Below are positions 1-64,000 of a DNA stretch of 64,000 nt, piece after piece. The stretch lies in the NCBI RefSeq assembly GCF_009914755.1, contig NC_060929.1. The stretch is one strand, 5' to 3'. The position numbers were made by a program, and so were the translations under genes. This DNA is from the human T2T-CHM13v2.0 reference genome, Homo sapiens. How positions within the stretch are numbered: the first letter of the stretch is position 1; every line of letters begins with the position of its first letter. The notes beneath the pieces were generated by a model, which was not told where the DNA came from, searched no databases, and worked only from the letters and a program-made list of their open reading frames with translations.

Positions 1-473
1 TGTATATATTCCCTAAGATGAAGTGTTGTTTTAAGGTTTGTCTTACTTTTACTTCTCCTTTTTAGGACAAAAGCAGCTTAGTTAGAAGGATTTATCTTCT
101 CCAAATTTAGACAGTAGTAGCCCACTTGCATTGATATCAAAACCATTATATATTTTAATGCCATGGTAACTCTACTTAGAATCATAGGACCATGGGCTTG
201 TATAGGTAGTAAGATATCTTGGAGATTTTTCAGTTGTAAGATGGGGAAAGCTCACTGTCTAAACTCCATATAGAAACTCTCAGAGATTCAACATTAAGTC
301 TGGATCTCTACCTAGTAACAACACTCCATAAAGTTTAGATAAATTACATAATACTGGAAAGGGTTTCAATAATTAAGCTAAACTATGTTACAATAGGTTT
401 TGAAAATTACAAATTATTTTACTATGTTTATAGATTGAAATGTTCCAATTTTTCACTTTTCACAAAATATAGG

Positions 474-825
474 TGTTTAAATCGATTTGGGCTTCCATTA
501 CAAAATATCATAAACTGGATAGCTTATAAACAACAAAAATTTATTTCTCACAGTTCTGGATTCTGGAAATATGAGATCAGAGTGTCAGAGCGGTCAGTTT
601 CTGGTGAGAACTTTTTTGGGGTCTCAGACTGCCAACTTCTTACTGTAACTTCACATGACAGAAGGGAGTAGACAGCTCGCTGTCTTTTATAAGGGCACTG
701 ACTCCCCTTCTCCACCCTCATGACCTAATCCAATCCCGAAGGCCCCTTTTCCTAGTATCTTCACATTGGGGAGTAGGATTTCAGCATATGAATTTAAGAC
801 AAGCACAAACATTCAATCTATAGCA
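474..825 (-). mobile_element. MaLR solo LTR, MLT1A/MLT1A0-like
   Basis: Hallmark motifs 'aatttatttctcacagttctgga' and '...cacaaacattcaatctatagca'; TG...CA ends; perfect 5-bp TSD ATAGG at 469-473 and 826-830. Confidence 0.85.
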
Positions 826-2539
826 ATAGGCAAAATTACTGATGATATCTAATACCTCTTGGATGCTTAATTTGTATAAGATGTTTTTCAAAACTGATTT
901 TCCTTCCTCTCCAAAGCCCTAAAAAATTGGACCATTATTATGTCCATTTTATACAAGAGAAATCAAGAACTCCCCAGCGATGGTGCAGCTGGTTAGAAGA
1001 AAGAATTAGAAGAAAGACAACGTGGTTGCAGTGTAGACACCATTCTCTTAGTGTGATACAGTGCTAATCCTCCTAGGATAACAGTGAAATAATTTATAGA
1101 AGGTCCAGGCAAATTGCACTTACATATTCTTTTTTTCTCTAATTTAATGATGTAAATTAAACAAGATTATCCAGCATTTTTTAATATAGTTGTATTCTGT
1201 TACTTAGCTCATATCATGAAATCACATATTTATTAAAATATTAATTGAATCTAGCTAAATGCATTTTAAATATAAGTAGTTTCCAGAGAAACATTTCACT
1301 TTTTCTGTTCAGATGCTCCCTTCAGAATTAGACAATGTGTATTTCCTGAGATAAGAAAAGCTTTATAATTCTCCACTGCAGTAATTTTCTCCCGGGCCGC
1401 AACTATGTCCAGTCTAAGAAGAGTAGTTAAAGCAAATTAGTCATTCTAAGTATGACTTACTTTCCTTCCAGCATTTGAAAGGTATGTAGAATCACCTAGA
1501 AAGAGGGTAATTAAGAGAATTTCCAAATTCTCTATCTACCATATTCCTAATTGATTCATATTTCTTCTTCTTCATTTTTCTACTAATATTCCACTTTATT
1601 TTTTCATTCATGAATATAGAAATTCCCTCTGCTTAAATGATTTCAGATGTTTGCTCAGAGCTAAATAATGTATATGTATTGTTGTCTATTTTCTTGAAAA
1701 TTTGACACCCACAGCAAAAGTTATTCTTGCAATGCATATTATATCAAACAAATTAAAGAAAAATCGATATGATGAATTAATTATAATAAATGGCTTCACA
1801 CTTTGTATAGTATAATTATTTCAGATTAAATAAATTATAAGTTGGGTACATTGGTTTTCAGTTGAGCAAGAATATTCTTTTCTTTTTCAGTCAGGCAACT
1901 AATGTATCATAACTGAATAATGTAATAACATAAATGTTTCAATTTCCAAACAGAGGAAAGGGGAATGTAAAATTTGCCTATAAGTCAAATGGTCATTCAG
2001 ATTCCAAGCAAATTTCGAATAATACACATTGTATCAGTGTTGGAAATAATGCCATATCTCTTTCTCTCTGAGGAGTAGAGTGGATACAAACAGAGCTAGC
2101 ATAATTTTGCCACAATTTTTTTTATCCTTCCATTTTGATTCTTTAGCTCTTTCCTGTGGAAAACCAGTGATCAATGGGGTCATTTTATTACATCACATCA
2201 AGTGGAACAGTTGCTTTACTGCCAATAGTGATGGCTAATATATTTGACTTCATGGATCCCATGTTCAATAAAATAATGTGTCTGCAATAACATTAAATGT
2301 AGGAAGTGATATTAACCTAACTTTTTAAAGACAAATAACAATGTATGCTGTGTAAACTGCTTAGAAGCATGAACCACTTCCTTGGTAATAACATACTCAG
2401 TAAGAATTACCATGGACTTTATCTCCTACCAATGTACTGTCTTCCTCCCAAGTCTCTTTCTGGATACAATTTTTTATATTTTTAAAGGAGGCCTGATAGT
2501 GACTGAGAGGAAGGCAGGCCCCATAGCAATTGGAACACT

Positions 2540-2717
2540 AATGCTGTCATTTCCTAGCAACTTGCTTAATAAACTAAGCAAGTTACTGGACTTTCTTAAG
2601 CTTCCATTTTTTACCTATTAAATGAAGAAAATATACCTATTACATAGGATTACAAATGTTATTAAAATAAATAGCACTGGCAATATGACACACAATAAAC
2701 ATTCAGTAAATGCTAAC
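2540..2717 (+). mobile_element. MIR SINE fragment
   Basis: Core-like 'gcaagttactggactttcttaagcttcc...aaatgaagaaaata' and 3' 'aataaacattcagtaaatgctaac'. Confidence 0.55.
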
Positions 2718-4681
2718 AATCTTCATTGGTGTTTCTGTTTCTGTTGCCTAAGAGATTATTTTTCACAGTGCCCTGATCACTGATGATGTTCAGCCATTCT
2801 TCAAGTAGGCTTAATCTTTATAAACTACACATGCTCTTTCACTGTCTTTGGTCATGCCTTCTAAGCAATGTTTTCTTTTCTGCCTAGACTTTTAGTTATC
2901 AATGATTCTTATTCAGATGCCCCACATTTTTTTAATTAAATGCCCCCTCACTAGGTCCATTTATTTAGATTCCATATTTCTTTTATACATGAACATAAGA
3001 ATGTACTGTATTCTGAAATAAACTCTGAAGTATAATAATTGTACTAATGTATAATTTAATATTGTTACCCATTGAGTAATACAGGTGGAAATATACATGA
3101 TTATGAAAGCTTTCTTATACTAAATCTCCTTTGAGGAATCTGAAATGAATGAAAGAATGTTGGTTTCAATTAGAAACCCCTGCAGAAACACTGGAAATCC
3201 TTCCTCAATTACAGTCATTTCTACATTCACATTGAACTGAAAAATAAGAGTAGCTCCTTGTGGATTTCTAAGACTTGTTGGTCACATCATTTTTGCAAAA
3301 GTGTTGATGATGTGAAATATTAGTAACAACTACAGTCCCTAAAACTTAACCAAATATTTGGGGACCTAGTTCATTTTGTATTGCAAATAGTCTGAAATTT
3401 CCAACAAAAATTCTGTCTAAAATATCTGATGATCAGCTTCAATAAACTTCTTAAATGAAACTATGCACAATTGGACAGTGAAGCAAGTTAAATAAAACCT
3501 TATTGTGGGGGATTCTGAGGCACTGATATGTATCAAAAATATCTTCTTATATCAGGAAAAATATGATTTAATATTTGCATTAAAACTACTTTTCATCTAA
3601 CTTATAGATGCTTTATCTTGTTAGATATGATTGGATCTTCTTTAATTTTTTTAATATTAAGAAAGGAATTAGTAATAAACACTTATTCTTATTTATATCT
3701 GTCTATCTATCCATCAACTGCAGAGCATGTAAGGTTAATAGCAAAGTCCCTGTCTAATCAGAAGTTGATCTAGTGACTAATACATTGCATCGAACTGACA
3801 AGTAGAGCATAGAGGAAGTTAATATAGACAACCGATAGGAAGAATAGATTGTTTTACCCCTTGAATCTTCTGAATATGAGAAAGATCTTTGCCCCCAATT
3901 TAAAACCAAACCAACTCAGAGCTTTCCACAACAAGGTCAGCCAATATTGAGAGAACATGGCTTGTCATCAACATATTGTGTATCTCTTCCAAACTGGTCT
4001 GTGCATTCACCCTCCTGCACCTCCATTACATTATATCGATATCTTCCTTTTCTATTTCATTTTCTTGCCCTCTCTACTTCCACTCACTTGGTTAATGTTT
4101 CCTTAATTATTTAAATTGTGAACCACTGTGAACACATATAGCCTAGCCACAGGAAGGGATAAAAATATACTTTATTCCAGTGAATGGAAATAAGTGGAAT
4201 GGAAAATAGCAATAATAGTATATCACAAAATATGCAGATTTTGCACTATTCACAGAAGAGAGATAATTATTTGTCCAGTTTAAATGAAGTTGTAGCCACT
4301 CCACTTTTTTATTACTGAATTTAATTTTTAACTAGTAAAGTATAAAAAGATATAAAAGACTTCTTTTAGCTGAAATTCAATTAAGTCTCATTTCAATCAA
4401 AGAGAGCTCTACACATTTTTGAACGAATAACAGTTTAATGTTTTTAATCTGAAGTATCCTCTGTTATTTGAAAATTTTATTGTTAGGAAACATAACAAGA
4501 ATTCCTAGAGTAGTGTAAGACATTTTTAATTTAATTCAGCTTTTCTAATACAATGCAATATATTCTTATCAAAATTGTCTCACAGTTCAGATCCCTGATT
4601 AGGAATATAATGAAAGCCAGAGAGCTTTAAACAAGAATTTGCTTTCTTTCAGAGGGCATAGGATACATCAAAAATTGCCTC

Positions 4682-6970
<2,289 letters not shown>

Positions 6971-7174
6971 TAAGAAAGAAACTGCCTGAAAGGCAAAACA
7001 AATATTCTTGTCATTCTTGTCAGAAATGGGAAAAGTAGCTGACTTGGAAATGTTTCTATCATTAGAAAAAAATACAGGACTTTATGAAAATTATTTATCC
7101 TTTTTTTTGTGATGGCTCTTGAGATACAACACCATTCAAATTCCGCATATGACATTTACTACCTCTAGGATATT

Positions 7175-7329
7175 GCTATGTGTTGTAATTACTATAAATT
7201 TTCTTACCGTAAAATGGATAAAATAAATAATGTATTGTTTTAAAAGTTGTAAAACTCAGTGAGATAATAAGTCTTTCGTACAGAGGCTAGTACATAATAC
7301 ACAATCAGTGAAAGGTAGTCCATTATTAT
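7175..7329 (+). mobile_element. MIR fragment
   Basis: 'cgtaaaatggataaaataa...gtgagataata...ggctagtacataatac...attattat' resembles the MIR core and 3' end. Confidence 0.55.
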
Positions 7330-9008
7330 GAAGGATATAGAAAGAGTTTTTTTTTATTTTTGAGATGGGCATTAAGGAAGAAATGACCTTTTCCTATATA
7401 AATATGGCTTATGTTTTCCAAAATTTGAGCAGGGTCCCATATAAAAACTAACTTGCTAAACAATATTAATCAGCATAAATATAAGAAGAAAAGTGGGGAT
7501 GGGGGAGAATGAGAGAGACATATATAGAGAGAAAGAGAGAACATGGAGACCAAAATAAAATTGAGTAAGCCAGTAATGAGCCAGTAATGATAAATGGCCA
7601 ACAAAAGATCTTGGCTTAGAGATAAATTTATGGTTATTTTAGTGGAAAGACATTTTGTTTGCCAAATAATTATAAATTTATTTTCCCCTTGGATTACAAA
7701 ATTTGTTAATTTTCTGCTTAAAAGAATCAGAATATTAATACGAAATGCATGCTTTGAGGATTAACTACCAAAGTCGCTACTCATTATTGAAATTAATCAA
7801 CTGCTATGGGACTATGAAGATTTCTGTTATCAGAAAACATTAGCTTTAAAGGATAAACTGTTAAGAAGTTTATGATGACTATTATTTATTAAAGAGTACT
7901 TACAGTATTGTGAAAGTTTGCTTTTAAGCAAAGCATTTTAACAAGAAATTTACTTCATTACCATAAATATCAAGTCGTTGGTCAATTTTTTAAAACTATT
8001 GACCTTCTGGTTAATATATATATTTGCAAATTCCATAAATATTCAAAACAACTCCCAGGCTTTCCATTTGCCAATATTCTTTGACTGTATTAATCATTAT
8101 AAAACTTATTTCTTGTCTTAGCTTAGAAAATTTTATTCCGGGAACAACACCTGTTTGATGATCATTGTTTTTATGCATAAAGAAATTACCCATTGAAATT
8201 TCATTTTTACTTAAGCAAAGATCATTCTATGACATTATGGATTCATGTAAGAAGAACTATTAACTTTAACTATTGTGACACACTACCTCACAGGATGGAT
8301 ACTTACATATTATAGATACATTTAATTTTAAACATACTTAAAATTATTATTCTTGGCAATTAAATGTATATCTTATAAACAAGTTAAACTATTGCATGTA
8401 TTGTATACATATAAAAATTTATGAATGTCTCTAATGTTCTACATTAGGATTAAAATATAGTTTTATTTATTTAAAATTTGTGAGCAAAAGTGGTGAAATA
8501 TTTCTTGGCATTTTTTGTTTATTTGTACCTTTGGATTTAAATGGCAAGACATTTAAAGTTTATGTTTTCATTTTGTTGGTTTTCATTGTATGTTTTCTCC
8601 AATGGTTTTTAGAATAACCAATGGCAGAGTTGAAGGGAAATAAGAAATAGAGAAGGAAACAAAAATAAAACAAAAGAAACCTTTCATCATATATGAAACA
8701 ATATAAATGTTACAGTTTTCAAACACAAATTCTGTAAGAGAATCTGGATCTAGGTGAGAATGCTATTTGAAGGCTAAACACGTTCCACTTTAGACCTGGA
8801 GCATGCTATATATTTCCTCCAAAGTAAGTTTTACCGAGAAAGACATAACCATCAATCTTTGAATAAAATAATACAATTTAGAGGCATTAATTGGGCACAT
8901 GAAGGAGAACTAGTTTAAGAGGAGGTGACAAGTTAGAGACTCTAGAGCAGAGGTAGAATTAGAGAGGAGGGAAATAGACACGAGCAGCACAATTCTAATG
9001 TTTATTAT

Positions 9009-9203
9009 CTGTGGTTCTCAAATTTTAACATGCATCAAATTATGCTTATACCTGTAGAATTTATTGAAACACAGATTTCTGAGTCCCAAACACAACATTG
9101 CTGATTTAGTAGGTGCAAGGTGGGGCTCACAAATGTGCATTTTAAAGAAGTTTCTAGTTAATGAAGATATGGCTGGTTCAGGGCCACAACTGAAGAAACA
9201 CAG
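9009..9203. mobile_element. MER5A (hAT-Charlie MITE)
   Basis: 'ctgtggttctcaaa...aaacacagatttctgagtccc...gatttagtaggtgcaaggtggggctc...gcattttaaagaagtttctag...ggccacaactgaagaaacacag' matches the MER5A layout. Confidence 0.8.
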
Positions 9204-9387
9204 GTCCCTATAACCTAACTTACCGGCACAGGAGTAACTCAACCATTAAAGAAATAGAGGAAAAGGAGACAGAAAATTTTGCTGTGAGCCATATAGACAT
9301 GAAAGTGAAAGCTAGGGGGAAATCCAAGTGGGGAGGCAGGTTGACATAGCCCAGACTCTGAACCCTGTATCCCCTCACCAGGCAGAA

Positions 9388-9461
9388 ACACACACACACA
9401 CACACACACACGCACGTGCACACGCTACAACATACACACTACAGCACACACACACACACAC
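9388..9461. repeat. Interrupted (CA)n microsatellite
   Basis: Direct reading of two CA runs. Confidence 0.95.
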
Positions 9462-11183
9462 GCTACAATTATTTAGAAAATAATGTGAAAAGTCATTTTC
9501 AAAGGAAGATCAGAAAGAATCCCACAGTGGTCCTAGTCAGAAAAACAGCCAAAAATATAAAAAGAAGCTTAAACAGAAAAGGAACTAAAAAATAAAAATA
9601 AAAATGCAGTTTAAGAAAAATATGACATTTGTAAACAGCTTTTCATGTCCTGAAATATATTACACACAATATCAACTTTTAATTTTGCAATGTCAAAGAT
9701 ATATGCACAAGAAGAAATGAGAAGTTTCAAAACAGAGAGGAAAATGTTATTAGGCCAAGATGATGAAAAAATAAGATGAAGGAATAATTGGAAAAAGAAG
9801 TAAATGTTATAAACATAGAGATAATTGAATATTTAAAATTAATAAGTACAATAAATGATATGAAAATATAGTTAAATAAGTGCTAATTAGGCCTAATGAA
9901 AATACATACAGAAGAAACAGAAAGTATAAGAATAACAGATACATATAGAAGAGAAACATAAGACTCAAAGTAGACAACACTTGGTTACTAATAAACATAA
10001 AAATGAAAAAAAAACCTCAAATATATTTAAAAACCTTTCTGACACTAAAGAAATAAAAACATGCTAAAAAGTGATGCCATGTACAGATAATATTTTGAAA
10101 GGATTAAAGACCCAAATGTGAAAACAAAACCTTAAAATTATTGGAAAAATAATTTGAGAATATACTTCGAAACTTGGGTAAACAGAAAGATTTTTAAAAT
10201 AGGCCCCAAAGGTTTAAATCCTATTGAAAAGAGGGTATAGATTAAGCAATACAAAATTAAAACTTCTGAACATGGAAGAATGTTTGTGTTGTATGAGAGT
10301 TTGAATCAGGTTGAAGCTCTCTCAACAAGGAAAAGGCTAAGATATATACGTATATTTGTTTTTGGTTTCTGAAGCAAAAAATATTTTCCCCTTGGTTTCA
10401 GTGTTGCTATAATATTTTAATAATATTTTAAAATACTTTACATATTATTTCTATATTGTTGAGAAACTTTTAAATAAAACCATCCCTGGATATTTACCAA
10501 AATTGTTATTCAGCTTTACTTGTGTTAAGATCAAGTAAAATTATATTCAATATTTTTACAATGACAGATAGTATGATTCATTTAATATAAAAATTACTCA
10601 TACACTATCTAAATATATAACATTGTGCTTCTATAAGGCTTGCATTATTAGAGTATTATTCTGCCATTAAAATTATATTTTCTAGATGATTAAAATAAAA
10701 TGTTTGAATGCACACTAAAGCTTCAACTATGTATTATAAAATCGATGATATACATATGAAAATATTAGAATAAATAGCTAAAATATACGTGGTCATTATC
10801 TGTTTGGTTGAGTTATAAGTAATAGTATTTTCTCTAATGTCTAAACTATTATAGGCCTAATGACGGTGTCATCTTATATTTTCTATGAATGTGTTATACC
10901 AAAAACTTTATGAAGGTGAGTTTTACAAATGGGAAACCATGCTGTGAATTATGTGAACCTGCTCTCCAGGAGGCAAATGAATAGACTGTAGAAAGTGGTC
11001 TATAGGTCGCCACCAGTCAAGAATACTCTAGTGAGCCTAATGTATTTAACACCTAGCTGTGTTCTGAGTAGTGTTCAAACAGATTCTGTCCTTTGCATGC
11101 CAGATATTAAAAAATGTATATTTTGGTGGGAAACAGCTGGTTGAGGTTAAGAACCAAAACTGAAATCAACAACTTACCTTCAG

Positions 11184-11637
11184 TGTGGTGGTTAATATTG
11201 AGCGTCAACTTGATTGGATTGAAGGATACAAAGTATTGTTCCTGGGTGTGTCTGTGAAAGTGTTGCCAAAGGAGACTAAAATTTGAGTCAGTGGACTGGA
11301 AAATGCAGACCCACCTTCAATCTGGGTGGCCACAATCTAATCAGCTGCCAGCACGGCCAGAATAAAATCTGCCAGAAGAACATGAGAAGATTAAACTGAT
11401 TTAGTCTTCTTGCCTACATCTTTCACCCAAGCTGAATACTTCCTGCTCTCGAACATCAGACTCCAAGTTTTTTTCAGCTTTGGTACTTGGACTGACTTCC
11501 TTGACCCTCAGCTTGCAGATGGCATATTGTGTGACCTCACCTTGTGATTGTGTCAGTCAATACTCCTTAATAAACTCCCCTTTATATAGACATCTATCCT
11601 ATTAGTTCTGTCCTTCTAGAGAACCCTGACTAATACA
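11184..11637 (+). mobile_element. MLT2A1-like solo LTR (HERV-L)
   Basis: Starts 'tgtggtggttaatattgagcgtcaacttgattggattgaagg', ends 'ctagagaaccctgactaataca'; perfect 5-bp TSD TTCAG at 11179-11183 and 11638-11642. Confidence 0.92.
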
Positions 11638-11679
11638 TTCAGCAATACTACATTTTTAATTTGTAGTGTATTAGTTTAT

Positions 11680-11805
11680 TGAAGTTTTCTCCTAGTTATG
11701 AAATGGTAATGATGGGAATATTTGCTTCATGAGGTTGCTCTGATAATTAAATGAGATCACACAGGCAAATGTGTTTGGTATAAAATAAGCACTCAATATA
11801 TGCTG
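11680..11805 (+). mobile_element. MIR 3' part
   Basis: 'ttatgaaatggtaatgatggg...catgaggttgctctgataattaaatgagat...aagcactcaatatatg'. Confidence 0.6.
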
Positions 11806-14110
11806 TACATTTTTTTAATAAATCCAATAGTAATTGTAAAAAAAAAAAAAAAAGAAAATAAGAACTGAAGAGCAACATTTTGCCCCCCAGGGGCCATGAG
11901 CACAGCAAGACTTGGGTTAGAGGGCATTACCTATAGAAGAAAAAACAGTGGAAGAGACATCATTTGGGTGGGCTCCACAATGGTGAACTTACAAAGAGAA
12001 GCTTATCCTTCTGGAAAAATAAAAGGCAATGTCACCATCTGCCTGATGTCTACCATGTACCGATCTAAATTCTATATCCATGATAATTTGCTGTGCATCT
12101 TTAGACAGGTTCCTATGTTTTCCAGTATGTTCCATGTACCCATATTAGCTCCTATAAATTAAGGTAATTAACCACATATCTGTGTTCAAAATATAGCCCA
12201 CAGTGCCGTCTCACAGTTATTGAGATATCATTTACTGTCGAACATTTCTCTGTATTTTACTTCAATATTTTTCATTCTTGTTCCTGGTACTTTTGCACTA
12301 AGGCATCTGGAATGGTTTTAAAATTTAAGATTCGTGGCTGGGGTAACCCTTTTGTAAACTACTGAAAACTTTTGAGGATAAACCTCAGAATCTGATGCCT
12401 CTAATTTTCTATTCACAGAAAACAAAATACTAAGTCATAATAGGCTTTATATTTTTTTCTTTAACCCTTAATCAGTAATTTTCAAACAGTCACTTGGGGT
12501 TATTTGATTCTGTTTATAAGAAATCTCAATTTTAATAATGATCTTGGGTAAAACTGATGGAGAGCTATATGTATCATACTTGGAAGAAATGCCTTAATAT
12601 TATGATTTTATACATTAAGCACCTGATAATACACCAACCTGAATGGTTATTTAAAAGCTTTGCATGCATACATCTTTTACGTTTTTTTAAACTAAAATAT
12701 AAGCTTCTGGAATGCTGGGTTACAGTTTCAAGCAGTTTTTGTATTATTAGTACAGATCAGTAAAATACAATTCATACAAAGAATTACATGAAAGTTGTAA
12801 CTGATAAATGTTTTCAAAATTGCTAGCTGGCCTAGAGAATAGGAAACTGCTCTGTTCCCAAGATTCTTATCTGATACATTTCTGAACATACAGTGGGTAT
12901 AATACAACTTCTCCAGGTTGAATATCCCAGTCTAAAACCTGCAGCAAACAATATATATAATAAATAAGGATTTATGTGTGTACTCTACAGATGTGAAGTT
13001 AACATCGAGTATGTAAAAACAGACAAATAGAAAGCAAAAATTGTGTAGGTTGGAATTGTGTAGGTAGAAAAACAGATGGCTACTAATAATTATTCTGTGG
13101 GTGACTTTGATGATGTTATCTTGCATAATAAATAATACAGTTATTTGCTATTCTTAGATGGTTTCAAATGTTCTTCCACCTGCCTCAGAAGCTTGATACT
13201 GTGCATTTAGTGATTCACTAATGCATGTCTGTATATATCAAACAGAAAGTTGCACCTCATATGCATAAAACACAGTCTGAACACATTGAGGAGAATTTTA
13301 ACAAATTGGAAGGGCTTTTTGTCACACATTTTAAGTTTTGCTAAAAGAAAAATGACTCATCTGACATTATTTCCCTGATATTTATTTTGTTTTACTTATT
13401 TAAAACAAAATCACTCAAAGCATGCTAGGACTGTTCATATGTAATACATTTTATGGATTTGTCTGAAATTAAAATACCACATTTTATTGGAATGACAACT
13501 GAGTGACAAGTGCTAAGTGTCTTTAGGGGGAAATTGTTTAATAAAAACATATTTTGAAATTTCGTGGTGAATTGATCTTTATTTCTAACACTAAAATTTT
13601 TATAGGAATGAAAGATGAATGAGATGGTGATAAAGGCAAATAGTTTTTATGATTTTATGGGATTTTGTCTTGTTTTGTACGATGTTTGACAAATAGCGAC
13701 ATCTGTCTAAAATCTGTCAATATGATGGATGGGAAGCATAAATCACATTATCTTATGTCAACATTCCTCTCAGAACAATATTTTAACACAAATTCACTAT
13801 TATGTCATGAGTGTGACCCTTGGGAATAAAGAAAGAACAAATAACATTCAGCTGAATCTTATATACATAGTTATTTTTGACCTCTTCTGACTTAGGAAAC
13901 CAAAACTTTCCAAATAAAAAATTCAGATATAAAATATATTCCATATGGTTTGGCAGCTGTTAATATGATATTGGAATAAAATTGTTACACATATGTGCTA
14001 TATCCGCAATGGCATTTCTAGTGAAATCATGCTTTGAAGGTAATGCAGTTAAAACATTCAATGCCCGAATTCGGATTTGTTAACTAAAATTTACTTGTAT
14101 GCATTTATAA

Positions 14111-14427
<317 letters not shown>

Positions 14428-14429
14428 AA

Positions 14430-15165
14430 GATTATTTACCTCTTTGGTTAAATTTATTCATTGTTATTTTATTTATTTTTAGCTACTGTAAATGCAATTG
14501 CCTTCTTGATTTCTTTCTTGTCTAGATCATTATTCACACATAGAAACATTATTAATTTTGTATGTTGCTTTTATATCCTACAACTTAATTCATTAGAGAT
14601 TTTTGATGGAGTCTTTAGCTTTTTCTAGATATAAAACCATACCATCAGCAAAGTGAGACAATTTCACTTCCTGTTTTCCAATCTGAATGTCTTTTACTTC
14701 TTTTTCTTGCCTGATTGCTCTGGCTAGGACTTCCAGAACTATGTTGAATAGGAGTGGTGAAAATGGGTATGCTTGAGTTGTTCCAGTTCTTAGAGAAAAG
14801 ACTTTCCACTTTTCCCCATTTAGTATAACGTTAGCTGTGGGTTTATCATAAAAGGCCTTTATTATTTTGAGGCATGTTTCTTGCATTTCTAATTTGTTGA
14901 GTTTTTATCATGAAAGGATATTGAATTCTATCAAATTCTTTCTCTGAGTCTTTTTGGAGGATCACATGATTTTTGTTCTTCATTCAGTTGATGGTGGTAT
15001 AAGTCCCACTAGATTGTGGTGTATTATCTTTTTGATGTGCTGCTGGATTTGGCTTGCTAGGACTTTGTCGAAGATTTTTACATCTATATTCGTCAGAGAT
15101 ATTGGCCAGAAGGTTTCTTCTTTTGTTGTGTCCTTGTCCGGTTTTTGTATTGGAGTGATGCCATA
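14430..15165 (-). mobile_element. Old L1 ORF2 (RT region) fragment, L1M/L1PB age
   Basis: Peptides [14 protein letters not shown]...[20 protein letters not shown]...FADGM and [30 protein letters not shown]. Confidence 0.9.
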
Positions 15166-15209
15166 TGCCATACTCTCTAATTGACAATTGCTTTAAATCA
15201 TTTTGCATG

Positions 15210-15430
15210 ATAAAGTGATTAAGTTCAGGCTTCCAAATAGTGAGATCAAGGGAATTATTTAATCTCTCTGCACTGCAAATTCCTTGTCTTCAAAGTAGGA
15301 GAATAAAAAGACCTACTTCGTCATGTTCATAGGGACTAGATAAGAGTAGCCACATTAAAGTGTTGGTAGTAACTAGGCTGATGCCTTGAATGTTTGGAAG
15401 TTTAATAAATCTTTTTGAATAAGTGAACAA
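15210..15430 (+). mobile_element. MIR fragment followed by L2-like 3' tail
   Basis: 'attatttaatctctctgcactgcaaattccttgtcttcaaagtaggagaataa' then 'aataaatctttttgaataagtgaa'. Confidence 0.5.
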
Positions 15431-17584
15431 AGAGAAAAGTGGTGTATCTAAACTGCTATTTTATGATGTCACCTTCATATTCATTATCAGTTTTTAGTTT
15501 ATGAAAAGACTGAACTCAGTTTTTTCACTACTTTGAATATATCGCTTGAATTTTCTCCCTTTACAAAACAAATAAAAAGTACTTAAACAACTAAGACGAA
15601 CTCAAACTATATTTTATTTTTTGTCTAATGGGGTTTCTTCCTATTGCTTCTAAGTCTCTTCCAGTTATCCTGAAGCAGAGATTAGACATGGCATGCTGCT
15701 CTAATTGCTGTTTTGTTTAAAGGAAATTAGCCTCAACTCTCAGGGCACAAAATGAAGTGATATTCTGATAGATAGTTTTAACCACAATATGATAAATAGA
15801 ACCACCACAAACACTAATTTAAGCACTGAAGCATTATTATTGTTAATGTCTTTGTCTTTTGCTTTTGTTTGTTCACTACTAAATCATCTGGTTTAAATTG
15901 CATTTGCCAAAAAGGAAACTAAAAGCTCGCTCCATTTAGCACTGTGCGGTTTTGATGGCATTCTGCCTAACCATTTATGCAAAGAAGATAACTTGGTAGT
16001 CAGTAGATATGGTCACACCAAATAATTTAGACACTCGACACTGTTTTATGTCACAGCACTTTTCTATGTATTTAACCTTGATAATTATTCAAGCTGTATA
16101 CTGAAGCTAGCTACACATGCAAGTCCACTTGAAGAAAATGATAATTTGATTACATTTAGTGATCTGGTAACTAACCTAGAAATAAAGTATAGTTTAGGTT
16201 CAACTTAGTTATGTAAACTTTATTTCACTTTTTTCTTTCAACTCTGATAGATATTTCTATTCTCTGTCACAGTATTCAACTCTAAATTGTAACATAAGAA
16301 AGGTTATCAAAATTATGTAAAGATTAGTTTATGTAGTGTAAATCTTGATTTGAGAATAGCTCCAATAGCTCTCATATCTTTGCCTAAGAATGACAAGTGA
16401 CTCAGATTAACTACCAGGCCAATCTGGATTTCCCAAAACAAAACATATTTCAGGTCAGGTAGGACAAGCCTCTATGATGGATTGGCTATTACTCTGAGAT
16501 GAATGCAGTTACGGTTTCAAGTGAGTCTAGATGTTCCCTTACTGTCCTTATTGCAATTCTCAATAAGGTGACAACCACTTACTGAACCATAAAGGTGACA
16601 ATAACCTTAGATAAAAAAGAAAAATTGTAAGATATTGGGAAGATGATAATATAATGGAGAAAATTGAATAATCTTGTTTAACCAATTTATTCCAAAGATA
16701 AATAAGAGTTAGCAAAAATTTGAATTTAATTTATAGAAATATGAGATCAACATCTTCTTTCAAAATAGTCTTCTTAGGCATTACAAGTATATAACGAGTG
16801 ATATACATGAATATGGAAATGCAATCTAGTAATAATTATGAAGAATATCAAAGGTGGATGGCCGCTTTTCACTATGTACAAAGCAATTCGAAAAGAAAAC
16901 TGTATTTAAGTAAAGGAAATGTTAACATCATTATTTATGTCCTCATCCCAATTTCTTTTTAGCCTCACCCCCTTCCTACAATTAGGAACATGCATTAAAG
17001 GAAAGTTATGATAAGAATTATAATATTATTTATGCAGGAATGAAATGAGGAAAAAGATAAACCTAACAACATGTTTTAAAAATAACTCAATTGTGAAGGG
17101 TAATATGACAAGCAGCCACATTGTGAGCTACTTGATATAGTGGATAGGCTTATCCAATGTCTCTATCCCCTCCCTGGGCATAATTTCCAAGAGAGTGATT
17201 GTTATAAAGAACTACCTGTGCCAACAACCACTGAATAAATAGTATGGGAAGCTTACTCACTATTATGGGAACCATCACCTGAGCCAGAAGCTTGAACCAA
17301 GATACTGCAACATACTAAATACATATCAGTACCTTTTAATGCCAGTTTTTACTGTAGAACTACAATACATTCCTCAACCAGGTAGAGAGTTTTAAAAGAT
17401 GCCCCAACGTTGAGCTAACGCAACATTAAAATGCAAGTTCTTTTCTTTACTTCTGTTTCTTAGTGGCAAGAGAAAAATCAATTACCAGTGTGACATTATT
17501 GCCAATCTTCTAATGTTTAAAAAGCCATCATTAATTTTCTGGTGATAGTCATCTTATCCCACGGTGTGTCAGTGACAGTACCTC

Positions 17585-18828
17585 TGAGAAGTGACAGCGT
17601 GCTGGCAGTCCTCACAGCCCTTGTTCGCTCTCGGCGCCTCCTCTGCCTGGGCTCCCACTTTGGTGGCACTTGAGGAACGCTTCAGCCCACCACTGCACTG
17701 TGGGAGCCACTTTCTGGGCTGGCCAAGGCCGGAGCCGGCTCCCTCAGCTTGCGGAGAAGTGTGGAGGGAGAGGCGCGGCCGGGAACCCTGGCTGCGCGCG
17801 GTGCTTGCCGGCCAGCACGAGTTCCGGGTGGGTGTGGGCTTGGCGGGCCCCGCACTAGGAGCAGCTGACCGGCCCTGCCGGCCCAGACAATGAGGGGCTT
17901 AGCACCCTGGCCAGCGGCTGCAGAGGGCGTGCTGGGTCCCCCAGCAGTGCCGGCCCACCGACGCTGCGCTGGATATCTCGCCAGGCCTTAGCTGCCTCCC
18001 CGCGGGGCAGGGCTCGGGACCTGCAGCACCCCATGCCTGAGCCTTCCCCCCGCGCCCCCCCCGGCCCCCCACCCGCCCCCCGTGGGCTCCTGTGCGGCCC
18101 AAGCCTCCCCGATGAGCGCCACCCCCTGCTCCAGGCGCCCAGTCCCATCGACCACCCAAGGGCTGAGGAGTGCGGGCACAAGGCGCGGGACTGGCAGGCA
18201 GCTCCACTTGCAGCCCCTGTGCGGGATCCACTGGGTGAAGCCCGCTGGGCTCCTGAGTCTGGTGGGGACGTGGAGAAACTTTGTGTCTAGCTCAGGGATT
18301 GTAAACGCACCAATCAGCGCCCTGTCAAAACAGACCACTCGGCTCTACCAATCAGCAGGATGTGGGTGGGGCCAGATAAAAGAATAAAACCAGGCTGCCC
18401 GAGCCCACAGTGACAAACCGCTGGGGTCCCCTTCCACGGTGTGGAAGCTTTGTTCTTTTGCTCTTTGCAATAAATCTTGCTGCTGCTCACTCTTTGGGTC
18501 CACACTGCCTTTATGAGCTGTAACACTCACCGCGAAGGTCTGCAGCTTCATTCCTGAAGCCAGCGAGACCACGAGCCCACCGGGAGGAACTAACAACTCC
18601 AGACGCACCGCCTTAAGAGCTGTAACACTCACCGCGAAGGTCTGCAGCTTCACTCCTGAGCCAACGAGACCACGAACCCACCAGAAGGAAGAAACTCTGA
18701 ACACTTCTGAACATCAGAAGGAACAAACTCCGGACACGCCGCCTTTAAGAACTGTAACACTCACCGCGACGGTCCGCGGCTTCATTCCTGAAGTCAGTGA
18801 GACCAAGAACCCACCAATTCCGGACACA
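17585..18828 (+). mobile_element. LTR12C solo LTR (HERV9), CpG-rich, potential NF-Y promoter
   Basis: Starts 'tgagaagtgacagcgtgctggcagtcctcacagccc', ends 'aacccaccaattccggacaca'; 4-bp TSD CCTC at 17581-17584 and 18829-18832; CCAAT at 18310 and 18348; three 'ctgtaacactcaccgcga' U5 repeats. Confidence 0.96.
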
Positions 18829-19454
18829 CCTCCAGCATAAAACCTCAGGCAGCAATGCATGATCGGATTCATTGCTGTAAGTTGCGGTACCCTGAGAGGC
18901 ATTTTCATTGTCCTCAAATTCAAAGAACAAAAATCTCAGGATAATACGTTATTTCCATTATGCATTTAAGATTGATGTAAGGATAGAAAGATTTTGAAAG
19001 AAAAATCTATCAGGTCTTTCCTTTAAACATGGGGGGTTTCTTGAATAAGAGCTAGTAACAATGTGAAGATAATTAATCAAGATCAGATATATGTGGACAG
19101 CTCATTGCTGACTTTCATGGCATATCTGGATTTAGAATAAAGATAAGCCCTATTAGAGAGAGAGGCATTTAAGGAGATGGCATTTCTTATAATTATGTGT
19201 AAGAGTAAAAATAGGATGTCAGGCAAAGCATAAGTAAAGTAGTCCTTTCAGCATAAAAGCTCGTTATAAGAAATTTCAAATAAATCACATCAGGACAGAG
19301 AATTCCTCTGATCCATATGACTTGAAGCCATTTTATCACCTTCTGAGTGGCAGAATCATGGTTACTCATCAATTTTTCCTTGTGGAGCTTACATTAACAA
19401 TTTATTAAACATAGGCAAATTGATAGCCTTAAATTGTTGAGGGAAGAGTAACAA

Positions 19455-20045
19455 CACTGTCATCCTTAAGGCACTGATGAAAACCAACTGCACCTAAAAA
19501 AGGGAACGAAAAACACTCTGCTCCTGGGGATGGAGCAGGCAAAAGTACCTGACCCTGAACTATACAAGAGGAAGAGCAAGGGCACTGAATAGCCCCCATC
19601 ACCTCAGAGAAGACCATGACCAGTTATCCATGACTAAGGATAAATCAGAAGAGCAGGGAATATTCTCCATCACCTACTGCTAGGCTAGAGAACATTTCCA
19701 ATCACCCACCACTAGGCCAGGCTAGCAACTGATGGAGTAGCAACTAAAATAAAAAAGCAGACTCTCAGAGGCACAGCACAAAGGGGAACTTAAAATTGAG
19801 AGGCTACAATAGAAATTGAAAGAAAATAAAAATAAATAAAGAAAAACACTCTGACAAACCAGCCTCTACCTTAAATACAGTGTTAATAAAGAACTTCAAA
19901 ATTGTGCTGAATTTAGCTTAACCATATCAACCATAAATCTCAAACCCAGACCAACGCTTACTTAGATTAAGTCCCCTCATCTCCTATATTATAAGCCAAG
20001 CAGAGGGCACACTCACTCGTTGGCATGAAACTATTTACTTTAATT
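19455..20045 (+). mobile_element. Probable old L1M (L1MC-type) 5' region fragment
   Basis: Degenerate similarity to recalled L1MC 5'-end motifs ('aaacccagaccaac...ttagattaa', 'ggcatgaaactatttac'); weak. Confidence 0.35.
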
Positions 20046-23000
20046 GCACCTGTAAAATTGCCCTCACTTTTGGCACATAAGGTACAGGCAAACACATCAG
20101 CTGGTTTCTATTCTCACTCATGGCAGAACAGAGAAACCCAGCAGCACTTCAGGCACCTCCCTACATTCTAAAGGATTGTGAGCAAGCGATATTTTGAACT
20201 GGAACATTGATCTTTGGCTTTTGTATAAATCTCTGGAACTAACTCTAAACACAATTTCACTAAAGATAAGGAATTACTGTTATGTATCTTTTTTGCTAAG
20301 CTGAAAAGTCACTAGGTGATTCATAGCATTCACAAAATAAGTTATTAAACATTGCTCAATGGAAGACTAATTATCCGTCCGACTTATATTCATATTTTTC
20401 ATTTTACTTGAAGTGATTTTATTGCACATGTAGGATTTGAAGCCACAGTTCCTGCATGTGGCATTTGCAAGCTGTCTCTTTGTCTATATAACTGCAAATA
20501 TTTAAGTTATTTTTAGATGTAAAGGGTAATCCAGAGACAATATTCCACAACAATAATCTTTAAATTTTTCTTAATAACAGTATTGAGCATGCTAAAGAGA
20601 AAGTACAGTAGCATCAGCTAATGAAAGGTAGATAGTAATAATCGGGTATAGAGTCAGGCTTCAGGAGACTGAAACTCTAGCAAATATCATAAGATGTAGA
20701 TTACATAAATCCTAAAATGTAAAAAATCGTAAGTGAAAACCAAAAATATTCAAACCGTGTTCAGAAAGTAAAGAGGTATTTTTCAACTAGAAGTATCATA
20801 GAAATCTTCATGAAAGAAATGGTATTAGTCAAGAATATTAAGATGGATACAATTTGTACAATTAGGGAAGAAGAACTTCCCACTTGAAGGGAACGACATG
20901 GATAATCTAGTAAAGAAGGAAGAAAAAGCATAATTGTAAAATGTCAATTTGGTTGGGAATAATAATAGGGAATCATTGCTGTGGTTTTTGTGGAAGACAA
21001 TGTAACCACTGTTTTTCCAAGGAGCAATCTAATGAGACAGACAAAAGTTGGAAGTTCTAGAATTGGTAAGGTAGGTACTAAAAGTATGTGTTTGAGAGAA
21101 CTTCACCAAATTGACTCATTATTCTCTGAAAAACAAGATGCAATAATTTTTTTGCATAGAATTATAAAGGCTGATAGATTTTTACATTTGAAGACAGTGC
21201 AAGAGTTATGAAGCAACTGTTTTGGGGGATGCCAGCCATCATTTTGAGTTTAAGAAAGGGTTTTTTGAGAGGTAACAAGGGCCCAAATATTGTCAAAATA
21301 CACTTGTCATTGAATCTTGGGAAACTTTGCTTTTTCTCCCCTCAGTGTCTAGTTTCCTAATACGTGAATGAAATACATCAGTAGGATTTTACCCAAAACA
21401 AATAACCCCACAGAAGTAAAAGTCCTCTGAAAGACAGTTAAGATGAAACAGATGCTGAGAATCTATGAAATGTGATAAGGGTAAACAAAGTAGAGTGGAT
21501 GAGAGAGGGGAGAATTTTAAGCTGGAGGATTGTAGTTATAACTTCAGAGTTAAAACGCTTAGAGCTAGAGTAATTTTACACAATGCTGAGATCTAAAGAT
21601 AGGTCTAACTATAAGGATTGTATTTCCAGTACCATAAAGATTAAAGATACTATAATTCAGGTGTACAAGGGCCTGGGGTTAAAGAATTGAGAAAATCATC
21701 AACACAGTAATTAAAATATTTAAATAGCATCAATGATAGGAATTAAAATCCCTAAAATATTGGCAGATGAAGTGAGAACTTTTCATCCAAGTGGTAGTAA
21801 TAATTGAATACAATGGAAGGAGATGAGTAGATAACATCAATCTAGTTCTAAACATTGCTATAGAAGTGGTTGGTGTCAACTTCAAAAAAAAAGGTGGTGA
21901 AATATTGAAAGGGCTAATCATGATTTTTTGGAATCAGTAGAGAGCATTGAATTTGTCAACTCCTAACCTTCATCTTAAGAAATAGTGATAGGGCAGGAAA
22001 AATACCTTAACTATAGACTATAGAATCAGTAAGACAGAAATTAAATGATGAGACAATCATTAAAGCATGCTTGTTACTATCTAGTAGTTAAAGACACAAT
22101 GAAGAATTCTGCCAAGTATAGAGTGTCTACATTGAAAGGTTTTGGCTCACTTATGACAAATACTTTGAAGGAAAGTTTAAGTGAAAAGGTACAGAATATT
22201 AAAATAAAAAATTTCATAAAACAATGAAAGAGGCTTCTTGAGCAAGATAAAGGAGTAATTTGGGAGAAAATGAGCAAAGCCCATTTTCAGTATGATAAGA
22301 TTACTATATTTGCAGATAATAACAGATTGGACATCATATCTCATATATTTACCTTTGTAGTGCTGGCTTCATTGAATAATATCTGCATATGAATTTTGCA
22401 GTACTTTTGCCACCAACTATCACCTAGCCCTAGTGGATTCAACAAACTCTTTGAGGAGGTTCAAATAATTACGTAACAAGATTCAGAGAGTAGATAACTG
22501 ACTTTTTTTCTACTTTGAGCATAAAGTGAGGCATCCAACATTCTCATTTTATAATCATGGCTGTTTTCTGGGAATGGTGATTTCTTAAACAGAATTACCA
22601 GGTAGAGCGTTGAAAGATTATACTGTACTACATAAAGAAAGAATATTTTTGGGGGGAAAAAAGGTGAATTGCATTATTTTTAAAAAATGATCTAAAAGAA
22701 CTTTGTTAAAAGAAATAATAGTAATAATATTTATTGTTTATAGTACATGTAGAAGTTGAATAAGATCACAATGGGCAGAAAAAGGGGAATTATAAATATT
22801 CTGTTATAAGAAATCTTAATTTCTTGTGGAATTTACCTTTAAAGTCTTTGTAAATACATTTGTATAGACTACAGTCCGTATAAAGTATAGAAAGATAGTG
22901 TTAATAGAAAACTTGCAGTTAAAAATTGTAAACCAGCAAATTTTACCTTTCCATTGCATGACAAATGCAATAGAAGAGCTCCTGACTTCAGAAAGTTCAA

Positions 23001-25254
23001 ATGAATCTAAATTCTAATGTGCAATTCTCTTTCAAAACATAATATCTATAGTAACATTTTATATGATTAAATATTACTATACATAAAATGGTTGAACCTC
23101 TAGTATAAATATATTTTATATGATTGTTATGGTTATTTCTTACATTGAATTTATAGAGGTTTATTTTTCTACTATTCATGAAGTTTTATTAACATACAGC
23201 TATGTCAAAGTAGTGGGAATAAATAATCTAAAAGTTCTTATCTGAAAGAAATTTTTCATCAAATTGTAGCCTTTTAACCTAGAGATAGCTGTTTAAGATC
23301 ATGTTTTATAAGATACTAACAATAAAAGTCATCCATCTGTAGTATTAATTAATCAGTGCTATTTGTTACAATAAATTGTACATAAAGTATGAGGAAAAAT
23401 CTGGAAAATTAAATGCTAATGTGTTCCTAGATAAAATTCATGACATATATAATTATAGAAAAGTAAACATCAAATATAAAGTGTCATCACTGTTTTAATT
23501 ACTATAAATATGTTCGTAATCACATGAATTTCTGAAATATGGACAGGGAAAGGTTTATAAAAATGCACTTGAAGAAACACATGAAATGTCATAATTTTTT
23601 GAAATTACTTAAAATTCAATAAAATATTTTTATTCCCTTAAAGACATACATAAAGTTATAACGCAGTATGGGCCAGTATAAAATAGTAGAACATAACAAA
23701 ACATCATAGTTCATAGCCTTAAAATGAAAAATGTGTATTGATTCCCTGGCATAATCATAATTGCCTTTATACATTGTCTGAATCTTAGGGAGAACAGAGA
23801 TGTTGCTTATGAAAATCCAATTAATGTTTATATGCACATTATATGTAGACATAATATATACCCATATGGACTGAACTGTAGAAGTTGTTCTATTATTAAA
23901 TGCAAATCTATTGGTTATATAGATTATGTTGCAGTATAAAATCTACTGGAGCATTGCAACAATTCACTCAGGTGAAGACCTGGCCTTAGAACTAATCTTT
24001 GAAGTCAAAGATTTTCTTGACTACTGGGAAAGCTAGAAACTTCTCGAATCATAAGCAATGAGTTATTCTTTTTCATAATTCTTGAAGAAAATTAACAGCA
24101 CTCCAAACTTTATGTAAAGTGTTCTATTATCATTAACAGAGCATAACACATAGCTATATTTAGCATATAGAGTTGAACAACTTTCTTCCTTCAACTGTAT
24201 ATTTACAATCACTGATAAATAACTACAATTTTTAAAAAAATGAATGCACATTATCACATTTGTTTTTAACCAAGAAAACATTTTTCCCCTCAAGATTCAG
24301 TTATCTATAGCAGAATTTGTGGCTTTTATTTTAAATACCTCTCTTCAGAAATAGGAAATACTTCACAGAGAAATTAAAAATCACGTTTTTTTTTTCTTTT
24401 TTTCACCACATATTTTTCTGTGTTAGAGAACAGATTGAAAAACAATTGTTCTTTTAAGCAGTATATGTAATAGAAAGCTGAGAGAACCAATGGAGGTGAA
24501 GTAGGCATTTTAACATGATACTTGTGCTAAATTATTGTAGTAATAAGAAGAAATAAAAATAAATAAATGCATTACTGAATAAAATAAAGGCCACTAGTCA
24601 GATGTGGTAAATATTAATTTGATTGTGATACTGAGATAGGAAAAGATAGAACCGTCAAGTAAAACTCAGAAGAATCAGAGATCTCACCCAGTGTAAATTT
24701 GCCCCAAAATTTTAGAAGCAGTTCAATGTACTAGTTCAGCCATAACTCTGTTGTATTTAGTATACTGAAATTATTTATATATTGAAATACATGTAGGGTA
24801 AGGACATATGAAGCAGAAGGTGTAACATCGTTTCTGCTGGTTACATCATTATTTTTCTTAGAAAATAATACACTTTTAGAATAATTTATAATTGTATATC
24901 ATAATTAATAATAATATGGTTTTTAGCATCACACTTTAGTGATTTCAGTTATCTGCTAAGTGCTCTTTAGCAAATATACTTTAATTATATTTTGCATAGG
25001 TTTGTACATCCTTTTTAAAAAATTATTTTATTACAAATGTGATATGTTAGTTTTTTTATTTGAGATGTAGATCTTGTACAAACATCTACCAGTTAAGTTC
25101 CTTTGCACTGTGTCTGATATTTTGTATTTTCTAGAGACATATAATAAAATTTTTGTTCCTGGTTTCTTGTGAAGATTTAGATGTACATCTAATTGTATTT
25201 GGCCTTCTATTGCTTACACTTCCCTTTGTTCTTCATTCTCACTTCTGAAATTCA

Positions 25255-25705
25255 CTATATATATATATATATACACACACACATGTATATATACACATAT
25301 ACACACACGTATATATACACATATGCACACACGTATATATACACATATACACACACGTATATATACACATATACACACACGTATATATACACATATATAC
25401 ACACGTATATGCACATATATACACACGTATATGCACATATATACACACGTATATACATATATACATATATACACACATATACACATATATACATATATAC
25501 ACATATATACATATATACACATATATACGTATATACACATACATACATATATACACATATATACACATATATACATATATACACATATATATACATATAT
25601 ACACACATATATACATATATATACACACATGTATATATAGGCAGAGAGAGAAAGACCCAAATTAGTTTTATATATATATAGATATAGATATAGATATAGA
25701 TATGT
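25255..25705. repeat. Compound (TA)n/(TACA)n/(GATATA)n low-complexity repeat
   Basis: About 385 bp of alternating purine-pyrimidine with units like 'acacatatacacacacgtatatat', then (TA)n(GATATA)n at 25669-25705. Confidence 0.95.
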
Positions 25706-26082
25706 ATAAACTTTTTATATCCTGATTCGAAGTTGGCCTTATTTTACTAATTTGGGTCACTGCTTCCATTTCTGTCAGTTTGAAATCACCTTTTCTTTTC
25801 CAGGTAAGGTTTCACTAAGCAGACACTGGCTTATTATGTCAACACTTTTTCATGTCAGTCTTTGCTCATGGACCCACCCTATTAAATGTCCTCAAAATTT
25901 ATTTTATACTTTAAAGAAATATATTGCCATTGGCTGTATTCTACCAAGAATATATTCACTTTTATATCTGTGTTATTTTATCCAAAATTAAATAAATATG
26001 AAGTTGATTTATAAAATAAAATACATAAAACAAGTAATATATTAGAAGTAATATTATCAACTGAAACAACCATTTTTTCTCT

Positions 26083-26210
26083 TCATTTGTTTATTCAACA
26101 AGTATTTAATATTTGATTGCTTCTTAACATTGTGCTAGTTATGGGAAAAAATGAATCAGAAATGAAATGTGCCCCCTAGGATTTTGGTCTGATAGATGAG
26201 ATTAAATATG
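26083..26210 (-). mobile_element. L2 3' end fragment
   Basis: 'catttgtttattcaacaagtatttaat...cattgtgctagtt' is the reverse of the L2 terminus. Confidence 0.6.
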
Positions 26211-26353
26211 TTCAAAAATATAAAATATAAAAGGCCCACATGATATGGGAGAATAATATATATTACCTATCAGAACAGATGAACAAAAATCAGAGATAAG
26301 TATAGTTTTTCATACCTAGTAGTTTGAGTGTATTGCTGAATTCCCTAGGTAGA

Positions 26354-26415
26354 TTTTCAACAGGCAGTCAAATATCTCCCCCTTTTTTCAACAGGCAGTC
26401 AAATATCTCCCCCTT
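26354..26415. repeat. Perfect 31-bp tandem duplication
   Basis: ttttcaacaggcagtcaaatatctccccctt occurs at 26354-26384 and again at 26385-26415. Confidence 0.95.
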
Positions 26416-26854
26416 AAAAAACTTCTTTTACACCAATTGTCAAAATATCCAGGTTTTTCAAGGTCTAAAGAGGTTGAAGTTATTATTTGGTATGACAATA
26501 ATCTTTGGGGTTTAAAAAGTTAACATAATTTATAACCAGTCAAATTATTATTTTGTAAAAATATCATATATTAGTCATGATTTAGTGACAAGACGAGGGG
26601 TATTTTAAGGAACTTGTAAAAGGAGGCAAGAAGTCATGGCAGTAATAGTAAGTGATGAATAGACTTAAGAATGTAGGGACAGTGGGCCTAATCATACATC
26701 TGACTTTGTCATATTGCTTTCTCTGTCGACAATTTTTTTGCAGACTCTTTTTCCTGTCAAGCTTCCTTAAGTGTTATTCTTCTCAGATTTCTTCCTTAAC
26801 ATTGCCCTTTATTGATGATGCTTTCTGCCTTTTGGGGTACTAGCCTACACCCAT

Positions 26855-27414
26855 TATAGAGTCAGAATCTAAAATAATCCCTAAGATTCCAGTTTCCCGG
26901 TGTACCCTTTCCCTTGAGTGTGGGCCAGAGCTTTGAAATAATGAAATATCATTCTCCCATGATTATATTATGTAGACAAAGGGATTTTGAAGATATATTT
27001 AAGATTCCTCATTAGTTGACTTTGAGTTTATCAAAATAAAAAAAGTCTCTACTGCTGGCTTCGAAGAAACAAACTTTTCTGATGTAGAGTGAGTCACGTA
27101 CTACAAAACGGTGAATGATCTTTGGGAACAGAGAACAGGCCCAGTTGACAACCAGCAAGGTAGTGGGTATCTCAATCCCACAACCTCAATGAACTAAATT
27201 CTACCAAAAAGTGAAATTGGAAGAGATCTCTGAGACTCAAATGAAATTGTAATCCTGGCCAACACCTTAATGTTAGCCTGGTGAAACCCTGACAGAAAAC
27301 TCAGTTAGGCCCTACAAAGACTTCTGATCTGTAGAACTATGAGATAATAAATGAGTGTTCTCTTAAGCTGCCAAATTTTTGTTAATTTGTTATTCCACAT
27401 AAAAATGTAATGCA
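26855..27414 (+). mobile_element. MaLR LTR, MLT1E-like
   Basis: 'cccttgagtgtggg', 'ttagttgactttgagtttatcaaa', 'agataataaatgagtgttctcttaagctgccaaatttttgttaatttgtta'. Confidence 0.8.
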
Positions 27415-27459
27415 TGTGTCTTTAATTACAACAAAACCTGATGTATACAAGCATAGTAA

Positions 27460-27935
27460 CTAGATATGTCTTCAGAGCTCCAGACCATATTAAATGTTTT
27501 CATATCATCTTTACATAGTTGGCCCAACGATGGCTGCAAACCAACATATCCCATACTGGACACATTATCTCATCCCCAGCTGCACTCTGCTCCTTGTTCC
27601 TCTATTCAAGCCAGAAATATGAAAGACATGGGAGTCATTCGTAATTCCACTCTGTCTCCCTCATTCTCTCTACCTAATCAGGCACTGAACTCTGTGCAAT
27701 TCCCTACTTTAATATGTCTTAAATTCAATCACATAGTTCCATCCTACCACCATATCTTGTTTAGGCCGATATCTGATTTCAACGATAGCTACACAGACTC
27801 CTATATGCTTTTCCTCACCCCTTATTGGCCCCCGTCTGATACATTCTGCAAACTGCAGCTAGTGTAATCTTTGTATGATATAAGCATGAGTTCCTATTTG
27901 CTCTGTGATGCATCCCTTGTGCCCTCAGGAAGAAA
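27460..27935 (+). mobile_element. L2 internal fragment
   Basis: 'cagagctccagaccatat', 'tcaagccagaaa...gggagtcattc', 'ctgcagctagtgtaatcttt' are L2-like. Confidence 0.55.
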
Positions 27936-27944
27936 ACACAAATA

Positions 27945-28026
27945 CAGTCATACACCACAAACAGCATTTTGGTCAACAGTGAACATCGTATAAAAAAAGT
28001 GGTCCTGTAAGATTATAATGGAGCTG
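27945..28026. mobile_element. MER47-like (Tigger) terminal fragment
   Basis: 'ta|cagtcatacaccac...ttggtcaacagtg...gtggtcctgtaagattataatggagctg' matches the MER47 terminus after a TA site. Confidence 0.7.
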
Positions 28027-30457
28027 CCACATACTCCATTCTTTCTGACTCCTTTAAACATGTAACATTTTGTTTTCTCTAACATACTTGTCTTATTTCA
28101 TAACAAAGCAAAGTAGTTCTTGAATGACATTGTCATTAACTCATTTTATTATGAGTTTCTATTTTATTTATTATAAGAATAACTCTATTTTATTAAAAAG
28201 CATTTCCATAAAATAACACTGCACTGACCAGTATCTAAAAACACTAACCATGCTGATTCCGATTTGCAGGGCTACATTTGGTCTTTCATTTTCTTTGAGT
28301 TTTTCTGTTTCCTGAATACTAACTGAGGACCCCATTTTCCCTTTGAATATAGACTACTATCTCGGCCCGGCTCTTTGAGGCAGAACCTAAAGATACAAAC
28401 TGCTCAACACTCAGTACTAACGACACCTTCCAGAATCAAGCTAATCTCCTAAAAAAAGCTTGCTCTCAGGTGGTTGTATTCTGGAAAAATACCTGCTAGG
28501 CTATTTCATCATAATGCATCAATTATAATATAGTACCACGATGATCCCCTACATTTCTCAATGATGTTGGGTTTATGAATGTAAATGCTAGCTAATTTTA
28601 TGTAATTAATGGAAAAATGTATAAATAAATGAATTGATGGTCTAAAACAAATCTAAGAAGTTATCAAAATTGGTAGAAAGTGGCCTTAACAGGGACTGGG
28701 GGAATTCGGCTTCAGTTCAAATTCTGCTAGCTACTAACACTCTAATATGTAAAATTTCTTAGTCTGTAACATGACAGCACTGGGGTAAATAATTTCTATG
28801 TATAATTAAGTTTTATTATTTACCTTTAATACACTAGGCCTAACAGTAAGTATGAGAGTAAAGAATTTTGACCATGGAGCTCTCCTGACAATCCACAATT
28901 CAAAGTATTTAATGAGCCACCTACTCCTCTGGTTACCCAAAGTTTATAGGCATACATTAGTTACTCCATTTTAAAGACAACATCTATTGAAAAATACCAA
29001 ATCCTCACAACAGGAAAAATCTGTTCAATCCAATGGCTTTGGTTATTTGATTCATTACATTAGCTAGAAATGGCAGAATGCTCTTGTGTTCTAGGACATA
29101 ATTCCTTCCCTTTGGGCTGAAAAAAATAATTCAAAGGATTATTCCACCACAGACAATTGTCCCTCAGAATAGAAAGTAGCATAACATGATATGCTCCAGT
29201 GATCAGGAAGAGATAGTATATTTCCCCCCATAATATTAACTCCAGCCAGTTTTTTCACAATCACAGTCAACAGTAATTGATTGTTTGCCATTTCTATGGC
29301 CAATGCTGTGAAAGGTGCTTAAGCCAAGAGGCACCTGCACACAGTGGTGAGCAATGAATAGCAATGAGAGGTTGCCTTGGGGTAGTATGAAAAAAAGGAG
29401 GATATATTTTCATACCAAAAAACTCCTACCAAAAATGATTAATTCTCACTTCTAAGAAATTTTATTTGGTGCTAAGCTCTGTAAACCATGGATTCCTCCC
29501 AAGAAAAATTTTCATCATTCAGTTAAATCACAGTTGAGAAATTTGCTTGGAATTTATCATTTAGATCACAGCTGAAAAAGTAAATAGATTTAAATCCTTT
29601 TAATCTGAGTGGAACTGCATATGCAAGAGTTCTTTTCTTGGCATCTTGCTTGCATTGAGTGTGCAGAAATGATTTGCTATCATTGTGCTCACCATCAGAT
29701 ATCTGCAAACACTGGTCCCTAACCAGAGGCTGCAGTAAATACACACCAAATGGGTACTTACATAAAAAGGAATCACTAGGACGAAGCTGGCATCAATAGA
29801 TATTTTTAACTGTAAATGTTAACTGTATACAAACAATATTGCTCTAGCTTATGATTAACATTTTTATAAGATGTTTTCAGTTATATAAATTAAAAATTCC
29901 CAAGACTGTTTTCTTTTCTCCCGTGTGATATTAAATTATTACATTTTGAATGATTTACATCCTTATGACTGTAATGGTCTTTTAACCAAACGGCACATAT
30001 TCACGAAATAAATTATGTCTCCCTTATACCAGAGTGTGTCCACTCTCATACTATCCATATAAATACTATTAAATAAAAACATTCTTTCTAAAAAAGGCAT
30101 GAAGTACTCTGCATTTAATCTACAAGAATGTCTTTAAAATGAAGAAAGTGTTACTTCATTGCTGCTTATTATTGCCACAGTGTGAATGAACATTGTTGGA
30201 AACAGATATTTTGGCTTTTCTGCATGTATGACTTAGAATTATCATCTTTGTGATAGAATTTATGTTTAGTTAAAAATCATTTCAATACACATTAACAGCT
30301 GTCTAAACAATTAATCTATTAGTGTATAAATGATAAAGCTGACTGTATAATTATCATAGCATTAAAATACAGGATAGTGTTTTTGTAGTCTTCAACAGGG
30401 AAGGATAAAGCCACAAATGAAGATTGATATATTTAACTATATGAAAATGAGTAACTA

Positions 30458-30858
30458 GGCCGGAGGCGGTGACTCACACTTGTAATTCCAGCACTTTGGG
30501 AGGTTGAGGTGGGCCAATCTCCCGAGGTCAGGAGTTCAAGACCAGCCTGGCCAACATGGTGAAATCCTGTCTCTACAAAAAATACAAAAATGAGCTGGGC
30601 GTGGTGGTGGGCACCTCTAGTCACAGCTATTTGGGATTGAGGCAGGAGAATCTCTTGAACTTGGGAGGCAGAGGTTGCAGTGAGCTAGGATCATGGCACT
30701 GCGCCCCAGCCTGGGAGACAGAGCAAGACTCTGTCTAGAAAGAAAAAAAGAAGGAAGGAAAGAAAGAAGGAAGGAAGGAAGGAAGGAAGGAAGGAAAGAA
30801 AGAAAGAAGGAAAGAAAGAAAGAAAGAAAGAAAGAAAGAGAAAGAAAGAGAGAAAGAG

Positions 30859-30925
<67 letters not shown>

Positions 30926-30960
30926 GGAAAGAAGGAAGGAAGGAAGGGAGGGAAGGAAAA
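30458..30960 (+). mobile_element. AluS (Sx-like) with tail expanded into a ~225-bp (GGAA)n/(GAAA)n microsatellite
   Basis: Alu body 30458-30736; 15-bp TSD gaaaatgag(t/a)aacta at 30443-30457 and 30961-30975. Confidence 0.95.
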
Positions 30961-31020
30961 GAAAATGAGAAACTAGATTCTCAAAATAAAACAATATTAT
31001 GACATAAAAGATCTATTTAA

Positions 31021-31218
31021 CTTTTTTTGAGTCTTTTATTAGTTTATCAGAGATGTACATATGTAGGGAAGTACAAGTGATATTTTCATACATGTATACA
31101 ATGAGTAATGATTAAATCAGGGTAATTGGGATATCCATCATCTCAAACTTTGTTCTTTTCTTCGTATTGCGAACATTAAGATTCTCTTCTATTTTGAAAT
31201 ATACAATAAATAATTGTT
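31021..31218 (-). mobile_element. L1MA4/5-like 3' end, left piece (host of the chimeric insertion)
   Basis: 'catgtatacaatgagtaatgattaaatcagggtaattgggatatccatcatctcaaac...tttgaaatatacaataaataattgtt' continues seamlessly at 37683. Confidence 0.85.
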
Positions 31219-31431
31219 TTTTATTATTATTATACTTTAAGTTCCATGTACATGTGCACAACGTGCAGGTTTGTTATATATGTATACACGTGCCATGTTG
31301 GTGTGCTTCACCCATTAACTCATCATTTACATTAGGTATATCTCCTAATGCTATCCCTCCCCCCACTCCCCAGCCCACGACAGGCCCCAGTGTGTGGTGT
31401 TCATCACCCTGTGTCCAAGTGTTCTCATTGT

Positions 31432-35258
<3,827 letters not shown>

Positions 35259-35321
35259 TATGATGTTAGCTGGTTATTTTGCTCATTAGTTGAGGCAGTT
35301 TCTTCCTAGTAGCGATGGTCT

Positions 35322-36347
35322 TTACAATTTGGGATGTTTTTGCAGTGGCTGGTACTGGTTGTTCCTTTCCATGTTTAGTGCTTCCTTCAGGAGCTCTTGT
35401 AAGGCAGGCCTGGGGGTGACAAAATCTGTCAGCATTTGCTTGTTTGTAAAGGATTTTATTTCTCCTTCACTTATGAAGCTTAGTTTTGCTGGATATGAAA
35501 TTCTGGGTTGAAAATTATTTTCTTTAAGAATGTTGAATATTGGCCCCCACTCTCTTCTGGCTTGTAGAGTTTCTGCCGAGAGATCTGCTGTTAGTGTGAT
35601 GGGCTTCCCTTTGTGGGTAACCCAACCTTTCTCTCTAGCTGCCCTTAACATTTTTTCCTTCATTTCAACTTTGGTGAATCTGACAATTATGTGTCTTGGA
35701 GTTGCTCTTCTCCAGGAGTATCTTTGTGGCATTCTCTGTATTTCCTAAATTTGAATGTTAGCCTGCCTTGGTAGGTTGGGGAAGTTCTCCTGGATTATAT
35801 CCTGCAGAGTGTTTTCCAACTTGGTTCCATTCTCCCCATCACTTTCAGGTACACCAATCAGACATAGATTTGGTCTTTTCACATAGTCCCATATTTCTTG
35901 GAGGCTTTGTTCATTTCTTTTTAGTCTTTTTTCTCTAAACTTCTCTTCTCACCTCCTTTCATTCATTTGATCTTCAATCACTGATACCCTTTCTTCCAGT
36001 TGATCAAATCAGCTACTGAAGCTTGTGCATGCATTACGTAGTTCTTGTGCCATGGTTTTCAGCTCCATCGGGTCATTTAAGGTCTTCTCTATGCCGTTTA
36101 TTCTAGTTAACCATTCGTCCAATCTTTTTTCAAAGTTCTTAGCTTCTTTGTGATTGTTTCGAAGATCCTCCTTTATCTCGGAGAAGTTTGTTATTACTGA
36201 TCTTCTGAAGCCTTCTTCTCTCAACTTGTCAAAGTCATTCTCCTTCCAGCTTTGTTCCATTGCTGGCAAGGAGCTCCATTCCTTTGGAAGAGAAGAGGCA
36301 CTCTGATTTTTAGAATTTTCAGTTTTTCTGATCTGGTTTCTCCCCAT
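35322..36347 (-). pseudogene. L1 ORF1p remnant
   Basis: Fragments MGRNQIRKTENSKNQSASS... and ...RATPRHIIVRFTKVEMKEKMLRAAREKG...LNMERNNQYQPLQKH, broken by stop/frameshift. Confidence 0.95.
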
Positions 36348-37384
36348 CTTTGTGGTTTTATCTACCTTTGGTCTTTGATGATGGTGACGTACAGATGGGA
36401 TTTTGGTGTGGATGTCCTTTCTGCTTGTTAGTTTACCTTCTAACAGTCAGGACCCTCAGCTGCAGGTCTGTTGGAGTTTGCTGGAGGCCCACTCCAGACC
36501 CTGTTTGCCTGGGTGTCACCATCGGAGGCTGCAGAACTGCAAATATTGCAGAAGAGCAAATGTTGCTCCCTGATCAATCCTCTGGAAGCTTCGTCTCAGA
36601 GGGGCACCTGGCCTTATGAGGTGTCAGTCAGCCCCTACTGGGAGGTGCCTCCCAGTTAGGCTACTCGGAATTCAGGGACCCACTTAAGGAGGCAGTCTGT
36701 TGGTTCTCAGATCTCATACTCCATGCTGGGAGAATCACTACTCTCTTCAAAGCTGTCAGATAGGGACATTTAAGTCTGCAGAAGTTTCTGCTGCCTTTTG
36801 TTCAGCTATGCCCTGCCCCCAGAGGTGGAGTCTACAGAGGCAGGCAGGCCTCCTTGAGCTGTTCTGGGCTCCATCCAGTTCGAGCTTCTAGGCTGCTTTG
36901 TTTACCTACTCAAGCCTCAGCAATGGTGAGCGTCCCTCCCCCAGCCTTGCTGCCACCTTGCAGTTCGATCTCAGGCTGCTGTGCTGGCAGTGAGCAAGGC
37001 CCCATGAGCATAGGACCCTCTGAGCCAGGTGTGGGATATAATCTCCTGGTGTGCCATTTGCTAAGACCATTGGAAAAGCAGAGTATTAGGGTGGGAGTAA
37101 CCCGATTTTCCAGGTGCTGTCTCTCATGGCTTCCCTTGGCTAGGAAAGGAAATTCCCCGACCCCTTGCACTTCCCGGGTGAGGCCATGTCTCGCTCTGCT
37201 TCAGCTCATGGTCCGTGGGCTGCACCCACTGTCCTGCACCCACTGTCTGACAAGTCCCAGTGAGATGAACCCAGTACCTCAGTTGGAAATGCAGAAATCA
37301 CCCGTCTTCTGCATGACTCACGCTGGGAGCTGTAGACTGGAGCTGTTCCTATTCGGCCATCTTGGAACCTCCCTGAACTTGATG

Positions 37385-37666
37385 TTTGTGCAAACTACTA
37401 GTACTGGAATGCCCAAGTTATGTGTAAGTGTATCCGCACCCAGAGGTAAAACTACACTGTCATCTTTGTCTTCTTGTGATGCAGTATTTCTTCTCAGGGG
37501 AGAAGCCAGGAAGTCTTCTCCTGGCTGTACATATTCTTGGAAGTCTCTAATCACCAGCAGTAGCATGTTCTTCCCCACAGGGAGCTTGGAGCACGAGCGG
37601 CTGGAGACCTCGCTGAGGATGCAGGACCAAAGGTTCTGCCCATCCTCGACATCTCCTGCCGCAGCC
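37385..37666 (-). pseudogene. DYNC1LI1: Processed (intronless) fragment of cytoplasmic dynein 1 light intermediate chain 1 mRNA with internal exon-skip, fused to the L1 5' end
   Basis: Translation AAAGDVEDGQNLWSCILSEVSSRSCSKLPVGKNMLLL|VIRDFQEYVQPGEDFLASPLRRNTASQEDKDDSVVLPLGADTLTHNLGIPVLVVCT matches recalled LIC1 residues ~37-73 and ~190-245. The symbol given is the parent gene. Confidence 0.95.
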
Positions 37667-37682
37667 ACAATAAATAATTGTT
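37667..37682. repeat. 16-bp target-site duplication (right copy; left copy 31203-31218)
   Basis: ACAATAAATAATTGTT is identical at both ends; the empty site reads TGTT/AA, close to the L1 endonuclease consensus TTTT/AA. Confidence 0.95.
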
Positions 37683-38880
37683 AACCGTAACTTCCTCACT
37701 GTACTGTTGAATGCTAGAACTGATTCGTTCCACCTACCAATATTTTTATACCCATTTTATCAGTCTGTTCTCACACTGCTATAAAGGCATACCTGAGGTT
37801 GGGTAATTTTTAAAGAAAACAGGTTTAATTGGCCCACAGTTCTGAAGGATATACAGGTTTTGCTGCTGGGGAGGCCTCAGGAAACTTACAATCTTGGAGG
37901 AAGGGGAACTGAGTACATCTTCAGATGGCCTGCAGGAGAGAGAAAGAGAAGAGGAAAGTGCTACACATTTTTAAACAACCAGATCTCAGGAGAACTCACT
38001 CACTATTGCAAGAACAGCAAGGGTGAAGTCTGCCTCCATAATTCTCTCACCATCCAGCAGACCCCTCCACAAACACTGAGGATCACAACTCAACATGACA
38101 TCTGTGTGGGCACACAGAGCCAAACCATATCACTCATTAACTCACTTCCCTTTATCTCTCACACCCTCTTTCTTTCTCTGCCTCTAGTAACCACGATTCT
38201 ACTCTCCACTTCCATGACATCCACTTTTTTTAACTCCCATATATGAGTGAGAACATATGAAGTTTGCCTTTCTGTGTCTGGTTTATTTCATTTAAGATTA
38301 TGACCTTCAGTTCCATTCATGTTGCTGCAGATGACAAGATTTCACTCCTTTTTATGGCTGAAAAATATTTCATTGTTTACATATGACACATTTTCTTTAT
38401 CCATTCATCTGTTGATGGACACTTAGGTTGATTCCATATCTTGGCTATTGTGAATAGTGCTGCAAAAAACATAGCCATTTGGACATTTCTTTGATATACT
38501 GAGTTTCTTTCTTTTGGATATATACCCAACAGTGGGATTGTTAAATTATACAGTAATTCTGTATTTAGCTTTCTGAGGAATTTCTATACTGTTTTGCATA
38601 ATGGCTATACTACTTAATATTCCCACCAACAATGTATGAGCATTCCCCTGTCTCTGCATCCTTGCTAGCATTTGTTAGGTTTTGCCTTTTTGATAATAGC
38701 AATCCTAAATGGAGTAAGATGATGTCTCATTGTGGTTCTGATTTGCTGGAAATCCCTGATGACTAGTAATGTGGAGCATCTTTTTTATATACTTGCTGGT
38801 CATTTTTTTTTAACTTGCTGGTCATTTTTATGTCTTCTTTTGAGAAATATTTATTCAAGTCTTTTCCTCATTTTAAAATC
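37683..38880 (-). mobile_element. L1MA4/5-like continuation (interrupted by an MST LTR)
   Basis: 'aaccgtaacttcctcactgtactgttgaatgctagaactgattc' and after 38138 'ctctagtaaccacgattctactctccacttccatga...tcccatatatgagtgagaacat'. Confidence 0.85.
37756..38132 (-). mobile_element. MSTA-like MaLR solo LTR
   Basis: 'gtctgttctcacactgctataaag...ggggaggcctcaggaaacttacaatc...acacagagccaaaccatatca'; TSD cccat (37751-37755) and ctcat (38133-38137). Confidence 0.9.
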
Positions 38881-38931
38881 AGCATACTTGTAAAAGTTGT
38901 ACTATGAGTTTAGTAACACATTATGAATTAA

Positions 38932-39315
<384 letters not shown>

Positions 39316-40074
39316 TGAAGTTCCATATATCTTTATGCTCAATTTTTTTCCTTTTGTCTTGTCAGTAAAAGGAAAGTATATGTAATCATTTTGCAAATTG
39401 TCTTAATTCTATTCATGGTACAAAGCACTTATTGGAACAGACAAGGTCCTCATTGCTCTCAACTTCTTCGACAAGGGTCTTCCAGGGGGCTTATCCTGTT
39501 CTGGAACTTGCATGTTTCCATGTGCTATGAAACCAGCACTACAAATACTAAGGCAAAGATTTACAATATGATATTCCAATAAAGTGGAAATCAGCCTTAT
39601 AAGTATGCTAATACATCAAGCTATTTTTACATGATGTATTTATTTCATAGTAAATTAGTTTTTATATACTGATATAACCTATGAAAAACTTAAAGATCAA
39701 GATAGTTTATATGGGTTATTGCTTTTCACAAAAATAAAATTCACCAAAAAATGATTTAATTCTACATGTAATGTCACCTATGCATCCACACAGAGAATTA
39801 TAAAAATATAAGTAATGTCAGTAGGTCGATTATGTTCAAATTAGTGATCAAAACCTGTTTACCAATTTAGGTCACATTTTTGCAATATTGTAGATCAGAT
39901 TATTCATTTTAAGAGTAGGTTCTATTTCTATTTTCTTTCTAAGAATGTGATATGATGTTCCCAAAACTACTAGAAGCATTTAATGTGTGTGGTCTCACAT
40001 CTTCAGGAGTGAATATTTGTCTATGGTAATATTTAGTGAATGTTAGCCTATGTAAAAATCAATTGTTCATTCTC

Positions 40075-41235
40075 AAAATGGTGGACTAGATGGCTTCAGG
40101 TCATCTCTTCCACTGAGAACAACTAAAATAGTTGGCACTAAATATGAAAAGTGTATGTGTTCAATGGCATGAGAAAGTTGCCACAGTCTGTAAGAGTGAT
40201 GGAGAGAACCAGGTAAAGAATGTGGCCCTGTTTATTCCGTGGGTATCTTCTAAATTCCATGGCATGACTCAAAGGCAGAAATGAGCAAACTTTTCCGGAC
40301 ACTCACCAGGCCATTAGGACAAATATTAAGGTTCATGCCCTACAACAAGGGAAGATTCCTGGCAATTACCAAGGGTTTGGGTAAAACTTGAAGTCGGGAA
40401 CTGAATCCCAACTTCCAATTATGTAAATATTTTATTAGTTGGTGGTGACAAAGGGCTGCTTGCACCTCTAACCAAGCTGTCAGCAAGAAAACAAGTAAAT
40501 CCTTTCTGGAGGAAAATACCATCGAAGCCACAAGTTTTTAGGTAAATTTTCAGGTAATATGATAAACACACACAGAAATCAGTATACAAAGAATATCACT
40601 AAAAATTAAGACAATAGAATAAAAAACTTTTTTAAGAATAACTGTCTGGGTCTCCGGATAATGGAAATACTTGGACAGATGTTAAAAGATCACTCTTACG
40701 AAACTGGAAGAAAAGGTAAAAACCTGGAAAATATAAAGTAAAAAACCATAAAATACATAAGCTGAAAACATACTTAAATATTTCATAACTGGCATCAACA
40801 CTATTGACAAAAGTAAGAATTTAATAATCTGGAGTGTAGACTAGAGGAAAAGATCCAGATTTAAACATGAAGAGAAAAAAGAATGAAGAACAAAGCAGGT
40901 TTCATAGGCAAATAATATTGGAAAGGAGATTATTTGTAACATTTGTATGCAATTGTAATCTCAGAAAAGGAAGAGAAAGAAAATGAGGACATGCAATATA
41001 TTAAGATAATGGCTAACAGTTTTCTAAAAATGATATAAAACAGCAATCTTTGACTTTAATAAATTCTACCAACTCCAAGGTCCATAAACAAAAATAAAGC
41101 CACACCAAAGAACAATATTACAAAACTGCCAATCACTAAAGATAAACAGAAAAGAAAAAAATCAGTATTAAATGTACAAAAGGATATCATCCTGCAAATA
41201 TAACAAAAAAGAAATAAAGCAAGATGGACCCCGAT
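40075..41235 (+). mobile_element. Highly degraded old L1 (L1ME-type) 5'/ORF1 region
   Basis: A-rich plus strand with L1 ORF1-like phrases ('gtaatctcagaaaaggaagagaaagaaaatg...aagataatggctaacagttttc'). Confidence 0.5.
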
Positions 41236-43476
41236 TGCAACAGTATAACATATCACACTCCATCCTAAGTGCTACTTATGTCATATTTATTCTTATCTTT
41301 ATGTCACCTATATTCTTCATAATCCTCACACACAACTTATCACTTTGATTTAAACAGTAGGTTATCATTTTAAAAAGTTAAAAGCTTAACAAAATCGTTT
41401 ACTATATTTCCCACATATTTCCCATTTCCAGAGCTCTTTAATTCTGTAAATTCAGCTTCACATCAGATATGATTCCAACTTGAAGAACTATATTAAGTAT
41501 TCCCTGTAATGCAGTTCTGCTTGAGATCGTATTCATTTTGAATTGTGCCACTATAAAAATATTGCCACCAACTTAGCAGCTTCAAACAACACTCATTAAT
41601 TATCTCATATTTCAAGAGCTCAGACAGCCAAGTTCTTTTGTCTGGCTCTCTGTTAGGGTCTCACACAGCTAAAATCGAGGTGTCAGCTAGTCTGGCAAAA
41701 ATTGTTAAAGTTGGTAACATCAAGGATTGGTGAGAATGCAGAACAACTGAAACTCATACATTGCTGGTGAAAAATTAAATTTGTTTAACAACTTTGAAAA
41801 ACTGTTTGTCGGTTTCTAATAACTTGAACATATTCCTACTCTCTGACCCAGGAATTCTGCTTCTAGATATATAGTTAAAGAAAATGAGCACATGTGTTTA
41901 CAAAGTATATCCCTTAGTTTATGTTTGATTAGTTGTTGTATTTCCTTTGTGATATTTTGTCATTTGTGATATTTATATCACAAGCATGAAATGTGCTTTT
42001 TGCACATTTTATGCTTCAATGAAATATTTAAATAAAACATATGTAATTTGTAGGAGTTTAAATTCTTTTATAACATTTCCATGATGTTAATTGTTCATTC
42101 TCTATTCTCTGAACATTAGTTTATATGTATATAGTTTTTATATTTGTGAAAGAGAAACAATCTAAGAAATGTCTTAGAAACATATAGGAAATTCATGGTA
42201 GTTATTTGCATGTGGACAGTATTAAATGGGTATTTGTGGGATGAATGAACAGGTAGAAGCAAATATCAGTGTTCTAGGAAAGCTTTCTGGAATCTCCTAG
42301 CTTAATATTTTCATTTTAAGTTGACGACATTGGATTAAGACTCTGAGTATTTCATTTTCTAACTTTGTCATAGATTGGTGACACAACAATTAGCAAATTT
42401 TTGTACTTCCCAAGATTCTTTTCTAGATTTTATTCTATATCATTTTAATTCACAAACTCAGGAGTATAAATTCTAGCAAATTAGATATTTCAAAGTTTTG
42501 CCTTTAATTTGAAGTACAAAACTTATGCATATGGGATAACTTATATACCAATTATGTATTTATTTTCTTAACTAATTGTTGGTATTTTAAAACAAGTAAA
42601 AAACAACTTTTGCTGACAATCCAATGAAAGGGATATTTTACAGAGATTCAACTCAACAAAATAATTGTTTAACAAAATTTTAATATGATTTTTCAAGTCT
42701 CTCTAGGGCACCCAAAAATATTTTTTCCAAATATAAACCATAGCCAAATACAAACCACAGCCAAACTTCTTAGAGTATTCTATACCATACTGCCTAGTAA
42801 TAGTCTTCCCCTTTGCAATTCCCAAAATACTCCAATCAACTCAGCCAAACTACAATTTGAATTATCTTTTTTTTTTTCTCTCTCTCTCTCCCTTCCCTCC
42901 AGTATTCTCTTCATGTATGATTTAAATCCTCCCAGCCTCTGGGCCTTCACCTTTTCATTTCCCATGCCCCTTCACTTCATAATGGGTGAAGTGGTAGCCA
43001 TGGAAATTGTCACAATATCCACCCACTTTCAATGATTGATTTCACAGTAGCCATTTCACCTCCAGTGACTGAATATACAGTATCTATTTCATCTCCAATT
43101 ATTGGGTCACATTATATGTTTTATCTCCAGTGGATCAGTTTGATAATTCAAATCTGGCTGACAAAAATTAGGTGGACATGGGTTTGTAAAGCAAGTCTTG
43201 ACACTGATAGCAAGAGTTTACTGCGTGCCTTAGAAAAAGTTTTCATCTTCTCAAGAAAGAGAAAAACATTGTATGTTTACATATACCTGCAAATGCTGTA
43301 GCCATCTTTCATCAATCTGGAGAAAACGTAAGCAAGTGATGATAGCAGGCAGAAGCTCTGCTCAATCAGCCCTAATATGTGCCTGTCTATGAACCACTGA
43401 TGCCTATGCTAATTAAAAAACAAAAGTATTGTTCAAACCAGAATTGAAGTTGATTGTTTTTAAGAGACTGCTTCCC

Positions 43477-43760
43477 AGCCGGGTGCGGTGGCTCACGCCT
43501 GTAATACCAGCAGTTTGGGAGGCCGAGGCAGGCGGATCACGAGGTCAGGAGATCGAGACCATCCTGGCTAACACGGTGAAAACCCGTCTCTACTAAAAAT
43601 ACAAAAAATCAGCTGGGCATGGTGGCAGGCACCTGTAGTCCCAGCTACTCGGGAGGCTGAGGCAGGAGAATGGCGTGAACCCAGGAAGCGGAGGTGTTGC
43701 AGTGAGCCGAGAAGGTGCCACTGCACTCCAGACTGGGTGACAGAGCGAGACTCCGTCTCA

Positions 43761-43806
<46 letters not shown>

Positions 43807-43821
43807 TAAAAATGTTTAAAA
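43477..43821 (+). mobile_element. AluY with (AAT)n tail
   Basis: Diagnostic 'gagatcgagaccatcctggctaacacggtgaaa' and 'gagaatggcgtgaacc'; TSD aagaga(c/a)tgcttcc at 43462-43475 and 43822-43835. Confidence 0.95.
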
Positions 43822-45019
43822 AAGAGAATGCTTCCTAATTGAAATAACTGTAATCTCCACAATAAGGCTCCAGTATGATTGAACAACAGGTTGTATTTCT
43901 TAGAAGAATGGGCAGGGCACAAGGAAGCAGGACCACACGGTTGAAGGAATGAGTGGTGTGTGGGGAATGACAGACTCCTCAGAAGAAGTCTGGAGGAATG
44001 AAAAGGGAAGGGCCAGGAGAAGTCCTACACTCATAGTTTGTTCCTGAAACAATAAAAAGATTATATGGTTTAATAAAATAGGTTCTAAAAGTGTGTTTTT
44101 CTCGATGATCATATGTATGTCAGAATTATATATTAACTTCAATTCACAAAAGAAAAGTCCTCACAAAACATTTGGCAGTTCTTTAACAAAGTGTAGTTTC
44201 ACTTTACGTAATTCAAAGATCATTCACATGTAAGATTTCAGCTTTTTCTCCTGTTTAATTGTTACAATTATGTATTAATGAAGAAAAATTAACCTATCTA
44301 AATTAACCTATCTTTATTATTCAGCAGCGAGGCTGCAGTTTAGATGGGTAAGAAATCTGCTGTCATAGAATAGAGATAAAAGTAATTACACTTGTGTATT
44401 AATTGGCAAATTAACTTTATGTGGTCAATATTGTTTTAAACTTCATGCTTAATTATTTTATAGGTACATGAGTTTCCTAAAGAGTATGAGACGCTATGTC
44501 TTATTTGACAGATGAAATTTTGGAGTTGTTGAATTCTCTATTAAAGCTTTCAAGGAAATACATTTTGTTTACCTTTGCTGCATTTTTGTTCTAATTGAAT
44601 TGTCTACACAATAAAAAAAATTACCAGTTAATGTATGTAATTCTCTAAAATAATTTGAGTGAAAATTGTTTTTTGTCTAAATAGCCTGAGGTTGGCTTGC
44701 ATATTTAGAAAACAAAATAAGCCATGGTTTCCACAAGCATATGTTTGCATTGATATGTTTGCGTGTGTCTAGTAGATAAAAAACCCAGATGCAGAAATCT
44801 CTTAATTTTAAAATGGGTGATTGATCTCAAGAGCACACAGCATTAATTTATTTTCTGAAATTTATCATGAGCACAGATTATAGGCATGGATTTTACCTCT
44901 TGAAATTAAAAAAGGAATTGAGTATTTCCAAATTATGTTAGTAAACTGAAAATGTTTGTTTACTTCTCCTTTTTCACAATTTCATTAAAATTATTTTAAA
45001 AACATATTTAATCAATTTT

Positions 45020-47800
45020 TTTTTATCTTGGCAATAATGGACTAAAAGGGATAGGATTTGACTTCACGTCTTAAACTTCTAGGAAACAGGACAAAAGGTA
45101 TTTAACAATTATTTTCAAGTGTTTAACAACAGAGGACACATGGCTGTGACTCCTGAAAAAAGGAAAAGTATGAAGTGAATCCTAAGATTGTCCAGGCTTC
45201 ATGCCACAAGGCACATTCTGAGCCACAGGGCAGGGGGGAAATAAGATCAATAGACTATGACAGTCTTACTAAGCTGAGAAGACAAAGATCAGAGTTCATG
45301 GATACAGCTGGAGGTTATAGGATAGAGTTCTGAAGAAAGAGAAATAGTTAAGAAAAAGACTCAAAATCTGCATTTCTTTGAAATTTATTGAATACTAAGA
45401 TATTGTGTATAGGATAAATCTCCACAAGGTCATGAAAATGACAAGCTAGGAGCTGATTGGTTTCCAGAGTTCACAAAAGGCTGGGAATTATTTCTGTTTC
45501 TACCAGATCAGAGAGTCCTCAGTAATCAAATGTAACATGCACTAGAAATCCCAGAAGGGTCATGCCTAAGTAATGGTGATAAATTACCCAGAGAGTAAAT
45601 GCTGTTTTAGATAATCCTAAAAAAAACACTAAAATAAACCTCCTAATGATAATATAGAACTGAAAGTAAATGAACAGTTTACCAAAAAGAAAAAAAAAAA
45701 GCCCTTTTTTTAAAGTATACAAAACTCAGTATTCAGCAACAATAATAAAAAAGTATTAGACTTGCTAAGACTTAGGAAATTATGAAAAATAACCAAGAGA
45801 GTGAAATAATAGAAAGAAACCTGGAAATAATAGAGATGGTAGAATAAGCAAATACAATAAAACAGATACTAAAAGTTTATCAAAAAAATACGTGAAGCTA
45901 GTGAAGATAAAAATGAAAGATGTTTTAAAAATCATTAGTATATAAAATTAAAATCCAATGGATAGATTAATTGCATTTTTAGACCTTGAACAATAAATTA
46001 TTAGTAAACTTGAAGACAACGCAATGGGAATTATTGAAAATTCAGCATAAACAGAAAAAAAATGCAGAAAAAAGAATGAAAACTTTGGTAATCTGAGAGA
46101 TGATAGCATGTGGTTGATGTGTAATTAAAGTCCAAGAAGGACAGGGTAGGAAGATCAAACATTTTCTAAGTTTGATGAATAATCAAAACTTCAAAATCCA
46201 TATATGGAAGAAATTCAATCCCCAAGCAAAAAAGAAGGACAAAGATAAAATGTAACACATGCTTCTGGTGAGAAACTGTGTACTCAAGAAGACATGAAAA
46301 TACTATCTTTACTGTTAAAGAAAAAAATATTGTCAAGTAACTATACATTTTTATTGTATAGACATAACATTTGTTCTTTATCCATTGAAAGGATATGTTA
46401 AAATAAAGATTAAAAAAACTTTTCAAATAATAAGCTGAAATATAATTAACATCAGACTTTTACTATAAGAAATGTTAAAGTACAAGAGAAAGAAAAGAAT
46501 AACAGAAGAAAACATGGATGTGCACAAAGAAATAGAGTGCCCAAAATGGTAAATATGTAGACAAATAAATTAAAAAAATTATGCCAATTTTCAATTTGTA
46601 AAAGAGAATAAATTGTAAATAAACTTAAAAATAATGTATTATAGGAGACAAGACATATGTAGTACTAAAATATTAAATCACACAAAGGAAGGAAAAAATT
46701 GAAATATAATCATTAAAATTATCAAATTAGACATGAAATGGTACAATGTTAGTTGAAGAGATATATTGACAAGTTTAAAAAGTATATTTTAAAGTTCCAA
46801 GTAATCACTAAAAAAAAAAAAGTGACTAAAACACTATAGCTACAAAGCCTTTAGTGGAGATAAAATATTTGAAATACTCATTGATCAAAACATACTCACA
46901 TAATCCAAATATTTAATCTAATATAAGGCAGAAAAATAAGAAACAGAAAAAGGGAGAAAGGTGGTAAATAGGAAACAAATGACAGGAATAATAGATTTCA
47001 AACAAAACATTGCTAATTTTATTAAATACAAATGGCCTGAAAACCCTCATTAAATAGTATTCATTGCCTTATTGCATTAAAAAGAACTAATTATATGCTG
47101 TTTATAAGAAAACAATGTTTAATATGAAAATAAAGATATGTTAAAAATAAGTAATGAAATAACACACAAACACTAATTATAAAAAATCTAAAGTGGCTGT
47201 ATAATATAATTCAAAGTAGACTTCACAAGAAGAAATGTTACCAGAACAAAGAGAGGCATTTTATATTGATAGAAGCATCAATTCAACAAGCAACTATAAT
47301 AATTTTACATATGGGTACCTCCAATAACTGAGCTTCTAAATATATAGAAGCAATAACACAGAAAAATAAAAGGAAGGAGAAATGGGCACATCTCCATTTG
47401 TAGTTGAAGATGTCAACATTCCTGTCTCATTAATTGATATAGAAATTAACCAACAAATCAACATGGATATAAAAAACTTGAAAAGCACTATCAAGCAGCT
47501 TCACACTATGGATAGATCACTCCTCCTAAACTAAGAGAATATACAATCTGTTTAGGATACATAGGAAATTCATCAAGCTAAACAACATGCTAAATGCCAT
47601 AAAAATAATTTTTAAAAGTTGGTACAGTACAGAGTTAATCCCTGACCAAAGTGGAAAAATAAATAAATCATTATCTGATAATGCTTAGCAACTAAACAAA
47701 ACAGTTATAAAATAATTCTCAGGCAAGATACCCCATTTGAAGTGAACAGTTGCAGACAAAAATGGTTAGAAAAATATTGAAGTAGAAATTAAATGCACCA
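45020..47800 (+). mobile_element. Old L1 (L1ME/L1MD-type) 5'UTR-ORF1-ORF2 start, degenerate
   Basis: A-rich; 'attagtaaacttgaagac', 'tatatgctgtttataagaaa', 'caaagtagacttcac...accagaacaaagagaggcattttatattgata' resemble the L1 EN region. Confidence 0.7.
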
Positions 47801-48309
47801 ACTAAAGTCACCTCTAGCCAAGATGGATTTGAAATCATGTTTATTAAATCTTTCAGAAAAAAATAATTAATATTTATTTGAACCTTTGTAAAGAGATATT
47901 TTTTCAGAAAAAAATGGAAATCATTTAATTCAGTTTTGAATCTGCCATCTGTTCTGTAACATTCCAATTAGTTACACACATACTCAGGTAAAATGAAAAG
48001 CTTTCCCCACTTATAAATATTAATGAAAATTCCCCAATAGATTGCTAACAGCTTTAATCTAACACTGTATTTTTCTAAATGTACCATATAAAATTTATGT
48101 TAGAAATGCAAGTATAGTCAAAGAGGGCAAATACAACAAAGTGATTTGGATTTAATAACCCTATTAAGACTTGATAAAATAAAATGGATGTGATATACAT
48201 ATAAGATACACTGGAACATACATATATCTCTTTATTTTTGAAATACTCTAAAATAGAAACTTGACAAATTAGTGAGCATGTTTCAGAACCTATTCCTACC
48301 AATTTTTCC

Positions 48310-51060
48310 CCTTCTGACAATGACATAGATGCTTCTATGAGACCAAGCCTCCTGCATGCACAACGGCTGTAAATTCTGGATAAAATGAGAAACCCAAACA
48401 CTCACCTGAAGCTACTAGAAAATGAACAAAGCACAGAATCTAGTGGATATTCTGCACTTGAATGAAAGGAACGACACTTCATGAGTCCTGGCCTTTGGCC
48501 TGAAAGCAGGCCACAATTGGCACCATGGAGAACAATACAAACCTACAGTTTTAGTGGCTTGAGAAACCAGAGGGCAGAATTTGGGGTAAACAGAGCAGCT
48601 GGAGCGTAAGAGGAAAAACACAGAAAGAACGAAGCCAGTGAGGTATTAACGTTATCTACTGTTAAATAAAAAATACAGCCAAAACTTATTTAAAAAGAAC
48701 AACCATCATATTTCTTCCTTCACAATTCTGGGAGTTGCCTGGGCATTACTAGGCAACTCTCTCAAGGTTCTCTCATGGGGTTGCCATTATATGGTGGCTG
48801 GAGCTGCTGTCATCTCAAAGACTGTCACTCATGGAACTTGATGTTAACTGTTGATTGATATCTCAAATGGGGCTGCTTTCCAGAAGGCAGTCTCAGAGCA
48901 TGCGGTTTGCTCCAATAAGAAGCATTCTAAGAAATAGTACATGGAAACTGTATTACTTTTTACCACCTACTTTCAAAAGTTATACAGCATCACTTCCACA
49001 TGAGTCACAGGCCTGTCCAGATTTAAGGGGAAGGAATATAGACCACTGCCTGTTGATGAGCAAGTTTCTGCATCACCTCGTAAAAAGCATATGTAGGGTG
49101 GTGGTGTGGTAGGTAGAAAAATATACCCCCGTGAAATGTGATAATCCCTGGAGCCCTGGAACCTGTGAATATGTAAACTTCCATAGCAAAAGAACTTTGC
49201 AGATGTGATTAAGACTAAGTTCCTTAAGATGGGAGATTATTCTGAATTATCCAAGTAAACCCAAACTAATCACATGTGTCCTTAAAGGTGAAATGCCCTT
49301 CCTAACTAAGATCAGAGATAGATGTAACTATAGAAGTATAGCAGAGGGTCAGGAAGGTGCAGCAGTGCTGGCTTTGAAGATGGAGAAAGGAAACCACAGT
49401 GAAGGAATGTTGGCAGCCTCTATAAACAAACAAACTAACTAACTAAAACTAACTAACTAACTAAAACACATAGGATATTTTATTTTGCCACAGAGGTATA
49501 GCCTCTGGATATGGATTCTGTGTAAATTATAGCTAACCCCTAAGCTATGCATGCATTGAGCAGACAATGAACAGCCTAGCTAAGAATAAAATAATTGAAG
49601 AGACATTCCACCTCCTGCCCATCTGAGGGATACAGAGTTTACAGTTTAAGTCCAGTCAAAGTAACTTTCTACGAAAGAAAATAAATAGATACTTTTCAGA
49701 GGAACAAAGGAAAATCAAGGATCTCTGCTTAATGTCATTTACAAAATTGGGAATGCAAGTCAAATTTAATAGACATGTAAACAAAAGAGAATTTGGCCCC
49801 TATTAACAGAAAATGTTCTGAATGTAAATTAATTATGAGATGATTCAGATGTAGAATTAGCAAACAAGTATTTTAAAGAGGCTATTATACACATTGTCAT
49901 AATTAATGACTGTAAAGAAAGCCTCAGCAGAGAAATAAAAACAGAAAAATATCAAATGAAAATTATAGAACACAATATATTCTGTAAAGTAAATCTATGG
50001 AGTTATATACAGATTGAACCTAACAGAAAACAGGTCATTAAATTTGAAAATGGGCCAACAAACATCATCATATATGTAGAACAGCAACAAAATGAAAAAA
50101 GTTAACAGTGTCAATAACTTTTAAATCAATATCAAAAGGTTTAATAACAGTATAATTGGAGTAAAGTACCAGAACTAAAAGATAAGGGGATAAAAAAAAA
50201 ATATTTGAAGACAGATGGACAAAAGTCTTCTAAACTTAGGGGAATACTTTAAAGATTCAAGAAACTCATCAAGGTCTAAGCAGATAAATACAGAGAAAAT
50301 GTCATCTAGCAAAATCATAGTCAAATTGATGGAAACCAAAAATAAAGAGAAAATCTTGAAACACAGAGAAAGCAGCATATCATATTCAGCAGGTCCAGGA
50401 TGCAAGTTACATTTGTCGTATCTGTAGAAACAGTGAGAAACAGTATCACTGAGAATACTCTGTAGAGCAAAAACATCCAGCAATAATGAAAGTCAAATGA
50501 AGATATTTTTTGATAAAATAAAACTAACAAGATGTGTTGCCATAAGAGATACACTAACAGAAACAACCAAAAAAACTGTTCAGACTGAAAAGAAATGACA
50601 CCAGATGAAAACTCAAATCTTTAGAAACAAAAATGATCACCATATATGATAAATCTATGAATAAATACAAAAATAGACTATTCTCTTTATAGTTTCTTTA
50701 AAGCACATACAACTGTTTAATACAAAAGGAATAACAATAACAACTCATAAAATAGTTTTGTGCAGTTGTGTATGTAAATGTAATGCATATGACAACTACA
50801 GGATAAAGTAAGGAAAGAGGGGGATAAACAAATCTTTTAGTTGCAAGGTTCTTAAATTTTCTGTGAACTGCTTTAATAGTAACTGCATTGTAAATTGTAG
50901 AAGTTAAATTGTAGATTGCAATCTTTAGAGCAATACCTAAAGAAATTATGCAGAGTTATAGTGCAAACACTATACATTAAAATGGAGTTTTAAAAATGTA
51001 TATTTAACCCGAAAGAAAGTAGTAGAAGAGTAAAAAGGAATTAAAATAGAAAAGGCAACA
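48310..51060 (+). mobile_element. Second old L1 (L1ME-type) 5'/ORF1 remnant with MaLR insertions
   Basis: 'atcatagtcaaattgatggaaaccaaaaataaagagaaaatcttgaaa' (ORF1-like IIVKLMETKNKEKILK). Confidence 0.65.
49105..49425 (+). mobile_element. MLT1D-like LTR (partial), followed by (AACT)n
   Basis: 'ccctggaacctgtgaatatgt...actttgcagatgtgattaag...ttaagatgggagattattctgaattatcc...gctggctttgaagatggag'. Confidence 0.8.
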
Positions 51061-54000
51061 CTGGGTACAATTGCAGATATGTTTTATATGTTTTACATTC
51101 TAAGATTCCTATTTATATTTCTTATTTCTGATTCTTATGTAATTGCACTTATGAACTTTTAGAACAATTTCAGCTAATAAAAATCAGCCTTTATTGTTTC
51201 ACAGTTTTAATGGGAATATCTATAATATTTCATGAATATCATATATCCATTTTTTAATTCCAATCCTCCTTCAGAGTTATTATTAAGCACATCACATCCA
51301 AAATTCAGGTTGCCCTTATGAAAAATGTAAATATTTGTAAATTCATTTCATATAACTTTTTGGAATCTACATAAATTGTGTTAAAAATCAACACGTGCAT
51401 TATCTTTATGCATTTTGGGGGGAATACTGTTAAATGATGATTGGATATAAAAAGAAGCTGAGAGATAATAAAGGAAGACCACATCTTAGAATGTTTCTCC
51501 TTTGGCATCTGTGAGGAAGAAGGGAGATGAGACTACTGTTAAGAGAAGCTGACCATTCCAACTACAGTTGGATTGGAGCAATGAGTATAGAAGAGAAAAA
51601 GGCAGGATTCAATATTTTCAGAGATGCAAAAAGCTAAAACCCAACCATCCAAATAAGTAAAAGTCTGCCTAGTTTTTCTCTAAGAACAGAAACAAAATGG
51701 TAAATACTGGGTAAAAATGGGGTGGGAGATGTGATAAGATGAGAAAGGACCACAGGTAAGCATCTGCACATCAAGATTGTAAATGCAAAATAATGTAAGA
51801 CCTAGTGTTTCTCATTGAAGACCTTTAGTGGGAATTCACTGATATTCCTTTTAGTGTGCTGCTTAGTGAATCAAATCTGAAGTCTATTAAGGCTTTCATT
51901 GATTACTCTTGCTTTTTCTGGCTATTTTCTCTATGAGATCTCAATTACCTCCAGTGTAAATTCTCCCACCACTGAGGTTAAATAGAAACATAACTTGAAT
52001 TAGCACTGTGGCACTAAGTAAATTGCACACTAAGGTTGGTATTCTTTAAGGAAAAATTAATACACAAAATATTTCTAAAAGTACAAGCAAAATATAAGAT
52101 ACCACAAGAAAGAATGTGGTGCCCTGGGTCTGATGAAAGTTGCTGCAGTTACTGCTTTTGCTCTGAATAGGCAAAGCAAGGGGCCACGTGTTTACCAGAA
52201 CCAAAGCAGAGAGGGGGTTGTGGGGAGAGAGACCCTTTTGGGAAGTGGGCACTCTGTGTGAAGAGGGTGACCTCGGTGGAGAGGTCCCCTAGTATGGAAA
52301 AAGTCCCCTAAATCCAGAGAGGGTCACCTTCATGCAAAGAACTAACCATGCAGGGAGAGAGGAGCAAGATTAAATACCTTGACTTTGCTTCCTTTCCTTT
52401 GTTTTCTGGCTAGTGCTTCCATCAGCCAAACAAAGAAAAGACCTTGTGCATTTCATCCATGGAGATCCCGCTTTCATGAGCAGACCAGGGAGAAGAATGA
52501 AGAAGCCGATCTAGATTGGCAAAGGGCAGAATCCTTCGTATTTCCCCACTGCTGGGGAGAAATCTTGATTCCTAGAAAAACTCTCTCTTCAAACTTAAAC
52601 AGTGCATAATTTTTGTAATGAATTAGAAACAGTGTTTCTATACAGTATGCCAGTTTTTATGCATTTTGACAACTTTCAAATAATATTAACTTGATTACTG
52701 ACTAAACGAATCAATTTATTTAGGAAAAATATCTTGTTCAAAATGTAATTCTCTATGCCATAATTTAGTTCTGTACTATATAGTTATAACTTGTCTACCC
52801 AGTATAAAAACTGACAGTTTTCATGATGATTTCTGAAATTTGTAATATAAATTTAATTAAAACCTTATATTAAATGTAAACAATTTATGTCACACATTCC
52901 CTCACATATGCCAATGAATTTATGTGGATATAATGTGTATATATATGTATATATGTAGAAAAATTTCTGCATTTCTTTCTAAATCTGTTTTATGTGTTTT
53001 CATTTCTTCCCAAATCTCTTCTTACCCATTAAATTTTGTTTCTAGATTGCTACCTCAGAACAGTTCATACGTCTTTTTTAGTTGATGTTTTCATTTATGT
53101 TAAAATAATTTTTTGGTACATAATCCTTTCAAGTCTTTCATATGCCTTTGAAAGCTTCATTAGATCTTCTTAGGCCACTAGTAAATTACTACTTCAGTGC
53201 ACCAAATGGTGCCCTTATCACCTAAAATAGATTCTACAGCTTCTGAAATAGTTCAACTTGCTCTCAATCATTTCTCAGTGAGAGGCTGTCTGTGAGAAAA
53301 AAATAGCACAATTAATAGAACGTTATTATTTGTCAGTGATTATGTTTTCTGCTCTAGGTGGCAGCTTGGTTCATCAGTGAATTCATGGAGATCTCAAAGT
53401 AAAAGGTGAATATACATCTCTGCCAAAGAAAGCAGACTGTCATTTACCTGGCCCTCTTCCATGAAAACAGGATGTGCAGGTGTAAACATAGAACTAGGGA
53501 CAGAAATCATATGGAAGTTCCCCTAGGCTATGCGATGACCTGTATACCACTAGACATGGGTCAGCAGAGGGTTTCAGAAAAATGAAGAAAATGGAAAATT
53601 CTTAAATTCAGCACAGTCCTCAAAATTTGGGAAGAGGCCTCTGTAATGAGGGTAAAATGTATATAGGACAAATTGAGAAACTTTAAACACATAAGAAACA
53701 CAATTTTAAATAGTTGAACAAAACGGATTTTGCGCATACTGATATCAGGGAAGTATTTCTAAAACACAAATTTGCAGCAGATTATTCTAAGGCTATTTGC
53801 CCTTTAATTGCACAGGGCATTGTTTTCAATAATCAAAATCTTTCTCCCAAATAGGGAGTCAATAGAGTTCACTTCTGTGTAAGGACTTCAAAGGACCCAG
53901 AGACACATTCTGCCCTAGAGAATCTTCCTCTCTAGGGGAGAAGAGAACGCACTTATAAATATATTTGAGAAAAACATGATAAATGTTATTGTTACATTGT

Positions 54001-56988
54001 TCTCTAGAGGTGGAGCATATCTGTTGGACTCACATGGGTTAGCCCGCTCTTTTAGCCTACTCCTTCAAAATAACATAGATTTCATTACCAAAAAAATTGA
54101 CTATTTTGGTTTCTAATGAGGAAAGCTCTTTAGTTAAATAAGGGGAAAAAGCCTTGTGGAAGTTTTCACCACTGGTTAAGATAAATTAAATGTGTTTAAT
54201 TGGAATATGGCACGTACCTTATGATAGGGCTTGAAAGAGATCAAGACTAATTATACTTCCCAGTTCCTACAACTATGTCTGCATTAACGGGGAATAAGTC
54301 AAACAATTTGAAGACTCTACATAGCTTAGGATTTCCCTCCTCAGCTATGTTAATATCCTTTATGATGTTTTATTTATTTTGTTTGTTCATTTATTTATGG
54401 AAATAAAACAGACATTAAACCTAGCATGTTAAATTTTACTTCTTTCTGGTAAGCTACAACAGAAAGTTGAAATATATAAACTCAGATTTGGATAGTATCA
54501 AGAATTCCTAAAGTGGTGCCACATAATTACACACAAATGGCTAAACTCTTCACACTGAGATGTGCCTGTGTTTCGCACTGAATAATATATCTTAGATGTT
54601 TTTCCCTAACAGCTGTTACAGATCTACTTCATTTATTCTGACAGCAGCAGAATAAAGATGTGCTATAATTTGCTTAACTAACACACACTTGATAGAGAGT
54701 TTTCTTGAAACCAATTAATTAGTTTTGTTTTATATTAAAGCAATATTAATGAGCATGTTTGCACATGTATTCAGCAAATATTAATGACTATATTTTGTAA
54801 GTAAATTCAATTAGACTGTTTTATCAAGGAAAGGTACCTTCTCCAGTTTGGGTGGATATTGACAAATTGCCCTCAATAAACTCTACATCTTTTACACATC
54901 TTTTACCATTATGTAAGAATTCCTGCTTTCCACACCCTTGATAATATTGACAGTCACAAAAATTAACATAGTTGGAATAGGAAACTTTACTGAGTATATA
55001 ATTATTTGATTCTTCCCTAAGAAATTTCTGGCATGATCAAAGTAACATACTACTAAATAAACACTTTTTTAAATCTTTTATATTTATTAATAAGTGATAT
55101 GCACAGAAAAGGTGGTAGAAGAAAAGAAGAGGTAATTTCTAGAACCCAGTTGAAACCCACACAGACAACATATCCCACAAATATCAAAAGCCACCTGTGA
55201 TCACAGCCAGATGACTATACTGGGAGATAGTTTGCAGAGCTGTATTGTTAGCTCAATCAGTATAAAACTCGGAAGAGATAAGTTAAATTTTTTAGAGTAC
55301 AGATATGGTGAGGTCAGATTTTGGAATGGTCGTCAGTAATATGACAGCACCTGGTAGGCAAAGAATAAGAGTGCATTACTCTTTATGACTCCTCTGCCTT
55401 TCTTTATTCTAACATTCCTTTAATGTTTCTTTCTGCTTCACACACAAACATCCATTTATTTATATATCATCTCTTTTTTCTTCTCGTTTTCATTCCAAGC
55501 TTATTTCATCTTTGATATTATTATCCATACTACACACCATACCCACAGTCTTACAAAAAAAATTATTGGAAGATTAGTCTCATGACAGTTCAACTGATTC
55601 TACCAATCTACTCCTTAAAAGAAAATAATGACAACAAACAATCATTTTCTTTTGCTCACTCCTGCCTCAAAATAGCTCTTTATGGTGAGGGTGAGATATA
55701 CATTCAATACACACTTAATTTGACAAGATCGGGACTAAATTGCTTTTCTGAGTAGTCCTGATTACAGCATATTGTGCTAAACTGTTATGTCTAACTGTGT
55801 AATCAAATACACTATAAACCATCTTTTCTCTGAAGTGTGCCAATGTCATACAAAAAGGAAATGGATAAGAAATATGCAAGTACAAATTCAAGCACTTTAC
55901 TTAGGAAACACACAAATGATGTTACACAGAGCATTTCATCCAGAATCTGATCAAATAAACCTTTAAACACAGAGCTGGGTAGACAAAGCAATGTATTACA
56001 CTAGCACAGCTTTATGAAACCCCACAAAGACAAATAGAGGTCATCTCAAAACCTGGCAATTTATGCAATGTGTGTGGAGTTAGATATGTCAAGTGCAATT
56101 TTCTAACAATAGATCTAATGGAGTAGGTATTATAGACATCCACAGCGTATTCTAATGTGTCAATTCTCTAGAATTAACCAGGACCTCTTTTGAATGAAAA
56201 TATTAGGGACTTCTTTATTCACTGACAAAGATTCTAAGACTTCATTATTTTGGTTTAAATACATGTTCTGAGTCTTTTTATCTCATCAGTTGCTCCCATG
56301 AATTAATTTAGTTTGAGCAAATGTAGAGAATGAATACAAGCCCTCCAAGTCAAGTTTAGTAGACGTCAGCGTTTTCACGAATTGTTGTCAGGTATGTTAA
56401 AAAGAGCAACCATTTTTGACCTCCAAAAGGCACTAAAATGAAGAGTATATAATTACAATGTCTACTTACTACTTCCTTTAGATCAAATTTATATCCTTGT
56501 ATATTTAAACGATATATTCAGCCATAAATCAAAACCTCTCTGGGATAAGGTCACTGAGGGATGGAAAAGGACCCCCAAAAGTTAGGTAGAAAAAATGTGG
56601 TGATTATTTTCCAGGGACATCTTTGCCAGTGGCATAGAATGCTACTAAGTTATTTCCAAAGCATAGAGTCAAGATAACATGAAATGTTTGAGGGTACTCT
56701 TGTGTAGTGAAAAAATAATTGATTTAGCTGTAAAGAGGAGGGATTTCCACTACGTTCTTCAGAATAACTTTCTTTGTGATTGTCCAAAAATGACATCATA
56801 TTTTTAGGTTTCAGTTGTACTTACCTAAATACCAATCATTTTTAAGATTTTCTTTATCTCCATAATAATTTAGTTTTATATATGGATCTATCAATATAGA
56901 CATTTTGATAAACATATTATTTTCTCATCTAAAATAATGGCATAGATCACACTTTGCGTAAATTTTTATAAAAATGTTTACAACTTCA

Positions 56989-57212
56989 GGCCAGGCACGG
57001 TGGCTCACGCCTATAACCCCAGCACTTTGAGAGGCCAAGGCAGGCAGATCACCTGAGATCAGGAGTTAACAGGCCAGCTTGGCCAACATGGTGAAACCGT
57101 ATCTCTACTGAAAATACAAAAATTAGGCTGAGGCAGGAGAATTGCTTGAACCCGGGTGGCGGAGGTTGCAGTGAGCCGAGATCGCACCACTACGCTCCAG
57201 ACAGAAAAAAAA
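56989..57212 (+). mobile_element. AluS with two internal deletions in the right monomer
   Basis: 'aaaatacaaaaattag|gctgaggcaggagaa' and 'ctccag|acagaaaaaa'; TSD core caacttca at 56981-56988 and 57217-57224. Confidence 0.9.
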
Positions 57213-57554
57213 GTTGCAACTTCACCAAGAGATAGTAATTTATTAAAGATTTTATTTTTAATAGCCTATACTGTCCCAAGAACTGAGTTGTAGTGGATTT
57301 TGTGTATAAGCTTAAGCAGATATGGTTTTTCATGCAGAGATTATTGTAAATACAAGAATTTCAATAGATGCAGGATTGATAACAATGTGAGTTCAAAATA
57401 TGAAAAGAAATATGCCAGTAAAGACTCATTTTGAGTAAAGAAAACAAACACGAAAACAAGAACATTTTAAAATCTTTAGACTACTATGACTAAATCTATG
57501 TATAGCTTATAAAGATGAAAGGGCTAGTAAAAAGTATGTATATTTCATTAGCAC

Positions 57555-59232
57555 TATTAAAAAAATGAACTACTTAGGCATAAATCTAACAAAATATGTA
57601 CCTGATACATGGCAGGAAAACTACAAGACTCACGTTAAAGAAATCAAGGATCTTAATAAATGGAGAGATATCCTATGTTCATGAATAAAAAGACTCAATA
57701 TTGTCAAGATGTCATTTTTTCCCAAGTTAACTATAGAGTCAACCAAATCCCAATCAAAATCCCAGCAAGTTATTGTGTAGATATTGACAAGCTATTTCAA
57801 AAGTTTATGTGAAGGGGCAAAAGACCCAGAAAAGCCGAAAGAATATTGGAAAAGAACAAGTTTGAAGGACTGACGCTGTCCAACTTCAAAACTTATTATA
57901 AAGCTACAATTATCAAGACATTTTTGTATTTGTGAAAGAATAGGCAAATAGTTGAATAGAACAAAATAAGGAGGACAAAAGCAGACCCACACAAATACAA
58001 TCAACTGATTTTTGGCAATAGAATAAAGGCAAATCAATAGAGAAAAGATAGTCTTTTCAATAAATGGTGCTGAAACAACTGCATATCTACATGCAAAATA
58101 ATGAGCCTAGACTCAGCTGTTACCCAAAATTTGACTCAAAATGGGTCATATACCTGACGCAAATGCAAAACTATAAAACTTCTGGAAGATAAGAAAAAAA
58201 AATCTAGGTAAATTGTATTTGGTTGTGATTTTTAAGAAACATAAGAAAGGCATGATTCATGAAGAAAGATAAATTGGACTTTATTAACATTAATTACTCT
58301 TTCTCGAAAATGGTACTATTAAGAAAATAAAAACCCAAATCAAAGACTGGCAGAATAAATTCTGAAAATATATATTTGATAAAATATAAAACAATTACAA
58401 GCCCAAATGCCAGCAAAAATGTGGATTGATATGAACTCTCTCTCATTGCCACTTGGGGTACAAAATGGTACAGCTATTTGGAAAAACAGGTTGGCAATTT
58501 TTTCCAAAGCTAACCATTATCTTACCGTCTGATTTTGCAACTGTCCTCTTAGGTATTTGCAGAAATTACTTGTAAACTTATGTCCACACAAAAATCTGCA
58601 TACAGATGTGATTGCCAACAATTGGATGCTACCAAGATGTCCTTCAACAGGTGAGTGGATAAATAAACTGTGGTCCTTCCAGACAATGGAATATTATTCA
58701 GCGCTTAAAAGAAATGAGCTATGAAGATATAAAAAGACATACAGTAATCTTAAATGCTCAACTTTTTACCTTAAATTAGTATGTGAAAGAAGCCAGTCTG
58801 AAAATGATACATACTATATGATTCCAATCATATGCCATTCTGGAAAAGACAAAACTGTAGAGACAGTAAAAACACCATTGGCTACCAAGACTTTGAGTGG
58901 AGAAAGGGAGAAATGGATAGGTGAAACACAGATAATTTTTAGGACTGTAAAACTATTCTATATGATATTGTAATGTTGAATACATGCCATTTTACATTTG
59001 ACAAAACTCATAAAACTGTATAACACAGCGTGAACCCTAATAAAAACTATGAACTTTAGTTAATAATAATGTGTCAATATCAGCTCATCAATTATAATAA
59101 ATATATCATACCAATGCAAAATGTTAATAAGCATGAAAATTTTGTTGGTGGGGAGAGATGGATTATGGGAACTCTACTTTCTGCTTAATTTTTTTTACAA
59201 AGTTGAAACTGCTCTAAAAATCTATTTTAAAA
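57555..59232 (+). mobile_element. L1MC1/2-like 3' portion
   Basis: ORF2 remnants plus 3'UTR 'gtgaaccctaataaaaactatgaactttagttaataataatgtgtcaatat...tatgggaactctactttctgcttaattt'. Confidence 0.85.
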
Positions 59233-59965
59233 TATGTGCATTTTATTAAGAATTTTTGGAGAAAAATTAGTTCAAAGTATGACATACTAGAATCAGCAAC
59301 GACCTCAGGAATATGTATCTAGTTTTAAAACAATCTTTGAAAACAGAGAAATCAGAGAAACACTAGGTACGGTTACCATATTATTGGCAAGATGTGTAAC
59401 TGGAGCTTTTCCATTTAGAGCATTTTCTGTTAATATAAAGAAGACCACAGCAAAAGGAAAAGAAGGGATTTATGCTGAGAGAACAAAGCCCTCTGAGTTC
59501 ATCACCTCTGTGTACATCTTCTAACAGCCAAAGAAACTAAATATGTCATGGATTATTCAGATCAACACTTTGAAAATCAATGTAGTCCCAAAGCTTATGT
59601 CCTTCTTCTGAGTTTCCCCAGGGTCTACACCAAAAGTAGCATTTGATCTCCTGAATAAACAGATAGCCTTTGTTTGTGACTCCAGATCAAAGCTAGTACA
59701 CAGATGGGGAATCTCATGGGAAAGGAAGTAGAAAGGATTCATGGCTTATACTAAGCTGGCTCTATATTTTCTGACTTCCTGAGTGTCTATAAAAATGTAC
59801 TAAATCACCTGGCTATCGACATCACTGTACAAAAATACTTTAGATATTTCTCTTTATATTTAGGTCTTGGAAAAAAGTAAAAACCAGCACTGATGCTTTC
59901 ATAAGCTTCTCTCTTTGCTATCCTCAATAGATATAATCTTTATTATTTCATTACTTTGGTTATAG

Positions 59966-60694
59966 TGAAAATGCCTTTGCAAAAAATTATATCAGTGAGA
60001 AAAATTATAACAGTGAACTGAACTAACCCACCCCCTCGCCCCCATCTTGCCTTCCTTTAATTACTCCTGAGCTACTGGGCCAAGCTAACTTTGGAAGACA
60101 TTTAGGCATTTAATTTAAATGATAACAGACCTTGCCCAAAACTCAACCACTTTTGTAAAGCTAATGGAGGCCATCAGGCTTGTGGGGAGGAGGGGCTCCT
60201 GAGTCCTGCTAAGGTGCAGACATAAAGGACTGTCAGCCATTATTCCAGAAGTTATAAGATATGCAACTTCCCCAGTTACTCCTGCAAATAATACCACTAT
60301 TGTACATTGGCCTTTTGAGATATCTTTCCAGGTTTTTTGCATGTCTGATACCCATGGTTCCACTCGGACCAGATGGTTCCACCTGGACTGCCAACCCCAC
60401 TCTCATGGCCCCACCCAGAAGTGACTCAGCCTGCAGGAGGACAGCTTCCACCCCCTGTGATTTCATCTCCACCCTAACCAATCAGCAGCAGACACCTGTT
60501 ACCTGGCCATTCCCACACTTTCCCCTAAACTGCCTTTGAAAAACCCCTACCGTAGAAGCTTTAGAGAGGTTTTGACTAAGAATTCCACCTTCCATGTGGT
60601 ATGGCCAGCCTTCTGTCTTTTAAACCCTTTCTCAACTACAATGCCATGGTCTTTCTTTATGCAGCGGACAGCAAGAACCCCTCAGGCAGTTACA
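59966..60694 (+). mobile_element. LTR8A-like solo LTR (ERV1)
   Basis: Starts 'tgaaaatgcctttgcaaaaaattat', ends 'gcagcggacagcaagaacccctcaggcagttaca'; imperfect 4-bp TSD atag/ataa. Confidence 0.8.
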
Positions 60695-61949
60695 ATAAAA
60701 ACGTTATGTTGGTACTATATTATGCTGATTAAAGGCACTTGGTAATGTCCCCAAGAGTGTGTCATTAAATCACTCATGAAATTCTGAGTCTCCTTTTATC
60801 TAAATTTGGTGAAAAACAGTGCATCCTGTATGTGTATGAATGTGTGTGTATGCACATACATGCCAATGGGTGTATGTTGCTGAAGTTGATTACATTTTAG
60901 CTAGTTTGGTACCTGCTTGCCATTACCATACATAACACAATAAAAGACTCTTCTAAAAACACATAAAATACAGTCAAGTGGCTACAAGAAAAGGCATACA
61001 TCAGTAAGACACCGTGGGCTTCCCTAGGAAGAGTGTAGCTATGGGAAAATATGTTTTGTGCTCTTGAAAGCACACTGACAAAATGAACTTTTGGACTACA
61101 GGTTATTCTGAAGATGGAGACAGCCTGGAGGTACAATTCTCACAGCAGTGTGAGAGTAAAAAACAATTCTTAAATCCCACAGCTAGTTACTGGTTATATC
61201 TGCTGTCTAGGTCACCTGCTCTTCAGTTCACTGCTCTTTCTACTAAATTTTGCTGCTTTTGTTCTTGCTTTCTCACCTACCAAATCATATTTGACAAGTA
61301 CCGCTTAAGGTTACCATTGCAGATCATTAGAGTTCATTTCCCTAGCACCTCAAACCAAAGGGAAATAGGATAAAGAAAATGAAGAAAAAAATAAACCCTT
61401 GGGTTCAAAGGAAAGTGCAGAGGGCCATGCCTTTCTCAGGGCTATAGACACCATTAATTCATATAGCTCCAGAATAAAATAAGCAGTCTGTGCTGCTGAT
61501 ATGACTATTTTTCTTCTAAAATTGTGTGCCTGGATCTAATATTGCTATCATGACTTTGTGTTCTGATCTTCTGTTTTATTTTTAGATTACTGAGCTTTTA
61601 GAGCACTTTGGTGTTTTATGGAGAAACAACGTGGTATGTGTGCTCTTCTCTTCTATATAGAAAAGTAAAGAACCTTGAGTCTCTAAGAAACTCAACTGCT
61701 GTGTCTGAACTTGTCTATATGAAGCTTTACTTTCTTTACTTTCTTTCCCCTTTCAATTTAGTACTACAGCTCCCCCTAATTTCTTTTGCAGCTTCCTTTA
61801 GCCAACTAAATATTTGTCAATTCTATCTCCATTTTTTATTATCCTTAACTCACACAAAGGGAAGCAATTCTTTTAAAATGAAGAACTTCATAATTTGAGG
61901 CTTGAATTCCTACAGAGGGTAATGTTGAAACTTTTAAACAAAGTAATCT

Positions 61950-62120
61950 ACATCTGACCCGTACATGAAATGGGGTTATTATCAACTCATTTTATGAGGT
62001 TGTTACTATTTGTAAATCAAGGTTAATAACAATGTTGATTATGGATCAGATAATGCATGTAAATGAACTTGAACAGCATGTGATATACAGTAACTGCAAA
62101 CTAAATGCAGTCTATTGTTG
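61950..62120 (+). mobile_element. MIR fragment
   Basis: 'catgaaatggggttattatc...atgaggttgtta...gataatgcatgtaaatgaacttgaacag'. Confidence 0.55.
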
Positions 62121-62593
62121 TTCTTCATTCTCCCATTGCTCCTCCAAATTCCTTTTCTACCCTTCTCTGTCCTTTTTCATGCCCTGGGAGGTTGCTGTCT
62201 GTGGAATGCAACACTTGAGCAAACTTGTCCGTGGCTTTCTGTTGGCTGCCCTTGGGAGGCATTCCAGGACATCAGACAGCAGGAGGAGAGAGTATTTGAA
62301 GTATTTATCACCCCTACACCTGAGTTGCTTCCATCAAGTAGCTAACATCGGTTATCTTGAGTCACAGGCCTGTACATGGCTCATCTATGATATTAACTCT
62401 CACTCACTCAGTTCACATTCCTCCCTAGGACCAGGCTCAAGACTGCTTTTAATGTTGCTAGTCTCTTGGTTGTCTCCTGTTGGTTCCATGTATTCGGTCC
62501 ATGAAACTATAGATAATCCTTCATGAAACTGTCTTCAATCAAGCCTTTTCAGTGTATCATTTGATCCCTGCTATGAATTTGAATTCTATAACA
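62120..62593 (+). mobile_element. LTR33-like (ERVL) LTR
   Basis: 'ctacccttctctgtcc...gccctgggaggttg...gggaggcattccaggacatcagacagcaggaggagagag...ataatccttcatgaaactgtcttc'. Confidence 0.6.
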
Positions 62594-62599
62594 ATAATA

Positions 62600-62790
62600 A
62601 AAATTACCACCTCTACCACCACTAGTGCTAGAAAACCAGTACTAGAAAACCACTTGTGTTGTTATAAAAACTACTACTGTTACTACTACAATTACTGTTA
62701 TTAATGCTAGTACTACTGCTGCTGCTACAATTACCATTACTGAAGTGGAATAATACCAGCAATAACAATAATGCCACTGTGCTAGTATGA
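62600..62790. repeat. Degenerate (ACT/ATT/GCT)n trinucleotide low-complexity tract
   Basis: 'actactactgttactactacaattactgttattaatgctagtactactgctgctgctac'. Confidence 0.8.
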
Positions 62791-64000
62791 GGATAAGTTG
62801 AAACGAGAAATTATATTTATTTTCTTCCACAAATAAAAGCATTCCAACACCACGCCTTTCAAATTTAGGGCGCCAATCATTTAATTTATTTTATTTTCCT
62901 GTATTTCTGGCAACTATTTTCATTTTCTTTTTCCTTCACTCACTGTCTAGGCAGGATTTCCCTTCTATTCCCACAACCACAGCTCATTCCACAGAAGAGT
63001 CTTTCCTTTTTGTCCAAATAAGTAGAAATAAATCAGTAGGGTAGTTTCATACTTTTAGTTACTTGACCAACCATTCAGTAAGTTAGGTGATATAATCGTA
63101 GACAGGAAATCATCACAAAGACATTTGTGACATGCTTCACCTTGATTTCATATTTTCTTTAACTTTTAATTCATTACTGTTCAAAATAGATTCCATCAAA
63201 GAAATATCCAATTGATATGATAAATACAATGTTTTATTGGACACATCTGTCTTGAACTAGTAATGTTAAATCATCTTAGCTATATTGTCACTTCTATGAA
63301 TCTTTAAAATTCCTATATTGTTGTTCTCAGTGGCATCAGGTGATACATCTTAACTGCAAAGTGCCCTGTGTTCAAAACTCCAATTTTTCTATATCCTTAT
63401 TAGAATTAGTATTTCAGCAAAAGTGCACCCAGCTTAATTTTAAAAATCTGTTCTGTCACATAGATTCCTGTTTTTTTTTTTATCAAGCGTCATTAATACA
63501 AGAAAAAAAATTCCGTAATATAGTGAGTGTTTTGATTGACACTCCTGCCTCATTCCATTTGGCAAGTTTAAGTATTTTATTATGCCATAGACATGCATCT
63601 TTTTATATGGTTGTAATTGTGATAGGCATATAAGTGACAGTATCAAAATTGTTCTTGTTTGGGAGTCTTGTTAGTTTGAAGCAGATGTCAAAATCTCCCT
63701 TCTCTAAAAATTATTAATTCCATCTTAACTCCTCTCCTGCACAAATTTTGGCAAATTGTGTTTTCCTCTACTTTTCATTTAGGAGTCCTGGAATTATATT
63801 TGCTCAATGATCAATTGATCTAACCCTACCTCGATCTTCTCCAATAAATTCTCACATAAATTGCAAACAAGTATTTACTTAAACAAGTATTTACTAAAAG
63901 CAGCCTTTTTAAGATTTTTTCTCTATTTCCTTTTTTCTCTCCTCTTTCTAGCATCTGAAGCCATCCTTTTTTGAGCTCAAACAGGTCCTTTTAAAATGCC

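What the first reader, a model, noticed from the sequence alone, without database searches (positions are those of the whole stretch)
37365..37400. 11-nt linker at the cDNA/L1 junction discriminates spliced 5' transduction from template switching
Seen (minus strand): ...GTTTGCACAAA|CATCAAGTTCA|GGGAGGTTCCAAGATGG. The linker (37374-37384) does not match what I recall of L1 or of the next DYNC1LI1 codons (K-C-D-A). The cDNA ends within one base of what I recall as the exon 5 end (...ACAAAG). Model A: a source L1 in or downstream of DYNC1LI1 was reached by splicing from exon 5 to a cryptic acceptor about 10 nt upstream of the L1, giving a host-promoter-driven fusion transcript. Model B: RT finished the L1 RNA, including a short source flank (AAACATCAAGTTCA looks like an A-initiated TSD), then jumped to DYNC1LI1 mRNA via AAA microhomology. 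Either way the linker tags the source element.
Basis: partly seen in the sequence, partly recalled or inferred. Interest (0 to 1): 0.7.

Follow-up and report, generated by a model that had tools for sequence, protein, structure and literature searches.

The report
Host exons spliced onto lost LINE-1
Three spliced pieces of the dynein gene DYNC1LI1 sit joined to a full-length LINE-1 jumping gene in one insertion, and the short linker between them nearly matches a spot inside that gene where the parent LINE-1 likely once sat, so the hybrid likely arose by ordinary splicing.

Summary
One insertion (15-nt target duplication) carries DYNC1LI1 exon 1 tail, exon 2 and exon 5, then 11 foreign bases, then a full-length L1PA5-like element. 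The linker is not L1 sequence, and no other L1 in this genome has it upstream. Read as exon 5 with its last G changed to C plus 10 bases, it has one AG-preceded match with one mismatch in 59.5 kb around the parent gene: intron 5, sense, 1,507 nt after the exon 5 donor. That spot took two Alu insertions, and a cut at its endonuclease-like motif gives a 15-nt duplication ending exactly at the linker end. No L1 is there now. Best reading (about 0.7): cis-splicing into an intronic L1 that was later lost. Against: two substitutions are needed, the match alone has chance 0.01-0.02 (intron) to 0.05-0.15 (downstream 29.5 kb), and a rival exact 12-nt match lies 11 kb from the insertion. The class is published (17 mRNA/L1 chimeras, PMC13174262); this locus is not in that table. 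A published chimera without a known source (FHIP1A) shows the same empty-site anatomy, which bears on the cis versus trans-splicing question.

The parts
37668..37682 (-). 5' copy of the 15-nt target-site duplication; the cut reads TT/AACA, one base off the L1 endonuclease motif TT/AAAA
37628..37667 (-). last ~40 nt of DYNC1LI1 exon 1 (5'-truncated; the start codon is not included)
37554..37627 (-). DYNC1LI1 exon 2, 74 nt, 4 substitutions
37385..37553 (-). DYNC1LI1 exon 5, bases 1-169 of 170, joined directly and in frame to exon 2 (exons 3 and 4 skipped), 4 substitutions
37384..37384 (-). C at the place of the last exon 5 base (G in the parent): a substitution under the splice model, the first linker base otherwise
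37374..37383 (-). 10-nt linker; 9 of 10 bases match the sequence after an AG in DYNC1LI1 intron 5 (G000:C3:32536470); read as the 3' part of the lost source L1's 5' target duplication
   Evidence: match shown; origin inferred
31219..37373 (-). full-length (6,155 nt) L1, L1PA5-like 5' end, ORF1 and ORF2 broken into fragments, short A-rich tail, no 3' transduction
   Evidence: 5' end as in the L1PA5 case of Table S5
31204..31218 (-). 3' copy of the target-site duplication

Best explanation
This is one retrotransposed insertion of spliced DYNC1LI1 exons 1, 2 and 5 joined to a full-length L1, likely copied from a single fusion RNA in which the exon 5 donor was likely spliced to an AG inside the target duplication of an L1 that likely sat in intron 5 and was later lost. 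Shown: the single insertion, the exon joins, the end at the exon 5 boundary, the 9-of-10 AG-preceded match in intron 5, two Alu insertions at that spot, and no L1 there today. Inferred: a sense L1PA5-like element inserted at that spot with a 15-nt duplication; the DYNC1LI1 promoter transcribed through it; splicing left 10 bases of the duplication in front of the L1; the fusion RNA was reverse transcribed into chr5 and 5'-truncated in exon 1; the source allele never fixed; one G>C and one T/G change came later.
For: Only AG-preceded match with <=1 mismatch in 59.5 kb, both strands, and it lies in the very next intron, sense, 1,507 nt after the donor. Chance 0.006-0.023 for intron 5, 0.003-0.008 with an endonuclease-like cut giving a 12-18 nt duplication. 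Two tandem Alus share duplications at this spot; both upstream copies read TT/AATA at the position that gives 15 nt. The cDNA stops in register at the donor. C<->G changes are 2 of the 3 non-CpG substitutions in exons 2 and 5 of this copy. The same AG is followed 51 nt on by the only GTAAGT of the intron, in frame and without a stop (16 of 239 AGs in the intron have one 30-200 nt on). Positive control: at the surviving RAP1GDS1 source L1, 12 of the 15 linker bases are the target duplication and the AG lies directly before the linker. Second case: the 13-nt FHIP1A piece follows TT/AG in the parent intron, a 15-nt stretch from an endonuclease-type cut, with no L1 there.
Against: Two substitutions in 11 bases are needed; measured rates are about 0.7-0.85% for G>C at a G and 0.8% for T>G. 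No L1 remnant in intron 5 and no second daughter copy. Over the whole 29.5 kb that the prediction allowed, the match has chance 0.05-0.15, 0.013-0.054 with the cut site. In today's sequence the hexamer before this AG is two bases off TT/AAAA (Alu tail repeat); the one-mismatch reading rests on the upstream duplication copies. The acceptor has an A-rich, not pyrimidine-rich, upstream stretch. An exact 12-nt rival match lies at window 48834-48845. The cut-site and donor features were noticed after the match. Intron 5 is 3.9 kb, against a median of 48 kb in the published set.
Confidence: 0.72

Rival explanations
1. The exon 5 end was joined in trans (trans-splicing, RNA ligation, or a reverse-transcriptase jump onto a free 5' exon) to an L1 RNA from another locus that carried a short upstream flank; the intron 5 match is chance.
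For: Explains the end at the exon boundary. Law and Burns favour trans-splicing because 15 of 17 parent genes lack a source L1. ORF2p makes template-jump and non-templated products in vitro. Loss of the last G needs no later mutation under a jump.
Against: No L1 in this genome has the linker upstream within 3 mismatches. Leaves the AG-preceded match at a cut site in the next intron to chance (0.003-0.05).
Confidence: 0.13
2. One reading: reverse transcriptase finished an L1 RNA with a short source flank or added untemplated bases, then switched to mature DYNC1LI1 mRNA through AA/AAA microhomology.
For: Needs no substitution at the junction. Four of 17 published chimeras carry 2-12 unmapped bases at this junction. 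L1 duplications often start with A runs (flanks).
Against: The stop one base from a donor is then chance (roughly 1 in 100-200 mRNA positions; my estimate with recalled exon number and mRNA length), on top of the intron 5 match. No source flank found.
Confidence: 0.08
3. The linker was copied from local DNA 11 kb from the target (window 48834-48845) during a double jump: L1 RNA, local template, DYNC1LI1 mRNA.
For: Exact 12-nt match covering 10 linker bases and 2 cDNA bases; the uncovered A can be L1 5'-end variation (9 of 27 copies); no substitution needed.
Against: Chance of a >=12-nt match is 0.02-0.05 within 12 kb and 0.05-0.10 in the window; nothing matches within 2 kb. Needs three jumps and leaves the exon-end stop and the intron 5 match unexplained.
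Confidence: 0.07

Closest known systems
mRNA/LINE-1 5'-transduction chimeras of Law and Burns 2026 (PMC13174262; 17 cases, e.g. MAP3K13-L1PA5, FHIT-L1PA4)
   Same: Spliced host exons in sense in front of a near full-length L1, one target duplication, endonuclease-type cut, end at or beside a donor, no source L1 in the parent gene today.
   Different: Not in Table S5 (no chr5 row, no DYNC1LI1). Includes an internal exon after skipping two, is 5'-truncated inside exon 1, the next intron is short (3.9 kb), and an empty source site can be proposed.
RAP1GDS1-L1PA2 promoter co-option (PMC13174262, section 14)
   Same: Exon donor spliced to a cryptic acceptor a few bases (15 there, 10 here) upstream of an intronic sense L1; linker made of target-duplication sequence.
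   Different: There the source survives, made several daughters and has RNA support; here the source is absent, there is one daughter, and the L1 keeps its own 5' UTR.
8q21.11 source L1 with spliced 5' transductions (PMC12350158, passages read)
   Same: Upstream promoter and exon spliced to a full-length source L1 and retrotransposed.
   Different: Living, polymorphic events from a known source and a non-coding gene; this one is old and the source is gone.
U6/L1-type chimeras (PMC4476161, search listing only; mechanism recalled)
   Same: Cellular RNA copy 5' of an L1 inside one target duplication.
   Different: Partner here is spliced mRNA ending at an exon boundary and the L1 is full length; U6 chimeras often have 5'-truncated L1.

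Membership tests
mRNA/LINE-1 5'-transduction chimera | One target-site duplication around both parts | tested here: met
   15 nt
mRNA/LINE-1 5'-transduction chimera | L1 endonuclease-type cut and A-rich tail | tested here: met
   TT/AACA; short A-rich tail before the 3' copy
mRNA/LINE-1 5'-transduction chimera | Spliced host exons in sense to the L1 | tested here: met
   exon 1-2-5 joins
mRNA/LINE-1 5'-transduction chimera | Near full-length L1 | tested here: met
   6,155 nt from the common 5' start
mRNA/LINE-1 5'-transduction chimera | Host part ends at a splice donor | tested here: inconclusive
   in register, last base differs (G>C)
mRNA/LINE-1 5'-transduction chimera | Both parts arrive together across primate genomes | not testable with these tools
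   no relatives held for this genome
cis-spliced transduction from an intronic source (RAP1GDS1 type) | Linker maps behind an AG, sense, downstream of the donor | tested here: met
   9 of 10 bases, intron 5
cis-spliced transduction from an intronic source (RAP1GDS1 type) | Source L1 present at that site | tested here: not met
   no L1 match in the 10 kb holding intron 5; so it is filed as working like this type, not as a proven member
cis-spliced transduction from an intronic source (RAP1GDS1 type) | Fusion RNA observed | not testable with these tools
   no RNA data; source absent from this genome
template-switch chimera | Junction at an arbitrary mRNA position with microhomology to a found second template | tested here: inconclusive
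   junction sits at an exon end; no source flank found; local 12-nt match at chance level

The most novel reading that the evidence does not exclude
Short linkers in mRNA/L1 chimeras are the target duplications of vanished intronic source L1s: the duplication itself supplies the AG acceptor, so the linker maps the empty site of an extinct, never-fixed L1 allele. DYNC1LI1 intron 5 and FHIP1A intron 1 are two such sites, and many chimeras put down to trans-splicing would be cis-spliced products of lost sources.
Probability: 0.5. Interest if true: 0.6.

Novelty: new member of a known kind. Interest (0 to 1): 0.42.

Why it matters
The published catalogue leaves open whether mRNA/L1 chimeras without a source L1 in the parent gene came from trans-splicing or from lost alleles. 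A linker that maps to an endonuclease-cut empty site in the next intron is a direct way to decide case by case, and would record an L1 allele that lived long enough to be driven by a host promoter and make a daughter, then disappeared. The locus itself is a dead pseudogene-L1 insertion with no sign of function.

Tried and rejected
Surviving source L1 with the linker upstream: four genome-wide patterns gave only the locus itself as a close match; the 10 other rows carry 3 mismatches, and one search gave 27 hits against 21 for the reversed control. Linker as L1 consensus: rejected. Linker inside this L1 or within 2 kb of the target: nothing at <=1 mismatch. Full 11-mer in the parent gene, sense: none at <=1 mismatch. 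Other DYNC1LI1 retrocopies for comparison: none for this stretch. Sequence beyond 29.5 kb downstream of the donor was not read base by base, so a better empty-site match further on is not excluded; an L1-bearing one is. Literature: no paper held DYNC1LI1P1, DYNC1LI1 + pseudogene + LINE-1 or DYNC1LI1 + retrocopy; cryptic exon and exon skipping searches gave only unrelated listings; the empty-site idea was not found. Most subscription papers are not searched, and file mmc7 of PMC13174262 could not be read.

Full report
Observation. The longest sequence shared by the two ends is 16 nt, 37682-37667 and 31218-31203; I take 15 nt as the duplication because the last base also fits the cDNA. So cDNA, linker and a 6,155-nt L1 came in as one event. 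The cut reads TT/AACA and the tail is short and A-rich with no 3' transduction. The L1 reading frames are broken.

The cDNA. It maps to three places in DYNC1LI1 on chr3. The order of PF05783 matches shows two exons between the second and third piece, so it is exon 1 tail, exon 2, exon 5. The exon 2-5 join is exact and in frame; a 120-codon frame runs through it and the linker and stops inside the L1 5' UTR. I recall an annotated 407-residue isoform that lacks exons 3 and 4; no call confirms this (one search found nothing). The copy begins about 105 nt after the likely start codon. Exon 5 matches in register for 169 bases with 4 substitutions; base 170 is C where the parent has G before the donor.

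The linker is not L1. A 40-nt 5' pattern found 28 copies. The 27 others have unrelated flanks; the first two upstream bases are mostly G or A, so the last linker A could belong to the L1. Their identity to this copy over the aligned 5' region is 86-90% for the long matches. The 5' start equals that of the L1PA5 case in Table S5 of PMC13174262; the subfamily was not typed against consensus sequences.

No surviving source. Patterns for linker plus L1 start, with up to 3 mismatches and a gap of 0-8 or 0-14 bases, returned only this locus as a close match. The 59.5 kb around DYNC1LI1 holds no young L1, only a 65% fragment and a 61-nt piece.

An empty site in intron 5. In 59.5 kb, both strands, one site has at most one mismatch: sense, G000:C3:32536470, 1,507 nt after the exon 5 donor. 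Chance for such a match is 0.006 (shuffled linkers), 0.011 (random) and 0.017 (real 11-mers), up to 0.023 with both registers, in the 3,922-nt intron; 0.05-0.15 in the 29,477 nt downstream; 0.19-0.29 in the whole region. The site lies at the end of two tandem Alus (AluY-like by recalled features) whose duplications repeat the bases around this AG twice upstream, so L1 endonuclease has cut here at least twice. Both upstream copies read TT/AATA at the position that makes a 15-nt duplication ending on the last linker base; in today's third copy the hexamer is two bases off, inside the Alu tail repeat. Duplications in the published set are 9-17 nt. 29 of 237 AGs in the intron have such a cut with at most one mismatch; the joint chance is 0.003-0.008 in the intron and 0.013-0.054 downstream. 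The same AG has the intron's only GTAAGT 51 nt on, in frame and without a stop. These last features were noticed after the match and count for less than the match.

Cost of the model. It needs G>C at the exon end and a T/G difference in the linker. This L1 differs from the majority of 20 relatives at 50 of 1,197 non-CpG columns, G>C at 2 of 301 G columns; relatives average 0.85% for G>C and 0.8% for T>G (7 of the 27 copies were left out for internal deletions or short matches; mixed subfamilies may inflate the rates). In exons 2 and 5, 2 of 3 non-CpG changes are C<->G. Any change at the last base is therefore a 1-5% event, which is as likely as or likelier than a random switch landing one base from a donor.

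A rival match. An exact 12-mer spanning 2 cDNA and 10 linker bases occurs at window 48834-48845, same strand, 11 kb from the insertion. The fixed 12-mer is expected 0.01 times per shuffle, but any match of 12 or more has chance 0.02-0.05 within 12 kb and 0.05-0.10 in the window. It explains neither the exon-end stop nor the intron site. It shows how little 10-12 bases can prove alone.

Controls on published cases. Law and Burns (PMC13174262; I read the abstract, sections 13, 14, 20, 49, passages, Table S5 with long cells cut, and searched six supplements) list 17 mRNA/L1 chimeras; six end at donors, four have short unmapped junction bases, 15 parent loci lack a source, and the authors favour trans-splicing while naming a lost allele as possible. 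In RAP1GDS1 the source survives with an acceptor 15 bp upstream. I fetched its ends: 12 of the 15 linker bases recur at the 3' end, so the linker is mostly the target duplication, with the AG just before it and a pyrimidine tract upstream. In FHIP1A the authors map a 13-nt piece to intron 1 and read it as ending at a donor. The one chr4 hit among 6 genome-wide has TT/AG directly before the piece, a 15-nt stretch from an endonuclease-type cut, and no L1 within 1.5 kb. It lies 27.7 kb after the exon 1 end found; the paper's hg38 distance is 28.5 kb, a difference I did not resolve. I tested only these 2 of the 17 cases, chosen because they had mapped linkers. 16 of 26 ordinary copies have an AG 5-20 nt upstream of the L1 start, 8 of 26 a YAG, so such acceptors are common raw material.

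Verdict. The insertion is a new member of a published class; DYNC1LI1 and chr5 are absent from Table S5 and three searches found no paper on it. Cis-splicing to a lost intron 5 L1 is the best account (0.72). A join in trans at the exon end (0.13), a microhomology switch (0.08; ORF2p does jump templates in vitro, PMC10830420, passages) and local templating (0.07) remain. Spliced 5' transduction from a living source is described at 8q21.11 (PMC12350158, passages). Primate orthologues, not held here, would decide.

Noticed in passing
L008, G000:C3:32536470-32536420 (minus): Possible 51-nt cryptic exon in DYNC1LI1 intron 5: AG acceptor, 17 codons in frame without a stop, then the intron's only GTAAGT. 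Use in RNA is unknown.
   Followed up: partly
L008, G000:C3:32537126-32536470 (minus): Two tandem sense Alus inserted at one target with shared duplications, and an antisense Alu 250 nt upstream.
   Followed up: partly
L079:1498-1520 (G000:C4:154761019): The 13-nt FHIP1A piece that the paper reads as ending at a donor follows TT/AG and fits the duplication of a lost L1 as well.
   Followed up: partly
window 48834-48845 (minus): Exact 12-nt match to the junction inside an old LTR-like stretch (MaLR/MLT1-like by recall, not tested).
   Followed up: yes
L053 (G000:C2:169789754): One of the 27 comparison L1 copies is the published MAP3K13 chimera: its flank equals the exon end in Table S5.
   Followed up: no
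window 37318-37680 (minus): The pseudogene part keeps an open 120-codon frame, but lacks the start codon; no evidence of use.
   Followed up: partly

What the first reader, a model, noticed from the sequence alone, without database searches (positions are those of the whole stretch)
37500..37630. Captured cDNA records an exon-skipped LIC1 isoform lacking the P-loop
Seen: GKNMLLL runs in frame directly into VIRDFQEY. In the LIC1 protein as I recall it, about 116 residues lie between these points (G74-L190), including GEDGAGKT. The junction codon G|TG (37554|37553) is what joining the first base of Gly74 to the last two bases of Leu190 would give, as expected for a phase-1 to phase-1 splice (recalled exon 2 to exon 5). 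The recalled exon 1/2 junction (~37628|37627) is also intron-free. Inference: a P-loop-less splice form existed in the germline or early embryo when L1PA5 was active, so this is a molecular fossil of alternative splicing.
Basis: partly seen in the sequence, partly recalled or inferred. Interest (0 to 1): 0.75.

Follow-up and report, generated by a model that had tools for sequence, protein, structure and literature searches.

The report
Exon-skipped dynein cDNA fused to L1
A dead fragment of the dynein light-intermediate-chain gene on chromosome 5 is a copy of an old RNA in which exons 3 and 4 were spliced out and exon 5 was joined to a full-length L1 jumping element, which then pasted the whole thing into the genome; it is a neat but ordinary example of two known phenomena.

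Summary
On the minus strand, window 37665-37384 aligns to the parent gene DYNC1LI1 on contig C3 as the exon 1 tail, exon 2 and exon 5, with no introns. The missing 348 nt are exactly exons 3 (117 nt) and 4 (231 nt). Both gap ends sit on canonical splice sites in the parent (exon 2 ...CTGG|gtaagt; ...ttcag|TGATT exon 5).

The same LLL-V-IRDFQEY junction occurs in 13 of the 120 listed LIC1 protein clusters. These come from placental mammals, including two primates, and one marsupial, so the P-loop-less form is already a predicted isoform.

New here:
- The DYNC1LI1 piece stops at the exon 5 splice donor, with its last base differing from the parent.
- It is followed by 10 unassigned nt and then a 6.15-kb full-length L1.
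- A perfect 16-nt target-site duplication (31203-31218 / 37667-37682) encloses both, so one L1 retrotransposition event inserted a chimeric RNA.
- This matches the mRNA/LINE-1 5' chimera class of Law & Burns 2026, whose table of 17 does not list this locus.

A 9-of-10 match to the linker, preceded by AG, lies in parent intron 5. It hints at cis-splicing to a lost intronic L1. This is a new member of a known kind, of moderate interest.

The parts
37667..37682 (-). Upstream copy of the 16-nt target-site duplication (AACAATTATTTATTGT on the minus strand). It is preceded by TT, giving a TT/AACA endonuclease-like site.
   Evidence: Perfect 16-nt direct repeat with 31203-31218. The 15-nt core occurs 2 times in the window against 0.07 expected, and 0 of 100 shuffles had 2 or more. 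Flank read.
37666..37666 (-). One base (G) between the TSD and the start of DYNC1LI1 homology. It is either untemplated or a mismatch.
   Evidence: The parent has C at this position.
37628..37665 (-). DYNC1LI1 exon 1 tail (38 nt, codons about 37-50). It is 5'-truncated inside the coding sequence.
   Evidence: blastn to L003, 33 of 37 identities. The parent exon ends ...CCTTTG|gtaacg.
37554..37627 (-). DYNC1LI1 exon 2, complete (74 nt).
   Evidence: 71 of 75 identities to L003. Parent flanks are ag|GTCCTGC ... CTGCTGG|gtaagt.
37384..37553 (-). DYNC1LI1 exon 5, complete (170 nt). It is joined directly to exon 2, with exons 3 and 4 absent. The last base (37384) is C where the parent has G.
   Evidence: 166 of 170 identities to L002. 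Parent flanks are ttcag|TGATTAG ... GCACAAAG|gttagt.
37374..37383 (-). 10-nt linker (ATCAAGTTCA) of unassigned origin between the exon 5 end and the L1 5' end.
   Evidence: It is not part of L1: 30 sampled L1 5' ends share only about 8-10 nt upstream of the CCAAGATGG motif. Linker plus L1 start is unique in the genome. The best parent-locus match is 9 of 10, preceded by AG, in intron 5 at C3:32536470.
31219..37373 (-). Full-length L1 (about 6.15 kb) ending in a short degenerate A-rich tail. Its reading frames are broken.
   Evidence: Its 5' terminus aligns with other L1 5' termini. The longest stop-free stretch on the minus strand is 241 aa. The 3' end and A-rich tail were read. The hub's masked intervals cover 31183-37375.
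31203..31218 (-). Downstream copy of the 16-nt target-site duplication.

Best explanation
**What it is.** DYNC1LI1P1 is the 5' part of a single L1 retrotransposition product made from a chimeric RNA. That RNA ran: DYNC1LI1 exon 1, exon 2, exon 5 (exons 3 and 4 skipped by ordinary GT/AG splicing), 10 nt, then a full-length L1.

**Shown.**
- The cDNA is colinear with exons 1, 2 and 5, with junctions exactly on the parent's splice sites.
- The gap equals exons 3 plus 4, which is 348 nt, in frame, and removes the P-loop.
- The DYNC1LI1 part ends at the last base of exon 5.
- One perfect 16-nt TSD and one A-rich tail enclose the DYNC1LI1 piece and the L1 together.

**Inferred, about 0.6.** The exon 5 donor was spliced to an acceptor just upstream of an L1. 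This happened either in cis, to a now-absent sense L1 in DYNC1LI1 intron 5, or in trans. The L1's own proteins then copied the fusion RNA into chr5 by target-primed reverse transcription. Reverse transcription stopped inside exon 1.

**Inferred.** The event was germline and roughly catarrhine in age. The fragment is non-functional.
For: **Splice junctions.**
- Exon-by-exon matches to C3 and blastn place the pieces.
- Canonical donor and acceptor sites flank exon 1, exon 2 and exon 5 in the parent.
- Exons 3 and 4 are 117 and 231 nt, both phase 1-1.
- The identical protein junction occurs in 13 of 120 listed LIC1 clusters. Another 10 of 120 use the same exon 5 acceptor after exon 3.

**Exon 5 donor.**
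- Other models read VVCT-K-FVHEK (3 models) or diverge right after VVCTK.
- Window homology ends at ACAAA, followed by one differing base.

**Single insertion event.**
- The 16-nt TSD encloses both parts.
- The L1 reaches the common L1 5' terminus.

**Known class.** Law & Burns 2026 (PMC13174262; section 13, passages of section 20 and Table S5 read) report 17 such chimeras:
- 15 are sense-oriented and most carry a near-full-length L1.
- 6 end at splice donors.
- Junction linkers of 2-12 nt are listed.
- Extra 8-24 nt pieces map in downstream introns.

**Candidate cis site.** AG|ATCAATTTCA lies in parent intron 5, directly after an Alu A-rich tail. Control 10-mers reached such a hit in the exon-5-to-gene-end region in 75 of 2000 shuffles of the linker and 97 of 2000 composition-matched random 10-mers.
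Against: - The last base of exon 5 is C in the window and G in the parent. A splice model therefore needs one later substitution at that exact site. All 4 non-CpG differences elsewhere are also transversions, but the per-site chance is only about 1.6%.
- No L1PA-like DNA lies in the 50 kb of the present human parent locus. No other place in the genome holds the linker next to an L1 5' end.
- The intron 5 match has one mismatch, lacks a pyrimidine tract and was found post hoc. Over the whole 50 kb, 225 of 2000 shuffles give such a hit.
- The isoform models in other species are computational predictions. Their transcript support was not seen here.
Confidence: 0.8

Rival explanations
1. Reverse-transcriptase template switch. 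ORF2p copied an L1 RNA to its 5' end, added or copied about 11 nt, then jumped onto a DYNC1LI1 RNA and continued towards its 5' end. That RNA was either an exon 2-5 spliced mRNA or a free 5'-exon splicing intermediate ending at exon 5. The exon skipping is still real under this model. Only the way the two RNAs were joined differs.
For: - Homology to the parent strictly ends one base before the exon 5 end. It is followed by 11 nt with no exact source.
- No L1 lies in the parent locus today.
- Template switching is the accepted route for U6/L1-type chimeras. For PMC4476161 only the search listing and abstract start were seen. The mechanism is also drawn in Law & Burns Fig. 7B (legend passage).
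Against: - Landing within 1 nt of one of about 12 internal exon ends of a roughly 2.5-kb mRNA is about a 1-2% coincidence (my own estimate).
- Template-switch chimeras typically carry 5'-truncated L1 parts, whereas this L1 is full length.
- Law & Burns disfavour template switching where a splice junction is present.
Confidence: 0.25
2. The 348-nt gap is not splicing. It is a deletion after insertion, or an internal slip of the reverse transcriptase on a full exon 1-5 cDNA.
For: Nothing specific.
Against: - Both gap ends fall on the exact exon 2 donor and exon 5 acceptor, with only the one-base G ambiguity expected of a splice junction.
- The gap equals exon 3 plus exon 4 exactly.
- The same junction is modelled in 13 of the 120 listed LIC1 clusters.
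Confidence: 0.02
3. Two independent insertions. A DYNC1LI1 processed-pseudogene fragment landed first, and an L1 later inserted next to it.
For: RefSeq annotates only the 281-nt pseudogene as a unit (hub table).
Against: - One perfect 16-nt TSD spans both parts, and the repeat search lists no other repeat pair that would flank the L1 or the DYNC1LI1 piece alone.
- The DYNC1LI1 piece has no poly(A) of its own. It abuts the L1 5' end in the same orientation.
Confidence: 0.02

Closest known systems
mRNA/LINE-1 5' chimeric insertions ('5' transduction events'), Law & Burns, Cell Genomics 2026 (PMC13174262)
   Same: - The gene exons are in sense orientation, fused to the 5' end of a near-full-length L1.
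- One TSD, an endonuclease-like site and an A tail surround the whole.
- The exon part ends at a splice donor.
- There is a short unassigned linker. Their Table S5 lists linkers of 2-12 nt.
- No L1 lies in the donor gene today.

   Different: - The locus is not in their Table S5. File 4 has 0 occurrences of 'DYNC1LI1' and 0 of 'chr5'.
- The gene part reaches as far as exon 5, skips two internal coding exons and is 5'-truncated in exon 1. Their cases mostly carry the first one to three exons from the transcript start.
- The intron after the last included exon is only about 3.9 kb. They report a median of 48 kb.
[quoted passage not shown]
   Same: A retrocopy preserves an alternative exon-exon junction of its parent gene.
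   Different: Only the title was seen, in the reference list of PMC5470649. The paper itself is not held, so its content is recalled. Here the carrier is an L1 fusion RNA, not a polyadenylated mRNA mobilised in trans.
Predicted LIC1 isoforms lacking exons 3-4 (for example Chrysochloris X2, Ochotona X4, Gracilinanus X2; Ensembl-derived UniRef entries of Papio, Saimiri, Sciurus and others)
   Same: The LLL-V-[IV]RDFQEY junction is identical and about 116 residues are missing, including GEDGAGKT.
   Different: Those are models of live transcripts, 371-408 aa long and complete to the C-terminus (the Moschus model stops short of it). The window holds only codons about 37-246, with 8 amino-acid changes and no start codon.
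U6/L1 and other template-switch chimeric retrocopies
   Same: Two RNAs are copied into one insertion with one TSD.
   Different: In those, a small RNA sits on a 5'-truncated L1 and no splice site is involved. Here the L1 is full length and the junction sits at an exon end. For PMC4476161 only the listing and abstract start were seen.

Membership tests
DYNC1LI1 exon 3+4-skipped transcript | Exon 2's last base is joined to exon 5's first base at canonical GT/AG sites of the parent. | tested here: met
   CTGCTGG|gtaagt and ttcag|TGATT. Window junction at 37554|37553.
DYNC1LI1 exon 3+4-skipped transcript | The missing length equals exon 3 plus exon 4 and is in frame. | tested here: met
   117 + 231 = 348 nt = 116 codons.
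DYNC1LI1 exon 3+4-skipped transcript | The same junction is seen in independent annotations. | tested here: met
   13 of the 120 listed clusters. Nine of them were aligned and a tenth, the Moschus model.
DYNC1LI1 exon 3+4-skipped transcript | Junction reads or an annotated isoform in human. | not testable with these tools
   No RNA-seq or transcript table was available. The only human short form listed, the 446-aa CRA_a, skips exon 4 alone.
L1-mediated (TPRT) insertion | A target-site duplication flanks the insert. | tested here: met
   Perfect 16-nt repeat at 31203-31218 and 37667-37682.
L1-mediated (TPRT) insertion | An A-rich tail at the 3' end and an endonuclease-type site. | tested here: met
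   Short degenerate A-rich tail before the TSD. TT/AACA at the upstream flank, judged by eye against the recalled TT/AAAA consensus.
mRNA/LINE-1 5' chimera (Law & Burns class) | The gene exons are in sense orientation directly 5' of a near-full-length L1, inside the same TSD. | tested here: met
mRNA/LINE-1 5' chimera (Law & Burns class) | The gene part terminates precisely at a splice donor. | tested here: inconclusive
   It ends at the last base of exon 5, but that base is C against the parent's G. A 10-nt linker follows.
mRNA/LINE-1 5' chimera (Law & Burns class) | Both parts arrived at the same time, by multi-species alignment. | not testable with these tools
   No other primate genomes are held.
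Template-switch chimeric retrocopy (U6/L1 type) | The junction is at an arbitrary position of a 5'-truncated L1, and the 5' part is usually a whole small RNA. | tested here: not met
   The L1 reaches its common 5' terminus. The 5' part is an internal stretch of an mRNA ending at an exon boundary.
Classical processed pseudogene | Its own poly(A) tail and the 3' end of the parent mRNA. | tested here: not met
   The fragment stops at exon 5 of 13 and has no A tail of its own.

The most novel reading that the evidence does not exclude
The 10-nt linker is the upstream flank of a vanished, sense-oriented, retrotransposition-competent L1. That L1 once sat in DYNC1LI1 intron 5 at C3:32536461-32536470, having inserted into the A-rich tail of an Alu. 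Exon 5 was cis-spliced to the AG ten bases upstream of it. This locus would then be a case where the source site of an mRNA/L1 chimera can be pinpointed. It would argue for cis-splicing to unfixed intronic L1 alleles rather than trans-splicing as the route to such chimeras.
Probability: 0.3. Interest if true: 0.55.

Novelty: new member of a known kind. Interest (0 to 1): 0.38.

Why it matters
- It shows that the exon 2-to-5 (P-loop-less) splice of DYNC1LI1 was already being made in the heritable cell lineage of an ancestral primate. That fits its presence in gene models from placental mammals and a marsupial.
- It adds an uncatalogued, anatomically clean example to the small set (17) of mRNA/L1 5' chimeras.
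- Because it carries a 10-nt linker with a candidate intronic origin, it offers a concrete test of cis- versus trans-splicing models for how L1 picks up host exons.
- It has no sign of present function. The fragment lacks a start codon, carries 8 amino-acid changes, and the L1 is dead.

Tried and rejected
- **Linker from exon 6:** rejected. The parent's exon 6 begins TGTGATGCCATT... and does not match.
- **Linker from the parent locus, exact:** no exact 9-mer or longer of the 12-nt junction string lies on the sense strand of the 50-kb parent region. The antisense strand was checked only for the full 12-mer.
- **Linker as part of L1:** rejected. The 30 sampled L1 5' ends diverge beyond about 10 nt upstream of the shared motif.
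- **Extant source element:** a 28-nt pattern allowing up to 2 mismatches hit only the window itself.
- **L1 in the parent gene:** blastn of the whole window L1 against C3:32523001-32573000 gave 0 hits at E 1e-10 or better.
- **L1 subfamily and age:**
  - The closest of the 30 sampled L1 5' loci (28 gave a hit) is 89.1% identical over 1.4 kb. This does not name a subfamily.
  - Resemblance to the 5' start of the MAP3K13 'L1PA5' element in Table S5 was judged by eye only.
- **Literature:**
  - 'DYNC1LI1P1' gave 0 papers.
  - 'DYNC1LI1' with 'exon skipping' gave 2 papers, 1 listed and irrelevant.
  - 'DYNC1LI1' with 'alternative splicing' and 'exon 3' gave 1 paper, which is about intermediate chains, not LIC1.
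- **PDB sequence search:** it returned only LIC2-type chains, aligned in two stretches that confirm the discontinuity.
- **Not attempted:**
  - A structure prediction of the P-loop-less isoform.
  - Whether a human 407-aa entry exists. It could not be checked because clusters show only their representative.

Full report
**Observation**

The minus strand of window 37680-37318 is open for 120 codons. It reads AAAGDVEDGQNLWSCILSEVSSRSCSKLPVGKNMLLL-V-IRDFQEYVQPGEDF...GIPVLVVCTN and then runs into L1 5' UTR sequence.

A PDB sequence search aligned this peptide to dynein light intermediate chain 2 in two separate stretches: query 4-40 to residues 19-59, and a second stretch that reaches residue 232. 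The discontinuity is therefore real.

**Parent gene and junctions**

A DNA search of the window's own assembly found the parent on contig C3, minus strand:
- window 37554-37385 matches C3:32537979-32538148 at 98% identity;
- window 37631-37554 matches C3:32567290-32567367 at 94% identity.

Local blastn added the exon 1 tail, 33 of 37 identities.

The parent flanks are canonical splice sites:
- exon 1 ...CCTTTG|gtaacg;
- a 202-nt intron;
- ...ccgttag|GTCCTGC (exon 2, 74 nt) ...CTACTGCTGG|gtaagtg;
- ...gattttcag|TGATTAGAG (exon 5, 170 nt) ...GCACAAAG|gttagt.

The two window junctions therefore lie at 37628|37627 and 37554|37553. The junction codon is G|TG.

A protein search of the genome laid out the parent exon by exon and showed that only C3 (parent), C16 (LIC2) and the window on C5 match the LIC1 protein. 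Cutting out exons 3 and 4 gave 117 and 231 nt. Together that is 348 nt or 116 codons, both exons phase 1-1. Translating exon 2 plus exon 5 of the parent gives ...GKNVLLLVIRDFQEY.... The segment removed carries GEDGAGKT.

**Is the splice form known?**

A search for longer relatives listed 120 LIC1/LIC2 clusters. By pattern count:
- 13 of 120 carry LLL-V-[IV]RDFQ, the exon 2-to-5 junction. They are 371-408 aa long and come from Sciurus, Papio, Saimiri, Suricata, Balaenoptera, Ovis, Chrysochloris, Oryctolagus, two Bos entries, Moschus, Ochotona and the marsupial Gracilinanus.
- 10 of 120 join exon 3 to exon 5, including a human 446-aa entry.
- 2 of 120 join exon 2 to exon 4.

Nine of the 13 were aligned and a tenth, the Moschus model. 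These are computational models and I did not see their transcript support. The P-loop-less form is thus already in annotation. The window shows that it was also made in an ancestral primate.

**How the cDNA got there**

- The DYNC1LI1 homology ends at ...GTTTGCACAAA. The next base is C, where the parent has the last exon 5 base G.
- That exon 5 ends here is supported independently. Models from three species read VVCT-K-FVHEK, and others diverge right after VVCTK.
- Ten unassigned bases follow (37383-37374), and then an L1 begins at about 37373.
- Among 30 L1 5' ends sampled from the genome, similarity stops about 8-10 nt upstream of the shared CCAAGATGG motif. This L1 is therefore full length and the linker is not L1.
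- The L1 runs about 6.15 kb to a short degenerate A-rich tail at 31219. Its frames are broken: the longest stop-free stretch on the minus strand is 241 aa.
- A perfect 16-nt direct repeat at 31203-31218 and 37667-37682 encloses the DYNC1LI1 piece and the L1 together. Its 15-nt core has 2 hits in the window against 0.07 expected, and 0 of 100 shuffles had 2 or more.
- The upstream flank gives a TT/AACA site.

One target-primed reverse transcription event therefore inserted one chimeric RNA, and reverse transcription stopped inside exon 1.

**Mechanism of the fusion**

The anatomy matches the '5' transduction' mRNA/LINE-1 chimeras of Law & Burns 2026 (PMC13174262; I read section 13, passages of section 20, and parts 1-2 of Table S5). 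They report:
- 17 cases in hg38, 15 of them sense-oriented, most with near-full-length L1;
- 6 ending exactly at splice donors;
- 4 undetermined because of short junction sequences, with 2-12 nt listed;
- several with extra 8-24 nt pieces mapping in downstream introns.

Their table has 0 occurrences of 'DYNC1LI1' and 0 of 'chr5', so this locus is not catalogued there. Part 3 of the file was covered by these term searches but not read.

I searched for a source:
- Linker plus L1 start is unique in the genome.
- The 50-kb parent locus holds no L1PA-like DNA.
- It holds no exact 9-mer or longer of the junction string on the sense strand.
- With one mismatch allowed, three 10-mer hits appear.

One of those three hits lies in intron 5, about 1.5 kb downstream of exon 5. 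It is preceded by AG and lies directly after the A-rich tail of a sense Alu. An A-rich tail is the kind of site L1 endonuclease favours, and the spacing would suit a TSD.

An AG-preceded hit with at most one mismatch arose by chance as follows:

| Region | Shuffles of the 10-mer with a hit | Composition-matched random 10-mers with a hit |
|---|---|---|
| Intron 5 | 14 of 2000 | 25 of 2000 |
| Exon 5 end to gene end | 75 of 2000 | 97 of 2000 |
| Whole 50 kb | 225 of 2000 | 252 of 2000 |

This is suggestive, but the criteria were chosen post hoc.

Against a pure splice model, it requires a later G-to-C change at 37384. Against a template switch, landing within one base of an exon end is a 1-2% coincidence by my estimate, and the L1 is not truncated. 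I put splice-mediated fusion at about 0.6, template switch at about 0.25, and the specific intron 5 source site at about 0.3.

**Age**

Against the spliced parent, the fragment differs at 13 of 281 positions (37665-37385). Nine of these are at CpG sites, and all 4 non-CpG changes are transversions. The 8 amino-acid changes are all on the pseudogene side, because every aligned mammal keeps the parent residue. This fits a neutral copy some tens of millions of years old.

The first bases of this L1 resemble those of the element that Law & Burns label L1PA5 in the MAP3K13 chimera, by eye only. The closest of the 30 sampled L1 5' loci (28 gave a hit) is 89.1% identical over 1.4 kb.

**Verdict**

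The idea that retrocopies preserve splice variants is in print (Shemesh et al. 2006). I saw only its title in a reference list, the paper is not held, and its content is recalled.

This is a new member of known kinds. Interest is moderate, mainly for the cis- versus trans-splicing question.

Noticed in passing
window 37385-37665: The hub's gene table gives DYNC1LI1P1 as '+', but the sense strand of the cDNA is the minus strand of the window. The annotated ends (37385, 37665) match the homology limits found here to the base.
   Followed up: yes
parent gene, G000:C3:32541819-32542908 (L005): Exons 3 (117 nt) and 4 (231 nt) are both phase 1-1. Each is skipped alone in some models: 10 of 120 clusters skip exon 4, including a human 446-aa entry, and 2 of 120 skip exon 3. 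All skip forms put Val at the junction with exon 5.
   Followed up: partly
window 37384-37665: Of the 13 differences from the parent, 9 are at CpG sites. All 4 non-CpG differences are transversions, as is the G-to-C at the last exon 5 base.
   Followed up: no
window 37220-37247: An exact 14-nt tandem duplication (CTGCACCCACTGTC twice) lies inside the L1 5' UTR.
   Followed up: no
window 30465-30960: Just beyond the downstream TSD flank lie an Alu-like element and a long (CTTT/CTTC)n-type microsatellite, read on the minus strand.
   Followed up: no
Law & Burns Table S5, MAP3K13 row: In that L1PA5 chimera, the start of the L1 jumps from about base 98 (…CCAACTGAG) to a CTTTGAAGAG… stretch, as do several other rows. 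These look like spliced L1 RNAs. The L1 in this window continues past that point into further 5' UTR sequence.
   Followed up: no
G000:C3:32536470-32536620 (L005), parent intron 5: A sense-oriented Alu with an (AATAAT)n-type tail ends in AG immediately before the 9-of-10 match to the linker.
   Followed up: partly
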